Source of the DNA: a virus
Taxonomy: Duplodnaviria > Heunggongvirae > Uroviricota > Caudoviricetes
DNA: 5,030 nucleotides
Strand: one strand, 5' to 3'
IMG/VR virus record: IMGVR_UViG_3300022758_000366
The translations under genes and the position numbers were made by a program. How positions within the stretch are numbered: position 1 is the stretch's first letter; every line of letters begins with the position of its first letter. This document shows, piece by piece, positions 1 through 5,030 of this stretch. The notes beneath the pieces were generated by a model. That model did not search any database. It was not told the origin of the DNA and was given only the letters and a program-made list of their open reading frames with translations.

Positions 1-1848
1 CACATGCCGGGACCATTACCGTCTATGAAGGTTCCAGACCAGGTACGCTGAATGATTTTCTCGGTGCCATGACGGAGGATGAGCCCGTCCGGAGGCACTG
101 CGCCGTTTTGAGCTGATGGTGAATGAAGTGGCACGTCATGCCGGAGCGTCATCACAGAGCGCAGCGGCGGCAAAGAAATCCGAAACTGCAGCGGCATCAT
201 CGAAGAACGCGGCGAAAACCTCAGAAACGAATGCAGCTAATAGTGCACAGGCGGCAGCGACCTCACAGACTGCATCAGAAAACTCCGCGACAGCAGCCAA
301 AAATCAGAAACCAACGCGAAAAATAGCGAGACAGCCGCAAAGACGAGCGAAACCAACGCAAAGTCCAGCCAGACGGCAGCGAAAACCAGCGAAACGAATG
401 CCAAAGACAGTGAAGCCACGCAAAAGGTGAGCGAAACAGCGGCTGCGAACTCAGCGAAAGCATCGGCAGCAAGCCAGACGGCAGCTAAAGCAAGCGAAGA
501 TGCAGCCAGAGAGTACGCAAGCCAGGCTGCGGAGCCGTATAAATATGTCTTACAGCCGCTGCCTGATGTGTGGATACCATTTAACGATTCGCTGGATATG
601 ATTACGGGCTTTTCGCCGTCATATAAAAAGATTGTTATTGGTGATGATGAAATAACGATGCCTGGCGACAAGGTTGTTAAGTTTAAACGCGCATCGAAAG
701 CAACCTATATTAATAAATCTGGTGTGCTGACAGTGGCTGCCATTGACGAGCCACGGTTTGAACGTGATGGCCTGCTTATTGAGGGGCAAAGAACGAACTA
801 CATGCTCAATTCGGAAAGCCCTGCCAGTTGGGGGCGATCGTCAAATATGGATGTTCCCGAAACCGGGACGGATAGTTTTGGTTTTACCTATGGAAAGTTT
901 GTCTGTAACGATTCTCTGATTGGGCAAACCTCAGCCATTAATATGGCATCAATTGCTGCAACAAAGTCAGTTGATGTCTCAGGCGATAATAAATACGTGA
1001 CAACCTCATGTCGTTTTAAAACAGAACTGCAGGTAAGGTTGCGTATCCGATTTGATAAATATGACGGTAGCGCAACAACTTTTCTTGGTGATGTGTATAT
1101 TGATACACAAACGCTTGAAATTAATATGACAGGCGGCGCTGCCTCAAGGATTACAGCGAGAGTCAGAAAGGACGAAGTTATCGGATGGATTTTTGCAGAG
1201 GCAACAATTCAGGCAATTGATGGGGAGTTAAAAATAGGTTCTCAGATACAGTATTCTCCTAAGCAGGGCGGGGCAACCGTATCTGGTGACTATATTTATC
1301 TGGCCACCCCACAAGTAGAAAATGGGCCTTGTGTATCATCTTTTATTATATCAGGAACGACGGCGGCGACCCGCGCAAGCGATATAGTCACAGTTCCCAT
1401 TAAGAATAATCTTTATAATCTTCCTTTTACGGTTCTTTGTGAGGTACATAAGAACTGGTATAAAACGCCAATGCAGCACCGCGTGTTTTTGATACCGGCG
1501 GTCATCAAACCGGAGCGGCTATTATTCTTGGCTTCGGTTCTTCAGCAGATTACGACGGATTTCCTTATTGCGATATTGGTGGGTCTAACAGACGGATAAA
1601 CGAAAATGCATCACTTGAAAAAAATGGTTATGGGGATGCGTGTAAAGTCTGATCAGTCTACATGCGCAGTAAGTAACGGGCGTATATCCAGCGAAACAAA
1701 AACCACATGGTCCTGTATTCAGAACACCGCAATTATCCGTATTGGAGGCCAGACTACAGCCGGGTTACGTCATTTATTTGGTCATGTAAGGAATTTCAGA
1801 ATATGGCACAAGGCATTGACTGATGCTCAGGTGGGGGAGTCAATCTAA
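1..1848 (+). CDS. stf: Side tail fibre protein (lambda Stf-like N-proximal part, Ala/Ser/Thr repeat, LamG-like distal domain); 5' end outside window; reading frame broken as sequenced
   Basis: Frame 3 at 3..113 gives HAGTITVYEGSRPGTLNDFLGAMTEDEP. Frame 2 from 83 gives ARPEALRRFELMVNEVARHAGASSQSAAAAKKSETAAASSKNAAKTSETNAA. Both peptides match my recollection of lambda Stf (HAGTITVYEDSQPGTLNDFLCAMTEDDARPEVLRRLELMVEEVAR). Frame 1 from 299 continues KSETNAKNSETAAKTSETNAK to the stop at 1597-1599. A frame-3 stretch 1482..1649 (DTGGHQTGAAIILGFGSSADYDGFPYCDIGG) and frame 1 at 1651..1848 (ending GLRHLFGHVRNFRIWHKALTDAQVGESI) look like one concanavalin/LamG-type domain. The listed ORFs 116..430, 427..1599 and 1606..1848 are pieces of this one gene; the 'M' at 427 is an internal GTG. 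Confidence 0.85.
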
Positions 1849-2156
1849 TGAAAGATTTAACACTCAAATTTCCCGACAGGGCCGACTTTTCGGCCTTTAT
1901 GGAGAGCATTGGCTATTATGATGACGAGTTGATGCAGGATGATATTCTTATTGACGTGATAGGTAACGTGTACAAAGAAACCGGAGAACTGACTGAAGAT
2001 GGCGAACCGGTATGTGTTAAGGAAGACGGATATTTTGTAAACGTGCGCATCATTATGATGCAAAAAAATCGTCAATATTCGATAAATACGCGGTTGTTGT
2101 TGAGCATCAACTTCGTGGCTGGATGTGAGGGAGACAAATGGCTACATCGACAGTAA
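1848..2156 (+). CDS. Hypothetical small acidic protein (102 aa) in the tail-fibre operon
   Basis: The ATG at 1848 overlaps the stf stop as TAATG (translational coupling). The ORF is rich in Asp/Glu and sits between two fibre genes. Its 3' end overlaps the next ORF by 19 nt in another frame. No family recognised. Confidence 0.45.
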   Translation: MKDLTLKFPDRADFSAFMESIGYYDDELMQDDILIDVIGNVYKETGELTEDGEPVCVKEDGYFVNVRIIMMQKNRQYSINTRLLLSINFVAGCEGDKWLHRQ

Positions 2157-2842
2157 TTCCAGGAGATATCACCACGCTAAAGGGAGATGTCAGTAAAACT
2201 AAGGAAGAGATTTCCTCAATTAACGGAAAAGTATCAACGCTTCAGACTGATATGACCAGTGCAAAGCAGGATATCAGCACCAGATACACAAAAACTGAAG
2301 TTGATAATAAGCTGAAAAACAAAGTGGAAGTGAACGATCTGGAAAGTGGTCGTTATGGCGGAGATTTTTATCCACTGACAGGTCGTGAAGCGTTTTATTT
2401 ATGGAATTTGGCCACGACTACAGCGGCGGCAAACCTTTATCTTAATCCTGACCCCGCAATTTCGTCTGTACTGCGGTCAACATCATCTATCCGCTATAAA
2501 CATTCAGTAGAGACAATAGATTCAGAGCACGCCGATCTCATTTTCAGGATGCGCCCTGTGTGGTACAGGTCGCAATGCGAAAATGACAGGCGTGACTGGG
2601 GATTCTATGGATTGATTGCCGAGGAAGTTGGAGAAATTGCCCCTCAGTTTGTTCACTGGCGACCAGCCAACGAAGATGATGCACCGGAAACCATTTCCAG
2701 CAATGGCCTTGTTGCCGAAGGTGTAATGTACGAACGTCTGGTTGTTCCACTGATTCACCATATCCAGAAACTGACTGAAAGAGTTGATGAACTTGAGTCA
2801 GAGTTAAAGTTGTTATCCGTTTCCCGAAGCGATATCGGATAA
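2138..2842 (+). CDS. Tail fibre/spike-type protein with C-terminal intramolecular chaperone auto-processing (peptidase S74-like) domain
   Basis: GAGGGAG lies about 5 nt upstream of the ATG at 2138, and a frame-2 stop sits at 2126-2128 just before it. The N-terminal half is heptad-like (DITTLKGDVSKTKEEISSINGKVSTLQTD). The C-terminal region SSIRYKHSVETIDSEHADLIFRMRPVWYRS...WGFYGLIAEEVGEIAPQFV...GVMYERLVVPLIHHIQKLTERVDELESELKLL follows the consensus of the endosialidase/T5 LtfA chaperone domain (S-x-x-R-x-K ... GxIAQEV..P ... Y..LvPLl..iqeL...LE). Confidence 0.8.
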   Translation: MATSTVIPGDITTLKGDVSKTKEEISSINGKVSTLQTDMTSAKQDISTRYTKTEVDNKLKNKVEVNDLESGRYGGDFYPLTGREAFYLWNLATTTAAANLYLNPDPAISSVLRSTSSIRYKHSVETIDSEHADLIFRMRPVWYRSQCENDRRDWGFYGLIAEEVGEIAPQFVHWRPANEDDAPETISSNGLVAEGVMYERLVVPLIHHIQKLTERVDELESELKLLSVSRSDIG

Positions 2843-2852
2843 AGGAGGAGTA

Positions 2853-3140
2853 ATGGATATAACACCTTTTCTTCATGCGCTTTGTGCTGTGGCTGCGCAG
2901 GTACTGATTGGCCTTTTTACCGGAAACTGGGCTTACGGTGCGATAGCCGGTTGTACGTTCTTCATTGCGCGTGAACACACCCAGGCAGAATATCGCTGGA
3001 TTGAAATGTTTGGGCATGGCAAGAGGATTAACATGCCGTGGTGGGGCGGTTTTGATCCGCGCGTGTGGGATGTGGCAAGCCTGATGGATTTTGCTGTGCC
3101 GGTGGTGGCGTGTCTGCTGATCTGGATGTTGATCCGTTAA
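2853..3140 (+). CDS. Small integral membrane protein (95 aa, about three hydrophobic helices); moron-position gene, possible superinfection-exclusion or lysogenic-conversion function
   Basis: A strong Shine-Dalgarno AGGAGGAG at 2843-2850 precedes the ATG at 2853. Hydrophobic segments are FLHALCAVAAQVLIGLF, WAYGAIAGCTFFIA and VASLMDFAVPVVACLLIWMLI. It lies between the tail-fibre genes and the att site and is followed by a hairpin. No lipobox. Confidence 0.6.
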   Translation: MDITPFLHALCAVAAQVLIGLFTGNWAYGAIAGCTFFIAREHTQAEYRWIEMFGHGKRINMPWWGGFDPRVWDVASLMDFAVPVVACLLIWMLIR

Positions 3141-3155
3141 ATATAAAAAGTAAAA

Positions 3156-3191
3156 AGCCGCAGTAACTTGTCATGATAGGATACTGCGGCT
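3156..3191 (+). terminator. Stem-loop downstream of the membrane-protein gene (possible intrinsic terminator)
   Basis: AGCCGCAGTA (3156-3165) pairs with TACTGCGGCT (3182-3191), a 10-bp stem around a 16-nt loop, 16 nt after the stop at 3138-3140. The following sequence GGTTAACTTTCG is only weakly T-rich. Confidence 0.3.
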
Positions 3192-3485
3192 GGTTAACTT
3201 TCGATAGTGCGAGTATTGAATGATTTCCAGCCGTTACCGATTTTATATAACTGCAGTGGAATTATTCAACACACAGGCAAAACGGAATAAGCTGAGAAAA
3301 AAAGCGTGCTTACCCAATCTGGGGTAAATCACGTCTGAATGACACCTGAAAACAGGTGGTGGCCTCAAGAAGGCTTGGAATATTCTTCTTTAATGTTATG
3401 TAATTTATTGATTTTTCGTGTACGATTTTAAGACATTTATTCCAAGAAAAGTTTTTAACTCTTTGATTTTTCGACTCTGTATCAT

Positions 3486-3547
3486 CGGTCTCGAAAACCG
3501 GAGTGGGGGCAACTCCACCGGGGGTTCAAATCCCCCTCTCTCCGCCA
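3486..3547 (+). other. 3' portion of a tRNA-Ser(CGA) gene (anticodon stem-loop to CCA); not a complete tRNA; att core
   Basis: CGGT-CTCGAAA-ACCGG gives an anticodon loop with anticodon CGA. A long class-II variable arm AGTGGGGGCAACTCCAC follows, then T arm GGGGG-TTCAAAT-CCCCC, acceptor 3' strand TCTCTCC, discriminator G and CCA. Nearly identical to my recollection of E. coli serU from the anticodon stem onward. The upstream sequence TTTTTCGACTCTGTATCAT cannot form the acceptor 5' strand or D arm. Confidence 0.8.
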
Positions 3548-3592
3548 AAATTCAATCACTTACACATCATTAAGTCAGTGACAAAAATCACA

Positions 3593-3628
3593 CTTGGAAT
3601 TACTTGGAATATTTTCTTGGAATATTTT
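3593..3628 (+). repeat. Three tandem direct repeats CTTGGAAT(T/A)TT(TT): putative integrase arm-type binding sites (P' arm)
   Basis: Units at 3593-3602, 3603-3615 and 3616-3628. The same 11-mer recurs at 3374-3384 and inverted at 3435-3446. The repeats overlap the last codons and stop of the int fragment. Confidence 0.55.
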
Positions 3629-3945
3629 CAGGTAACGGGACATCAAGTGTTGGTGAAACTTTAACCTTCCTGTCATAGATTAGCACTTGCCCTTCGGTTT
3701 TGTGACCAGAGAAAAGTTGCTTATCCCGGCTGCTTCCTTCATAGTCTGAAATTCCTTTCGCCTTCAGATCATGAAAGGTGAAGTCGGTTAAAATACCTGA
3801 AATTTTTCCAGCACGATTTCTTGCTTCTACCCACATTTCGTTAAAGCCTTTGTACATATATCGGTTGCCGTATTGATTGCTGATCACATAGGCAGATTTT
3901 GGTAACTGTTTTGCTTTTCGATCGCTGCCTGTAATCGTGGACTCC
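3600..3945 (-). pseudogene. int: Tyrosine integrase (lambda Int family), C-terminal fragment only; N-terminal and core-binding domains absent
   Basis: The C-terminal ~100 residues of the 3600..4199 ORF (AYVISNQYGNRYMYKGFNEMWVEARNRAGKISGILTDFTFHDLKAKGISDYEGSSRDKQLFSGHKTEGQVLIYDRK) align by eye with the lambda Int C-terminus (TFHELRSLSARLYEKQISDKFAQHLLGHKSDTMASQYRDDR), including the His, the GHK His and the Tyr nucleophile. The Arg of H-x-L-R is Lys here. Nothing upstream resembles the first catalytic Arg/Lys region. The 3' end abuts the att site. The boundary at ~3945 is approximate. Confidence 0.7.
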
Positions 3946-4407
3946 ATGCTTTTATCTGTATCTTTATCTGTCGTGACTCGTCGTGACATGTGCGTGACAT
4001 TTCGTGACGCGCCGTGACAATCGCCATTTTGTTCCCGCTTTCTTTCCCTCTCTCGCTGCGCCCTCTTGCGCTCTGCAGGAGATTTTGCGGTTTGCGAAAT
4101 ATTGCCGTTGTCCTCTTTAAGCACCTGGCGTTTTTCCCATCCAGTGATTAAATCACCATCAAGTACCCGCCCCTGCATCGTCTGCAAAATTTGAATCAAT
4201 TACCTCTTCTGTCACGTCGAGCGCACTTGCCAAATCTTCTGTCGTGACATCAATGTGACCTCGCGTGACATTTCGTGACGCGCTCACCAGGAGGTGGATA
4301 TACACTGCCATCACTGTTGCAATTGGCTGCCCTGACACCCTGGCAATTGTTCGCCACTTAGGGTCATTTGGCATGTCATGCCATAATCTGAGCCAGGCGT
4401 TAGCCAT
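3946..4407 (-). CDS. Putative phage replication initiator (YdaU/DUF1376-like N-terminus, from memory), frameshifted and continuous with the int fragment
   Basis: ATG at 4407 with SD GAGGTGAG. The N-terminus MANAWLRLWHDMPNDPKWRTIARVSGQPIATVMAVYIHLL resembles the W..Y....DPK N-terminal motif I recall for DUF1376/YdaU-like initiators. A frame change lies near 4160-4200, after which the sequence continues as QGRVLDGDLITGWEKRQ...ERKRAQRERERK. Iteron-like repeats are embedded in the coding sequence. Sits immediately downstream of a YdaT-like gene, as in the Rac ydaS-ydaT-ydaU-ydaV module. The 3' boundary is approximate. Confidence 0.45.
3972..4279. repeat. Iteron-like CGTGAC direct repeats with ~10-11 bp phasing (putative replication origin inside the initiator gene)
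   Basis: CGTGAC starts at 3972, 3982, 3993, 4003 and 4013, then at 4243, 4254 (TGTGAC), 4264 and 4274, with an inverted GTCACG at 4211-4216. An identical 21-mer GCGTGACATTTCGTGACGCGC occurs at 3992-4012 and 4263-4283. An AT-rich block with TATCTG repeats lies at 3948-3970. Confidence 0.55.
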
Positions 4408-4479
4408 ACTCACCTCTTCTGATACCGAATCTTTTTTACTCACGAGTTGCCGGAAGCGATTCGATATGGCTATTATCAC

Positions 4480-4904
4480 TCAATGCACTGCCACAGCATT
4501 TCCTGCCGGGCCACCACGGTTCATCTGATTGAAACCGGCGATTGCCACTGCGACAAAATCATCGGCGTCTCTCACCAGTCGCTCCCGCGTCTCCACCAGC
4601 TCCCGAAATAAGCTGAACTGTGGCTACGCATTCTGGCCACCAGCAAAGGTGGCATTGCCTTTTCGATCGCTGGTACAACGCCTGAATTTTTTCAACTGCA
4701 TCAGGGGTGTCTTTCTCTACCCAGCGGAAAATTTTCTGGGTATTGCGAGCCAGGGCTTCCGGATGGCTGTCGTCGTACAGTTCAGGAAACGTCATACCCA
4801 ACTCAAAATAAGCCTGGGTTATTCCAGCTGCCGGAACTTTTTTCGCCATCAGGACGCGCCCAGGCATTCATCGCCATGCGGATGTGTTCATGCTTGATTT
4901 TCAT
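4480..4904 (-). CDS. YdaT-like protein (Rac prophage ydaT family, assignment from memory), interrupted by two frame changes as sequenced
   Basis: ATG at 4904-4902 is preceded by AAGGGGGG. The frame gives MKIKHEHIRMAMNAWARPDGEK, then after the T6 run at 4838-4843 a second frame gives VPAAGITQAYFELGMTFPELYDDSHPEALARNTQKIFRWVEKDTPDAVEKIQALYQRS, and a third frame (ELVETRERLVRDADDFVAVAIAGFNQMNRGGPAGNAVAVH) ends at the stop 4480-4482 just before the next gene's RBS. Removing two single-base insertions gives 141 codons, which matches my recollection that YdaT is 140 aa. Confidence 0.45.
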
Positions 4905-5030
4905 GAATCCCCCCTTGGTTAGAAGGCGGATTATGATCAGAACCGGGAATGACAACCGTCGGTATGTGTAACTCATATTTGAGCGCCCCCGGCAGTGACT
5001 GCCTGAATTAGCAACGCCCATTTCCACGGC

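What the first reader, a model, noticed from the sequence alone, without database searches (positions are those of the whole stretch)
1..4904. Seven or more frame breaks, nearly all at homopolymer runs, across unrelated genes
Frame changes are needed near 84-86 (C3), 299-303 (A5), 1486-1490 (T5) and 1618-1624 (A7) in stf, near 4166-4192 (C/G and A/T runs) in the initiator, and at 4838-4843 (T6) and within 4562-4623 in the YdaT-like gene. The homopolymer association and the mix of +1 and -1 changes are typical of indel errors from long-read sequencing. Genuine decay of a cryptic prophage is the alternative. Every gene call here depends on which is true.
Basis: seen in the sequence. Interest (0 to 1): 0.5.

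Follow-up and report, generated by a model that had tools for sequence, protein, structure and literature searches.

The report
Sequencing indel errors in phage DNA
The many broken reading frames in this stretch of E. coli phage DNA are almost certainly single-base miscounts made during sequencing or assembly, not real gene decay, so the genes should be read as intact and the finding is an artefact.

Summary
Against the closest public relatives the window carries 14 one-base insertions or deletions. Six fall in the side tail fibre gene, one in a 93-aa gene, one in an integrase fragment, one in the replisome-organizer fragment, three in ydaT, one in cro and one between genes.

Over the roughly 4.75 kb where an otherwise identical relative exists, there are 11 one-base indels and a single substitution. 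All events are exactly 1 base. The hit rate per run rises from 0.04% for single bases to 50% for 6-base runs. None is shared by ancestry with any relative examined. Undoing them restores every reading frame found in those relatives.

Real decay, even in mismatch-repair-deficient E. coli, gives about six substitutions per indel and a range of indel sizes. I conclude these are consensus errors of an error-prone, probably long-read, assembly (confidence about 0.9).

What is really here is the attP region of a lambdoid phage that integrates at the serU tRNA-Ser gene. One separate lesion is not a homopolymer miscall: a private, inverted junction at 3951-3959 joining an integrase fragment to a replisome-organizer fragment. 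It is either a chimeric assembly or a real rearrangement.

The parts
3..1848 (+). Side tail fibre gene (stf), with its 5' end cut by the window start. It is broken into four frames by six one-base indels. After repair it is one open 615-aa frame.
   Evidence: Pfam PF08400 phage_tail_N, E = 1e-25. Repaired frame. Intact 791-793 aa homologues in L001, L007, L010-L014 and L020.
82..83 (+). One-base deletion: the T between 82 and 83 is missing (GATGATGCC became GATGAGCC). It is not in a homopolymer.
   Evidence: L008 is identical to the window over 1-147 except for this gap.
299..303 (+). A5 where relatives have A6 (one-base deletion in stf).
   Evidence: One unrelated assembly (L015, GCA_024766115.1) shows the same A5 on a different haplotype.
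418..425 (+). Compensating pair: A1 at 418 (relatives A2) and A4 at 422-425 (relatives A3). It changes two codons (NA to TQ) and then the frame returns.
   Evidence: CCAACGCAAAGG in all relatives, CCACGCAAAAGG in the window.
1470..1471 (+). A2 where relatives have A3 (one-base deletion in stf).
1618..1624 (+). A7 where relatives have A6 (one-base insertion in stf).
734..734 (+). The only substitution against near-identical relatives: T where all 15 relatives that carry the flanking 15-mers have A (codon GAG Glu to GTG Val).
1848..2128 (+). 93-aa gene of unknown function downstream of stf. It is broken by a one-base deletion at 2055 (A1 vs A2), which makes the apparent ORF run on to 2156.
   Evidence: Intact 93-aa gene in all ten loci. 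Repaired translation.
2138..2842 (+). Intact 234-aa tail fibre domain protein with an endosialidase-chaperone (Peptidase_S74) domain.
   Evidence: Pfam PF13884, E = 7e-6. Exact product found in many public contigs.
2853..3140 (+). Intact 95-aa hydrophobic protein of unknown function.
   Evidence: exact product in many contigs.
3188..3191 (.). One GGCT unit where some relatives have two. This is a natural polymorphism, not an error.
   Evidence: The same allele is in L012, L013, L014, L017 and L020.
3486..3547 (+). attP core: the 3' 62 nt of tRNA-Ser (serU). The left arm is identical to the prophage attR side and the right arm to the attL side of the same prophage in E. coli EC21GDE043.
   Evidence: ARAGORN finds no complete tRNA. 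The same attP is present in IMG/VR contig L020 and metagenome contigs L021-L023.
3600..3959 (-). C-terminal fragment of about 120 codons of the serU-phage tyrosine integrase, carrying a one-base deletion at 3915-3918 (T4 vs T5).
   Evidence: Pfam PF00589 is weak, E = 0.004, below the cut-off. The full 341-aa gene is in L020.
3951..3959 (.). Junction with 9-base microhomology (TTTATCTGT). It joins the integrase interior to the replisome-organizer interior in inverted orientation relative to the normal phage map.
   Evidence: Absent from 5,426 E. coli genomes and from the viral, GTDB-genome and metagenome collections.
3951..4407 (-). N-terminal fragment of about 150 codons of a phage replisome-organizer gene, with two clusters of CGTGAC repeats (possible iterons). 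It carries a one-base insertion at 4190-4192 (T3 vs T2).
4432..4437 (.). T6 where relatives have T5. This is an intergenic one-base insertion between the replisome-organizer start and the ydaT stop.
4480..4904 (-). ydaT-family gene (141 aa when repaired) broken by three one-base indels: 4606-4608 (A3 vs A4), 4675 (A1 vs A2) and 4838-4843 (T6 vs T5).
   Evidence: Pfam PF06254 YdaT_toxin, E = 7e-10.
4888..5030 (-). 3' part of a Cro/CI-family regulator gene, cut by the window end, with a one-base insertion at 4986-4990 (C5 vs C4).

Best explanation
The window is a consensus sequence of low per-base accuracy, about 280 indels per 100 kb, of real E. coli lambdoid phage DNA. The underlying DNA encodes intact stf, 93-aa, ydaT and cro genes. 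When the consensus was built, the length of short runs of identical bases was miscounted by one at 14 places, more often the longer the run. Each miscount shifts the reading frame.

Shown here:
- The indels exist.
- They are not shared by descent with any relative examined.
- They are all one base.
- Their rate depends on run length.
- They vastly outnumber substitutions.
- They hit coding and non-coding DNA alike.
- Reversing them recreates the proteins annotated in relatives.

Inferred, not shown: that the cause is base-calling or consensus error of a long-read (or other run-miscounting) platform, rather than mutation.
For: 1. Indel to substitution ratio.
- 430-2055 vs L007: 1 mismatch and 3 one-base indels.
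- 1942-3959 vs IMG/VR contig L020: 0 mismatches and 2 one-base indels.
- 3951-5029 vs L003: 0 mismatches and 6 one-base indels.
- 1-147 vs L008: 0 mismatches and 1 indel.
- Total: 11 indels to 1 substitution. Mismatch-repair-deficient E. coli mutation-accumulation lines gave 30,061 substitutions to 5,324 indels (PMC8510543). At that 15% indel share, P(at least 11 of 12) = 9e-9.

2. Indel size. All 14 events are exactly 1 base. In curated real bacterial pseudogenes only 131 of 396 deletions are 1 nt (PMC6054270), so P(8 of 8) = 1.4e-4.

3. Not shared.
- In each segment search of the 5,426 complete E. coli genomes, the best hit differed from the window at all of that segment's indel sites (best-hit alignments).
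- No indel allele occurs in the first 19 loci fetched (L001-L019), apart from one homoplasic A5 in L015.
- Contigs L020-L023 carry the intact state at every indel site that each covers.
- Three frameshift-specific ORF products are absent from an index of 153 billion gene positions.
- One indel-bearing 41-mer is absent from the viral and GTDB collections.

4. Run-length dependence.

5. One indel is intergenic and the rest are spread over six unrelated genes or gene fragments.

6. Repairing the 14 sites gives open frames identical to those of the relatives.

7. The density of 278 per 100 kb is in the range reported for old-chemistry long-read assemblies, up to 187 per 100 kb (PMC12007338). That paper also reports an A/T-run bias and occasional loss of non-repeated bases.
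Against: - No reads, quality values or assembly metadata are available, so the error itself is not observed.
- The reference relatives were picked as the best of thousands for each mosaic segment, which biases the substitution count downward.
- Replication slippage in vivo also prefers homopolymers.
- The indels are unevenly spread. None falls in 2057-3914 although 16 runs of 5 or more lie there (expected 5.7, P about 0.003). A uniform error process does not predict this.
- Absence from other genomes was tested through best hits and 23 aligned loci, not by an exhaustive allele scan.
Confidence: 0.9

Rival explanations
1. Genuine decay. The element is a defective prophage or phage remnant whose genes are no longer under selection and have accumulated real frameshift mutations by replication slippage.
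For: - Slippage favours homopolymers.
- The window does carry one structural lesion typical of defective elements: integrase and replisome organizer are both truncated and fused at 3951-3959.
- Prophage genes are often dispensable.
- One of the 14 alleles (A5 at 299-303) is seen in another public assembly.
Against: - 11 indels to 1 substitution, where neutral decay predicts several substitutions per indel (P about 1e-8 even with mutator spectra, PMC8510543).
- No indel larger than 1 base, no nonsense mutation and no IS element, whereas real pseudogenes show a broad size range (PMC6054270).
- Half the hits are in runs of 1-3 bases. From my own recollection of mutation-accumulation data, not checked here, in-vivo slippage is very rare in such short runs.
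- None of the indels is shared by descent with any relative.
- The DNA is otherwise identical to intact, apparently active phages, including an attP-form viral contig. That leaves essentially no evolutionary time for 14 events.
Confidence: 0.05
2. Real mutations from an extreme frameshift-prone background, such as a host lacking mismatch repair or carrying a proofreading or slippage-prone polymerase defect, acting over a short time.
For: Mismatch-repair loss raises homopolymer indel rates strongly, and the rate rises exponentially with run length (PMC8510543).
Against: - Even without mismatch repair, substitutions outnumber indels about 6 to 1 (PMC8510543). Here the ratio is 1 to 11.
- A density of 2.8 indels per kb across a genome would destroy every essential gene.
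- Many hits are in runs of 1-3 bases.
Confidence: 0.01
3. Functional recoding or phase variation. The frame breaks are real and are bypassed by programmed ribosomal frameshifting or transcriptional slippage, or they switch genes on and off.
For: Some phage tail genes use programmed frameshifts, and long A or T runs can support transcriptional slippage. Both points are my own knowledge, not tested here.
Against: - Homologues in all relatives are single uninterrupted frames.
- The breaks are not conserved anywhere.
- Runs are short (1-7 bases).
- There are several breaks per gene in both directions, and one is intergenic.
Confidence: 0.01
4. Mixed case. The 14 point indels are artefacts, but the inverted integrase/replisome-organizer junction at 3951-3959 is a real rearrangement, namely an inversion between int and the replication gene of the phage, so the element is truly defective. 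This concerns only the junction and is compatible with the best explanation for the frame breaks.
For: - Nine bases of microhomology at the joint are typical of illegitimate recombination.
- A single inversion between int and the replication gene reproduces exactly the observed order and strands (map of L006).
Against: - The junction is found nowhere else.
- From my own knowledge, inverted joints with short microhomology are also the signature of amplification chimeras.
- The closest relative of the replication module sits in a different prophage with a different integrase.
- The surrounding consensus is demonstrably unreliable.
Confidence: 0.4

Closest known systems
Gene-fragmenting homopolymer indel errors in long-read bacterial assemblies (as described in PMC12007338, the Kastor paper)
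   Same: - One-base insertions and deletions that split genes.
- Concentrated in A/T runs, with occasional loss of a non-repeated base.
- Present in coding and intergenic DNA.
- Density of the order of 100-300 per 100 kb for old-chemistry or unpolished assemblies.
- Detectable by comparison with close references.
   Different: - The platform and polishing history of this window are unknown.
- Insertions (6) are nearly as common as deletions (8).
- A central 1.9-kb stretch is error-free.
Lambdoid, Rac-like prophage integrated at the serU tRNA-Ser gene of E. coli (for example strain EC21GDE043, NZ_CP099721.1 2,014,072-2,056,300), and its attP-form viral contig IMGVR_UViG_3300022758_000316
   Same: - Identical DNA over window 1942-3959 except for two one-base indels.
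- Same gene order: stf, 93-aa, 234-aa and 95-aa genes.
- Same att core and arms, and same integrase.
   Different: - The stf receptor-binding part (430-2055) matches another prophage lineage (L007).
- Integrase is cut at 3959 and joined, inverted, to a replisome-organizer/ydaT/cro module. The closest relative of that module lies in a prophage next to potC with a different integrase.
Genuine bacterial pseudogene decay (PMC6054270)
   Same: Multiple frame-disrupting indels per gene.
   Different: - Real pseudogenes show indels of many sizes, with only a third of deletions being 1 nt.
- Real pseudogenes accumulate substitutions alongside indels and are inherited by related strains. None of this is seen here.

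Membership tests
Sequencing or assembly indel artefact (run-length miscounts) | Differences from the true sequence are overwhelmingly one-base insertions or deletions, with few substitutions | tested here: met
   14 one-base indels. 11 indels to 1 substitution where otherwise identical relatives exist.
Sequencing or assembly indel artefact (run-length miscounts) | Error probability rises with homopolymer length | tested here: met
   Per-run hit rate rises from 0.0004 at length 1 to 0.5 at length 6; resampling P < 5e-6.
Sequencing or assembly indel artefact (run-length miscounts) | Indels are private to the assembly, not inherited by relatives | tested here: met
   Not in the best hits among 5,426 E. 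coli genomes, nor in the 23 loci aligned or scanned. Three frameshift products absent from the gene index. One allele (A5 at 299-303) recurs on an unrelated haplotype.
Sequencing or assembly indel artefact (run-length miscounts) | Indels are indifferent to coding and non-coding sequence, and their reversal restores known proteins | tested here: met
   One intergenic hit and 13 hits in six genes or gene fragments.
Sequencing or assembly indel artefact (run-length miscounts) | Errors spread roughly evenly over comparable sequence | tested here: not met
   No hit in 2057-3914 despite 16 runs of 5 or more (expected 5.7; P about 0.003). Uneven coverage or repeat-limited polishing could explain it, but this was not tested.
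Sequencing or assembly indel artefact (run-length miscounts) | Accurate reads from the same DNA contradict the consensus at these sites | not testable with these tools
   The source record was not found in any collection. No reads are available.
Genuine pseudogenes of a decaying cryptic prophage | Lesions shared by related strains carrying the same element | tested here: not met
   All relatives carry the intact state.
Genuine pseudogenes of a decaying cryptic prophage | Substitutions accumulate along with indels, and indel sizes vary | tested here: not met
   One substitution to 11 indels. All indels are 1 base (PMC8510543, PMC6054270).
Genuine pseudogenes of a decaying cryptic prophage | Element fixed in the chromosome between attL and attR | tested here: not met
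   The window carries attP, with phage arms on both sides of the tRNA-Ser core.
Programmed frameshift or transcriptional slippage site | The frame break is conserved among homologues and sits at a dedicated slippery sequence | tested here: not met
   Homologues are single frames in every relative. The breaks are at varied short runs.
attP of a serU (tRNA-Ser) integrating lambdoid phage | A tRNA 3' segment flanked on one side by the tail-fibre end of the phage and on the other by the integrase gene, matching the phage arms of attR and attL of an integrated copy | tested here: met
   Window 3486-3547 equals the 3' 62 nt of tRNA-Ser. The arms are identical to L002 (attR side) and L005 (attL side) of one prophage. 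The same arrangement is in independent viral and metagenome contigs.

The most novel reading that the evidence does not exclude
The sequence is accurate. It would be a real, recently arisen phage derivative in circular or tandem attP form, with an int-to-replication-gene inversion, that picked up 14 one-base frameshifts with almost no substitutions. That would point to an unknown, strongly frameshift-specific mutational process acting on phage DNA.
Probability: 0.02. Interest if true: 0.5.

Novelty: not a real feature. Interest (0 to 1): 0.05.

Why it matters
It matters only for annotation. Every gene call in this window, and probably in the whole source assembly, is corrupted. The tail fibre, the 93-aa gene, ydaT and cro should be annotated from the repaired frames, not as pseudogenes. 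Counts of pseudogenes or 'cryptic prophage decay' drawn from this assembly would be inflated. The window also illustrates a cheap test: one-base-only indels, no substitutions, and no sharing with relatives together separate consensus errors from real decay without any reads.

Tried and rejected
- Finding the source record. Exact look-ups of three frameshift-specific ORF products found nothing. Scans with an indel-bearing 41-mer (viral and GTDB genomes) and with the junction 50-mer (GTDB, viral, metagenome) also found nothing. The flanking core genes therefore could not be checked for the same error rate.
- Searches of the phage and plasmid collections with the whole window gave only partial, 94-96% identical hits.
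- Look-ups of the intact 95-aa and 234-aa proteins returned many contigs, but not the source.
- A complete tRNA was considered. ARAGORN finds none, and only the 3' part of tRNA-Ser is present, as expected for an att site.
- The 4-base difference at 3188 was first counted as an error, then dropped because several relatives share it.
- The A7 run at 3297-3303 differs from some relatives but equals others, so it is a natural polymorphism.
- The idea that the error-free centre reflects single-copy sequence that short reads could polish was probed through copy-number statistics, without a clear answer.
- The paper I remembered for run-length-specific indel rates in E. coli could not be fetched. The statement that in-vivo slippage is rare in runs of 1-3 bases therefore rests on my own knowledge.

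Full report
**What the window is.** BLAST against 5,426 complete E. coli genomes shows that every part of the window is E. coli lambdoid-phage DNA, but no genome holds more than 71% of it in one place. It is a mosaic of four segments, each with a near-identical relative.
- 430-2055 is the distal part of the side tail fibre gene stf. It matches strain 2013C-4282 (L007) with one mismatch.
- 1942-3959 matches a prophage at the serU tRNA-Ser gene of strain EC21GDE043 (L002, L005, L006) and IMG/VR viral contig UViG_3300022758_000316 (L020), with no mismatch.
- 3951-5029 matches a replisome-organizer/ydaT/cro module found in isolate GPT24-02 (L003), with no mismatch.
- 1-147 matches strain HS13-1 (L008), with no mismatch.
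- 148-430 lies in the repetitive Ala/Ser/Thr-rich part of stf and has only about 95% identical relatives.

**Gene content.** Coordinates are in the window; proteins were scanned after repair.
- stf, 3-1848 (+), Pfam phage_tail_N.
- A 93-aa gene, 1848-2128 (+).
- A 234-aa tail fibre domain protein with a Peptidase_S74 chaperone domain, 2138-2842 (+).
- A 95-aa hydrophobic protein, 2853-3140 (+).
- attP with the 3' 62 nt of tRNA-Ser, 3486-3547.
- An integrase C-terminal fragment, 3600-3959 (-).
- A replisome-organizer N-terminal fragment, 3951-4407 (-).
- ydaT, 4480-4904 (-).
- The 3' part of a Cro/CI-family gene, 4888-5030 (-).

**Checking the observation.** Alignment to these relatives shows 14 one-base indels.
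- A missing T between 82 and 83.
- A5 for A6 at 299-303.
- A1 for A2 at 418, together with A4 for A3 at 422-425. This pair compensates.
- A2 for A3 at 1470-1471.
- A7 for A6 at 1618-1624.
- A1 for A2 at 2055.
- T4 for T5 at 3915-3918.
- T3 for T2 at 4190-4192.
- T6 for T5 at 4432-4437, which is intergenic.
- A3 for A4 at 4606-4608.
- A1 for A2 at 4675.
- T6 for T5 at 4838-4843.
- C5 for C4 at 4986-4990.

Two are misplaced by a few bases to about 15 bases: the C3 run at 84-86 and the T5 run at 1486-1490 are both unchanged. Seven indels at six sites were missed.

The link with runs of identical bases is strong. The hit rate per run is 0.04% for single bases, 0.6% for runs of 2, 1.2% for 3, 3% for 4, 12% for 5 and 50% for 6. 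No resampling out of 200,000 reached the observed mean run length. A 4-base difference at 3188 (one GGCT unit instead of two) is shared with several relatives, so it is a natural polymorphism.

**Error or decay?** Four lines of evidence point the same way.
- Ratio of indels to substitutions. Over the roughly 4.75 kb for which an otherwise identical relative exists, the window differs by 11 one-base indels and one substitution. That substitution is 734 T; all 15 relatives with the flanking sequence have A. In mutation-accumulation lines of mismatch-repair-deficient E. coli, the most indel-prone natural regime with selection removed, 30,061 substitutions accompanied 5,324 indels (PMC8510543). 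At that 15% share, 11 or more indels among 12 differences has probability 9e-9. Wild-type ratios are lower still: PMC6054270 states that indel rates are about an order of magnitude below substitution rates.
- Indel size. All events are exactly one base. In curated real pseudogenes only 131 of 396 deletions are 1 nt, and the mean deletion is about 19 nt (PMC6054270). Eight of eight then has P = 1.4e-4.
- No sharing by descent.
  - The best hits among 5,426 genomes lack the indels.
  - Loci L001-L019 were scanned for each indel allele and none has one by descent. The single recurrence, A5 at 299-303 in GCA_024766115.1, sits on a haplotype with 27 mismatches to the window in 1-414, so it is an independent event at the same hot spot.
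  - The four attP-form contigs L020-L023 have the intact state at every site they cover.
  - Three ORF products created by the frameshifts are absent from an index of 153 billion gene positions.
- Indifference to coding. One indel is intergenic and the others fall in six unrelated genes or gene fragments. Reversing all 14 recreates uninterrupted frames identical to those of the relatives.

The density of 278 per 100 kb is of the order reported for old-chemistry long-read assemblies, up to 187 per 100 kb. The bias to A/T runs, with occasional loss of a non-repeated base, is also described there (PMC12007338). I therefore rate consensus error at about 0.9.

**Caveats.**
- The relatives were chosen as the best among thousands for each mosaic segment, which minimises apparent substitutions.
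- No reads or metadata are available, and the platform cannot be inferred.
- The indels are not evenly spread. Seven lie in 1-2056, seven in 3915-5030, and none in 2057-3914, although that stretch holds 16 runs of five or more (expected 5.7 hits, P about 0.003).
- Neither random error nor neutral decay predicts that gap. Uneven coverage, or short-read polishing that fails in multi-copy prophage modules, would explain it, but I could not test this (one search was uninformative).

**What else is there.**
- The window is not an ordinary integrated prophage. Around the tRNA-Ser core, the left arm equals the phage side of attR and the right arm equals the phage side of attL of the EC21GDE043 prophage. 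The site is therefore attP.
- The same attP arrangement, with intact stf (793 aa), 93-aa, 234-aa and 95-aa genes and integrase (341 aa), occurs in an independent IMG/VR contig and in three metagenome contigs. The phage therefore exists in excised or virion form.
- At 3951-3959 the integrase gene stops being integrase. Across nine bases of microhomology (TTTATCTGT) it continues as the interior of a replisome-organizer gene. Orientation is inverted relative to the normal lambdoid map, where int and the replication genes are divergent.
- This junction is absent from all E. coli genomes and from the viral, GTDB and metagenome collections.
- One inversion between int and the replication gene would produce exactly this layout, but so would a chimeric molecule or a mis-join. 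The closest relative of the replication module belongs to a prophage next to potC with a different integrase.
- I leave this at roughly even odds. It is the only lesion in the window that could represent true defectiveness.

**Comparison with the known, and verdict.** The point lesions match the known class of gene-fragmenting homopolymer indel errors in error-prone assemblies. They fail the defining tests of genuine pseudogenes (inheritance, accompanying substitutions, varied lesion sizes) and of programmed frameshift sites (conservation, dedicated slippery sequence). Nothing here is a new biological feature. The practical consequence is that gene calls from this sequence, and probably from its whole source assembly, need re-polishing or reference-guided frame repair. 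Interest is low.

Noticed in passing
window 3486-3547 with arms about 3440-3620: The window carries attP of a phage that integrates at the serU tRNA-Ser gene. The 3' 62 nt of the tRNA are flanked by the phage arms of both attR and attL. The DNA therefore comes from a circular, virion or tandem form, not from a single integrated prophage. The same attP is found in IMG/VR contig L020 and metagenome contigs L021-L023.
   Followed up: yes
window 3951-3959: A private junction with 9-base microhomology (TTTATCTGT) joins the interior of the integrase gene to the interior of a replisome-organizer gene in inverted orientation. It is absent from every collection searched. It is either a real inversion or a chimeric assembly.
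   Followed up: partly
window 2057-3914: There are no indels in this 1.86-kb centre although it holds 16 runs of 5 or more identical bases (expected about 5.7). The errors cluster in the two flanks.
   Followed up: partly
window 3967-4019 and 4238-4280: Two clusters of CGTGAC-type repeats (five and four copies) lie inside the replisome-organizer coding sequence. They resemble in-gene iterons of a lambdoid replication origin.
   Followed up: partly
L015 and L029 (GCA_024766115.1), position equivalent to window 299-303: An unrelated public assembly shows the same A6 to A5 change in its stf gene, and no stf gene was called there. This suggests either another assembly error or a true slippage hot spot.
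   Followed up: partly
L005 3021-4071 and L009 1521-2571 (integrase of the serU prophage in two RefSeq genomes): PGAP annotates this integrase as 'frameshifted' in two independent genomes, although a single 341-aa frame is open across it. The label probably comes from comparison with a longer reference protein.
   Followed up: partly
L012, L015, L016 and L018, downstream of the att site (locus coordinates about 6700-12288): In several genomes the prophage is followed at the same serU site by a second island encoding DUF6387, AlpA, H-NS-like and RepL-like proteins. It looks like a satellite or integrative element sharing the attachment site.
   Followed up: no
window 330-430 compared with L001 4416-4717 and L007 3670-3971: The Ala/Ser/Thr-rich repeat region of stf is about 300 bases shorter than in some relatives, but the same length as in L008. 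This is natural repeat-number variation, or collapse in assembly.
   Followed up: no
window 734: The single substitution (T; all 15 relatives have A; Glu to Val in stf) is also private to the window. It may be a substitution error or a real SNP.
   Followed up: partly

What the first reader, a model, noticed from the sequence alone, without database searches (positions are those of the whole stretch)
83..1848. Mosaic side tail fibre: lambda Stf-like shaft, degenerate 21-nt periodic repeat, LamG-like receptor-binding end
The N-proximal peptide matches lambda Stf. The region 180-480 is a degenerate 7-codon repeat (AGCGAAAC(C/G)AA(C/T)GC(A/C)AAG-like, encoding S-E-T-N/A-A-K) that is prone to slippage. 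The distal ~400 residues end in a concanavalin/LamG-like motif (GLRHLFGHVRNFRIWHKALTDAQV) quite unlike lambda's Gly/Ser/His-rich distal end. This suggests a swapped host-range determinant, probably glycan-binding.
Basis: partly seen in the sequence, partly recalled or inferred. Interest (0 to 1): 0.4.

Follow-up and report, generated by a model that had tools for sequence, protein, structure and literature searches.

The report
Ordinary mosaic prophage side tail fibre
This is the larger part of a common E. coli prophage side tail fibre gene: a lambda-type shaft joined to a widely shared sugar-binding-type (concanavalin/LamG-like) end module, and its apparent breaks are most likely sequencing errors, so it is ordinary.

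Summary
The three sequence observations hold. The first ~340 residues of the intact gene resemble lambda Stf. A 21-nt (7-codon) periodicity runs through about nt 158-516. The gene ends in a LamG/concanavalin-like domain.

The stretch 83-1848 is not one ORF. The gene starts upstream of the window (211 nt missing) and is read in three frames because of four 1-nt indels. The window is a whole 5030-nt metagenome contig. Its right end differs from an E. coli genome only by six homopolymer indels and no substitutions, so the frameshifts are most likely sequencing errors.

The 7-codon repeat is the heptad register of the coiled-coil shaft. Relatives differ in shaft length by exact multiples of 7 residues.

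The distal 430 residues fold with high confidence (pLDDT 91) into two beta-sandwich domains. One is a variable domain related to the capsule-binding RcGTA head-spike fibre. The other is a conserved C-terminal LamG_3 domain.

The module is very common. It is joined to at least five different proximal fibre types, with a breakpoint exactly at QPLPDVW (nt 553). A 93-aa ORF follows it in every relative checked, and usually a second small fibre as well. Glycan binding is inferred, not shown.

Verdict: a known, well-populated mosaic tail fibre type of low interest.

The parts
1..1848 (+). Side tail fibre gene (stf). It is 5'-truncated by the contig end (the first 211 nt are missing) and read in three frames because of four 1-nt indels.
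   Evidence: Alignment to the intact 2376-nt gene of E. coli AGR6128 (L001:2790-5165, 95.5% nt identity). The conceptual corrected product is 615 aa and collinear with 686-aa relatives.
3..157 (+). End of the lambda-Stf-type N-terminal attachment domain (PF08400) plus linker. There is a frame break at about nt 89.
   Evidence: PF08400 matches aa 3-132 of the intact relative with E 5e-67. BLASTP against lambda orf-401. Indel listed.
158..516 (+). Heptad-periodic (21-nt) Ser/Ala/Thr/Lys-rich shaft, consensus S-E/A-T-A/N-A-K-x. It is read here as a trimeric coiled coil. There is a frame break at 299-303 (A5 instead of A6).
   Evidence: Autocorrelation, TRF and heptad register. The lambda Stf residues 102-393 are described as the proximal coiled coil in PMC12617516. 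Shaft lengths in relatives are 146, 188 and 251 aa, all differing by multiples of 7.
553..681 (+). Conserved start of the distal module (QPLPDVWIPFNDSL...). This is the recombination junction with other shaft types.
   Evidence: Nucleotide matches to phages with other proximal parts begin at 553-555 (ESCO3, VogelGryff, mEp460_4F5) or 511-514 (tunus, tinuso). The segment is conserved in A1 and A3.
682..1377 (+). Distal domain 1: a beta-sandwich related to the RcGTA head-spike fibre (NF048003). It is CBM4/ConA-like and is the most variable part among alleles.
   Evidence: NCBIfam NF048003 scores 50.5 bits against a cut-off of 36 on the intact relative. PDB 6tb9_F3 Rcc01080 matches at E 1e-7. Entropy profile. 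CBM_4_9 hits occur in 2 homologues. Fold hits to 1gui and Pa193 gp46.
1381..1836 (+). Distal domain 2: a C-terminal LamG_3 / concanavalin-A-like jelly roll, conserved among alleles. Frame breaks lie at ~1470 (A2 instead of A3) and ~1618 (A7 instead of A6). The stop codon is at 1846-1848.
   Evidence: Pfam Laminin_G_3 scores 44.8 bits at aa 622-770 of homologue P0246, which maps to this region. 30 of 46 homologues hit it. The window's own piece scores 19.9 bits. AF2 pLDDT is 84-97 over most of the domain.
1848..2128 (+). Small ORF (93 aa when intact; phrog_1361, unknown function). It is found right after the module in every relative checked. Here it is frameshifted at about nt 2055, so the listed ORF runs to 2156.
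   Evidence: Homologous ORFs follow the module in T5-like Lindwurm (E 1e-7) and rV5-like FFH2 (E 8e-19). There is no Pfam, NCBIfam or PDB match.
2138..2842 (+). Second, small fibre protein (234 aa). It has a conserved N-terminal peptide MATSTVIPGDITTLKGDVSK, a coiled-coil stretch and a C-terminal Peptidase_S74 intramolecular chaperone domain. It is intact here.
   Evidence: PF13884 scores 26.7 bits against a cut-off of 22. PHROG hits to C-termini of long fibres. The exact protein occurs on 304 contigs. The N-terminal motif is shared with 2G7b and Lindwurm fibres whose remainder differs.
2853..3140 (+). 95-aa hydrophobic ORF (phrog_1443, unknown function). It is the last gene of the prophage arm and is intact.
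   Evidence: The exact protein occurs on 328 contigs. The same position is occupied in L001, 2G7b and M15.

Best explanation
The window carries the right end of a lambdoid E. coli prophage. It holds most of a side tail fibre gene (stf), followed by a 93-aa ORF, a 234-aa second fibre with a self-cleaving S74 chaperone domain, and a 95-aa membrane ORF.

The Stf is a standard mosaic:
- A lambda-type N-terminal collar domain fixes it to the tail.
- A heptad-periodic shaft is read here as a trimeric coiled coil. Its length varies among alleles in whole heptads.
- A two-domain distal module follows. It consists of a variable beta-sandwich related to the capsule-binding head-spike fibre of the Rhodobacter gene transfer agent, and a conserved LamG_3/ConA-like jelly roll.

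The most likely function is reversible binding of a surface polysaccharide (O-antigen, capsule or LPS core) as a primary receptor. Specificity would be set mainly by the variable first sandwich.

Shown here: homology, periodicity, fold class, the mosaic distribution and the gene linkage.
Inferred: glycan binding, trimeric state, and which domain contacts the receptor.

The four frame breaks in stf, and the one in the small ORF, are most likely homopolymer-length sequencing errors of this metagenome contig. The real gene would then be an intact ~686-aa allele of the commonest shaft length.
For: - Synteny and 95.5% nt identity with intact loci (J, lom, stf, small ORF, fibre, 95-aa ORF) in E. coli AGR6128 and phage 2G7b.
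- Lambda orf-401 is 59% identical over 341 aa.
- Heptad register and shaft length classes of 146, 188 and 251 aa, with the coiled-coil description of lambda Stf in PMC12617516.
- NF048003 above its cut-off, and the PDB 6tb9 head-spike fibre at E 1e-7. That protein binds capsule polysaccharide according to PMC7296036 and PMC10218006.
- Laminin_G_3 in 30 of 46 homologues, four of ten scanned individually above the cut-off.
- Variability is concentrated in domain 1.
- The module follows at least five proximal fibre types.
- Sequencing-error reading: the window is one JGI/IMG contig. Window 3951-5030 differs from E. coli GPT24-02 by six 1-nt homopolymer indels and zero substitutions. Four of the five indels in the stf and small-ORF region are length changes in runs of A. 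The frameshifted products exist on no other contig, while the two neighbouring intact proteins are identical to proteins on more than 300 contigs.
Against: - No binding data exist for this module in E. coli, and I found no paper assigning it a receptor.
- The window's own C-terminal piece is below Pfam's cut-off.
- The left part of the contig is only 95.5% identical to the nearest complete genome. The indels there therefore cannot be separated from real divergence as cleanly as on the right.
- Two of them are in very short runs (A3 to A2, A2 to A1), and the one at ~89 lies in a diverged stretch.
- One Logan assembly (P0180) shows the same early frameshift in the small ORF. This could mean a real variant.
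- The RcGTA fibre is monomeric on its base, so trimeric behaviour of the module is not established.
Confidence: 0.8

Rival explanations
1. The gene is a real pseudogene. It would be a decaying side tail fibre in a cryptic prophage, inactivated by several frameshifts, like lambda PaPa's own stf.
For: - Four frame breaks in 1.85 kb, plus one in the next ORF.
- The neighbouring region shows a truncated integrase fused to a replisome-organizer gene, suggesting prophage decay.
- A Logan assembly shares the early frameshift of the small ORF.
- Lambda PaPa stf is frameshifted according to PMC12617516.
Against: - The same contig shows six homopolymer indels and no substitutions over 1079 nt against a genome where those genes are intact. 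That is an error signature, not mutational decay.
- The two downstream genes are perfectly intact.
- Aside from the indels, the conceptual product is collinear with intact relatives and has no stop codons.
Confidence: 0.15
2. The conserved LamG end is not, or not only, the receptor binder. Together with the 93-aa protein it would be the docking platform for the second fibre. The side fibre would then be branched, and the S74-matured small fibre would carry a second specificity.
For: - The LamG domain and the first ~70 aa of the module are conserved, while domain 1 and the body of the second fibre vary.
- The second fibre's N-terminal 15-20 aa are conserved in lambdoid, 2G7b and T5-like contexts.
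- In 100 of 100 IMG/VR cases a fibre ORF starting with that motif has the module and the small ORF within 3 kb upstream, at module identities from 30 to 100%.
- Branched LtfA/LtfB fibres are established in T5-like DT57C (PMC4728585).
Against: - Gene linkage is not physical attachment.
- The loci are mostly related E. coli prophages, so the 100 cases are not independent.
- The module occurs without a second fibre directly downstream in about 15 of 80 prophage loci and in rV5-like FFH2.
Confidence: 0.35
3. The distal module is an enzyme, a ConA-like glycanase such as GH16, that degrades the surface polysaccharide rather than a lectin.
Against: - Sequence families hit are Laminin_G_3, CBM_4_9 and the GTA fibre domain, not a GH family.
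- No catalytic motif was looked for.
Confidence: 0.05

Closest known systems
Bacteriophage lambda (Ur-lambda) side tail fibre Stf
   Same: N-terminal PF08400 collar domain and heptad-periodic proximal shaft (59% identity over 341 aa). In relatives the gene lies after J and lom.
   Different: The distal part has no similarity to lambda orf-314, the gp37-like, OmpC-binding tip. No Tfa gene follows. Instead there is a 93-aa ORF, an S74 fibre and a 95-aa ORF.
RcGTA head-spike fibre Rcc01080 (GhsB), PDB 6tb9 chain F3; NCBIfam NF048003
   Same: Homologous beta-sandwich domain (E 1e-7; NF048003 50.5 bits). That protein binds capsular polysaccharide (PMC7296036, PMC10218006).
   Different: The GTA protein sits as a single chain on the capsid vertices and ends about 40 aa after the aligned region, so it seems to have no room for the C-terminal LamG_3 domain (this was not checked with Pfam). 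Only its residues 2-10 are resolved in the structure. Here the domain terminates a tail fibre.
Lateral tail fibre proteins of E. coli phages carrying the same module (2G7b, HannyBb, Tritos, tinuso/tunus, VogelGryff Bas25, T5-like Lindwurm, rV5-like FFH2); PHROG 1419/5939
   Same: The same 430-aa distal module (35-98% aa identity) followed by the same small ORF.
   Different: The proximal parts and virion types differ. None of these has an experimentally assigned receptor for this module in the papers I could read.
Branched lateral tail fibres LtfA/LtfB of T5-like phages DT57C and DT571/2
   Same: Two adjacent fibre genes, and the second fibre carries a C-terminal S74 chaperone domain. Both are thought to bind O-antigens.
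   Different: DT57C LtfA itself ends in an S74 domain, not in the ConA-like module. Attachment of the second fibre is not shown for the present cassette.

Membership tests
Lambda-type side tail fibre (Stf; Pfam PF08400 N-terminal domain) | N-terminal 'prophage tail fibre N-terminal' domain | tested here: met
   PF08400 matches at E 5e-67 on the intact relative. The window retains only the last part of the domain, and it aligns with lambda Stf aa 71-120.
Lambda-type side tail fibre (Stf; Pfam PF08400 N-terminal domain) | Gene located after J and lom in a lambdoid tail module | tested here: inconclusive
   This holds in relatives L001 and 2G7b. The window starts inside the gene, so its own upstream context is not visible.
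Lambda-type side tail fibre (Stf; Pfam PF08400 N-terminal domain) | gp37-like distal tip with a downstream Tfa assembly chaperone | tested here: not met
   There is no similarity to lambda orf-314. The downstream ORFs have no Tfa family hit.
Laminin_G_3 / concanavalin A-like lectin-glucanase superfamily (PF13385) | Sequence match to the family profile above the curated cut-off | tested here: inconclusive
   The window's last 80 aa score 19.9 bits and P0031 scores 16.9 bits, against a cut-off of 27.6. Distant homologues score 30-45 bits at the equivalent position, and 30 of 46 hit at E<=0.01.
Laminin_G_3 / concanavalin A-like lectin-glucanase superfamily (PF13385) | Jelly-roll beta-sandwich fold | tested here: met
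Laminin_G_3 / concanavalin A-like lectin-glucanase superfamily (PF13385) | Carbohydrate binding | not testable with these tools
   Inferred only from the fold class and from the capsule-binding GTA homologue.
GTA head-spike fibre domain (NCBIfam NF048003) | Profile match above the curated cut-off | tested here: met
   50.5 bits against a cut-off of 36 at aa 435-635 of the intact relative. PDB 6tb9_F3 matches at E 1e-7.
Fibres with C-terminal intramolecular chaperone (Peptidase_S74, PF13884), for the 234-aa downstream ORF | Profile match above the curated cut-off | tested here: met
   26.7 bits against a cut-off of 22 at aa 116-172.
Branched lateral tail fibre (LtfA/LtfB type) | The second fibre is physically attached through the first fibre | not testable with these tools
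   Only linkage is available: 100 of 100 motif-bearing fibres lie downstream of the module and the small ORF.

The most novel reading that the evidence does not exclude
The stf distal module, the 93-aa ORF and the S74 fibre form a portable three-gene cassette that builds a branched side fibre. The conserved parts of the ConA-like module, perhaps with the 93-aa protein as adaptor or chaperone, would dock the conserved N-terminal peptide (M-x-T-x-T-x-IP-x-DI-x-x-LK) of an exchangeable second fibre. One fibre would then have two receptor specificities. The cassette moves as a unit between lambdoid, T1-like and T5-like phages.
Probability: 0.3. Interest if true: 0.4.

Novelty: already known. Interest (0 to 1): 0.12.

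Why it matters
It matters little beyond annotation. It shows that a common E. coli prophage and phage fibre end, so far named only by domain ('prophage tail fiber N-terminal domain-containing' or 'phage head spike fiber domain-containing' protein), is a two-jelly-roll, lectin-type module with a sharply defined fusion point (QPLPDVW).

That junction and the linked 93-aa ORF could be useful when designing chimeric lambda Stf fibres for host-range engineering. It also shows that this contig carries homopolymer errors, so frameshifts on it should not be read as biology.

Tried and rejected
- A first AF2 run with 90 close homologues (61-98% identical) gave pLDDT 53.6 and about 25 over the whole C-terminal 170 aa. 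It was replaced by a run with 45 diverse representatives.
- Pfam on the window's own reading-frame pieces gave nothing for 304-1470 and only a sub-threshold LamG hit for the last 80 aa.
- I first read the 315-nt gap relative to L001 as a deletion in the repeat. It is simply the commonest shaft-length allele (146 aa between anchors in 30 of 35 relatives).
- A second homologous-protein search with the rV5-like module returned mostly the same E. coli set and not the rV5-like proteins.
- DT57C LtfA was considered as the same module and rejected, because it ends in an S74 domain.
- A simple regex for the module upstream of second fibres found it in only 39 of 101 cases. This was a sensitivity artefact, and an HMM found it in 100 of 100.
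- The small ORF has no Pfam, NCBIfam or PDB relative.
- ARAGORN finds no whole tRNA in the window.

Full report
**What is in the window**

The ORF list shows no single ORF over 83-1848. It shows three pieces instead: 116-430 in frame 2, 427-1599 in frame 1 and 1606-1848 in frame 1.

Downstream on the same strand lie ORFs at 1848-2156, 2138-2842 and 2853-3140. After about nt 3150 the content changes. There is a tRNA-like 3' fragment, then minus-strand remnants of an integrase, and then an early region of another lambdoid prophage.

Megablast places window 1-3200 at the right end of lambdoid prophages. 159 complete E. coli genomes have a place that covers at least 80% of those 3200 nt, and the best identity is 95.5%. 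Temperate phages such as 2G7b, HannyBb and Tritos also match.

In E. coli AGR6128 and in phage 2G7b the locus reads J, lom, a 791-aa 'prophage tail fiber N-terminal domain-containing protein', a 93-aa ORF, a 'tail fiber domain-containing protein' and a 95-100-aa ORF.

**The gene is broken here, and why**

I aligned the window to the intact gene. The results were:
- The first 211 nt are missing, because the contig begins inside the gene.
- There are -1 indels at about 89, at 299 (A6 to A5) and at 1470 (A3 to A2), and a +1 at 1618 (A6 to A7).
- There is a further -1 at about 2055 in the next ORF.
- An in-frame 315-nt difference lies in the repeat region.

Correcting the four indels gives a 615-aa product without stop codons that is collinear with the relatives.

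An exact look-up shows that the window is a complete 5030-nt JGI/IMG contig. The frameshifted products occur on that contig only. The 234-aa and 95-aa proteins are identical to proteins seen on more than 300 contigs.

The decisive control is the right end. Window 3951-5030 differs from E. coli GPT24-02 by six single-base indels, all in homopolymer runs, and by no substitution at all. That is the signature of homopolymer-length miscalling.

I therefore read the stf frame breaks as artefacts, with about 0.8 confidence. A real pseudogene remains possible. The left part has real substitutions (95.5% identity), two indels lie in very short runs, and one Logan assembly shares the early frameshift of the small ORF.

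**The proximal part and the repeat**

The intact relative is 59% identical to lambda orf-401 over 341 aa and nearly identical over the first 120 aa. It carries PF08400.

The 21-nt periodicity is real:
- Autocorrelation peaks at lags 21, 42 and 63 (0.47, 0.42, 0.42 against 0.34) in nt 120-520 and is absent further on.
- TRF reports periods 21 and 42 at 289-424.
- Written in sevens, the peptide from nt ~158 to ~516 is an uninterrupted array S-E/A-T-A/N-A-K-x. Ser is at position 1 in 17 of 21 heptads, and every SE[T/A] is in the same register.

The equivalent stretch of Ur-lambda Stf (residues 102-393) is described as the proximal coiled coil of a trimeric fibre (PMC12617516). The repeat is thus the heptad register of the shaft.

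Among 35 relatives the distance between two anchors (MVxEVAR and QPLPDVW) is 146, 188 or 251 aa. All differences are multiples of 7. This fits unequal recombination that keeps the register.

The window has the commonest length, 146. The '315-nt deletion' relative to L001 is therefore just an allele difference.

**The distal module**

The last ~430 aa have no similarity to lambda's distal orf-314. At sequence level:
- The intact relative matches NCBIfam NF048003 ('phage head spike fiber domain', 50.5 bits against a cut-off of 36) at aa 435-635.
- It matches the head-spike fibre Rcc01080 of the Rhodobacter capsulatus gene transfer agent in PDB 6tb9 (E 1e-7).
- That fibre mediates attachment to the capsular polysaccharide (PMC7296036, PMC10218006).

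The LamG claim could not be settled on the window's own sequence, which scores 19.9 bits against a cut-off of 27.6. An exhaustive profile search found 6196 representative clusters at E<=1e-3, many of them covering the whole module. Of 46 full-length members, 30 hit Laminin_G_3 at E<=0.01 (best 1.2e-11), and 2 hit CBM_4_9. Of ten distant members scanned one by one, four exceed Pfam's cut-off. In P0246 the domain (aa 622-770, profile positions 11-151) maps onto the last ~150 aa of the module.

A first structure prediction with a shallow alignment failed for the C-terminal 170 aa. A second prediction, made with the diverse alignment on a homologue 95% identical to the intact relative's module, gave pLDDT 91.1 and pTM 0.88 and is all-beta.

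Foldseek against viral models finds the whole two-domain arrangement in many phage proteins annotated as 'Concanavalin A-like lectin/glucanases superfamily'. The jelly-roll/lectin-type fold is therefore supported.

**Which part varies**

In alignments of alleles, the N-terminal ~70 aa of the module and the C-terminal LamG domain are nearly invariant. The central sandwich (about aa 100-260 of the module, nt ~820-1300) carries most of the differences.

That motif is a structural signature of LamG_3.

**Mosaicism**

The module follows several different proximal parts:
- lambda-type PF08400 N-termini;
- P2-type tail-collar/fibre repeats (PF12571, PF03406);
- T1-like fibres with no Pfam domain (tinuso, tunus);
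- Seuratvirus VogelGryff;
- T5-like fibres (Lindwurm);
- a 1479-aa rV5-like fibre (FFH2).

Nucleotide similarity to phages with other shafts begins at nt 511-514 or exactly at 553-555, the first codon of QPLPDVW. Conversely, parts of window 1-3200 match in 4846 of 5426 E. coli genomes, but only 159 have a place covering at least 80% of it. This fits, but does not prove, a lambda-type shaft that usually carries other ends. The second refutation condition ('standard partner of this shaft in all relatives') is therefore not met either.

This is the well-known modular exchange of fibre ends, and it is exploited deliberately in lambda-Stf chimeras (bioRxiv 10.1101/2025.02.28.640725).

**The linked genes**

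The 93-aa ORF directly after the module is homologous in the lambdoid, T5-like (E 1e-7) and rV5-like (E 8e-19) contexts. It has no Pfam, NCBIfam or PDB relative and takes the place of lambda's tfa.

The next ORF is a short fibre with a Peptidase_S74 chaperone domain. It comes as a 234-aa or a ~346-aa allele in 80 IMG/VR prophage loci. Its first 15-20 residues are conserved even where the rest differs, including in T5-like Lindwurm.

I scanned IMG/VR for that N-terminal motif. In 100 of 100 cases with enough upstream sequence, both the module and the small ORF lie within 3 kb upstream, at module identities from 30 to 100%.

This linkage suggests a cassette and perhaps a branched fibre, by analogy with LtfA/LtfB of DT57C (PMC4728585). 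But linkage is not attachment, the loci are related, and the module also occurs without a second fibre directly downstream. I give it about 0.3.

**Function**

The best-supported reading is a lectin-type primary-receptor binder for a surface polysaccharide. Three things point that way:
- the fold class;
- the capsule-binding GTA homologue;
- the general role assigned to lateral fibres of these phage groups, which is O-antigen as primary receptor (BASEL paper PMC8594841) or an LPS core sugar for Gifsy-1 Stf (PMC12312913).

No paper I could find assigns a receptor to this module.

**Verdict**

The sequence features are real. The ORF as described is not intact in this contig, most likely through sequencing error. 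However, it describes a very common, already annotated fibre type, so interest is low.

Noticed in passing
window 3951-5030 (and the indels at ~89, 299, 1470, 1618, 2055): Against E. coli GPT24-02 the right end of the contig shows six 1-nt homopolymer indels and no substitutions. As a result the YdaT-family and replisome-organizer ORFs are frameshifted too. The contig has systematic homopolymer-length errors.
   Followed up: yes
window 3493-3547 (+) and 3600-3950 (-): There is a tRNA-like 3' fragment (T-arm and acceptor; weak Rfam hits only, no whole tRNA by ARAGORN). Nearly all E. coli genomes have a match to nt 3478-3552 covering at least 80% of it, at 95-100% identity. It is followed by the 3' part of an integrase gene on the minus strand. 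This looks like the att site between two tandem prophages, and the same 'prophage end + integrase' layout is found in E. coli M15. From memory it resembles tRNA-Ser, but this was not verified.
   Followed up: partly
window ~3940-3950: This is the junction where the integrase remnant is fused in frame to the N-terminal part of a phage replisome-organizer gene (ORF 3600-4199, minus strand). No complete E. coli genome carries this junction. It is either a deletion inside the second prophage or a chimeric assembly.
   Followed up: partly
window 1848-2128; L003:3763-4095; L004:3813-4079: A 93-aa ORF of unknown function (phrog_1361) lies immediately downstream of the module in every relative checked: about 80 IMG/VR prophage loci, a T5-like phage and an rV5-like phage. 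It is a candidate dedicated chaperone or adaptor replacing Tfa.
   Followed up: partly
window 2138-2200; L002:5456; L004:4090: The N-terminal peptide M-x-T-x-T-x-IP-x-DI-x-x-LK is conserved on second fibres whose bodies differ (234-aa, ~346-aa and 586-aa forms). In IMG/VR it occurs only downstream of the module and the small ORF (100 of 100).
   Followed up: yes
window 2853-3140: A 95-aa hydrophobic ORF (phrog_1443) is conserved as the last gene before the prophage end, and the identical protein occurs on 328 contigs. Its function is unknown. It could be a membrane moron such as an exclusion protein.
   Followed up: no
phage records MG065692.1 (Campylobacter phage C13) and some Listeria and Salmonella records: Records labelled as Campylobacter or Listeria phages carry this E. 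coli-type module at up to 88.7% aa identity. They are probably mislabelled or contaminated records rather than cross-genus transfer.
   Followed up: no
window 3145-3152: There is an 8-nt insertion (AAAAAGTA) relative to E. coli AGR6128 just after the stop codon of the 95-aa ORF, in an A-rich stretch. It looks like a small tandem duplication.
   Followed up: no

What the first reader, a model, noticed from the sequence alone, without database searches (positions are those of the whole stretch)
1848..2842. Stand-alone short fibre protein with an intramolecular-chaperone domain, plus a coupled acidic ORF
The S74-type chaperone domain is normally the self-cleaving C-terminus of a large fibre or spike. 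Here it ends a separate 234-aa coiled-coil protein downstream of stf. That protein is preceded by a 102-aa acidic ORF that starts on the stf stop (TAATG) and overlaps the next gene by 19 nt. These could be a second short fibre or tip protein with its chaperone, or one gene split by another indel.
Basis: partly seen in the sequence, partly recalled or inferred. Interest (0 to 1): 0.45.

Follow-up and report, generated by a model that had tools for sequence, protein, structure and literature searches.

The report
Swappable second side-tail-fibre gene
The 234-aa gene most likely encodes a short second tail fibre with its own self-cleaving folding domain; this gene set is common in E. coli prophages and T1-like phages, and the odd 102-aa overlapping ORF is that set's usual 93-aa gene damaged by a one-base deletion.

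Summary
ORF 1848-2156 (102 aa, pI 4.5) starts on the stf stop (TAATG) and overlaps the 234-aa ORF (2138-2842) by 19 nt. The 234-aa protein has heptad hydrophobic spacing near its N-terminus and a C-terminal Peptidase_S74 chaperone domain, with S116 and K121 conserved.

The 102-aa length and the overlap come from a 1-bp deletion at 2054/2055. I found that deletion in no other sequence. In every intact relative checked, the small gene is 91-100 aa (93 aa in the E. coli prophages) and separate from the next gene (9 nt before its ATG in those prophages). So "one gene split by an indel" is refuted.

The same three genes occur in about 720 of 5,426 complete E. coli genomes, in lambdoid phages and in virulent T1-like phages. 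They are a fibre ending in a lectin-like domain, the ~93-aa gene, and a short fibre. The third gene is an exchangeable cassette with at least three alleles that share only their first 15-27 residues. Two alleles end in S74 domains and one in a T4 gp37-like tip followed by tfa. That points to a second fibre rather than an Stf chaperone.

The ~93-aa family always follows the lectin-type fibre, sometimes with no second fibre, so it probably serves that domain. Its function is unknown. This is a known kind of system, and the copy here looks decayed or mis-assembled.

The parts
116..1848 (+). Distal two-thirds of stf (side tail fibre), broken into three reading frames here. Its distal half is a lectin-like domain.
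   Evidence: The pieces are ORFs 116-430, 427-1599 and 1606-1848. Intact relatives are 790-800 aa, for example L002 3864-6248. Single-base indels relative to L040 and L001 lie at 407, 1469 and 1618, all in homopolymer runs. The distal half is homologous to the RcGTA head spike fibre Rcc01080 (PDB 6tb9, E 1.3e-12). It matches NCBIfam GTA_spike_fiber, and the last 80 aa weakly match Laminin_G_3.
1848..2156 (+). Small acidic ORF, 102 aa here. It is a frameshifted copy of a conserved 93-aa gene (PHROG family phrog_1361).
   Evidence: The ATG overlaps the stf stop. It is 93 aa in every E. coli prophage locus where it is intact and 91-92 aa in the T1-like phages. The family is under purifying selection, dN/dS 0.30. 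Its AlphaFold2 model is confident (pLDDT 82) but has no informative structural neighbour.
2054..2055 (+). Site of the 1-bp deletion (AA to A) that shifts the small ORF's frame and creates the 19-nt overlap.
   Evidence: Shown by alignments to L001, L002 and L040. The lost C-terminus holds invariant residues I69, F78, R90 and W92. This exact allele is absent from the viral, genome and metagenome collections and from the complete E. coli genomes.
2126..2137 (+). Ancestral TGA stop of the 93-aa gene (2126-2128), followed by a 9-nt spacer GGGAGACAA that carries the ribosome-binding site of the next gene.
   Evidence: The sequence shows this directly. The 9-nt spacing is constant in the E. coli prophage loci.
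2138..2842 (+). Gene for the 234-aa short fibre protein: conserved N-terminal peptide, heptad-repeat helix, small distal segment and S74 chaperone domain.
   Evidence: Based. dN/dS is 0.16. Homologues are mostly stand-alone proteins of 220-270 aa.
2138..2181 (+). First ~15 codons (MATSTVIPGDITTLK). This N-terminal peptide is shared by all alleles and lies inside the conserved recombination flank. It is the proposed docking peptide.
   Evidence: DNA homology between loci with the 234-aa and 346-aa alleles runs through the first ~44 nt of the gene and then stops. The proteins share only residues 1-27, at 70% identity. The same motif heads the third, gp37-like allele.
2162..2281 (+). Predicted helix (residues 9-48) whose hydrophobic residues fall at heptad a/d spacing. 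Read as a coiled coil.
   Evidence: The monomer model has a helix at residues 9-48. Heptad register was counted. There are weak matches to the P22 gp26 needle and other coiled-coil families.
2318..2482 (+). Distal segment, residues 61-115 (SGRYGGDFYPLTG...NLYLNPDPAISSVLRST). This is what would remain at the tip after self-cleavage.
   Evidence: It is conserved, with N99 invariant and T94 and R113 nearly so. pN/pS is 0.16. The monomer model is unreliable here (pLDDT below 50). In other phages the same segment plus the chaperone domain ends longer fibres.
2483..2839 (+). Intramolecular chaperone (Peptidase_S74) domain, residues 116-234. The proposed cleavage Ser116 is at 2483-2485 and Lys121 at 2498-2500.
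   Evidence: PF13884 matches at E 7e-6. K121 is invariant, and S116, S117 and Y120 are conserved in at least 90% of 33 sequences. pLDDT is 84-97 over residues 121-230. Foldseek hits are MyRF ICA 7dc3 (E 4e-5), then 3gud (E 0.03) and 3gw6 (E 0.13). The sequence also matches the chaperone end of a T5-type L-shaped tail fibre, 8hqz_d (E 2.8e-7).
2853..3140 (+). Gene for a 95-aa hydrophobic protein (phrog_1443). It marks the right-hand conserved flank of the cassette. It may not belong to the fibre module.
   Evidence: Homology between allele types resumes exactly at its ATG. It follows both the 234-aa and 346-aa alleles in lambdoid prophages. It is absent from the T1-like loci. dN/dS is 0.17. It matches no Pfam, NCBIfam or PADLOC family.

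Best explanation
**What it is.** The 234-aa gene encodes a real but short second side-fibre subunit. It is neither a fragment of stf nor a helper that folds Stf.

**Proposed anatomy (inferred).**
- Residues 1 to about 15-27 form a conserved peptide that docks the protein onto the phage's side-fibre apparatus.
- Residues 9-48 (possibly to about 60) form a trimeric coiled coil.
- Residues 61-115 form a small distal segment.
- Residues 116-234 are an S74 intramolecular chaperone. It would trimerise and fold the distal segment, then cut itself off at Ser116, with Lys121 as the general base.

**The locus is a cassette (shown).** Everything after the first ~15 codons, up to the next gene's ATG (window ~2182-2852), is swapped between phages. 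Each alternative tip brings its own folding aid, either an S74 domain or a separate tfa gene.

**The upstream small gene.** It is normally 93 aa, separate and translationally coupled to stf. It most likely serves the lectin-like distal domain of Stf, either as an assembly factor or as a small structural partner. It may also provide the docking site for the second fibre.

**State in this window.** The small gene has lost its conserved C-terminus to a private 1-bp deletion. stf carries three more single-base indels. So the module is either inactive in a decaying prophage or the assembly contains homopolymer errors.
For: **S74 chaperone domain**
- Pfam match above threshold.
- K121 invariant and S116 in at least 90% of 33 homologues.
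- Confident model of residues 121-230, with fold hits to known chaperone domains.
- Sequence match to a T5-type fibre's chaperone end.

**Separate genes**
- The small gene is 93 aa, with a 9-nt spacer, in every intact E. coli prophage locus. It is 91-100 aa and separate in the other phages and distant relatives checked.
- The window's deletion is mapped and private to this sequence.

**Cassette behaviour**
- At the same position, the first set of 80 prophage loci carries the 234-aa type in about 45 and an unrelated 346-aa protein in about 22. The second set, which partly overlaps the first, gives 26 and 49.
- The two share only residues 1-27, and the 346-aa protein also ends in PF13884 (E 1e-13).
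- A third allele (L127) has the same N-terminal motif, a gp37/Stf-like tip and a downstream Tfa.
- The homology break points are sharp.

**The tip plus chaperone is a genuine fibre end**
- It also terminates longer fibres with other N-terminal anchors, and no 93-aa gene is called next to those.

**Conserved gene trio**
- It is orthologous in virulent T1-like phages: Stf distal part 44% identity, small protein 53%, S74 protein about 60%.
- It also follows a fibre with a P2-like N-terminus.
- All genes are under purifying selection, dN/dS 0.16-0.30.
- No promoter-like site on the + strand separates the genes.

**Co-variation**
- A distant lineage of the small protein goes with a different N-terminal motif on the second fibre, MANRIDT.

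**The small gene goes with the fibre's lectin end**
- In the eight distant lineages examined where the upstream protein could be read, it directly follows a fibre ending in the same kind of lectin-like (Laminin_G) domain; in the closer ones that end carries the RNFRIWH motif.
- Three of these lineages have no second fibre immediately after it (L168, L170, L173).
Against: - Nothing here shows that the protein is in virions, trimerises or is cleaved.
- The only available model is a monomer, and it is unreliable for residues 58-115.
- The mature product of this allele would be only 115 aa with no recognisable receptor-binding domain. It could be a stub rather than an adhesin.
- Annotators of T1-like BASEL phages labelled the orthologue 'putative lateral tail fiber chaperone'.
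- What the N-terminal peptide docks onto is unknown.
Confidence: 0.68

Rival explanations
1. The 234-aa protein is a chaperone acting on a different protein. It would help the upstream Stf or lateral fibre to fold and would not be part of the virion. This is the reading implied by the GenBank label on the BASEL phage orthologues.
For: - The only recognisable domain is a chaperone domain.
- This allele has no obvious receptor-binding domain.
- The gene always sits in the fibre operon.
- The orthologue is labelled 'putative lateral tail fiber chaperone'.
Against: - From established knowledge of endosialidase, T5 pb1 and MyRF, S74 domains act on their own polypeptide.
- The position is also filled by alleles with a ~200-aa tip plus S74 domain, or a gp37-like tip plus tfa. 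Those are fibres, not chaperones.
- The same tip and chaperone end other fibres elsewhere.
- Lectin-type fibres exist with the small gene but without this gene.
Confidence: 0.12
2. The 93-aa protein is a structural adaptor or hinge. It would sit on the Stf distal domain and hold the N-terminal peptide of the second fibre, rather than act as an assembly chaperone. This rival concerns only the small ORF and is compatible with the main explanation.
For: - It lies between the two fibre genes.
- The N-terminal motif of the second fibre changes together with the lineage of the small protein: MATxTxIP against MANRIDT.
Against: - Three lineages keep the small gene with no second fibre directly after it (L168, L170, L173).
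- The fold match is too weak to count as evidence.
Confidence: 0.3
3. The two ORFs are one gene split by an indel, or the 234-aa ORF is a dead leftover of an older stf 3' end.
For: - The window does carry several single-base indels.
- In intact relatives the two ORFs happen to be in the same frame, separated by TGA plus 9 nt.
- The protein matches the C-terminal part of a long PHROG profile, phrog_3299 positions 1147-1384.
Against: - The stop codon and spacer are conserved in every intact E. coli prophage locus.
- In KarlJaspers the two genes overlap in different frames.
- The gene has its own ribosome-binding site and ATG.
- It is under purifying selection, dN/dS 0.16.
- It is kept in compact virulent phage genomes.
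Confidence: 0.03

Closest known systems
L-shaped or lateral tail fibres of T5-like phages (T5 pb1; DT57C-type LtfA, PDB 8hqz chain d)
   Same: They end in a C-terminal S74 intramolecular chaperone with the same Ser and Lys motif (LQGTSGIEYKKDV against LRSTSSIRYKHSV) and carry 'YTKTEVD' shaft motifs. From my own knowledge, their fibres are built from more than one protein.
   Different: Those proteins are 1,000-1,400 aa with large receptor-binding domains. This one is 234 aa, with about 55 residues ahead of the cleavage site. It sits behind a lectin-type fibre and a 93-aa gene.
Intramolecular chaperone domains of K1F endosialidase (3gw6), GA-1 neck appendage (3gud) and MyRF ICA (7dc3)
   Same: The fold of residues ~120-230 and the Ser...Lys pair with the same spacing.
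   Different: Sequence identity is only 11-25%. In those proteins the domain follows a triple beta-helix or a large enzyme. Here it follows a helix with heptad spacing and a short segment of unknown fold.
Orthologous trio in T1-like Drexlerviridae (KarlJaspers bas06_0037/0036/0035; SECphi27 gp81/80/79)
   Same: Same three genes in the same order: 44%, 53% and about 60% identity.
   Different: The fibre's N-terminal anchor differs. There is no 95-aa membrane protein downstream. The third gene is labelled 'putative lateral tail fiber chaperone' or 'chaperone of endosialidase'. The cassette evidence here does not support a trans-chaperone reading.
Lambda Stf-Tfa (fibre plus downstream assembly protein)
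   Same: The N-terminal domain of the fibre matches (PF08400). A small gene directly follows the fibre gene. One allele at the third position uses a gp37/Stf-like tip with a true Tfa.
   Different: The 93-aa protein shows no similarity to Tfa. The Stf distal end here is a lectin-like domain, not the gp37-like tip.
RcGTA head spike fibre Rcc01080 (PDB 6tb9)
   Same: It is homologous to the distal half of the upstream Stf (E 1.3e-12 over about 240 residues).
   Different: It decorates a capsid rather than a tail. I did not look for a 93-aa or S74 partner there.

Membership tests
Peptidase_S74 / intramolecular chaperone auto-processing domain | Profile match to PF13884 above the curated threshold | tested here: met
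   26.7 bits against a cut-off of 22, E 7e-6, residues 116-172 covering profile positions 1-57 of 58.
Peptidase_S74 / intramolecular chaperone auto-processing domain | Conserved Ser and Lys at the cleavage site, Lys five residues after Ser | tested here: met
   S116 and K121. K121 is invariant and S116 is present in at least 90% of 33 homologues. The 346-aa allele has SDRDLK with the same spacing. That this spacing is the catalytic pair rests on my knowledge of endosialidase Ser911/Lys916.
Peptidase_S74 / intramolecular chaperone auto-processing domain | Characteristic fold of the chaperone domain | tested here: met
   pLDDT is 84-97 over residues 121-230. The top Foldseek hit is MyRF ICA 7dc3 (E 4e-5, probability 1.00). 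3gud (E 0.03) and 3gw6 (E 0.13) follow with weaker scores.
Peptidase_S74 / intramolecular chaperone auto-processing domain | Trimer formation and self-cleavage that releases the domain | not testable with these tools
   Only single-chain prediction was available. Testing needs a multimer prediction, SDS-PAGE or mass spectrometry.
Phage tail fibre (structural, trimeric) | Fibre-like shaft and placement in a tail-fibre operon with an anchoring N-terminus | tested here: met
   Hydrophobic residues at heptad spacing over residues 11-46. It is the third gene of the stf operon with no + strand promoter-like site in between. The N-terminal peptide is shared by all alleles.
Phage tail fibre (structural, trimeric) | Presence in the virion and binding to a host receptor | not testable with these tools
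   I found no proteomic or genetic data on this family in the literature searches.
Tail fibre assembly proteins (Tfa / Caudo_TAP; Mu gpU, P2 gpG type), considered for the small acidic ORF | Sequence or profile similarity to known Tfa families | tested here: not met
   No Pfam or NCBIfam hit. The PHROG family is of unknown function. hhalign against a true Tfa gave probability 0.1%. There was no PDB sequence hit.
Tail fibre assembly proteins (Tfa / Caudo_TAP; Mu gpU, P2 gpG type), considered for the small acidic ORF | Gene directly downstream of, and coupled to, the fibre gene it serves | tested here: met
   In the prophages the start overlaps the stf stop. In the eight distant lineages where the upstream protein could be read, it directly follows a fibre ending in a lectin-like domain.

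The most novel reading that the evidence does not exclude
The lectin-type fibre end, the ~93-aa protein and the conserved N-terminal peptide may together form a portable branching joint. Such a joint would let phages of different tail types (lambda-like, T1-like, P2-like) plug in interchangeable second receptor-binding fibres. The ~93-aa family would then be a new class of fibre adaptor or chaperone, unrelated to Tfa, gp38 or gp57A.
Probability: 0.3. Interest if true: 0.5.

Novelty: new member of a known kind. Interest (0 to 1): 0.3.

Why it matters
Fibre genes decide which bacteria a phage or an engineered phage particle can attach to. If the third gene is a second fibre on a conserved docking peptide, tips could be swapped simply by keeping the first ~15 codons. 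Nature appears to do this already, with at least three tip types. It would also correct database labels that call the orthologues chaperones. The ~93-aa family is an uncharacterised partner of a widespread lectin-type fibre end and is worth testing. For this particular window the result is mundane: a common prophage module, damaged or mis-assembled.

Tried and rejected
**Leads that gave nothing**
- Literature searches for this module found no experimental work. I tried BASEL papers, S74 in coliphages, chimeric Stf engineering, Drexlerviridae cryo-EM and virion proteomics.
- For the 93-aa protein, Pfam, NCBIfam and PADLOC gave no hit.
- BFVD returned only uncharacterised phage proteins.
- hhalign against a true Tfa was negative, and a PDB profile search was negative.
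- An exhaustive profile search found only 66 clusters of similar small proteins.
- The exact deletion allele was not found in viral, genome or metagenome contigs, nor in complete E. coli genomes. So I could not tell a real mutation from an assembly error.

**Ideas considered and rejected**
- Programmed readthrough of the TGA that separates the two in-frame ORFs in intact relatives. I rejected it because KarlJaspers has the genes in different frames.
- The 234-aa ORF as a relic of an old stf end. I rejected it because of purifying selection and its conservation in virulent phages.

- A trimer structure prediction could not be run, because the tool folds single chains only.
Full report
**1. What is in the window**

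The window reads like the right end of a lambda-like prophage.
- stf is broken into three frames (116-430, 427-1599, 1606-1848).
- A small acidic ORF follows (1848-2156, 102 aa), then a 234-aa ORF (2138-2842) and a 95-aa hydrophobic ORF (2853-3140).
- Next come the last 62 nt of a tRNA-Ser gene (3486-3547; no complete tRNA) and an integrase C-terminal fragment on the minus strand.
- From about 3951 there is a truncated replisome-organiser gene, then ydaT and a cro-like gene.

- The TAATG start/stop overlap and the 19-nt overlap are there.
- The small ORF has pI 4.47.
- SSIRYKHS lies at residues 116-123.

**2. The 102-aa length and the overlap come from a deletion**

The region 1600-3200 matches prophages in 1,906 of 5,426 complete E. 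coli genomes. In 718 of them the match covers at least 80% of the region.

In annotated relatives the order is stf (about 790 aa, intact), a 93-aa hypothetical protein, a 234-aa 'tail fiber domain-containing protein', and a 95-aa hypothetical protein.

Alignment shows the window lacks one A at 2054/2055 (ATTAATGATG becomes ATTATGATG). This has three consequences:
- The last 25 residues of the 93-aa protein are replaced. They include the invariant I69, F78, R90 and W92.
- The ORF runs past its ancestral TGA (2126-2128).
- That overrun creates the 19-nt overlap.

In every E. coli prophage locus where the small gene is intact, it is 93 aa and ends 9 nt before the next ATG. It is 91-92 aa in the T1-like phages and 91-100 aa in distant relatives. 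So the two ORFs are not one gene split by an indel.

The deletion allele was not found in the IMG/VR contigs, the species-representative genomes, the JGI metagenomes or the complete E. coli genomes. Other rare frameshift variants with the same out-of-frame tail do exist (P0201 and P0216).

The window has five single-base indels relative to its closest relatives, at 407, 1469, 1618, 2054 and 3914. All lie in homopolymer runs. This fits either a decaying prophage or homopolymer sequencing error. Only the reads can decide.

**3. The 234-aa protein**

- **Chaperone domain, sequence.** Residues 116-172 match Peptidase_S74 above threshold.
- **Catalytic pair.** In a 33-sequence alignment K121 is invariant, and S116, S117 and Y120 are conserved in at least 90% of sequences. 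The Ser-to-Lys spacing equals that of the endosialidase catalytic pair (my own knowledge).
- **Best PDB sequence match.** This is the chaperone end of a T5-type L-shaped tail fibre (8hqz_d, E 2.8e-7).
- **Chaperone domain, fold.** A single-chain AlphaFold2 model is confident for residues 121-230. Its best fold matches are known intramolecular chaperone domains: MyRF 7dc3 (E 4e-5), then GA-1 3gud (E 0.03) and endosialidase 3gw6 (E 0.13).
- **N-terminal helix.** Residues 9-48 are modelled as a helix, and hydrophobic residues over 11-46 fall at heptad a/d spacing.
- **Distal segment.** Residues 58-115 are poorly modelled. That may be because the segment folds only as a trimer. I could not test a trimer.

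**4. The gene is an exchangeable fibre cassette**

Homologues are mostly stand-alone proteins of 220-270 aa.

Among the prophage loci, the gene after the 93-aa ORF is one of two types:
- the 234-aa type, or
- an unrelated 346-aa protein that shares only residues 1-27 (70% identity). It also ends in an S74 domain, after a tip region of about 200 residues (PF13884 at E 1e-13).

A third allele (L127) begins MATVTTIPADITNLK, continues as a T4 gp37/lambda Stf-like receptor-binding region, and is followed by a true Tfa. Its upstream fibre has a P2-type N-terminus but the same lectin-like end.

DNA homology between allele types runs through the stf 3' end, the 93-aa gene and the first ~44 nt of the third gene. 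It then stops and resumes exactly at the ATG of the 95-aa gene. In window coordinates the variable cassette is about 2182-2852.

The distal segment plus chaperone domain of the 234-aa type also ends longer fibres with other N-terminal anchors in unrelated phage contexts. No 93-aa gene is called next to those.

Taken together, the third gene is a second fibre with a conserved N-terminal docking peptide and interchangeable tips. Each tip brings its own folding aid. This argues against the 'lateral tail fiber chaperone' label given to the T1-like orthologues.

**5. The trio is conserved across phage families**

T1-like phages (KarlJaspers, SECphi27 and many others) carry the same three genes away from the main tail module.
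- The fibre's distal part is 44% identical over 535 aa.
- The small protein is 53% identical.
- The S74 protein is about 60% identical.

The Stf distal half is homologous to the RcGTA head spike fibre Rcc01080 (6tb9, E 1.3e-12) and ends in a Laminin_G-like region. So Stf probably binds a glycan itself.

Pairwise dN/dS values are 0.30 (93-aa gene), 0.16 (234-aa), 0.25 (346-aa) and 0.17 (95-aa). No promoter-like site on the + strand separates the genes.

**6. The 93-aa protein**

It has a confident small alpha/beta model (pLDDT 82) but no informative relatives.
- Pfam, NCBIfam and PADLOC gave nothing.
- The PHROG family is of unknown function.
- BFVD returned only uncharacterised phage proteins.
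- There is no similarity to Tfa.

An exhaustive profile search found only 66 clusters, almost all of them small proteins or fragments of 36-150 aa.

I looked up the genomic context of nine distant members.
- In the eight where the upstream protein could be read, the gene directly follows a fibre ending in the same kind of lectin-like domain. The start usually overlaps the fibre's stop.
- A second fibre follows in L167, L174, L086 and L087. A glycine-rich 314-aa gene follows in L172. A 375-aa gene follows after a 59-aa ORF in L169.
- No second fibre directly follows in L168, L170 or L173.
- In the L167/L174 lineage the second fibre starts MANRIDT instead of MATxTxIP. So its N-terminus changes together with the upstream pair.

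I infer that the small protein primarily serves the lectin-type fibre end, as an assembly factor or a bound partner. It may also contribute the docking site. This is neighbourhood evidence only.

**7. Verdict**

- The S74 assignment and the 'second short fibre' reading are supported.
- The 'split gene' reading is refuted.
- The idea that the acidic ORF is the short fibre's chaperone is not supported.
- The module is common and of a known kind, a multi-protein side fibre with an intramolecular chaperone. Its members are uncharacterised.
- The copy in this window looks inactive or mis-assembled.

Noticed in passing
window 116-1848 (indels at 407, 1469, 1618): stf is broken by three single-base indels relative to L040 and L001, all in homopolymer runs. 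The pair at 1469 and 1618 shifts the frame out and then back. With the indels at 2054 and 3914, that makes five in about 3.5 kb. This means either prophage decay or homopolymer sequencing error.
   Followed up: partly
window 2853-3140: A 95-aa hydrophobic protein (phrog_1443) with apparently three membrane-spanning stretches. It follows both cassette alleles in lambdoid prophages but is absent from T1-like phages. It is under purifying selection (dN/dS 0.17) and matches no known family, including defence-system models. Its function is unknown.
   Followed up: partly
window 3486-3547: An exact copy of the last 62 nt of a tRNA-Ser gene with no complete tRNA. It lies between the fibre module and an integrase fragment. 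This is the layout of an unsplit phage attachment site, not of a prophage end.
   Followed up: partly
window 3600-5030, minus strand: An integrase C-terminal fragment (with a 1-bp deletion at 3914) is joined at about 3950 to a truncated replisome-organiser gene, followed by ydaT and a cro-like gene. In the lambda map as I recall it, the replication genes run in the same direction as stf. Here they run the opposite way, which suggests a rearranged or composite remnant.
   Followed up: partly
window 3967-4018 and 4238-4279: Two clusters of CGTGAC-containing repeats (TCTGTCGTGAC and following), 261-271 nt apart, with inverted partners at 4210-4221. They lie inside the replisome-organiser reading frame and look like origin iterons.
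   Followed up: no
L002 6248-7243 (intact relative); window 2126-2140: In intact E. coli prophages the 93-aa and 234-aa ORFs are in the same frame, separated only by TGA and three codons (GGG AGA CAA). Readthrough would therefore fuse them. In KarlJaspers the genes overlap in different frames, so a required fusion seems unlikely.
   Followed up: partly
L127 1295-5512: Here a fibre with a P2-type N-terminus carries the same lectin-like end as this Stf. It is followed by a 92-aa family member, a second fibre with the MATVTTIP start and a gp37-like tip, and a true Tfa. This shows the module moves between tail types.
   Followed up: yes
L002 3864-6248; window 427-1848: The distal half of this Stf type is homologous to the head spike fibre of the Rhodobacter gene transfer agent (Rcc01080, PDB 6tb9, E 1.3e-12). 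This links a capsid decoration to a tail side fibre.
   Followed up: partly

What the first reader, a model, noticed from the sequence alone, without database searches (positions are those of the whole stretch)
2853..3191. Moron-position membrane protein between the tail fibres and attP
A 95-aa protein with about three transmembrane helices has a near-perfect Shine-Dalgarno and its own downstream hairpin. It sits where lambdoid phages carry lysogenic-conversion or exclusion genes (lom/bor, gtr, cor, sie-type). I recognise no family. It is a candidate superinfection-exclusion or receptor-masking factor expressed from the prophage.
Basis: inference. Interest (0 to 1): 0.5.

Follow-up and report, generated by a model that had tools for sequence, protein, structure and literature searches.

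The report
Uncharacterised small phage inner-membrane protein
The 95-residue gene is real and belongs to a widespread, strongly conserved but unstudied family of small inner-membrane proteins found in phages and in bacterial chromosomes; it is probably made with the late phage genes and works at the inner face of the membrane, so it is unlikely to mask a surface receptor.

Summary
Window 2853-3140 (+) encodes a 95-aa protein behind a perfect AAGGAGG Shine-Dalgarno. AlphaFold gives three helices (pLDDT 91.5). A conserved hairpin lies at 3156-3191. The gene sits between the tail-fibre genes and a serU-derived att core.

It belongs to PHROG 1443 (unknown function). I found no Pfam, NCBIfam, PADLOC, PDB or fold relative. 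The family has 427 representative clusters across Proteobacteria and occurs in 35% of complete E. coli genomes. All 87 E. coli-type copies checked are intact, with dN/dS of 0.19.

- The positive-inside rule puts the invariant motif (H8, R40-E41, Q44, E46, W72, P83) on the cytoplasmic side. Almost nothing faces the periplasm, so receptor masking is unlikely.
- The transferable unit starts at the Shine-Dalgarno and carries no promoter.
- The start is often coupled to the upstream fibre gene. In 34 of 87 loci a terminator-like hairpin lies 21 nt upstream. This points to late-operon expression.
- The U-tract of the downstream hairpin is on the minus strand.
- Some relatives sit next to lysis genes. 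Others are stand-alone chromosomal genes.

The function is unproven. My best guess is an inner-membrane protective or exclusion role. Interest is moderate.

The parts
2842..2848 (+). Shine-Dalgarno AAGGAGG, 4 nt before the ATG. It overlaps the stop codon of the upstream fibre gene.
   Evidence: Sequence read. The same or a similar Shine-Dalgarno is found in 50 of 87 related loci.
2853..3140 (+). 95-aa inner-membrane protein of the PHROG 1443 family. Helices lie at 4-23, 26-53 (hydrophobic 26-39) and 74-94. The conserved motif is REHTQAEYRWI...NMPWWGGFD...W..S.LD...P.
3156..3191 (.). Conserved G+C-rich hairpin. An A-tract precedes it on the + strand, and a U-tract follows it on the - strand. 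It is a bidirectional or leftward (int/dinI, tI-like) terminator.
   Evidence: In mEp460 it lies between the ORF and the convergent dinI-int genes.
2138..2842 (+). Upstream gene: a 234-aa short tail fibre with a C-terminal Peptidase_S74 intramolecular chaperone. The ORF is probably co-transcribed with it.
   Evidence: PF13884, 7e-6; phrog_3299, 1.4e-139.
1848..2156 (+). Small acidic protein of phrog_1361/18574. It recurs next to the family in Escherichia, Comamonas and Pantoea prophages.
3485..3548 (+). Phage-borne copy of the 3' 62 nt of tRNA-Ser(CGA) serU. This is the att core that bounds the accessory slot.
   Evidence: Alignment to K-12 serU. Rfam gives a partial tRNA-like match.

Best explanation
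The ORF encodes a real accessory, non-virion inner-membrane protein of an uncharacterised pan-proteobacterial family (PHROG 1443).

Shown:
- It has three helices.
- The predicted topology is N-terminus in and C-terminus out.
- An invariant polar cluster (H8 in helix 1, R40-E41/Q44/E46 at the end of helix 2, W72/D79/P83 at the start of helix 3) lies at the cytoplasmic face.
- It is the last cistron after the receptor-binding genes, next to attP.
- It is under strong purifying selection.

Inferred:
- In lambdoid and P22-like phages it is transcribed as the end of the Q-antiterminated late operon, not from a promoter of its own.
- It acts alone, with no constant partner gene, on a conserved host component at the inner membrane.
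- The most likely outcome is protection of the cell that carries it at the inner-membrane step. This would be a block to entry or establishment of incoming phage DNA, analogous in function to T4 Imm, HK97 gp15 or P22 SieA. It would not be masking of an outer-membrane receptor.

Bacteria that keep stand-alone or remnant copies would gain the same protection.
For: - It is a real, constrained gene: phrog_1443 at 4.7e-58, 570 homologues and 427 representative clusters. All 87 E. coli-type copies are intact at 95-97 aa. dN/dS is 0.19 overall and 0.045 in helix 2 plus the loop.
- Structure and topology.
- The accessory slot is independent of the receptor-binding protein. The gene follows an S74 fibre in the window, a different fibre plus a 92-aa ORF in mEp460, and an unrelated tailspike in JEP4. 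In each case it lies just before attP/int.
- Its G+C is 52% against 44-45% in the neighbours.
- It is kept intact in decayed prophages. Examples are Qin of E. coli B, where the fibre is cut by IS3, EC21GDE043, where the fibre genes are pseudogenes, and this window.
- Stand-alone chromosomal copies are flanked by host genes. They are syntenic across species in Leclercia and Aeromonas, and lie next to ligA or pnp in alphaproteobacterial MAGs. The protein therefore works without phage partners and is tolerated or useful in uninfected cells.
- Only remnants survive after an S74 tailspike in the non-lambdoid coliphages HC6, ST1UNAM and PBM-2/3.
- It is found in 1906 of 5426 complete E. coli genomes, with up to 7 copies each.
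Against: - There are no functional data, and I found no paper on this family.
- It has no sequence or fold relation to any known exclusion protein.
- No promoter is evident. A terminator-like hairpin lies upstream in about 40% of E. coli loci. Expression in lysogens, which classical exclusion needs, is therefore doubtful.
- An invariant cytoplasmic motif across phyla looks more like an enzyme or ligand site than an interface with variable phage proteins.
- In several phages the gene lies next to lysis genes.
- Intact copies exist in jumbo Aeromonas phages of the genus Ferozepurvirus.
Confidence: 0.3

Rival explanations
1. It is a late-expressed lysis or envelope modulator. As the terminal late-operon cistron, it would tune holin triggering or membrane integrity (an antiholin-like or holin-accessory role) at the end of the lytic cycle.
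For: - Tight coupling to late genes: an ATGA overlap with the tailspike gene in JEP4, overlapping or abutting starts in many taxa, and no promoter.
- A terminator-like hairpin lies 21 nt upstream in 34 of 87 loci. Q-modified late transcription would be expected to read through it.
- It lies next to lysis genes in unrelated phages. In Pantoea L034 a GH108 endolysin is two genes downstream. In Comamonas L023 a 2-TM protein, a phrog_3108 protein and an Rz-like spanin follow it. In L140 it lies between multi-TM proteins, one of them weakly holin-like. In Aeromonas phage 62AhydR11PP it follows a phrog_3108 protein and a 2-TM protein.
Against: - Stand-alone, syntenic chromosomal copies in several genera and intact copies in cryptic prophages make no sense for a lysis-timing factor.
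- In lambdoid genomes the lysis cassette is not in this part of the genome. It is absent from every fibre-to-int stretch examined. From general knowledge, the S-R-Rz cassette is complete without this gene.
- It has no charged C-terminal tail and no similarity to holin families.
- In L023 and L034 the adjacency may only reflect a lysis module that follows the fibre module.
Confidence: 0.22
2. It is a miniature membrane enzyme or lipid-ligand binder of about DgkA size. It would act at the cytoplasmic leaflet on a conserved lipid or undecaprenyl-linked precursor, and so alter envelope composition. This would be lysogenic or infective conversion by a new chemistry.
For: - The invariant or near-invariant residues are H8, R40, E41, Q44, E46, W72, D79 and P83, plus Y47, R48 and R58. 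They are predicted to cluster at one membrane face.
- dN/dS is 0.045 in that region against 0.88 in helix 3.
- The family spans alpha-, beta-, gamma- and delta-proteobacteria and always occurs as a stand-alone protein of about 95 aa.
- It occupies the slot where gtr and oac conversion genes sit in P22-like phages. That placement is established knowledge (gtr cluster in Hf4s).
Against: - 95 residues is very small for a catalytic unit, so it would need to oligomerise, which I did not test.
- Members occur in Sphingomonas-group MAGs. From general knowledge sphingomonads lack LPS, which would exclude an LPS-specific role.
- No partner glycosyltransferase or flippase is linked to it.
- The one 'Lgt' name in UniRef is spurious.
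Confidence: 0.2
3. It is an accessory factor of one side-fibre module (phrog_1419/5939 fibre plus phrog_1361/18574 small protein), needed for fibre maturation or delivery.
For: The trio fibre, small protein and ORF recurs in Escherichia, Comamonas and Pantoea. Chelativorans has the fibre directly upstream. In L143 the order is changed (fibre, ORF, small protein), but the linkage is kept.
Against: - The ORF also follows unrelated tailspikes and fibres.
- It occurs alone in chromosomes and in phages without this fibre.
- An inner-membrane location with a cytoplasmic motif has no obvious role in fibre assembly.
Confidence: 0.08

Closest known systems
T4 Imm, HK97 gp15 and P22 SieA (inner-membrane superinfection-exclusion proteins)
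   Same: All are phage-encoded inner-membrane proteins that are not part of the virion and act without a dedicated partner gene. Imm and gp15 are also small. They are carried by both temperate and virulent phages. These properties are from established knowledge; the SieA paper is PMC10883804, seen.
   Different: There is no sequence or profile similarity. No Pfam, PHROG or PADLOC exclusion family is hit. This family has an invariant cytoplasmic motif and chromosomal homologues across Proteobacteria. Exclusion activity and expression in lysogens are untested, and the DNA signals do not support the latter.
Lambdoid morons at the end of the late region (lom, bor, cor)
   Same: It has the same orientation as the late genes and lies next to the host-range genes. 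Its composition is distinct (52% against 45% G+C). It is kept in decayed prophages.
   Different: Lom, Bor and Cor are outer-membrane proteins or lipoproteins (established knowledge); this is an inner-membrane protein. A classical moron carries its own promoter and terminator. Here the conserved unit starts at the Shine-Dalgarno, and the hairpin is oriented for the opposite strand.
gtrA, oac and other O-antigen conversion genes of P22-like phages
   Same: It occupies the same slot between the tailspike gene and attP/int in a Lederbergvirus (JEP4). It is a small multi-helix inner-membrane protein.
   Different: It does not match the GtrA family or acyltransferase families. No GtrB or GtrC partner is present. 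It is co-oriented with, and overlaps, the tailspike gene.
Holins and antiholins (lambda S, P2 LysA, P1 LydA/LydB)
   Same: It is about 100 aa with three helices. It is probably late-expressed and lies next to holin, endolysin or spanin genes in some phages.
   Different: It has no charged C-terminal tail and no match to any holin family. The predicted topology is N-in/C-out with a long conserved cytoplasmic loop. Stable chromosomal copies exist.
DgkA (121-aa, three-helix trimeric membrane kinase)
   Same: Its size is comparable and it has three helices. The conserved acidic, basic and His residues are predicted at the cytoplasmic interface.
   Different: DgkA is not among the listed fold matches, and there is no sequence similarity to any solved structure. 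The resemblance is only an analogy from general knowledge.

Membership tests
PHROG 1443 (phage protein family of unknown function) | Full-length profile match | tested here: met
   E = 4.7e-58, residues 1-95 against profile positions 1-95 of 97.
Classical moron (independent transcription unit in a late operon) | Own promoter immediately upstream of the gene | tested here: not met
   No sigma-70-like site on the + strand in 2000-3700. In 2600-2852 there are only two 8/12 matches, against 1.9 +/- 1.7 in shuffles. Homology between contexts starts at the Shine-Dalgarno.
Classical moron (independent transcription unit in a late operon) | Own factor-independent terminator downstream | tested here: inconclusive
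   The hairpin is conserved, with compensatory changes. Its U-tract is on the minus strand, and the plus-strand tail is weak.
Classical moron (independent transcription unit in a late operon) | Nucleotide composition distinct from the neighbours | tested here: met
   G+C is 52.1% against 44.5% and 45.3% for the flanking fibre genes.
Classical moron (independent transcription unit in a late operon) | Expressed from the repressed prophage | not testable with these tools
   This needs lysogen RNA-seq or a reporter fusion. A terminator-like hairpin 21 nt upstream in 34 of 87 loci argues against it.
Superinfection-exclusion proteins (Imm, Sp, SieA, SieB, gp15, Cor, Llp) | Sequence or profile homology to a known exclusion family | tested here: not met
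   No hit in Pfam, PHROGs other than 1443 and 34165, PADLOC, or BFVD and PDB folds.
Superinfection-exclusion proteins (Imm, Sp, SieA, SieB, gp15, Cor, Llp) | Blocks adsorption or DNA entry of the superinfecting phage | not testable with these tools
   This needs plating, adsorption and DNA-entry assays.
Receptor-masking factors (Cor/Llp type) | A periplasmic or outer-membrane domain able to contact the receptor | tested here: not met
   It has no signal peptide or lipobox. The K+R distribution is 5.55 against 0.61 (66 of 69 sequences). This places the only sizeable loop in the cytoplasm and leaves about 3 loop residues and a short C-terminus in the periplasm. This is a prediction, not an experiment.
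GtrA-like or O-antigen conversion proteins | GtrA-family match and linked GtrB/GtrC or acyltransferase genes | tested here: not met
   No Pfam match for 69 members at E <= 1. The neighbours are fibre, lysis or host genes.
Holins | Match to a holin family, a charged C-terminal tail, and a position in a lysis cassette | tested here: inconclusive
   There is no holin-family match and no charged tail. It lies next to lysis genes in some phages but not in lambdoid or P22-like phages. Chromosomal copies exist.
Virion structural proteins | Homology to tail, fibre or head components | tested here: not met
   The only PHROG hits are the unknown-function families 1443 and 34165.
Lgt (the name given to one Aeromonas member in UniRef) | Profile similarity to prolipoprotein diacylglyceryl transferase | tested here: not met
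   hhalign of the family profile against E. coli Lgt gives probability 0.4%.

The most novel reading that the evidence does not exclude
PHROG 1443 is a previously unrecognised pan-proteobacterial family of miniature (about 95 aa) membrane enzymes or lipid-ligand binders. The His/Glu/Asp/Arg cluster at the cytoplasmic leaflet would act on a universal lipid or undecaprenyl-linked intermediate. Phages would have captured it as the last cistron of the tail-fibre operon, to remodel the envelope for exclusion or lysis timing, and bacteria would have domesticated it repeatedly.
Probability: 0.15. Interest if true: 0.7.

Novelty: new variant of a known kind. Interest (0 to 1): 0.4.

Why it matters
The family is very common. 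It is in about a third of complete E. coli genomes, often in several copies, and in hundreds of divergent clusters in Proteobacteria and their phages. It still has no Pfam entry, no structure and no literature.

It travels with receptor-binding modules, the most frequently exchanged part of phage genomes. Whatever it does is therefore spread together with host-range determinants.

If it blocks phage entry or alters the envelope, it would affect phage-therapy host ranges and prophage-mediated immunity in E. coli. If it is an enzyme, it would be among the smallest known. If it is only a late accessory protein with a small effect, the finding is ordinary.

Tried and rejected
- Pfam, NCBIfam and PADLOC on the ORF, and Pfam on 69 diverse members, gave nothing.
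- A PDB sequence-profile search gave 0 hits at E <= 10.
- The 'Prolipoprotein diacylglyceryl transferase' name in UniRef was tested by hhalign against E. coli Lgt and rejected.
- Linkage to the S74 chaperone domain is rejected. The JEP4 tailspike and the mEp460 fibre are unrelated to the window's S74 fibre.
- An own promoter in 2780-2852 was not found above chance.
- Literature searches by PHROG id, FIG id, RefSeq protein ids and topic terms found no study of this family. One search failed on a term-length limit.
- ARAGORN finds no complete tRNA in the window. The att core is only a tRNA 3' fragment.
- A spurious ORF is rejected by conservation, selection and the confident model.

Full report
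OBSERVATION

The window carries an ATG-initiated ORF at 2853-3140 (+) of 95 codons. AAGGAGG lies at 2842-2848, four bases before the ATG. It overlaps the TAA stop of the upstream gene, so only 10 nt separate the two reading frames.

Hydropathy shows hydrophobic stretches at about 4-23, 26-39 and 74-94. An AlphaFold2 model built on 24 homologues is confident (mean pLDDT 91.5, pTM 0.73), with helices 4-23, 26-53 and 74-94.

The finding's end coordinate (3191) is the end of a hairpin at 3156-3191. As plus-strand RNA it folds at -28.1 kcal/mol, z = -5.1.

The neighbourhood is as described. Upstream are three genes:
- a side-fibre gene of the phrog_1419 type, broken here into 116-430, 427-1599 and 1606-1848;
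- a small phrog_1361 ORF (1848-2156);
- a 234-aa fibre with a Peptidase_S74 chaperone domain (2138-2842).

Downstream, 3485-3548 is the 3' 62 nt of tRNA-Ser(CGA) serU with two compensating changes. This is a phage-borne att core. It is followed by an integrase 3' fragment fused to replication-gene debris.

Complete genomes show the same order:
- J, lom, fibre, 93-aa ORF, S74 fibre, this ORF, int in E. coli noe1104;
- fibre, 92-aa ORF, this ORF, dinI, int in phage mEp460;
- tailspike, this ORF, lambda sib/attP, int in the P22-like phage JEP4.

IS IT A REAL GENE?

Yes.
- It matches phrog_1443 over its full length (4.7e-58).
- It has 570 homologues at E <= 1e-3 in the 90% clusters.
- A profile search of 1.8 billion representatives finds 427 clusters, all stand-alone proteins of about 60-150 aa.
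- Close DNA relatives occur in 1906 of 5426 complete E. coli genomes, with a median of 2 and up to 7 copies.
- In all 87 E. coli-type loci I could examine, the ORF is intact at 95-97 aa.
- Pairwise dN/dS is 0.19 overall. It is 0.045 in helix 2 and the following loop, and 0.88 in helix 3, which is mosaic.

WHAT FAMILY?

None that has a name.
- Pfam, NCBIfam and PADLOC give nothing for the ORF.
- Sixty-nine diverse members give no consistent Pfam hit even at E <= 1.
- A family profile finds no PDB sequence.
- Every database name is 'hypothetical protein', except one UniRef label, 'Prolipoprotein diacylglyceryl transferase'. A profile comparison with E. coli Lgt rejects that label (probability 0.4%).
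- I found no paper on the family.

ANATOMY

Across 69 members that are 28-57% identical to the window protein, R40, E41, W72 and P83 are invariant. H8, Q44, A45 and E46 are at least 90% conserved. Y47, R48, I50, R58 and D79 are about 76-89% conserved. The consensus is H(8)...GREhAQAEYRxI...G.R..MPW..GF.P..W...S.LD...P.

The hydrophobic helices themselves vary. The conserved polar residues sit at the start of helix 1, the end of helix 2 and the start of helix 3, which is at one membrane face.

The N-terminus plus the 40-73 loop carry on average 5.55 Lys+Arg. The helix 1-2 turn plus the C-terminus carry 0.61. This holds in 66 of 69 sequences. By the positive-inside rule, the N-terminus and the conserved loop are cytoplasmic. 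Only a three-residue turn and a short C-terminus face the periplasm. This is a prediction, but a consistent one.

GENOMIC CONTEXT ACROSS TAXA

(i) Temperate phages and prophages. The gene is the last or nearly last gene after the receptor-binding genes, on the same strand.
- The most frequent upstream families among 122 neighbours are tail and tail-fibre proteins.
- A trio of phrog_1419/5939 fibre, phrog_1361/18574 small protein and this gene recurs in Escherichia, Comamonas and Pantoea. Chelativorans has the fibre directly upstream. One metagenomic phage has the order fibre, gene, small protein.
- The gene also follows fibres and tailspikes unrelated to these. It is therefore linked to the slot, not to one receptor-binding protein.
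- Starts overlap or abut the upstream stop in JEP4 (ATGA) and in Comamonas, Acidovorax, Chelativorans and Pantoea. The same is seen in metagenomic phages.

(ii) Next to lysis genes in some phages.
- In Pantoea L034, a GH108 endolysin lies two genes downstream.
- In Comamonas L023, a 2-TM protein, a phrog_3108 protein and an Rz-like spanin follow.
- In L140, the gene lies between multi-TM proteins, one weakly holin-like.
- In Aeromonas phage 62AhydR11PP, it lies after a phrog_3108 protein and a 2-TM protein.

(iii) Stand-alone chromosomal genes flanked by host genes.
- In Leclercia, a peptidase M3 or a GGDEF protein lies upstream. A periplasmic-binding-protein/ABC-transporter cluster lies downstream at the same site in five species.
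- In three Aeromonas genomes, a tRNA-Val cluster lies about 4.5 kb upstream, and in one of them a pirin gene lies directly upstream.
- In alphaproteobacterial MAGs, the gene follows ligA or lies near pnp.
- The Leclercia copy has its own downstream terminator.

(iv) Other phages.
- An intact 87-aa copy is found in the jumbo Aeromonas phage AVP1.
- Only a decayed 51-aa remnant survives after an S74-type tailspike in coliphage HC6 and three similar records.

Cryptic prophages keep the gene intact while neighbouring fibre genes decay. Examples are Qin of E. coli B, EC21GDE043 and this window.

EXPRESSION SIGNALS

- No sigma-70-like site is found on the plus strand between 2000 and 3700.
- A relaxed scan of 2600-2852 gives two 8/12 matches, against 1.9 +/- 1.7 in shuffles.
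- Homology between the three E. coli contexts begins at the Shine-Dalgarno, so the exchanged unit carries no promoter.
- In 34 of 87 loci, a five-base-pair all-G+C hairpin followed by GTTTTATT lies 21 nt before the ATG. That leaves no room for a promoter. In that context I infer that the gene is reached mainly by antiterminated late transcription.
- The downstream hairpin is conserved, with two pairs kept through changes on both sides. Its canonical U-tract follows the stem on the minus strand.
- In mEp460 the hairpin lies between this ORF and the convergent dinI-int genes. It is best read as a leftward or bidirectional terminator, similar in position to lambda tI/sib. It is not the ORF's private terminator.
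- The ORF's G+C content (52%) does differ from its neighbours (44-45%), as morons typically do.

INTERPRETATION

Shown:
- It is a conserved, selected small inner-membrane protein.
- It sits in the accessory slot after the receptor-binding genes.
- It has no constant partner gene.
- It is able to persist alone in bacterial chromosomes.

Inferred: late-operon expression in phages, cytoplasmic orientation of the conserved site, and action on a conserved host component.

Prophage expression has no support in the DNA signals. An Imm/gp15/SieA-like block at the inner membrane remains compatible. It best explains retention in cryptic prophages and chromosomes, so I rank it first at about 0.3.

The rivals are as follows.
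- A late lysis or envelope modulator (0.22). This fits the operon position and the lysis-gene adjacency, but not the chromosomal copies.
- A miniature membrane enzyme or lipid binder (0.20). This fits the invariant His/Glu/Asp/Arg cluster, but has no fold precedent.
- An accessory of the phrog_1419/5939 fibre module (0.08). This fits the recurrent trio, but not the other contexts.

About 0.2 is left unassigned.

NOVELTY AND SCORE

The family is catalogued (PHROG 1443; RefSeq 'hypothetical protein') but uncharacterised. It is unrelated to every known exclusion, conversion or lysis family.

I file it as a new variant of a known kind, namely phage-borne small inner-membrane accessory proteins. 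Interest is moderate (0.4). It is abundant, travels with host-range modules and has a striking conserved motif, but there is no phenotype yet.

Noticed in passing
window 3485-3548: This is the 3' 62 nt of tRNA-Ser(CGA) serU. Two changes keep a stem paired (GGAGTG...CTCCACC against GGAGTA...CTCTACC in K-12). It is a phage-borne att core. An integrase 3' end lies directly to its right, which gives an attP-like rather than attR-like junction. That suggests tandem or remnant prophages at serU.
   Followed up: yes
window 3600-4867 (- strand): This is a scrambled remnant. An integrase C-terminal fragment is fused in one ORF to replication-initiator (lambda O-like, phrog_3729) fragments. A second O fragment lies at 4159-4479, and a cII/YdaT-like fragment at 4559-4867. 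All are on the minus strand.
   Followed up: partly
window 3967-4018 and 4238-4279: CGTGAC-rich direct repeats (TCTGTCGTGAC plus a 39-nt block, spaced about 261-271 nt apart) lie inside the O-like fragments. They look like origin iterons duplicated by the rearrangement.
   Followed up: partly
window 116-1848: The phrog_1419 side-fibre gene (about 800 aa when intact, as in L004 and L147) is split into three frames here. The 92-aa phrog_1361 ORF (1848-2156) has an altered C-terminus. This is either real decay or homopolymer sequencing errors.
   Followed up: partly
L057 5965-5979 (and 33 other E. coli-type loci): A terminator-like hairpin, GGGGCCGAGCGCCCC followed by GTTTTATT, lies between a 346-aa S74-type fibre gene and the ORF, 21 nt before its ATG.
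   Followed up: yes
L138 3965-4120 (coliphage HC6; also ST1UNAM, PBM-2, PBM-3): An unannotated 51-aa ORF carries a remnant of the family motif (IPWWGGFDWRAWDLPSLLD) directly after an S74-type tailspike. The fragment seems to have been co-transferred with the tailspike 3' end and then decayed. The BFVD library also holds a 42-aa fragment from phage anhysbys.
   Followed up: partly
L136 2499-2993 and L023 6973-7521: phrog_3108 ('unknown function', 165-183 aa, with a shared LQESR...F.QFE motif) lies next to the family in Aeromonas phage 62AhydR11PP and just before an Rz-like spanin in a Comamonas prophage. It may be an unannotated endolysin.
   Followed up: no
L033 and L035 6305-6688: In Comamonas nitrativorans and Pigmentiphaga prophages, the gene is followed by an Avd gene (phrog_3206). 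Reverse-transcriptase matches among the downstream neighbours point to a diversity-generating retroelement, so the upstream fibre is probably the DGR target.
   Followed up: no
L139 (E. coli B95.deltaA, Qin prophage): The same module (fibre cut by IS3, 93-aa ORF, 234-aa S74 fibre, 97-aa member of the family) lies in cryptic prophage Qin of an E. coli B derivative. It is followed by a tfa fragment and pinQ. Public BL21 transcriptome or proteome data could therefore show whether the gene is expressed in a non-induced cell.
   Followed up: no

What the first reader, a model, noticed from the sequence alone, without database searches (positions are those of the whole stretch)
3374..3628. Complete lambda-type attP architecture built on a tRNA-Ser core
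Five copies of CTTGGAATATT-like arm-type sequence (one direct and one inverted to the left, three tandem to the right) and two IHF-consensus matches bracket the tRNA-Ser 3' fragment. Spacing is like lambda P1/H1/P2/H2/core/P'1-3. This defines the integration specificity (a serU-type tRNA-Ser(CGA) gene) and the likely Int arm-binding motif of this element.
Basis: partly seen in the sequence, partly recalled or inferred. Interest (0 to 1): 0.6.

Follow-up and report, generated by a model that had tools for sequence, protein, structure and literature searches.

The report
Orphaned phage attachment site at serU
This is a genuine lambda-style phage attachment site (attP) aimed at the serU tRNA-Ser gene. 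Its integrase-binding repeats are confirmed by comparison with related phages, but it is an ordinary kind of element and the integrase gene beside it is dead.

Summary
CTTGGAATA (up to 1 mismatch) occurs five times in the 5030-nt window, all within 3374-3624, against 1.27 expected. The five copies surround the last 62 nt of tRNA-Ser(CGA), at 3486-3547.

The interpretation also holds. The cognate full-length integrase aligns with lambda Int from residue 1, including the arm-binding N-terminus. Four diverged E. coli versions of the left arm keep the motif while the sequence around it drifts.

Citrobacter phage Chris1 and Klebsiella phage KpF5 have the same five-site layout at the same offsets, within 1 nt. 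Their motifs differ: TTGGTATA and TGAGAAAA. The integrase N-domain varies with the motif class.

IHF-like sites sit at fixed offsets: two exact matches, both in the left arm, plus a one-mismatch site on the right.

Caveats:
- The adjacent int is only a frameshifted C-terminal remnant, fused to a replisome-organizer gene.
- The site is most likely the junction between two prophages inserted in tandem at serU, as in E. coli M15. It is probably not the working attP of a free phage.
- The right-arm sites lie at +100 to +131 from the crossover. To my recollection that is roughly 50 bp further out than in lambda.

Verdict: a well-supported new member of a known kind, of low to moderate interest.

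The parts
3374..3384 (+). P1 arm-type site, CTTGGAATATT. It lies at -119 to -109 from the anticodon-loop centre (3493).
   Evidence: gCTTGGAATATTCt is conserved in four diverged E. coli left-arm variants. The same offset holds GTTGGTATA in Chris1 and ATGAGAAAA in KpF5.
3401..3413 (-). H1, an exact IHF consensus (AATCAATAAATTA) at -92 to -80.
   Evidence: An IHF-like site with 0-1 mismatch sits at -92 or -91 in the O157 attR, L055, L070, Chris1 and KpF5.
3438..3446 (-). P2 arm-type site, inverted CTTGGAATA, at -55 to -47.
   Evidence: The O157 attR has TTTGGAATA at the same offset. Chris1 has GCTGGTATA and KpF5 has CTGAGAAAA, both inverted, at -54 to -46.
3456..3468 (-). H2, an exact IHF consensus (AATCAAAGAGTTA) at -37 to -25.
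   Evidence: The position is conserved in all E. coli variants and, with 1 mismatch, in Chris1. It was not found within 1 mismatch in KpF5.
3486..3547 (+). Core: the 3' 62 nt of tRNA-Ser(CGA), i.e. serU. The anticodon stem-loop CGGT-CTCGAAA-ACCG occupies 3486-3500 and the anticodon CGA is at 3492-3494. The inferred crossover lies within 3486-3504. The phage-type compensatory pair is G3505 and C3516; the bacterial gene has A and T there.
   Evidence: ARAGORN calls tRNA-Ser cga in the attL loci. The O157 attL carries the phage G..C variant and its attR carries the bacterial A..T variant.
3550..3562 (+). Candidate H' IHF site, ATTCAATCACTTA (1 mismatch), at +57 to +69.
   Evidence: ATTCAAnCACTTA sits at the same offset in Chris1 and KpF5. 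The bacterial flank has a perfect TATCAATGACTTA at +58, so shared ancestry of the tRNA-downstream sequence is an alternative explanation.
3593..3626 (+). Right-arm sites P'1 (3593-3601, CTTGGAATT), P'2 (3603-3613) and P'3 (3616-3626, CTTGGAATATT). They lie at +100, +110 and +123, and they overlap the last codons and the stop codon of int.
   Evidence: The offsets are identical within 1 nt in Chris1, KpF5 and ST101phi6.3, each with its own motif. Int relatives from other genera show 2-3 tandem repeats at +46/+56/+69 after the tRNA end.
3600..3960 (-). Remnant of the cognate tyrosine integrase, about residues 221-341, with a 1-bp deletion near 3915. The arm-binding and core-binding domains and the first catalytic Arg are missing.
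   Evidence: (tblastn and blastn against the 689R5 int).
3951..3959 (.). Rearrangement junction. A 9-bp microhomology (TTTATCTGT) joins int to a phage replisome-organizer gene.
3309..3328 (-). Terminator-like hairpin followed by a U7 run, just beyond the left arm in the direction of int transcription. Assigning it to the system is tentative.
   Evidence: z = -4.3. It is conserved only in the window-type left-arm variant.

Best explanation
Window 3374-3626 is an attP-type (P-O-P') attachment site of a lambda-family heterobivalent tyrosine integrase that targets serU, the tRNA-Ser(CGA) gene.

**Inferred mechanism, by analogy with lambda.** The C-terminal domains of Int bind the inverted anticodon-stem half-sites (CGGT / ACCG). 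They exchange strands across the 7-nt anticodon loop CTCGAAA. The N-terminal domain binds the five CTTGGAATAtt arm sites: P1 direct at -119, P2 inverted at -55, and P'1-3 direct at +100, +110 and +123. IHF bends at H1 (-92), H2 (-37) and probably H' (+57) bring the arms to the core.

**Consequence of integration.** Integration replaces the 3' 58 or so nt of serU with the phage copy. That copy carries a compensatory G-C pair in the variable arm, so the tRNA stays intact.

**Status in this window.** The site is an orphan. The neighbouring int is a truncated, frameshifted remnant fused to a replisome-organizer gene. The left side is the intact right end (tail fibres plus left arm) of another lambdoid prophage. 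The most likely origin is the internal junction of two prophages inserted in tandem at serU, with the second one later degraded.

**Shown versus inferred.** Shown: the sequence anatomy, the attL and attR products in genomes, the covariation, and the Int homology. Inferred: protein binding, the exact cleavage points, the IHF requirement, and the tandem context of this particular window.
For: **Motif clustering.** There are 5 hits, all within 251 nt, against 1.27 expected in the whole window. Every exact copy in 113 kb of related DNA lies at a serU att site.

**Integration products.** In O157:H7, the prophage carrying espJ and tccP has serU, the right arm (100% identical to the window) and int at one end. 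At the other end it has a diverged left arm, the core and the host flank. That left arm still keeps both motif copies at -120 and -55.

**Crossover position.** attL has the phage G..C variant and attR has the bacterial A..T variant. This places the crossover 5' of position 3505.

**Covariation.** Chris1 has TTGGTATA and KpF5 has TGAGAAAA at all five positions, at the same offsets within 1 nt. Further genera carry other motifs at +46/+56/+69 after the tRNA end.

**Int N-domain follows the motif class.** Within the TGAGAAA group the N-domains are 68-92% identical. They are only 28-35% identical to the E. coli N-domain, although the rest of the protein is 60-65% identical.

**Int homology.** Int aligns with lambda Int from residue 1 and matches Pfam Phage_integrase, Phage_int_M and SAM-like domains.

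**IHF-like sites.** They sit at conserved offsets.

**Tandem context.** E. coli M15 has mtfA, serU, int, a prophage, tail fibre genes, this same junction (99.5% identical), int, and a second prophage.

**Dead int.**
Against: - No binding or recombination data exist for this Int; the literature search for serU with arm-type found nothing.
- The source genome was not found, so the tandem context of this window is an analogy and has not been observed.
- H' has a mismatch, and it resembles the host tRNA-downstream flank, so it may reflect shared ancestry rather than an IHF site.
- KpF5 lacks a recognisable H2 within 1 mismatch.
- The right-arm sites overlap the int 3' end, so some constraint from coding cannot be fully excluded for E. 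coli alone. However, KpF5 int ends beyond its repeats.
Confidence: 0.8

Rival explanations
1. The site is the working attP of an intact, free or inducible phage whose own integrase lies next to it.
For: The window shows the vegetative gene order of tail fibres, att, int, as in lambda. Chris1, a circular phage genome, has exactly this layout.
Against: The int retains only about residues 221-341, has a 1-bp deletion, and is fused to an inverted replisome-organizer/YdaT/Cro block. The tail fibre reading frame is split into several ORFs. The same junction in E. coli M15 lies inside a chromosome between two prophages.
Confidence: 0.05
2. The site is a non-cognate hybrid junction. The left arm would belong to one integrase system and the right arm to another, so the five repeats would not form one functional set.
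For: The best phage matches to the two arms come from different records: mEp332 and ev099 for the left, 689R5 for the right. True hybrids exist: L057 and L063 join an unrelated, motif-free left arm to this right arm.
Against: Both arms carry the same motif. In the O157 prophage at serU examined here, this right arm and int are paired with a left arm that has the motif at the same offsets. L023 is identical to the window across the aligned 355-nt att region and has a full-length int beside it.
Confidence: 0.05
3. The repeats are real protein-binding sites, but for a different protein than the Int N-domain. Candidates are the neighbouring DUF4224 protein (a putative excisionase) or a host factor.
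For: No binding data exist. A DUF4224 gene always follows int in the E. coli prophages.
Against: The pattern of five sites on both arms with a tandem triplet on the right is the Int arm-site pattern (PMC4880445). Int has a lambda-like N-terminus. N-domain identity follows the motif class and not the overall Int phylogeny.
Confidence: 0.08
4. The repeats are a chance or low-complexity AT-rich feature, or a by-product of the int C-terminal coding sequence.
For: The region is AT-rich, and three copies overlap the last int codons.
Against: 1 of 200 shuffles reaches 5 hits in the whole window. Two copies are non-coding. The motif changes in concert at all five places in other phages. The repeats persist where int ends beyond them (KpF5).
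Confidence: 0.02

Closest known systems
Bacteriophage lambda attP / Int (heterobivalent tyrosine integrase; PMC4880445)
   Same: Int is homologous from residue 1, including the arm-binding N-terminus. There are five arm-type sites, two on the left arm and three in tandem on the right. IHF-type sites lie between the arms and the core. The whole site spans about 250 bp, and int is transcribed towards att.
   Different: - The core is a tRNA anticodon stem-loop, not the lambda attB core between gal and bio.
- The arm motif is CTTGGAATATT, unlike lambda's.
- The right-arm sites are at +100 to +131 because 54 nt of tRNA lie between the crossover and the arm.
- P2 is inverted and only 9 bp from H2, which leaves no room there for the Xis and Fis sites that lambda places between P2 and H2.
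O157:H7 prophage Sp14 / CP-933U (carries tccP and espJ; PMC2884950) and other serU prophages of STEC (PMC7067040)
   Same: The right arm and int are the same, 100% identical over 3486-3720. The integration site is also the same, serU next to mtfA.
   Different: The O157 left arm is a diverged variant: about 79% identical over the inner part of the left arm plus the core (window 3435-3562), with no detectable match further out. It keeps only the motif and the IHF-like sites. The O157 int is interrupted by IS1203. In the window, int is truncated by a rearrangement.
Anticodon-loop class of tRNA-gene integration sites (Williams 2002, Nucleic Acids Res 30:866; cited from memory)
   Same: [quoted passage not shown] The symmetric stem flanks a 7-nt loop. 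The phage supplies the replacement 3' part of the gene.
   Different: Nothing notable. The compensatory G-C/A-T difference in the variable arm conveniently marks the crossover side.
Citrobacter phage Chris1 and Klebsiella phage KpF5 attP sites
   Same: They share the serU core, the same five-site scaffold within 1 nt, and Ints that are 57-60% identical.
   Different: Their arm motifs are TTGGTATA and TGAGAAAA. The Int N-domains are only 48% and 35% identical to the E. coli one.

Membership tests
Lambda-type attP (heterobivalent tyrosine integrase system) | The integrase has a catalytic tyrosine-recombinase domain and a separate N-terminal arm-binding domain homologous to that of lambda Int. 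| tested here: met
   The full-length cognate Int (689R5) aligns with lambda Int over residues 1-313 and matches Pfam PF00589 and PF22022. The copy in the window itself is only a C-terminal remnant.
Lambda-type attP (heterobivalent tyrosine integrase system) | Multiple arm-type sites on both arms, with a sequence unrelated to the core. | tested here: met
   Five CTTGGAATA copies. They are conserved across diverged arms and covary as a set in Chris1 and KpF5.
Lambda-type attP (heterobivalent tyrosine integrase system) | Binding sites for bending proteins (IHF) between the arm sites and the core. | tested here: met
   Consensus matches lie at -92 and -37, plus a 1-mismatch site at +57, at conserved offsets in relatives. 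This is a sequence-level test only; binding was not tested.
Lambda-type attP (heterobivalent tyrosine integrase system) | Inverted core-type sites flanking a 6-8 bp overlap region where strands are exchanged. | tested here: inconclusive
   CGGT-CTCGAAA-ACCG has the right form, and the variant pattern places the crossover 5' of 3505. The cleavage positions cannot be determined with these tools.
Lambda-type attP (heterobivalent tyrosine integrase system) | Recombination with attB yields attL and attR with the expected arm distribution. | tested here: met
   O157 has serU, the right arm and int at one end, and the left arm, core and host flank at the other. About 50 IMG/VR loci are of the attL type.
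Lambda-type attP (heterobivalent tyrosine integrase system) | Int N-domain binding to the arm sites, and dependence of recombination on those sites. | not testable with these tools
   This needs EMSA or footprinting and recombination assays.
Anticodon-loop class of tRNA integration sites | attP shares with the tRNA gene a block running from the anticodon stem to the 3' end. | tested here: met
   Window 3486-3547 equals tRNA-Ser(CGA) positions from the anticodon stem to CCA.
Functional tRNA gene | A complete cloverleaf. | tested here: not met
   ARAGORN finds no tRNA. Rfam gives only sub-threshold partial matches. The 5' 28 or so nt are replaced by left-arm sequence.

The most novel reading that the evidence does not exclude
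The site may belong to an Enterobacterales-wide family of tRNA-targeting lambda-like integrases built on a fixed attP scaffold. The five arm sites and the IHF sites keep invariant offsets. The 8-9 nt arm code and the Int N-domain are swapped together as a module, independently of the catalytic domain and of the target tRNA (Ser-CGA, Ser-TGA, Leu, Cys). Different arm codes on one shared core (serU) could act as orthogonality labels. They would let several prophages stack in tandem at one tRNA gene without excising each other.
Probability: 0.35. Interest if true: 0.45.

Novelty: new member of a known kind. Interest (0 to 1): 0.25.

Why it matters
The result gives a precise, testable map of the attachment site used by a very common group of E. 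coli serU prophages. That group includes the O157:H7 prophage carrying tccP and espJ. The map covers the arm code, the bend sites and the crossover window.

It explains attP-like sequences found inside chromosomes as junctions of tandem prophages. The covarying arm codes on a fixed scaffold could serve as a natural set of orthogonal integrase/att pairs.

It does not reveal a new mechanism.

Tried and rejected
**Source of the window: not found.**
- No complete E. coli genome holds more than 71% of the window in one place.
- Exact searches for the int/replisome-organizer junction found nothing in the GTDB species genomes or in IMG/VR.
- Exact-protein look-ups of four versions of the fused or truncated ORFs found nothing.

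**Complete tRNA: rejected.** ARAGORN finds none, and Rfam gives only partial sub-threshold hits.

**Non-cognate hybrid of two att systems: considered and rejected.** The two arms best match different phage records. However, the motif is shared by both arms, and O157, L023 and M15 show the arms paired.

**Prior characterisation of the arm sites: none found.** Literature searches on serU with attP, and on serU with arm-type, returned nothing relevant.

**Xis-type sites.** I looked for them between P2 and H2 as in lambda. Only 9 bp lie there, so no assignment was made.

Full report
**Observation.**
The window contains exactly five matches to CTTGGAATA with up to one mismatch:
- 3374-3382 (+)
- 3438-3446 (-)
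- 3593-3601 (+, CTTGGAATT)
- 3603-3611 (+)
- 3616-3624 (+)

The expected number for the whole 5030 nt is 1.27, and only 1 of 200 shuffles reached five. The five copies flank 3486-3547. That stretch is the 3' 62 nt of tRNA-Ser(CGA) and is identical to the annotated tRNA-Ser-CGA next to mtfA in the 689R5 record. There is no complete tRNA in the window; Rfam gives only partial, sub-threshold matches.

The IHF consensus WATCAANNNNTTR matches exactly twice, at 3401-3413 and 3456-3468, both on the minus strand and both in the left arm. A one-mismatch site lies to the right at 3550-3562. The described features are therefore real. The one error is that the two exact IHF matches do not bracket the tRNA piece.

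**What surrounds it.**
The window is a mosaic of prophage DNA.
- Positions 1-3562 match the right end of lambdoid prophages in many E. coli genomes at about 95%. This part comprises tail fibre genes, a small ORF and the left arm.
- Positions 3486 to about 3960 match the right arm and the 3' third of an integrase gene at 98-100%.
- From 3951 onward the sequence is a replisome-organizer/YdaT/Cro block from a lambdoid replication region, on the minus strand.

The integrase here retains only about residues 221-341. It carries a 1-bp deletion near 3915 and is joined to the replisome-organizer gene at a 9-bp microhomology, TTTATCTGT. No complete E. coli genome, GTDB species genome or IMG/VR contig holds this junction. 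Exact look-ups of the fused ORFs also found nothing. The source therefore remains unknown.

**Integration products in other genomes.**
In O157:H7 strain PV15-279, the prophage carrying espJ and an EspF-repeat (TccP) gene is Sp14/CP-933U according to PMC2884950. It is bounded on one side by mtfA, a complete tRNA-Ser, the right arm and int. That side is 100% identical to window 3486-3720. On the other side it has a left arm, the 3' tRNA fragment and host flank towards yodB.

That left arm is largely different in sequence from the window's. It is about 79% identical over the inner part of the arm plus the core (window 3435-3562), with no detectable match further out. It still keeps gCTTGGAATATTCt at -120 and an inverted TTTGGAATA at -55, the same offsets as in the window.

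Two further diverged left-arm variants, joined to the same right arm, appear in IMG/VR contigs (L055/L081 and L070-72). They also keep both motif copies and both TTGATTTT IHF cores.

The attL copy carries the phage-type G3505/C3516 pair, whereas the attR copy carries the bacterial A/T pair. Strand exchange must therefore occur 5' of 3505. That places it within CGGTCTCGAAAACCGGAGT, the anticodon stem-loop.

**Covariation.**
Citrobacter phage Chris1 (a circular genome) and Klebsiella phage KpF5 have the same serU core and an Int 57-60% identical to the E. coli one. Their arms carry repeats at -119/-118, -54 (inverted), +100, +110/+111 and +123/+124. These are the window's offsets within 1 nt. 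The repeated word is TTGGTATA in Chris1 and TGAGAAAA in KpF5.

IHF-like sites with 0-1 mismatch recur at -92/-91, -37/-36 and +57.

A scan of GTDB species genomes with the three-Int alignment found 32 relatives in Enterobacterales. They sit next to tRNA-Ser(CGA), tRNA-Ser(TGA), tRNA-Leu or tRNA-Cys. Most of them show two or three tandem repeats about 46, 56 and 69 nt after the tRNA end, again with lineage-specific words.

The first 62 or so residues of Int cluster by motif class and not by overall relatedness. The TGAGAAA group is 68-92% identical internally in this domain. It is only 28-35% identical to the E. coli protein there, although the rest of the protein is 60-65% identical. This is the pattern expected if the N-domain reads the repeats.

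**The protein.**
The full-length cognate Int (341 aa) aligns with lambda Int over residues 1-313, starting MGRRR..LPPNvY as in lambda (PDB 1z1b, E = 1e-12). It has the Phage_integrase, Phage_int_M and SAM-like Pfam domains. Lambda Int is the paradigm heterobivalent recombinase with five arm-type sites and IHF sites H1, H2 and H' (PMC4880445).

**Context.**
Eleven complete E. coli genomes contain the contiguous left arm, core, right arm and int. I examined one, strain M15. Its order is mtfA, serU, int, a complete prophage, tail fibre genes, the junction (99.5% identical to the window), int, and a second prophage. This is a tandem double lysogen at serU.

An internal junction of that kind is sequence-identical to attP. 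Given the dead int and the split tail fibre frames, I think the window is the same kind of junction, with the downstream prophage later degraded. This step is inferred.

Hybrid junctions with an unrelated, motif-free left arm also exist (L057 and L063). That shows serU is shared by more than one integrase system. serU is a documented hot spot for prophages and islands (PMC7067040, PMC7545054).

**Mechanism.**
By analogy with lambda, the Int catalytic domains would bind the anticodon-stem half-sites and exchange strands across the 7-nt loop. The N-domains would bridge to P1 and the right-arm triplet for integration, and to P2 and right-arm sites for excision. IHF bends would bring the arms in. 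This is inferred, not shown.

Integration replaces the 3' part of serU with the phage copy, whose compensatory base pair keeps the variable arm paired.

The layout differs from lambda in three ways:
- The right-arm sites are about 50 bp further out because the tRNA 3' half intervenes. The lambda offsets used for this comparison are from my memory.
- P2 is inverted.
- P2 is only 9 bp from H2.

**Novelty.**
This is a standard attP of a known class. The element is common; 788 E. coli records have a best match of at least 99% identity. I found no paper describing its arm sites. I therefore file it as a new member of a known kind. The covarying arm code on a fixed scaffold is a tidy comparative result and could be useful for engineering, but it is not surprising.

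Noticed in passing
window 3600-4030: The integrase is a remnant covering about residues 221-341, with a 1-bp deletion near 3915. It is fused in the same orientation to the 5' part of a phage replisome-organizer gene at a 9-bp microhomology, TTTATCTGT (3951-3959). The Cro/YdaT/replisome block is inverted relative to its normal orientation with respect to int.
   Followed up: partly
window 3968-4020 and 4205-4285: Two clusters of CGTGAC(A) repeats (about 5 and about 4 copies) lie inside and just upstream of the replisome-organizer reading frame. They look like origin iterons of the lambda-O type (read).
   Followed up: no
L001 3001-3540 (phage mEp332); L003 and L004 (ev099, PhiR70_1): Three lambdoid phage genomes (records mEp332, ev099, PhiR70_1) carry an attR-type relic between their tail fibre genes and, in ev099, the annotated int. 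The relic consists of the window-type left arm, the bacterial-type serU core and about 280 bp of E. coli serU-downstream flank. An AraC-family regulator and IS2 fragments follow. This suggests a past aberrant excision from serU and later use of a different integrase.
   Followed up: partly
window 3309-3328, minus strand: A terminator-like hairpin followed by U7 lies just beyond the left arm in the direction of int transcription (fold z = -4.3). The position recalls lambda tI/sib. It is conserved only in the window-type left-arm variant.
   Followed up: partly
L055 / L081 (IMG/VR), right arm: These loci have four tandem CTTGGAATATT copies in place of three. The extra 15-bp unit falls where the window has the last int codons, so it may alter the Int C-terminus.
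   Followed up: no
L057 / L063 (IMG/VR): The same right arm and int are joined to an unrelated left arm that lacks the motif, and whose identity to the tRNA extends 4 nt further (GGAC). This is probably a tandem junction with a prophage that uses a different serU integrase.
   Followed up: no
L006 about 4430-4442 (O157 attR) and L090 (SerU-LTIIb attR), +58 to +70 from the anticodon loop: The bacterial flank just after serU contains a perfect IHF consensus, TATCAATGACTTA, at the same offset as the phage H' candidate. Either the host side contributes a bend site, or the phage right-arm start descends from a tRNA-downstream flank.
   Followed up: no
window 1-1850: The tail fibre reading frame is broken into several ORFs (116-430, 427-1599, 1606-1848), whereas related genomes annotate a tail fibre N-terminal-domain protein followed by a tail fibre domain protein. 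This suggests frameshifts and a decaying prophage.
   Followed up: no
L105-L116 (GTDB loci): Int relatives next to tRNA-Leu(TAA/CAA) and tRNA-Cys, including the glyW-cysT-leuZ-type cluster, keep 2-3 tandem right-arm repeats. In most tRNA-Leu(TAA) loci a terminator-like hairpin lies between the tRNA and the repeats.
   Followed up: no

What the first reader, a model, noticed from the sequence alone, without database searches (positions are those of the whole stretch)
3486..3547. Unsplit attP: tRNA-Ser 3' half with phage DNA on both flanks
Only tRNA positions from about 28 to CCA are present, and the 5' flank is phage b-region/tail DNA rather than the tRNA 5' half. With int on the other side, this is the attP configuration, not an attL/attR host junction. 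The element is therefore not integrated through this site. The window is from a free phage or phage-plasmid genome, a tandem-prophage junction, or a relic inserted by another route.
Basis: partly seen in the sequence, partly recalled or inferred. Interest (0 to 1): 0.5.

Follow-up and report, generated by a model that had tools for sequence, protein, structure and literature searches.

The report
Ordinary phage attP at tRNA-Ser (serU)
The 62-base tRNA-Ser fragment is the core of a textbook lambda-type phage attachment site (attP) caught un-recombined on a short metagenome contig, which is real but ordinary and already well understood.

Summary
Window 3486-3547 is the last 62 nt (position 29 to CCA) of E. 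coli serU, tRNA-Ser(CGA). No 5' half is present. The left flank is the tail-fibre end of serU-integrating lambdoid prophages, and the right flank is the 3' end of their integrase gene. E. coli lysogens carry the same two arms split into attL and attR, so this is the P-core-P' (attP) arrangement.

The anatomy is classical. There are five CTTGGAAT arm-type repeats, two on the left and three in tandem on the right. Two IHF-consensus sites lie on the left. A compensatory polymorphism places the crossover in the anticodon stem-loop.

The same junction occurs in 4 other metagenome or viral contigs and in 10 of 5,426 complete E. coli chromosomes. In the two chromosomes examined it joins two tandem prophages.

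The window is a whole 5,030-nt JGI contig, so free phage DNA and a tandem array cannot be separated.

They are joined, through a 9-nt microhomology, to an inverted replication module. That join is found nowhere else. The contig also carries homopolymer indels, so an amplification or sequencing chimera is likely. Novelty: already known.

The parts
1..1848 (+). 3' part of the side tail-fibre gene (791-793 aa in relatives). Here it is broken into several ORFs by single-base homopolymer indels.
   Evidence: 95-97% to the 'prophage tail fiber N-terminal domain-containing protein' genes of L001/L002. Indels at 1469 and 1618 lie in homopolymers.
1848..2156 (+). Small conserved ORF of unknown function (93 aa in relatives). 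Its C-terminus is altered by a homopolymer indel at 2054.
   Evidence: no Pfam hit
2138..2842 (+). 234-aa tail-fibre-domain protein with a Peptidase_S74 (endosialidase chaperone) domain.
   Evidence: Pfam PF13884, E 7e-6. The identical protein lies next to the serU attR in many E. coli genomes.
2853..3140 (+). 95-aa ORF, the last gene before the attachment site. Function unknown.
   Evidence: no Pfam hit
3374..3381 (+). Arm-type repeat CTTGGAAT (P1-like), 112 nt left of the core.
   Evidence: Five exact copies, all within 3374-3623, against 0.21 expected and 0/200 shuffles. The position is conserved in every attP-like and attR locus.
3401..3413 (-). IHF-consensus match (WATCAANNNNTTR), H1-like.
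   Evidence: 2 matches against 0.43 expected; 19/200 shuffles reach 2, so weak alone; conserved position
3439..3446 (-). Arm-type repeat CTTGGAAT in inverted orientation (P2-like), 47 nt left of the core.
3456..3468 (-). IHF-consensus match, H2-like, 30 nt left of the core.
3486..3547 (+). attP common core: the 3' 62 nt of serU tRNA-Ser(CGA), from position 29 to CCA. It covers the anticodon stem-loop, variable arm, T arm and the 3' strand of the acceptor stem.
   Evidence: no complete tRNA
3486..3504 (+). Interval that must contain the strand-exchange point: anticodon stem CGGT / loop CTCGAAA / stem ACCGG, plus AGT.
   Evidence: The phage-type G3505/C3516 pair is in attL, and the host-type A/T pair is in attR, of the same genomes (EC21GDE043: L023 vs L020; M15: L025 vs L026). 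Placing the exchange in the 7-nt loop itself is inference from known anticodon-class sites.
3505..3516 (+). Compensatory pair in the variable-arm stem: G3505-C3516 in the phage version, A-T in K-12 attB and in all attR copies.
3593..3623 (+). Three tandem arm-type repeats CTTGGAAT (P'1-P'3-like) at 3593, 3603 and 3616. They overlap the int stop codon.
   Evidence: present in attL of lysogens and absent from attB
3600..3959 (-). 3' end of the tyrosine integrase gene (codons 223-341 of 341, plus the stop codon), with one homopolymer frameshift at 3914. The arm-binding domain, the core-binding domain and the first part of the catalytic domain are missing.
   Evidence: 99.8% to L006; intact 341-aa ORFs in L005, L006, L007 and L024. 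Pfam Phage_integrase covers residues 183-317 of the intact protein, and the fragment gets no Pfam hit.
3951..3959 (.). Breakpoint: 9-nt microhomology TTTATCTGT joining int to an inverted O-like gene.
   Evidence: Parent sequences compared. The two breakpoints lie 7.1 kb apart and on opposite strands in L006. The join is found nowhere else.
3951..4407 (-). First ~152 codons of a phage replisome-organizer (lambda O-like) gene, with a homopolymer frameshift at 4190. It contains CGTGAC iteron-like repeats at 3972-4018 and 4211-4279.
   Evidence: 99% to L006 16553-16098 and 99.4% to L021; repeats
4480..4904 (-). ydaT-family (cII-position) gene, frameshifted by homopolymer indels.
   Evidence: Pfam YdaT_toxin
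4891..5030 (-). 3' part of a Cro/CI-family regulator gene, running off the contig end.
   Evidence: approximate coordinates, mapped from L006

Best explanation
Window 3374-3623 is a complete lambda-type attP of a lambdoid coliphage family that integrates into serU.

How it works. The phage carries a copy of the 3' 62 nt of the tRNA gene. A heterobivalent tyrosine integrase (341 aa, lambda-Int-like MGRRR...LPPN N-terminus) would bind the CTTGGAAT arm sites: two in the P arm and three in tandem in the P' arm. IHF would bend the P arm. The integrase would then exchange strands within the anticodon stem-loop of serU. Integration gives mtfA-serU(host 5' part + phage 3' part)-int ... tail fibre-(displaced host 3' fragment)-zinT side. 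The tRNA therefore stays intact but takes on the phage's G-C variable-arm pair.

What is shown and what is inferred. Shown: the arms, the core, the repeats, the split of the arms between attL and attR in genomes, and the crossover interval 3486-3504. Inferred: which protein binds which site, and the exact 7-nt overlap.

Origin of this contig. In the window the site is un-recombined. I consider it most likely that the contig sampled phage DNA not flanked by host DNA (virion, excised circle or replicating genome) in a metagenome. On that reading the int|O join at 3951-3959 is a library or amplification chimera and not biology. The confidence given is for this full statement. The identification as an attP-type junction of a serU phage stands on its own at about 0.95.
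For: - Core and arms.
- Arms split into attL and attR in single lysogens, and none present in attB.
- CTTGGAAT five times, only within 3374-3623 (expected 0.21).
- Positions conserved in six independent attP-like loci.
- Crossover mapping by the G/C versus A/T pair within the same genomes.
- Intact int next to the same attP in viral contig L007.
- Three further metagenome contigs with the same junction.
- Distant relatives: Klebsiella phage KpF5 matches the core (window 3485-3567 at KpF5 23866-23949), 107 nt from a 59%-identical integrase gene at 24056-25033. P7641 likewise pairs a core match with a ~59% integrase. Salmonella phage ST64B has a ~59% integrase, but its core was not checked..
- Artefact reading of the int|O join: it is inverted, skips 7.1 kb and has a 9-nt microhomology. 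It is unique among all collections searched. Almost every single-base indel against close relatives sits in a homopolymer, as in pyrosequencing-type data. Lasken & Stockwell 2007 (PMC1855051) report that more than 85% of MDA chimeras are inverted with intervening deletions and that over 70% have 2-21 nt of complementarity.
Against: - The contig is only 5,030 nt and is the whole record. No cos ends, circularity, coverage or host flanks can be inspected, and there is no terminal overlap.
- The identical junction exists in 10 of 5,426 finished E. coli chromosomes. Both of those examined are tandem-prophage joints, and the core polymorphism cannot tell the two origins apart.
- Whether the sample was amplified or pyrosequenced is unknown.
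- If the int|O join is real, the DNA cannot be a viable phage.
- No phage record examined here shows this int in the attP arrangement. Of the two phage records that carry this int, the one examined is a prophage region with host flanks.
Confidence: 0.5

Rival explanations
1. Tandem-prophage junction. The contig comes from an E. coli chromosome carrying two lambdoid prophages head-to-tail at serU (serU-intA...tailA-core-intB...tailB-core-zinT). The window spans tailA-core-intB. On this reading the downstream, older prophage B has suffered a real inversion or illegitimate recombination between int and O and is defective.
For: - The same junction (97.7-99.4% over 511 nt) is present in finished chromosomes.
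- In strain M15 the full array was traced from mtfA-serU to zinT. Strain 2013C-4991 shows tail-end genes, the core, then int and early genes, although its outer ends were not traced.
- Phage-plus-island tandems at serU also exist (L013, L015-L017).
- Tandem arrays at tDNAs are common (125 of 3,919 islands in Islander, PMC4383910).
- A broken int and a broken O are easier to tolerate in a resident prophage than in a free phage.
Against: - Only 10 of 5,426 complete genomes have the junction, against 2,344 that match the int arm, so tandems are rare.
- The int|O join is a singleton in every collection searched.
- A microhomology-mediated inversion needs two simultaneous illegitimate joins.
- The contig shows a sequencing-error signature.
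Confidence: 0.35
2. Assembly chimera. A single lysogen's attR (tail arm-core) and attL (core-int arm) were wrongly joined through the 62-nt repeat.
For: The core is a perfect or near-perfect 62-nt repeat in every lysogen, and the contig is short and error-prone.
Against: - A switch from attR to attL would give the observed G3505/C3516 variant only if it fell in the first 19 of the 62 nt; elsewhere it would leave A/T or a hybrid. The window and all four other attP-like contigs carry G/C.
- Long-read finished chromosomes hold the junction as well.
- 62 nt is shorter than most read lengths.
Confidence: 0.07
3. Relic. The core is a fossil att fragment carried passively in the b region of a phage that uses another integrase and site.
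For: Phages ev099 and mEp332 carry the same tail arm plus core. The integrase gene of ev099 lies about 2.4 kb further on, and the mEp332 record ends before any int gene.
Against: In those phages the core is the host-type A/T variant, followed by 278 nt of host DNA from downstream of serU. That is a fossil attR. In the window the core is the phage-type variant and is followed at once by the cognate P' arm and int 3' end, with all five arm repeats in place.
Confidence: 0.04
4. Phage-plasmid: the attP sits on an extrachromosomal prophage replicon.
For: None beyond the absence of host flanks in the window.
Against: No PLSDB plasmid holds the junction. The best plasmid hit covers only the core plus int on a 439-kb record. 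No partition or plasmid-replication genes are present in the window. All relatives examined are integrated or are lambdoid phages.
Confidence: 0.02

Closest known systems
Bacteriophage lambda attP (P1-H1-P2-X/F-H2-core-H'-P'1-P'2-P'3, next to int)
   Same: Same order of parts: late or b region, then a P arm with two arm-type repeats and IHF-consensus sites, then the core, then a P' arm with three tandem arm-type repeats, then int transcribed towards the site. The integrase N-terminus is of the lambda type (MGRRR...LPPN). The lambda layout is taken from my own knowledge.
   Different: The core is 62 nt of a tRNA gene, not a 15-nt sequence between gal and bio. The arm repeat is CTTGGAAT, not the lambda arm-site sequence. 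No H' or Xis sites were identified. Binding was not tested.
Anticodon-loop class of tDNA integration sites (Williams 2002; class 'A' in Islander, PMC4383910)
   Same: The identity block runs from the anticodon stem to the 3' end of the tRNA gene. The symmetric anticodon stem flanks a 7-nt loop. Integration regenerates the tRNA and leaves a displaced 3' fragment. The crossover is mapped here to the 19 nt that include the anticodon stem-loop.
   Different: Nothing of substance. The long variable arm of tRNA-Ser makes the block 62 nt long.
serU lambdoid prophages of E. coli (e.g. the serU prophages of ST131 EC958 and of STEC O145:H28, PMC7067040), and tandem arrays such as those in strains M15 and 2013C-4991
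   Same: Same integrase arm (99-99.8%), same tail arm (95-99%) and same core variant. The tandem joints have the identical P-core-P' sequence.
   Different: In those genomes int is full length and the cro-ydaT-O module lies on the opposite strand, about 7 kb away. Here int is cut at codon 223 and joined to the inverted O gene.
Klebsiella phages KpF5/P7641 and Salmonella phage ST64B
   Same: Sequenced phage genomes with integrases ~59% identical to this one. In KpF5 an 84-nt match to the same tRNA-Ser core lies about 107 nt from the integrase gene, so the attP is un-split in a free phage genome. P7641 also pairs a core match with its integrase.
   Different: Different hosts, and the arms are not alignable by megablast. 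Their arm repeats were not examined. The core of ST64B was not checked here.
MDA/454 inverted chimeras (Lasken & Stockwell 2007, PMC1855051)
   Same: The int|O join is inverted, skips 7.1 kb of the parental map and has a 9-nt microhomology. The contig's single-base indels sit almost entirely in homopolymers.
   Different: The library method of the source sample is unknown. A real illegitimate recombination would look the same in a single contig.

Membership tests
Lambda-type attP overlapping a tRNA gene (anticodon-loop class) | Block of identity with the target tRNA gene running from the anticodon stem to the 3' end | tested here: met
   3486-3547 equals serU positions 29-90: 62/62 to serU of lysogens and 60/62 to K-12
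Lambda-type attP overlapping a tRNA gene (anticodon-loop class) | Non-host (element) DNA on both sides of the core | tested here: met
   The left side is the tail-fibre arm of attR and the right side is the int arm of attL. Neither matches the K-12 flanks of serU.
Lambda-type attP overlapping a tRNA gene (anticodon-loop class) | Adjacent tyrosine integrase gene | tested here: inconclusive
   In the window only codons 223-341 are present, and the fragment has no Pfam hit. The intact 341-aa gene (Phage_integrase, Phage_int_M) sits at the same place in L005, L006, L007 and L024.
Lambda-type attP overlapping a tRNA gene (anticodon-loop class) | Arm-type repeats on both arms | tested here: met
   CTTGGAAT five times, at -112(+), -47(-), +107, +117 and +130 relative to the core start. 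None occurs elsewhere in 5 kb (expected 0.21; 0/200 shuffles). Conserved in six loci. Binding by Int was not tested.
Lambda-type attP overlapping a tRNA gene (anticodon-loop class) | IHF sites in the arms | tested here: inconclusive
   Two consensus matches in the P arm (3401-3413, 3456-3468). They are positionally conserved, but 19/200 shuffles give two or more matches.
Lambda-type attP overlapping a tRNA gene (anticodon-loop class) | Recombination products (attL, attR) exist with the arms separated and the tRNA regenerated | tested here: met
   EC21GDE043 has attL (L023) and attR (L020). M15 has attL, the tandem joint and attR. The serU gene is annotated intact.
Lambda-type attP overlapping a tRNA gene (anticodon-loop class) | Crossover in the anticodon loop | tested here: inconclusive
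   Natural polymorphism confines the crossover to 3486-3504, which contains the stem-loop. The exact 7-nt overlap was not resolved.
Lambda-type attP overlapping a tRNA gene (anticodon-loop class) | Int/IHF-dependent recombination with attB | not testable with these tools
   Requires in vitro or in vivo recombination assays.
Functional tRNA gene | Complete cloverleaf including the 5' half | tested here: not met
   ARAGORN finds 0 genes. Rfam gives only sub-threshold partial matches to the T-arm and acceptor end.
Tandem prophage array junction | Host-flanked attL upstream and attR downstream on the same replicon | not testable with these tools
   The window is the entire 5,030-nt contig. The feature is met in the relative M15.
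Free phage genome | Contig closes on itself or ends at cos/pac, with no host DNA | tested here: inconclusive
   There is no host DNA in 5 kb, but also no terminal overlap, and the contig is far shorter than a genome.
Phage-plasmid | Plasmid maintenance genes, or a match to a plasmid replicon that carries the junction | tested here: not met
   No PLSDB record spans the junction, and there are no such genes in the window.
MDA-type inverted chimera (for the int|O join only) | Inverted orientation, an intervening deletion of a few kb, and 2-21 nt of junction complementarity | tested here: met
   The strand flips at L006 9413 -> 16553 (7.1 kb apart) with the 9-nt TTTATCTGT.
MDA-type inverted chimera (for the int|O join only) | The library was made by MDA, and the junction is supported by few reads | not testable with these tools
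   No sample metadata or reads are available.

The most novel reading that the evidence does not exclude
The int|O join is real. It would be a one-off, microhomology-mediated inversion or template switch that starts right beside the iteron cluster of the phage replication origin (CGTGAC repeats at 3972-4018). It would break both int and O and so lock a serU prophage in place, probably the older member of a tandem pair. That would be a snapshot of how a lambdoid prophage becomes cryptic through a replication-origin-associated rearrangement. A milder novelty is also possible: this very widespread serU integrase family has no sequenced free phage with this attP, so the attP-bearing metagenome contigs may be the only sign that it is still active.
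Probability: 0.3. Interest if true: 0.25.

Novelty: already known. Interest (0 to 1): 0.12.

Why it matters
It matters little beyond correct annotation. The site is a clean, well-resolved example of Campbell-type integration into a tRNA gene, with the arms, the core and the crossover interval all readable from natural variation.

It shows that the serU gene in genomes carrying this prophage (the int arm is matched in 2,344 of 5,426 complete E. coli genomes) ends in phage-derived sequence with a compensatory G-C pair. It gives a practical marker: the tail arm-core-int arm junction, with G3505/C3516, detects excised phage or tandem lysogens in sequence data.

It is also a warning. Short, error-prone metagenome contigs can carry inverted chimeric joins that mimic gene truncations.

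Tried and rejected
1. Finding the source contig, for circularity, cos ends and host flanks:
- Exact-protein look-ups of window ORFs failed.
- The homology search showed that the chimeric ORF is a singleton from a JGI contig of exactly 5,030 nt, so the window is the whole contig.
- Pattern scans of genome contigs found nothing. The viral and metagenome scans returned related contigs but not the source.

2. My first attP pattern had 64 Ns where 62 were needed, and it wasted one viral scan.

3. The phage-plasmid idea was rejected: no plasmid holds the junction.

4. The idea that the integrase is a pseudogene in E. coli, because PGAP annotates it 'frameshifted', was rejected: the 341-aa ORF is intact in L005, L006 and L024.

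5. The idea that the frameshifts in the tail-fibre, int, O and ydaT genes mean a decaying prophage was rejected: almost all single-base indels against near-identical relatives are in homopolymers.

6. I first concluded that no phage record carries this integrase. tblastn corrected this by finding two records, and the one inspected is a prophage region with mtfA, serU and ybt host genes, which is an attL.

7. Rfam gave only sub-threshold partial hits to the tRNA fragment.

8. I looked for 'serU' in the O157 prophage-pool paper, but the apparent hit was the word 'serum'.

9. The core polymorphism cannot separate free attP from a tandem joint, because both carry G/C.

Full report
OBSERVATION

The window holds no complete tRNA (ARAGORN). 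Window 3486-3959 aligns at 99.8% to the serU-integrase junction of E. coli AHB10 (L006 8939-9413). The tRNA-Ser gene there is annotated at L006 8911-9000. Identity therefore begins at tRNA position 29 and runs to the CCA at 3545-3547. The fragment is 62 nt with the anticodon CGA at 3492-3494. It is 62/62 identical to serU of lysogens and 60/62 identical to K-12 serU.

FLANKS

The left side (1-3485) is the end of a lambdoid late region. It holds a side tail-fibre gene, a small ORF, a 234-aa tail-fibre-domain protein with a Peptidase_S74 domain and a 95-aa ORF, followed by about 350 nt of non-coding DNA. This region is 95-97% identical to prophages of many E. coli genomes. There the match stops at the end of the tRNA fragment, and host genes (zinT, msrQP) follow. 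That arrangement is attR.

The right side (3548-3959) is 99-99.8% identical to the 3' end of a tyrosine integrase gene. In E. coli that gene lies immediately downstream of an intact serU next to mtfA. That arrangement is attL. Some match to this arm is found in 2,344 of 5,426 complete genomes.

ANATOMY AND MECHANISM

The octamer CTTGGAAT occurs five times in the window, all between 3374 and 3623. The expected count is 0.21, and no shuffle out of 200 reaches five. One direct and one inverted copy lie in the left arm, at -112 and -47 from the core start. Three tandem copies lie in the right arm, at +107, +117 and +130, and overlap the int stop codon.

Two IHF-consensus matches lie between the left-arm repeats and the core. 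They are weak on their own. All of these positions are identical in the other attP-like loci. In lysogens they are split exactly, with two repeats plus the IHF matches in attR and three repeats in attL. K-12 attB has no repeats.

The intact integrase is 341 aa and hits Phage_integrase, Phage_int_M and the SAM-like domains. It has a lambda-Int-like N-terminus, which fits a heterobivalent enzyme that uses arm sites. That last point is inference.

A natural marker maps the crossover. The phage version of the core has G3505 and C3516, which form a compensatory pair in the variable-arm stem. K-12 attB has A and T at those positions. Within single genomes, attL carries G/C and attR carries A/T (EC21GDE043: L023 vs L020; M15: L025 vs L026). 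Strand exchange therefore lies in 3486-3504. That interval is the anticodon stem-loop: CGGT, CTCGAAA, ACCGG.

This is the classical anticodon-centred class of tDNA sites (Islander paper, PMC4383910). Integration regenerates serU with a phage-derived 3' part and displaces the host 3' fragment to the far end of the prophage.

WHERE SUCH A JUNCTION OCCURS

The same junction, found by exact arms around a 60-64-nt gap, is present in several other places:
- One IMG/VR contig (L007, 10.7 kb) carries tail fibre, core, intact int and early-left ORFs.
- Three metagenome contigs (L008-L010) carry it as well.
- Ten of 5,426 complete E. coli chromosomes hold it.

In strain M15 I traced the whole array. It runs mtfA-serU-int, then prophage A (about 41 kb), tail fibre, core, int, then prophage B (about 43 kb), tail fibre, core, zinT. 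Strain 2013C-4991 shows the same kind of joint locally. Phage-plus-island tandems at serU also exist (L013, L015-L017).

serU is a documented lambdoid prophage locus (PMC7067040). Tandem integration using an existing att site is also documented for other coliphages (PMC2669165).

No plasmid holds the junction. Among phage records, the identical integrase is found in only two. The one inspected is a prophage region with host flanks. Distant relatives show the same arrangement in genuine phage genomes: in Klebsiella phage KpF5 a match to the same tRNA-Ser core lies about 107 nt from a 59%-identical integrase gene.

Only codons 223-341 of int are present. At 3951-3959 the sequence switches, through the 9-nt microhomology TTTATCTGT, to the first ~152 codons of a lambda-O-like replisome-organizer gene. 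The ydaT gene and a cro-family gene follow, all on the minus strand.

In normal serU prophages this module lies 7.1 kb away on the opposite strand (L006). A 99.4%-identical copy also sits in a prophage at the potBCD locus, next to potC. The join is therefore an inversion-type junction.

It is unique. I found no other instance in complete E. coli genomes, viral contigs or species-representative genomes. In the 15-billion-protein collection the chimeric ORF is a singleton.

That look-up also showed that the ORF's only contig is a JGI contig of exactly 5,030 nt. The window is thus the entire contig, and no further context exists.

Almost every single-base indel against near-identical relatives lies in a homopolymer: 6 in the O-ydaT-cro part, 1 in int and 3 clear ones in the tail region. 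The many 'frameshifts' are therefore sequencing errors and not decay.

An inverted join that skips a few kb and has short microhomology is the signature of MDA chimeras (Lasken & Stockwell 2007, PMC1855051). I cannot verify how the library was made. A private real rearrangement would look the same.

WEIGHING THE ORIGINS

That the site is an attP-type junction of a serU lambdoid phage is very secure (about 0.95). Which molecule it came from is not decidable from 5 kb.

- Free, excised or packaged phage DNA with a chimeric right end: I put this at about 0.5. The error and chimera signature fits it, and several metagenome and viral contigs carry the same junction with intact int.
- A chromosomal tandem joint whose downstream prophage is truly rearranged: about 0.35. 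Such joints are documented in finished genomes, and a broken int and O are easier to tolerate there.
- Mis-assembly through the 62-nt repeat: unlikely, about 0.07. The window and the four related contigs all carry the G/C variant, which a random switch inside the repeat would give only about a third of the time. Finished long-read chromosomes also show the junction.
- Relic: rejected. The relic copies in phages ev099 and mEp332 are fossil attR sites with the host-type core plus 278 nt of host DNA, which differs from the window.
- Phage-plasmid: rejected for lack of any support.

VERDICT

The finding is real and correctly read, but ordinary. It is a textbook lambda-type attP at a tRNA gene, of a prophage family that is very common in E. 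coli. Novelty: already known. Interest is low.

Noticed in passing
window 3951-3959 (parents: L006 9405-9413 and 16545-16553): The int gene is cut at codon 223 and joined, through the 9-nt microhomology TTTATCTGT, to an inverted O-like gene that normally lies 7.1 kb away on the other strand. The join is unique in every collection searched. It is either a library chimera or a private rearrangement.
   Followed up: yes
window 1469, 1618, 2054, 3914, 4190, 4432, 4605, 4674, 4838, 4986: Almost all single-base indels against near-identical relatives fall in homopolymer runs of 2-7 nt. The apparent frameshifts in the tail-fibre, int, O and ydaT genes are therefore sequencing errors of a low-coverage contig and not pseudogenisation.
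   Followed up: yes
window 3972-4018 and 4211-4279: Two clusters of CGTGAC(A) repeats lie inside the O-like gene: five direct copies about 10 nt apart, then three direct copies plus one inverted copy. They look like origin iterons. The int|O breakpoint lies immediately beside the first cluster.
   Followed up: partly
L003 (phage ev099) 4087-4426; L004 (phage mEp332) 4089-4426: These sequenced phage genomes carry the same tail arm followed by the host-type serU core and 278 nt of E. coli chromosomal DNA from downstream of serU. This is a fossil attR inside the b region. The integrase gene of ev099 lies about 2.4 kb further on.
   Followed up: partly
L013, L015, L016, L017 at ~11350-11450: In these E. 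coli genomes the tail arm and the host-type A/T core are followed not by zinT-side DNA but by another mobile element (DUF6387, AlpA, H-NS-like and RepL-like genes). This is a phage-plus-island tandem at serU.
   Followed up: no
L005 6028-7078, L006 9028-10078, L023 11190-12240, L024 20286-21336, L027 12287-13337: RefSeq annotates the serU integrase as 'frameshifted', but the 341-aa ORF is intact in the three copies translated (L005, L006, L024). The annotated pseudogene extends 25 nt past the real stop codon, so the label looks like a model-length artefact.
   Followed up: partly
window 3505 and 3516: The phage copy of the tRNA 3' part has a compensatory G-C pair in the variable-arm stem where K-12 has A-T. 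Every lysogen therefore expresses a slightly different tRNA-Ser(CGA).
   Followed up: partly
window 3493-3544, minus strand: The tRNA fragment gives a sub-threshold Rfam hit to 'Plastid-psbl-rps4 3UTR RNA' (38.6 bits against a gathering score of 68) on the antisense strand. The match covers the same T-arm and acceptor stretch, so it is most likely a spurious match to tRNA-like sequence.
   Followed up: no
window 3150-3195: The inverted repeat GCCGCAGTA...TACTGCGGC lies just after the last late ORF. The window lacks one GGCT unit (at 3187) that L002 has. It could be a terminator-like hairpin, but it was not picked up by the consensus scan.
   Followed up: no
window 1-414 vs L001/L002/L007: The start of the contig lies in a repetitive, alanine- and serine-rich part of the tail-fibre gene that aligns to several offsets in relatives. 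This probably explains why the assembly broke there.
   Followed up: no
L021 12001-13077 (E. coli GPT24-02): The cro-ydaT-O module closest to the window (99.4%) sits in a prophage at the potBCD locus, next to potC, with a different integrase. The early-right module is therefore exchanged between lambdoid prophages at different chromosomal sites.
   Followed up: partly

What the first reader, a model, noticed from the sequence alone, without database searches (positions are those of the whole stretch)
3600..4407. Chimeric open frame: replication-initiator-like N-terminus joined to an integrase C-terminal fragment, co-oriented with the early module
In lambdoid genomes int and the O/P-type replication genes are on opposite strands and far apart. 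Here the YdaT-like and initiator-like genes run on the same strand as int. The initiator coding sequence flows without a stop into the last ~110 codons of int, which has lost its N-terminal and core-binding domains and carries HDLK instead of HxLR. This looks like an inversion/deletion junction that inactivated int while retaining attP, or less likely a fused protein.
Basis: partly seen in the sequence, partly recalled or inferred. Interest (0 to 1): 0.65.

Follow-up and report, generated by a model that had tools for sequence, protein, structure and literature searches.

The report
Broken-gene junction in error-ridden phage contig
The "fused replication-initiator/integrase gene" is a breakpoint where two separate E. 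coli phage genes are joined back-to-front in a short, low-quality metagenome contig. The reading frame across it stays open only because of single-base sequencing-type errors, so it is most likely an artefact or at best a private rearrangement.

Summary
The window is one whole 5,030-bp JGI metagenome contig from an E. coli lambdoid phage that integrates at the tRNA gene serU. On the minus strand, the first 152 codons of a 356-aa replisome-organizer (O-like) gene meet the last 119 codons of a 341-aa integrase. They join through a 9-nt microhomology, TTTATCTGT (3951-3959).

In the canonical prophage these two genes lie about 7.1 kb apart on opposite strands, so the junction needs an inversion.

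There is no single open frame from the ATG at 4407; that ORF stops at 4159. The contig carries about 14 single-base homopolymer indels that break every gene. Correcting also the one at 3915-3918 removes the integrase from the frame.

The junction is absent from 5,426 complete E. coli genomes, phage records, IMG/VR, GTDB representatives and JGI metagenomes. Among 5.8 billion protein clusters, only the contig's own gene call spans both halves.

HDLK is the native motif of this integrase family, not decay. attP is intact.

An inverted join of partners under 10 kb apart with short microhomology is the classic signature of a strand-displacement (MDA) chimera. Best reading: chimeric template (about 0.62). 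Rival: real private inversion (about 0.27). Low interest.

The parts
3300..3485 (+). Phage P arm of attP. It follows the tail-fibre genes at 116-2842 and a 95-aa membrane-protein gene at 2853-3140.
   Evidence: Matches the att-proximal ends of phages ev099, PhiR70_1 and mEp332 and the attR side of single lysogens next to zinT.
3486..3547 (+). The 3' 62 nt of tRNA-Ser(CGA) serU, in its phage-borne allele. This is the attP core region. It is not a complete tRNA.
   Evidence: ARAGORN finds no tRNA. It is 62/62 identical to the 3' part of the 90-nt serU gene of L003, and the sequence upstream is unrelated.
3600..3959 (-). 3' fragment of the integrase gene: codons about 223-341 of 341. It retains H285, K288, H308 and Y317. 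It lacks R195, K218 and both N-terminal domains.
   Evidence: 481 nt at 99.4% identity to the int of L003; the match ends at the junction. PF00589 scores only 17.7 bits against a cut-off of 27.1. Residues were mapped on lambda Int.
3915..3918 (.). T4 homopolymer that is T5 in every intact integrase compared. This 1-nt deficit is what brings the initiator frame into the integrase frame.
3951..3959 (.). The junction: a 9-nt microhomology, TTTATCTGT, shared by both parent genes. On the sense strand it reads ACAGATAAA.
   Evidence: Three-way alignment of the window, the intact int (L002, L003) and the intact initiator (L001). The same 9-mer recurs at 3963-3971.
3951..4407 (-). 5' fragment of the replisome-organizer (lambda O-like initiator) gene: codons 1-152 of 356. 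The C-terminal DnaT-like / helicase-loader part is missing.
   Evidence: No substitutions against L001 over 1,081 aligned columns. phrog_3729 positions 1-74 and 72-155 of 356 are matched. The full-length relative was translated.
4190..4192 (.). T3 run that is T2 in relatives. This 1-nt excess splits the initiator fragment into two frames, so the ATG 4407 ORF stops at 4159.
3972..4018 (+). Five CGTGAC repeats at 10-11-bp spacing inside the initiator gene, taken as putative origin iterons. The breakpoint lies in the roughly 45-bp AT-rich stretch that flanks them in the intact gene.
   Evidence: 11 CGTGAC in the window against 1.9 expected; 0 of 200 shuffles reach 11. Repeat families are and AT content. 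That this is an origin is inferred by analogy with lambda ori inside gene O.
4211..4279 (+). Second cluster of CGTGAC repeats (four copies, one inverted) in the N-terminal coding part. It includes a 21-nt exact copy of GCGTGACATTTCGTGACGCGC.
4480..4904 (-). YdaT-family gene, split by homopolymer indels at about 4606, 4675 and 4838.
   Evidence: PGAP name in L001; PF06254 match; indels listed.
4888..5030 (-). 3' part of a Cro/DicC-like regulator gene, cut by the contig end.
   Evidence: Annotation of L001 and L003 under the aligned stretch. Coordinates are approximate.

Best explanation
The feature is a breakpoint, not a gene. The contig comes from a serU-integrating lambdoid phage of E. coli and was read with a homopolymer-error-prone method at low depth. 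At 3951-3959 the 3' third of int is joined, through 9 nt of microhomology, to the 5' 152 codons of the O-like replisome-organizer gene. The orientation is opposite to that in the parent genome, where the two sites are about 7.1 kb apart.

The most likely origin is a chimeric template or read. A displaced or nascent 3' end annealed at a short complementary stretch on a nearby strand of the same molecule and was extended. This happens in strand-displacement (phi29/MDA-type) amplification. The assembler then accepted that read at low coverage.

The apparent open frame across the joint is an accident of two single-base homopolymer miscalls. No fused initiator-integrase protein is encoded.

Shown: the junction, the microhomology, the inversion relative to relatives, the error pattern and the singleton status. 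Inferred: the sequencing technology, the low depth and the in-vitro origin.
For: (1) Contig-wide error pattern. There are about 14 single-base indels, all in homopolymers, with both over- and under-calls, and every gene is broken. Against the nearest relative there are 0 substitutions and 6 indels in 1,081 columns.

(2) The frame depends on those indels. As read, the ORF from ATG 4407 is 82 aa. With one indel fixed it is a 268-aa fusion. With both fixed it is initiator residues 1-152 plus a 36-aa out-of-frame tail.

(3) The window is a whole 5,030-bp JGI contig, and its 192-aa gene call is a one-member cluster.

(4) The junction is absent from 5,426 complete E. coli genomes, 2,342 of which hold one or other half. 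It is also absent from phage records and from IMG/VR, GTDB representatives and JGI metagenomes. The predicted reciprocal junction is absent as well.

(5) No other protein among 5.8 billion clusters covers more than 62% of the chimeric ORF.

(6) The junction is inverted, its partners are 7.1 kb apart in the canonical prophage L003, and it has a 9-nt overlap. In MDA chimeras of E. coli read by 454, 85% were inverted, most partners were under 10 kb apart, 93.5% of those had complementarity of 2-21 nt, and 0.45% of reads were chimeric (PMC1855051).

(7) The contig carries attP (POP'). This is expected for excised or virion DNA. Only 9 of 5,426 complete genomes show this tail-to-int arrangement. 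A phage lacking both int and the initiator C-terminus could not excise or replicate, so it would not be an abundant free genome.
Against: No reads, coverage or sample metadata are available, so neither MDA nor low depth is demonstrated. A 9-nt microhomology is equally what in-vivo microhomology-mediated rearrangement leaves behind. Overlap and de Bruijn assemblers cannot join on 9 nt, so an artefact requires a physically chimeric molecule or read, and these are rare without whole-genome amplification. The public collections searched may simply not contain this strain. The exact-match scans would also miss a copy of the junction that carries a sequencing error.
Confidence: 0.62

Rival explanations
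1. A real, heritable inversion in a prophage. Illegitimate recombination or replication template switching occurred between the 9-bp inverted repeats ACAGATAAA in int and in the initiator gene. This flipped the roughly 7-kb early region (int N-terminus ... cI, cro, ydaT, initiator N-terminus) and truncated both genes. The result is a prophage, here the second member of a tandem pair because attP is present, that can neither excise nor replicate.
For: One inversion between the two 9-mers in the canonical layout of L003 reproduces the window exactly. Both modules coexist in one serU prophage. Tandem tail-attP-int arrangements exist in 9 complete genomes. The break lies in the AT-rich stretch beside the putative iterons, where single-stranded DNA and nascent ends would occur. 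The iteron region is rearrangement-prone in other genomes: P0009 carries a 34-aa tandem duplication there.
Against: It is not seen in any of the 2,342 complete genomes that hold either half, nor in any other collection. The reciprocal junction was not found. It requires the rare tandem-lysogen background. Sequence quality shows the contig rests on very few reads.
Confidence: 0.27
2. A real but non-heritable aberrant molecule. It would arise from a template switch during phage replication from the origin inside the initiator gene, giving an inverted junction in a minority of intracellular or packaged genomes, and would have been sampled by chance at low coverage.
For: The breakpoint is immediately beside the putative origin repeats and inside their AT-rich flank. 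attP indicates excised or replicating phage DNA. Origin-dependent template switching at short inverted repeats is a described mechanism in yeast; I saw PMC4689423 only in the title and abstract list and did not read it.
Against: Such molecules should be far rarer than normal genomes, so sampling one is improbable. Nothing in the sequence separates this from the in-vitro version. That this region is the origin is inferred, not shown.
Confidence: 0.08
3. A natural fusion protein that joins an origin-binding N-terminal domain to a tyrosine-recombinase catalytic C-terminus.
For: If only the 4190 indel is treated as an error, a 268-aa ORF with a good ribosome-binding site results. The initiator N-terminal domain is modular and occurs with other C-termini (phrog_15931 at 482 aa, phrog_21423 at 157 aa).
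Against: There is no second example in 5.8 billion protein clusters. The frame needs a 1-nt deletion in a run that is T5 in all intact integrases, and 12 linker codons are out-of-frame integrase DNA. The integrase part lacks Arg-I and the catalytic Lys and scores below the Pfam cut-off. The DNA on each side is 99-100% identical to ordinary separate genes.
Confidence: 0.01

Closest known systems
Canonical serU-integrated lambdoid prophage of E. coli, for example in isolate AHB10 (NZ_OZ546984.1) or the record 'Escherichia phage vB_EcoM-606R7' (ON470580.1)
   Same: It has the same integrase (99.4% identity at DNA level over the retained part). It has the same Cro / YdaT / replisome-organizer module (99.0%). 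It uses the same serU tRNA-Ser(CGA) attachment core.
   Different: In those records int (341 aa) and the initiator (356 aa) are complete, on opposite strands and about 7.1 kb apart, separated by the cI-like, ydfA-C, dicB, ydfD, exonuclease and DUF4224 genes. In the window they are truncated and abut on one strand.
Chimeric junctions made by multiple displacement amplification (Lasken & Stockwell 2007, PMC1855051)
   Same: The second segment is inverted, the partners are under 10 kb apart on one molecule, and the joint has complementarity within the 2-21 nt range (9 nt here).
   Different: It is not known whether this sample was amplified. The resemblance is one of signature only, and in-vivo microhomology-mediated events leave the same scar.
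Lambda O protein and ori-lambda (textbook knowledge, not tested here)
   Same: An initiator whose N-terminal part is followed, inside the coding sequence, by phased direct repeats and an AT-rich stretch. The gene lies downstream of cro and a cII-position gene.
   Different: There is no detectable Pfam or NCBIfam match to lambda O. The repeats are a 6-bp CGTGAC core in two clusters rather than four 19-bp iterons. The C-terminus of intact relatives is DnaT-like (PF17948). Origin function is inferred.
Decayed cryptic prophages with integrase pseudogenes, for example Qin in E. coli K-12
   Same: They have the same type of early region (dicC/cro, dicA, ydfA-C, dicB, ydfD) and degraded integration and replication genes.
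   Different: There is no sequence similarity between the window and the K-12 ydfW/ydfX region. K-12 lacks this junction.

Membership tests
Tyrosine recombinase, lambda Int family (Pfam PF00589 catalytic domain) | Complete catalytic domain that scores above the Pfam gathering threshold | tested here: not met
   The window ORF scores 17.7 bits against a cut-off of 27.1. The intact relative scores 44.9 bits and also matches PF22022 and PF14659.
Tyrosine recombinase, lambda Int family (Pfam PF00589 catalytic domain) | Catalytic residues Arg-I, Lys, His, Arg-II, His/Trp and Tyr all present | tested here: not met
   Alignment to lambda Int and residue indexing show that the fragment starts at about Q223. 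R195 (lambda R212) and K218 (lambda K235) are therefore lost. H285, K288 (at the lambda R311 position), H308 and Y317 remain. K at the Arg-II position is native to this family: all 15 integrase-type homologues have FTFHDLK.
Tyrosine recombinase, lambda Int family (Pfam PF00589 catalytic domain) | N-terminal arm-binding and core-binding domains | tested here: not met
   Absent. The DNA match to the intact int ends at 3959.
Phage replisome organizer / replication initiation protein (phrog_3729; PGAP 'phage replisome organizer') | N-terminal domain of the family | tested here: met
   phrog_3729 positions 1-74 (E 1e-46) and 72-155 (E 2e-51) are matched by the two window ORFs. The DNA is identical to L001 apart from indels.
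Phage replisome organizer / replication initiation protein (phrog_3729; PGAP 'phage replisome organizer') | C-terminal half (DnaT-like ssDNA-binding / helicase-loader-type region, profile positions about 156-356) | tested here: not met
   Missing. The match to L001 stops at window 3951, which is codon 152 of 356. Relatives carry PF17948 there.
Natural fusion gene (a recurrent domain architecture) | Same architecture in independent genomes | tested here: not met
   Apart from the contig's own 192-aa gene call (a one-member cluster), no protein covers more than 62% of the query. No DNA record spans the joint.
Natural fusion gene (a recurrent domain architecture) | Uninterrupted frame from a start codon through both parts | tested here: not met
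   The ATG 4407 ORF ends at 4159. The frames join only after editing one indel while keeping another.
Strand-displacement (MDA-type) chimeric junction | Second segment inverted relative to the parent genome | tested here: met
   int and the initiator are on opposite strands in L003 and L005 but on one strand in the window.
Strand-displacement (MDA-type) chimeric junction | Partners under 10 kb apart on the parent molecule, with 2-21 nt of complementarity at the joint | tested here: met
   About 7.1 kb apart in L003 (positions 11858 and about 18992), with a 9-nt overlap. Criteria are from PMC1855051.
Strand-displacement (MDA-type) chimeric junction | Sample was amplified, and the junction is supported by only one or a few reads | not testable with these tools
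   No reads, coverage or metadata are available. The source contig could not be retrieved.
attP of a tRNA-targeting temperate phage | Phage arm, then the 3' part of the tRNA gene, then the integrase-side arm, contiguous | tested here: met
   The P arm (3300-3485) matches the attR side of single lysogens and phage attP regions. Positions 3486-3547 are the 3' 62 nt of serU. From 3548 on the sequence matches the int side of attL in L003.

The most novel reading that the evidence does not exclude
The junction is a genuine in-vivo inversion. It would have been triggered at the AT-rich unwinding region of a phage origin embedded in the initiator gene and resolved through 9 bp of inverted microhomology in int. 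In one step it would disable excision and replication and so lock a tandem serU prophage in place. That would make origin-proximal template switching a route of prophage domestication.
Probability: 0.27. Interest if true: 0.2.

Novelty: not a real feature. Interest (0 to 1): 0.08.

Why it matters
It matters mainly as a caution. In low-depth, homopolymer-error-prone metagenome contigs, an open frame across two unrelated gene fragments can be produced by a chimeric joint plus compensating miscalls. Gene callers will then deposit it as a protein; here it is a singleton 192-aa entry. If the inversion were real, it would be one more private example of prophage decay. Its only modest point of interest would be that the break lies in the AT-rich flank of the putative phage origin.

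Tried and rejected
(1) K-12 Qin parallel. ydfW was once called intK and sits next to dicC. There is no DNA or protein similarity to the window, so I rejected it.

(2) phrog_14425. It seemed to align across the joint. It is in fact a family of integrase C-terminal fragments. The integrase part alone gives the same score (149 bits), and the intact int matches the whole profile.

(3) tblastn hits H67 and H68, which start at ORF residue 77. They come from an ordinary integrase in a canonical prophage region, and the overlap is alignment extension.

(4) Finding the source or a second copy. Exact scans for the junction in IMG/VR, GTDB representatives and JGI metagenomes gave nothing. The look-up of encoding contigs and the cluster look-up gave no accession.

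(5) Reciprocal junction predicted by the inversion model. It was not found in any of the three collections. This is uninformative if the strain is not in those collections.

(6) Assembler mis-join on a shared repeat. The shared sequence is only 9 nt, too short for any assembler overlap or k-mer, so a physically chimeric read or a real joint is needed.

(7) Int-mediated recombination at a secondary site. The joint is inside int itself and has no resemblance to the serU core.

(8) Mismatch-repair-deficient mutator as the source of the indels. This is incompatible with 6 indels and 0 substitutions, and with every gene in 5 kb being frameshifted.

(9) PGAP's 'frameshifted' flag on the intact int of L002 and L003. 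Frame 0 is open for 341 codons. The flag reflects the variable 3' end and not a broken gene.

Full report
What the window is

The ORF map and sequence and comparison with annotated E. coli genomes show a piece of a lambdoid phage or prophage that uses the tRNA-Ser(CGA) gene serU as its attachment site.

On the plus strand lie:
- tail-fibre genes (116-1848);
- a small gene (1848-2156);
- a 234-aa fibre protein with a Peptidase_S74 chaperone domain (2138-2842);
- a 95-aa membrane-protein gene (2853-3140).

Then comes a complete attP. The phage arm (3300-3485) is followed by the 3' 62 nt of serU (3486-3547). ARAGORN finds no whole tRNA there, and the fragment is 62/62 identical to the gene in L003. 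The integrase-side arm follows.

On the minus strand lie an integrase 3' fragment (3600-3959), a replisome-organizer 5' fragment (3951-4407), a YdaT-family gene (4480-4904) and the end of a cro/dicC-like gene.

The protein search shows that the window is an entire JGI metagenome contig of 5,030 bp. Its gene call (P0001, 192 aa, 100% identical to the window ORF) is a cluster with a single member on a single contig of that length.

The observation

- The upstream part matches phrog_3729 'replication initiation protein' (positions 1-74 and 72-155 of 356). Indels apart, it is identical to a gene that PGAP calls 'phage replisome organizer'.
- The downstream part is the C-terminus of a 341-aa tyrosine integrase.

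There is, however, no single frame from 4407 to 3600. The interval is 808 nt. The ORF from the ATG at 4407, which has a good GAGGTG ribosome-binding site, ends after 82 codons at 4159. The frame that runs into int is a different one (3600-4199). Inside that frame the 12 codons after the joint (SMESTITGSDRK) are integrase DNA read out of frame. The true integrase frame (…IKAWSPRLQAAIEK…) is a third frame. The open frame re-enters it only because a T5 run in all intact integrases compared here is T4 at 3915-3918.

The sequence is error-ridden

- Against the nearest relative of the right-hand part (L001), the window has 0 substitutions and 6 single-base indels in 1,081 columns, all in homopolymer runs.
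- Over the whole 5 kb there are about 14 such indels, at about 299, 419, 422, 1470, 1618, 2055, 3297, 3915, 4190, 4432, 4606, 4675, 4838 and 4986. Insertions and deletions are about equal in number, and runs as short as two bases are affected.
- Together they break the tail-fibre gene, the small gene at 1848, the initiator and ydaT.

I infer flow-based (454 or Ion Torrent type) sequencing at very low depth, not biology. A mismatch-repair mutator would also give substitutions.

The consequence for the finding was computed:

| Sequence used | ORF from ATG 4407 |
|---|---|
| As read | 82 aa |
| The 3915 run also restored to T5 | Initiator residues 1-152 plus a 36-aa out-of-frame tail, with no integrase |

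The junction

A three-way alignment places the joint at 3951-3959.
- The window follows the integrase (L002, L003) up to …CATGCT-TTTATCTGT.
- It follows the initiator gene (L001) from TTTATCTGT-ATCTTTATCTGTCGTGAC… onward.
- Only these 9 nt are shared.

In canonical prophages at serU (L003 from isolate AHB10; L005) the order is: initiator(-), ydaT(-), cro(-), cI-like(+), ydfA-C, dicB, ydfD, exonuclease, DUF4224, int(+), tRNA-Ser(-), mtfA. The two break sites are about 7.1 kb apart and on opposite strands. The two 9-mers are therefore inverted repeats, and a single inversion or strand switch between them reproduces the window exactly.

The integrase remnant starts at about Q223. It has lost R195 and K218, the equivalents of lambda R212 and K235, and both N-terminal domains. 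The initiator remnant has lost its C-terminal 204 residues.

On the initiator side the break lies in a roughly 45-bp stretch of 70-75% A+T. This stretch flanks five CGTGAC repeats spaced 10-11 bp apart (3972-4018). A second cluster lies at 4211-4279. The window holds 11 copies of the hexamer against 1.9 expected. By analogy with ori-lambda inside gene O (textbook knowledge), this is probably the phage origin. That is inference.

Is it a natural architecture?

No.
- No record among 5,426 complete E. coli genomes spans the joint, although 2,342 genomes hold one half or the other.
- No phage record spans it, by DNA or by tblastn.
- Exact scans of IMG/VR, GTDB representative genomes and JGI metagenomes found neither the joint nor the reciprocal joint predicted by an inversion.
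- Among 5.8 billion protein clusters, every hit other than the contig's own gene call covers at most 62% of the ORF.

HDLK is not decay. All 15 integrase-type proteins among the 120 listed homologues read FTFHDLK. Those rows include clusters of 1,013 and 2,068 member sequences. The K aligns with lambda R311.

Artefact or real rearrangement?

An assembler cannot join on 9 nt. The joint therefore existed either in a physical molecule or in a read.

Its signature is an inverted second segment, partners under 10 kb apart on one molecule, and a short complementary overlap. That is exactly what Lasken and Stockwell described for MDA chimeras of E. coli DNA read by 454:
- 85% of chimeras were inverted;
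- most partners were under 10 kb apart;
- complementarity of 2-21 nt was found in 93.5% of the proximal inverted cases;
- 0.45% of reads were chimeric (PMC1855051).

The contig also carries attP. This is expected for excised or virion DNA, but only 9 of the 5,426 complete genomes show this tail-to-int arrangement. A phage without int and without the initiator C-terminus could neither excise nor replicate, so it should not be an abundant free genome. Combined with the evident low depth and the singleton status, this makes a chimeric template the most likely origin. I put that at about 0.62.

A real inversion leaves the same scar and cannot be excluded (about 0.27). A transient aberrant replication product is a minor variant (about 0.08). 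A genuine fusion protein is essentially excluded (about 0.01). I could not obtain reads, depth or sample metadata, and those would decide the matter.

Leads that went nowhere

- The K-12 Qin ydfW ('intK')/ydfX region next to dicC has no similarity to the window.
- phrog_14425, which seemed to align across the joint, is a family of integrase C-terminal fragments. It scores the same with the integrase part alone.
- The best match to the initiator module (L001) sits in a prophage with a different integrase, next to potC. The early module is therefore mosaic, and the two halves of the window need not come from one prophage, although they do coexist in L003.

Verdict

The joint is in the sequence, but the 'chimeric open frame' is not a gene. 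It is a breakpoint in a low-quality contig, and the frame across it is kept open by homopolymer miscalls. Interest is low.

Noticed in passing
window 299, 419-422, 1470, 1618, 2055, 3297, 3915, 4190, 4432, 4606, 4675, 4838, 4986: About 14 single-base homopolymer indels relative to close relatives, with both insertions and deletions, frameshift every gene in the contig: tail fibre, the 1848 gene, initiator and ydaT. The right-hand 1.08 kb has 6 indels and no substitutions against L001.
   Followed up: yes
window 3972-4018 and 4211-4279: Two clusters of CGTGAC repeats lie inside the initiator coding sequence: five direct copies at 10-11-bp spacing, and four more of which one is inverted. They include a 21-nt exact repeat, GCGTGACATTTCGTGACGCGC, at 3992-4012 and 4263-4283, which encodes repeated 'SRNVT' peptides. 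In intact genes a roughly 45-bp AT-rich stretch with 12-bp tandem units (ATCTTTATCTGT) flanks them. This is probably the phage origin.
   Followed up: partly
window 3486-3547 versus L007 (attR of a single lysogen): The phage-borne 3' copy of serU differs from the copy at attR by two bases (GAGTGGGGGCAACTCCAC against GAGTAGGGGCAACTCTAC). These would form a compensatory pair (G-C against A-T) in the tRNA's long variable arm. Integration would therefore swap one paired allele for another.
   Followed up: partly
window 3604-3629 (minus strand): The integrase 3' end contains a 13-nt tandem duplication (GAAAATATTCCAA x2). With two copies the protein ends …ENIPRKYSK*, which is the common 341-aa form. 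Some database proteins (P0007, P0008) end …ENIPSNSKCDFCH*, as expected for one copy. PGAP flags the int of L002 and L003 as 'frameshifted' although frame 0 is open for 341 codons.
   Followed up: partly
L002 (NZ_CP185789.1) 1-6767, and 8 other complete genomes: Only 9 of 5,426 complete E. coli genomes show tail fibre, then attP, then int contiguous as in the window, as would be expected between tandem prophages. Single lysogens instead end at window position 3562, next to zinT.
   Followed up: partly
L001 and L008 (NZ_OZ282453.1, 2974820-2992000): The Cro/YdaT/initiator module that is identical to the window (indels apart) sits in a prophage with a different integrase and excisionase next to potC. 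The early module is therefore exchanged between prophages that use different attachment sites.
   Followed up: no
proteins P0009, P0051 and many 'partial' replisome-organizer entries: The iteron-encoding middle of this initiator gene is unstable or hard to assemble elsewhere too. P0009 has a 34-aa tandem duplication of the segment. P0051 is truncated at 150 aa by a frameshift. Large clusters of 'partial' proteins end there at contig ends.
   Followed up: no
window 116-540 (plus strand): The tail-fibre N-terminal region is a run of Ala/Ser/Thr/Lys-rich short repeats (…SETAAASSKNAAKTSETNAANSAQAA…). It is frameshifted at about 299 and about 420. Downstream, a separate 234-aa fibre protein carries a Peptidase_S74 intramolecular-chaperone domain (2138-2842).
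   Followed up: partly

What the first reader, a model, noticed from the sequence alone, without database searches (positions are those of the whole stretch)
3948..4284. Phased CGTGAC iteron array inside the initiator gene, with an exact 21-bp duplicate
Nine direct CGTGAC copies fall in two clusters at one-helical-turn spacing (10-11 bp), with one inverted copy and an adjacent AT-rich TATCTG-repeat block. They are embedded in the coding sequence of the putative initiator, as with lambda ori inside gene O. The two clusters share an identical 21-mer 271 bp apart, a potential substrate for deletion or duplication. The repeats also impose a repeated SRNVT peptide on the protein.
Basis: seen in the sequence. 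Interest (0 to 1): 0.65.

Follow-up and report, generated by a model that had tools for sequence, protein, structure and literature searches.

The report
Relic phage replication origin inside initiator gene
The phased CGTGAC repeats are real and are very probably the initiator-binding sites of a phage replication origin lying inside the initiator's own gene, a layout conserved in dozens of prophages; here the gene is cut in half, so it is a dead relic.

Summary
There are 8 exact CGTGAC copies plus 1 TGTGAC variant, in two arrays spaced 10-11 bp, one inverted copy, an adjacent AT-rich TATCTG block and an exact 21-mer duplicate.

The repeats lie in the first 456 nt of a 1071-nt 'phage replisome organizer' gene. 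That gene is intact and 99% identical in other E. coli prophages and in isolated phages such as Tritos and Evi.

Comparative evidence supports the origin reading:
- In 51 of 62 homologous loci from diverse bacteria, the same two gene positions carry 10-11-bp-phased repeats. Flanking control segments never do.
- The repeat word differs by lineage (GTCACG, GTAACG, CGAACGC, GGAACGC, TGCAACGC, GTGACGC) and changes in both arrays together.
- Within the GTCACG group, codons inside the repeats are almost frozen (0.22 vs 1.42 bits, p=4e-7).
- The second array is always followed by the AT-richest stretch of the gene.

The logic matches lambda ori in gene O and SPP1 oriL in gene 38, in a distantly related winged-helix initiator. 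No replication or binding was tested.

Half the AT-rich tract and the C-terminal domain are gone. The 271-bp spacing and the frameshift come from a homopolymer indel.

The parts
3951..4407 (-). The 5' 456 nt (codons 1 to about 152) of a 1071-nt phage 'replisome organizer' or initiator gene. It is truncated at its 3' side and carries one extra T at 4190, which breaks the frame.
   Evidence: 99.4% identity to the intact genes of E. coli prophages and phages from window 3951 onward. PHROG 3729 'replication initiation protein', E=4e-255 for the intact homologue. Indel list.
4243..4279 (-). Iteron array A. Four copies of GTCAC(G) in gene orientation, seen as CGTGAC at 4243, 4264, 4274 and TGTGAC at 4254. 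Spacing 11, 10, 10. This is gene nt 129-165, codons 43-55.
   Evidence: Positions are conserved in 26 GTCAC-type homologues. The codons are nearly invariant. The array maps to the end of helix 3 and a low-confidence loop of the winged-helix domain.
4211..4216 (+). Single inverted copy of the repeat, GTCACG on the + strand. It covers codons 64-66 (D-V-T), in the turn of the helix-turn-helix.
   Evidence: Codon 65 is GTG in 20 of 20 homologues that have Val there.
3972..4018 (-). Iteron array B. Five copies of GTCACG, seen as CGTGAC at 3972, 3982, 3993, 4003, 4013. Spacing 10, 11, 10, 10. This is gene nt 389-435, codons 130-145, in the disordered linker.
   Evidence: Copy number is 3-5 in homologues, and up to 6 in another repeat class.
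3951..3971 (-). Remaining 21 nt of the purine-rich, AT-rich tract (gene sense ACAGATAAAGATACAGATAAA) that follows array B. It is the presumed DNA-unwinding element. About half of it is lost at the truncation.
   Evidence: In 7 of 7 homologues tested, the AT-richest 30-nt window of the whole gene starts right after the last array-B repeat. GAT AAA GAT codons are fixed in 17-19 of 19 homologues.
3992..4012 (.). Copy 1 of the exact 21-mer GCGTGACATTTCGTGACGCGC. It spans two adjacent iterons plus their spacer.
   Evidence: Read directly from the sequence; families D1 and D2.
4263..4283 (.). Copy 2 of the exact 21-mer.
   Evidence: Read directly from the sequence.
3951..3959 (.). Rearrangement joint. 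The 9-bp microhomology TTTATCTGT is shared by the initiator gene's AT-rich tract and the integrase gene.
   Evidence: Alignments of the window to the intact initiator gene and to intact integrase genes.
3600..3950 (-). The 3' fragment (about 115 codons) of a tyrosine integrase gene, fused to the truncated initiator gene. It is context, not part of the origin.
   Evidence: Weak Pfam Phage_integrase hit.
3486..3547 (+). The 3' 62 nt of a tRNA-Ser gene (serU-type). It is the attachment-site copy between the tail-fibre prophage on the left and the remnant on the right. It is context, not part of the origin.
   Evidence: The window aligns to tRNA-Ser plus the adjacent integrase in E. coli H1827/12. 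ARAGORN finds no complete tRNA.

Best explanation
The two phased GTCACG arrays and the AT-rich GATAAA tract after the second array are most likely the replication origin of a lambdoid-type prophage. The origin lies inside the gene for its own initiator.

Proposed mechanism (inferred):
1. The initiator's N-terminal winged-helix domain binds the 10-11-bp-spaced repeats, so the protomers sit on one face of the DNA.
2. This builds a nucleoprotein complex on arrays A and B, which lie 260 bp apart.
3. The complex opens the adjoining AT-rich tract.
4. The C-terminal domain then brings in the helicase-loading machinery.

What is shown: the repeats are conserved at DNA level, positionally fixed, lineage-specific, and coupled to an AT-rich tract.

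What is inferred from lambda O/ori and SPP1 G38P/oriL: binding, unwinding and helicase recruitment.

In this window the element is a relic. An illegitimate recombination at a 9-bp microhomology joined codon ~152 of the initiator gene to the 3' end of an integrase gene next to a tRNA-Ser att site. That removed the C-terminal domain and half of the AT-rich tract. The locus therefore cannot replicate on its own. At most it could bind, and be fired by or titrate, a matching initiator supplied by another phage.
For: 1. The repeats are non-random and helically phased.

2. The host gene is a replication initiator. PHROG 3729 'replication initiation protein' scores E=4e-255. Its C-terminal part matches PHROG 1701 'DnaD-like helicase loader' at E=2e-62. 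The gene sits after cro/ydaT in the early-right operon. In relatives it is followed by a DnaC-like loader or a DnaB helicase. The identical module occurs in isolated, viable phages.

3. The same hexamer is read in all three reading frames.

4. In 23 GTCACG-type homologues with mean amino-acid identity 74%, codon entropy is 0.22 bit inside the repeats and 1.42 bit outside (Mann-Whitney p=4e-7). The inverted copy and the GAT AAA GAT codons are also fixed.

5. 51 of 62 homologous loci have at least 5 phased copies of one pentamer in the first 620 nt of the gene. None of 59 upstream and none of 59 downstream control segments do.

6. Six repeat classes exist. Both arrays always use the same class, and the classes largely follow protein similarity.

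7. The AT-richest 30 nt of the gene directly follows array B in 7 of 7 homologues, including phages of GC-rich hosts.

8. Array copy number varies by whole repeats, and the encoded loop or linker changes length with it. Lambda and Stx phages differ in the same way, with 4 and 6 iterons (PMC7466680).

10. The truncation and joint are documented.
Against: - No experiment shows binding, unwinding or initiation for this family, and I found no paper on it.
- The iterons are short direct repeats with a 6-7-bp core, not the 19-bp dyads of lambda.
- The Pfam match to the replisome-organizer family is below threshold (15.7 bits against 23.3).
- Eleven of 62 homologues lack clear repeats at one or both sites, so the protein can exist without them.
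- No helicase-loader gene follows the E. coli version; a DUF977 gene does.
- Array A lies inside a folded domain, which is unusual for known intragenic origins.
Confidence: 0.8

Rival explanations
1. The repeats are initiator-binding sites, but their main role is regulatory rather than origin firing. Bound initiator would block transcription through its own gene (autoregulation), or the two arrays would pair and limit initiation. The true unwinding site would lie elsewhere.
For: There are two separated arrays. Array A sits far from the AT-rich tract, 260 bp away. Only array B is directly coupled to it. The sites lie in the transcribed region of the early operon.
Against: The invariable coupling of array B to the AT-richest tract of the gene is the classic iteron-plus-unwinding-element origin signature (PMC5737612, PMC7466680). 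No other repeat cluster appears in the 8 kb around the gene. This rival does not exclude an origin role; array A could be regulatory while array B is the origin core.
Confidence: 0.1
2. The DNA repeats are a by-product of selection on a repeated peptide (SRNVT and similar) that the protein needs.
For: The peptide A-S-R-N-V-T occurs twice. The T and R-G residues of the loop are conserved even in distant homologues.
Against: - The hexamer is read in three frames.
- Synonymous positions are frozen only inside the repeats.
- The peptide changes whenever the DNA word changes, in both arrays at once.
- Some homologues keep the domain but have no repeat-encoded loop motif (L036, L038, L048).
- Array A encodes a low-confidence loop and array B a disordered linker.
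Confidence: 0.03
3. The repeats are the cis site of some other DNA transaction, such as a packaging, partition or recombination site, or the binding site of a neighbouring regulator such as YdaT or a cII-like protein.
For: Phased short direct repeats are also typical of centromere-like and some pac sites. The AT-rich tract is a hotspot of module exchange and of the deletion seen here.
Against: The repeats travel with the N-terminal domain of the initiator across hosts, while the neighbouring genes differ. The E. coli locus has Cro, YdaT and DUF977. The Aeromonas locus has XRE, a cII-like protein and a DnaC-like loader. The Ralstonia locus has hypothetical proteins and DnaB. Repeat class largely follows the similarity of that domain.
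Confidence: 0.05

Closest known systems
Bacteriophage lambda ori-lambda inside gene O, and the lambdoid and Stx-phage variants
   Same: The origin lies within the initiator's coding sequence and consists of an iteron array followed by an AT-rich tract. The iterons encode a flexible part of the protein. Iteron number varies between relatives and changes protein length (4 iterons in lambda against 6 in Stx phages, 13 extra residues; PMC7466680). The N-terminal part is origin-specific and the C-terminal part is exchangeable. The genomic position after cro/cII-like genes is the same.
   Different: No sequence relation to O; the intact protein has no Pfam hit at all. The iterons are 10-11-bp direct repeats with a 6-bp core, not 19-bp dyads about 20 bp apart. 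There are two arrays 260 bp apart, one of them inside the folded DNA-binding domain. The E. coli version has no P-type loader gene downstream.
Bacillus phage SPP1 replisome organizer G38P with oriL embedded in gene 38, and related origins in replisome-organizer genes of Gram-positive phages (Pfam Phage_rep_org_N)
   Same: The initiator is called a 'replisome organizer'. The origin, made of repeated boxes plus an adjacent AT-rich unwinding element, is embedded in the initiator gene (PMC5737612). The N-terminal domain gives a full-length but weak match to Phage_rep_org_N and has a DnaD-NTD-like winged-helix fold.
   Different: The Pfam score is below the gathering threshold (15.7 against 23.3 bits). 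The hosts are Proteobacteria and other Gram-negative lineages. The repeat words differ. The two arrays both lie within one gene, whereas SPP1 has oriL and a distant oriR. The C-terminal domain resembles DnaT or DnaD-like loaders.
Iteron-type plasmid origins (Rep winged-helix initiators such as pPS10, R6K and RK2)

Membership tests
Lambda-type origin (O protein / ori-lambda) | Initiator homologous to lambda O (Pfam Phage_rep_O) | tested here: not met
   The intact 356-aa homologue gives no Pfam family at E<=0.01. The N-terminal 155 aa give only weak Phage_rep_org_N and HTH_Crp_2 hits.
Lambda-type origin (O protein / ori-lambda) | Origin located inside the initiator gene, with an iteron array directly followed by an AT-rich tract | tested here: met
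   The arrays lie at gene nt 129-165 and 389-435. The AT-richest window of the gene follows array B in 7 of 7 homologues.
Lambda-type origin (O protein / ori-lambda) | Iterons are ~19-bp inverted-repeat sequences bound by O dimers | tested here: not met
   The units are 10-11 bp direct repeats with the core GTCACG and no internal dyad.
Lambda-type origin (O protein / ori-lambda) | Initiator-dependent replication from the cloned region | not testable with these tools
   Needs a plasmid replication assay.
Phage replisome organizer (SPP1 G38P type, Pfam PF09681 Phage_rep_org_N) | N-terminal domain matches PF09681 above the gathering score | tested here: not met
   E=0.015, 15.7 bits against a cutoff of 23.3, though the match covers residues 5-123 against profile positions 1-119 of 121. 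This is consistent with a distant relative only. NCBI nevertheless names the protein 'phage replisome organizer'.
Phage replisome organizer (SPP1 G38P type, Pfam PF09681 Phage_rep_org_N) | Winged-helix (DnaD-NTD-like) N-terminal DNA-binding fold | tested here: inconclusive
Phage replisome organizer (SPP1 G38P type, Pfam PF09681 Phage_rep_org_N) | Origin (repeated boxes plus unwinding element) embedded in the organizer gene | tested here: met
   compared with the description of oriL in PMC5737612.
Phage replisome organizer (SPP1 G38P type, Pfam PF09681 Phage_rep_org_N) | Specific binding of the organizer to the repeats, and recruitment of loader and helicase | not testable with these tools
   Needs EMSA or footprinting and reconstitution.
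Functional (live) origin in this window | Intact cognate initiator gene in cis and a complete unwinding element | tested here: not met
   The gene is truncated at codon ~152. Only 21 nt of the AT tract remain. The sequence is fused to an integrase fragment.

The most novel reading that the evidence does not exclude
Array A may encode the specificity-determining loop of the winged-helix domain, and array B a second copy of the same peptide in the linker. Any change of the iteron word would then automatically rewrite the peptide that reads it. Site and reader would co-evolve because they are the same piece of DNA.

This would explain how six iteron classes arose on an otherwise similar domain. 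The residues that differ between the GTCAC, GTAAC and CGAAC classes are concentrated in the iteron-encoded loop. The predicted recognition helix and wing (AMQGRVLDG) stay almost the same.
Probability: 0.08. Interest if true: 0.85.

Novelty: new member of a known kind. Interest (0 to 1): 0.42.

Why it matters
This assigns a probable origin of replication to a widespread but experimentally uncharacterised prophage initiator family. NCBI's name for it, 'phage replisome organizer', covers thousands of E. coli and Shigella entries (one 90%-identity cluster alone has 5,786 member sequences), and the family also occurs in Pseudomonas, Aeromonas, Bordetella, Ralstonia and Burkholderia phages.

The family offers a natural series of six iteron classes on one protein fold. 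That makes it a convenient system for asking how initiator-origin specificity changes.

The AT-rich tract after the origin is also the boundary where different C-terminal modules are swapped, and where the deletion in this window occurred.

For the window itself the practical message is modest. It holds an orphan, truncated origin in a decaying prophage junction. It is not an active replicon.

Tried and rejected
- Rac YdaU and Qin ydfX as the same gene: rejected. YdaU is a DUF1376 protein, and K-12 Qin has no such gene.
- Literature searches for this family's origin or a GTCACG iteron found nothing relevant.
- The viral-contig scan returned only identical E. coli copies and added no diversity.
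- GC skew over this mosaic 1.6-kb stretch is uninformative.
- Promoter and terminator scans were at chance level.
- A DnaA-box-like TATCCAC just upstream of array A is not conserved in homologues: codons 36-38 vary.
- A profile search of PDB sequences found no solved relative.
- A search for class-specific residues in the recognition helix found no clear determinant outside the iteron-encoded loop.
No complete E. coli genome holds the junction. The Shigella flexneri homologue L010 is intact beyond 3951. The source and frequency of the fusion therefore remain unknown.
- Rfam gave only weak sub-threshold hits on the tRNA fragment.

Full report
**1. What is in the window**

The window is a prophage junction of E. 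coli/Shigella type.
- Positions 1-3140 (+) hold tail-fibre genes that are 95% identical to E. coli prophages.
- Positions 3486-3547 hold the last 62 nt of a tRNA-Ser gene. ARAGORN finds no complete tRNA. The segment aligns to tRNA-Ser plus its neighbouring integrase in E. coli H1827/12.
- Positions 3600-3950 (-) hold the 3' third of that tyrosine integrase gene.
- From 3951 to the end, the sequence is 99.4% identical to the early-right region of Rac/Qin-like lambdoid prophages and of isolated phages (Tritos, Evi, vB_EcoS-640R1). The genes there are Cro/DicC-like, YdaT-like and 'phage replisome organizer'.

The organizer gene is 1071 nt (356 aa) when intact (L001 3386-4456). The window keeps only its first 456 nt (4407 down to 3951, minus strand).

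**2. The observation**

CGTGAC occurs 11 times in the window against 1.9 expected (0 of 200 shuffles).
- Eight direct copies lie at 3972, 3982, 3993, 4003, 4013 and at 4243, 4264, 4274.
- A ninth copy is the variant TGTGAC at 4254.
- One inverted copy lies at 4211.
- Spacings are 10-11 bp.

The 21-mer GCGTGACATTTCGTGACGCGC is present at 3992-4012 and 4263-4283. The TTTATCTGT repeat block lies at 3951-3971.

In gene orientation the word is GTCACG. It sits at nt 129, 139, 149 (GTCACA), 160 (array A) and at 389, 399, 409, 420, 430 (array B). Array B is followed by GATAAAGATACAGATAAAGATACAGATCAAGAAGATCAAAAC.

**3. DNA feature or peptide feature?**

The hexamer is read in all three frames.

Homologues in Aeromonas phage pAEv1818 and Pseudomonas phage phi1 share about 70% amino-acid identity over the N-terminal 138 residues. 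They have GTCAC at exactly the same gene positions. In a codon alignment, third positions are free almost everywhere except inside the repeats.

I then took 23 GTCACG-type homologues from Gamma- and Betaproteobacteria, with mean identity 74%. Codon entropy at conserved residues is 0.22 bit inside the repeats and 1.42 bit outside (Mann-Whitney p=4e-7).
- V47, T48, G50, H51, V54 and T55 each use one single codon in every homologue that has that residue (22-23 of 23 sequences).
- The inverted copy is fixed: V65 is GTG in 20 of 20.
- The GAT AAA GAT codons after array B are fixed in 17-19 of 19.

**4. A family-wide architecture**

Among 62 homologous loci, 51 have at least 5 copies of one pentamer spaced 10-11 bp in the first 620 nt of the gene. 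None of 59 upstream and none of 59 downstream control segments of the same loci do; their maximum is 3.

The copies fall in two arrays at conserved places, nt ~130-190 and ~340-500.

The word differs by lineage:

| Repeat word | Where found |
|---|---|
| GTCACG | 26 loci |
| CGAACGC | 13 loci |
| GTAACG | 5 loci |
| GTGACGC | 4 loci |
| TGCAACGC | 4 loci (Ralstonia, Cupriavidus, Burkholderia) |
| GGAACGC | 2 loci (Novosphingobium) |

Both arrays of a gene always use the same word, and the classes largely follow protein similarity.

Array B is followed by a purine-rich AT tract (CAGATAAAGATAAAGA, CAGATACAGATACAGA, CAGAGAAGA). In 7 of 7 genes checked, including phages of GC-rich hosts, the AT-richest 30-nt window of the entire gene (67-83% AT) begins right after the last array-B repeat.

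Copy number varies by whole repeats. Array B has 3 copies in Aeromonas, 4 in Pseudomonas and 5 in E. coli. Array A has 6 copies in E. albertii and in some E. coli variants. Pseudomonas L066 has 9 + 6 copies. The encoded loop or linker lengthens accordingly.

A few members lack the repeats while keeping the domain (L036, L038, L048, Microcystis phage). The repeat-encoded peptide is therefore not needed by the fold.

**5. The protein**

- PHROG 3729 'replication initiation protein' matches at E=4e-255. The C-terminal part matches 'DnaD-like helicase loader' (PHROG 1701, E=2e-62).
- Relatives with a different N-terminal part but a similar C-terminal part carry the Pfam family PF17948, and NCBI names them 'DnaT-like ssDNA-binding domain-containing protein'.
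- The last 24 residues weakly match the DnaT C-terminus.
- The AF2 model has a folded N-domain. Residues 11-40 and 61-80 score pLDDT 80-89, with a dip to 57 over residues 41-50. A basic helix spans 110-126. A disordered linker spans 127-244 (pLDDT below 50). A folded C-domain spans 245-330.
- Pfam Phage_rep_org_N matches the whole N-domain but below threshold.
- No relative has been solved.

Array A (codons 43-55) encodes the end of helix 3 and the low-confidence loop before the helix-turn-helix. Array B (codons 130-145) encodes the start of the disordered linker.

**6. Mechanism**

Shown: there is a conserved, helically phased, lineage-specific repeat system inside the initiator gene, and it is coupled to an AT-rich tract.

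Inferred by analogy with lambda O/ori (PMC7466680) and SPP1 G38P/oriL (PMC5737612):
1. The winged-helix domain binds the repeats on one face of the helix.
2. It forms a higher-order complex, possibly bridging arrays A and B.
3. The complex melts the GATAAA tract.
4. The C-terminal domain recruits the helicase-loading system. That is a phage DnaC-like or DnaB protein in some relatives, and presumably host factors in the E. coli version, where a DUF977 gene follows.

Array A might instead, or in addition, serve autoregulation.

**7. State of this copy**

Initiator homology ends at 3951, and integrase homology runs up to about 3959-3965. The two share TTTATCTGT, so the joint is an illegitimate recombination inside the AT-rich tract.

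The C-terminal 204 codons and about half of the AT tract are missing. The locus cannot act as an autonomous replicon.

The orientation (integrase and initiator on the same strand) does not fit a simple internal deletion of one lambda-like prophage. A more complex rearrangement occurred.

All six differences between window 3951-5029 and the intact homologue are single-base homopolymer-length changes, with no substitutions. The apparent frameshifts are therefore likely sequencing errors. These include the one at 4190, which splits the gene and makes the 21-mer distance 271 rather than 270.

**8. Comparison and novelty**

The logic is that of lambda ori-in-O and SPP1 oriL-in-gene-38. Membership in the O family fails: there is no homology and no dyad iterons. 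Membership in the Pfam replisome-organizer family is only sub-threshold.

I found no description of this family's origin in the searchable literature, which is open access only.

I rate it a new member of a known kind. It is of moderate interest as a comparative system (six iteron classes, two arrays, one inside the DNA-binding domain). It is of low interest as a feature of this particular window, where it is a truncated relic.

Noticed in passing
window 3374-3381, 3439-3446 (-), 3593-3600, 3603-3610, 3616-3623: Five copies of CTTGGAAT flank the tRNA-Ser attachment core, against 0.21 expected by chance. They are probably arm-type binding sites of the integrase on both sides of the att core.
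   Followed up: partly
window 4190, 4432, 4606, 4675, 4838, 4986: Every difference from the 99%-identical intact prophage (L001) is a 1-nt change in a homopolymer run; there are no substitutions. This pattern suggests sequencing error. It would explain the apparent frameshifts in the initiator, ydaT-like and cro-like genes, and probably those in the tail-fibre genes.
   Followed up: partly
window 3600-4407 (-): If the extra T at 4190 is removed, initiator codons 1-152, 12 out-of-frame integrase codons and the last 105 codons of the integrase form one open reading frame. This depends on a further 1-nt homopolymer deletion near 3914. Whether a winged-helix/integrase-C-terminus fusion protein is really encoded cannot be decided from this sequence.
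   Followed up: partly
window 3486-3547 with 1-3140 and 3600-3950: The tRNA-Ser 3' half sits between a tail-fibre prophage end on the left and an integrase remnant on the right. This suggests two elements in tandem at the serU site. The integrase and the initiator fragment lie on the same strand, which a simple deletion within one lambda-like prophage would not give.
   Followed up: partly
proteins P0001, P0045, P0052, P0090: E. coli prophages join the same N-terminal origin module (aa 1 to about 155) to at least four unrelated C-terminal domains. The switch point is right after the DKDTD/AT-rich tract, which is the same tract where the deletion in this window occurred.
   Followed up: partly
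L049 and L059 (Serratia, Pantoea), gene nt 326-370: These homologues keep the N-terminal domain but lack array A. They carry ACTACG/CTACGTAG repeats instead and continue into a different C-terminal sequence (YVYFV...GISSNPWAR).
   Followed up: no
L066 and L068 (Pseudomonas), gene nt 146-239 and 448-509: The arrays are strongly expanded, with 8-9 copies of GTGAC(G) in array A and 6 in array B, and a correspondingly long inserted loop in the N-terminal domain.
   Followed up: no
N-terminal domain alignment of all classes: Residues that distinguish the GTCAC, GTAAC and CGAAC iteron classes lie mostly in the loop encoded by array A itself. The predicted recognition helix and wing are nearly unchanged. 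How binding specificity changes between these classes is unexplained.
   Followed up: partly
window 116-1848: The side-tail-fibre gene is split into three ORFs (116-430, 427-1599, 1606-1848). Its N-terminal region is Ala/Ser/Thr/Lys-rich and repetitive. The splits are probably more homopolymer errors or decay.
   Followed up: no
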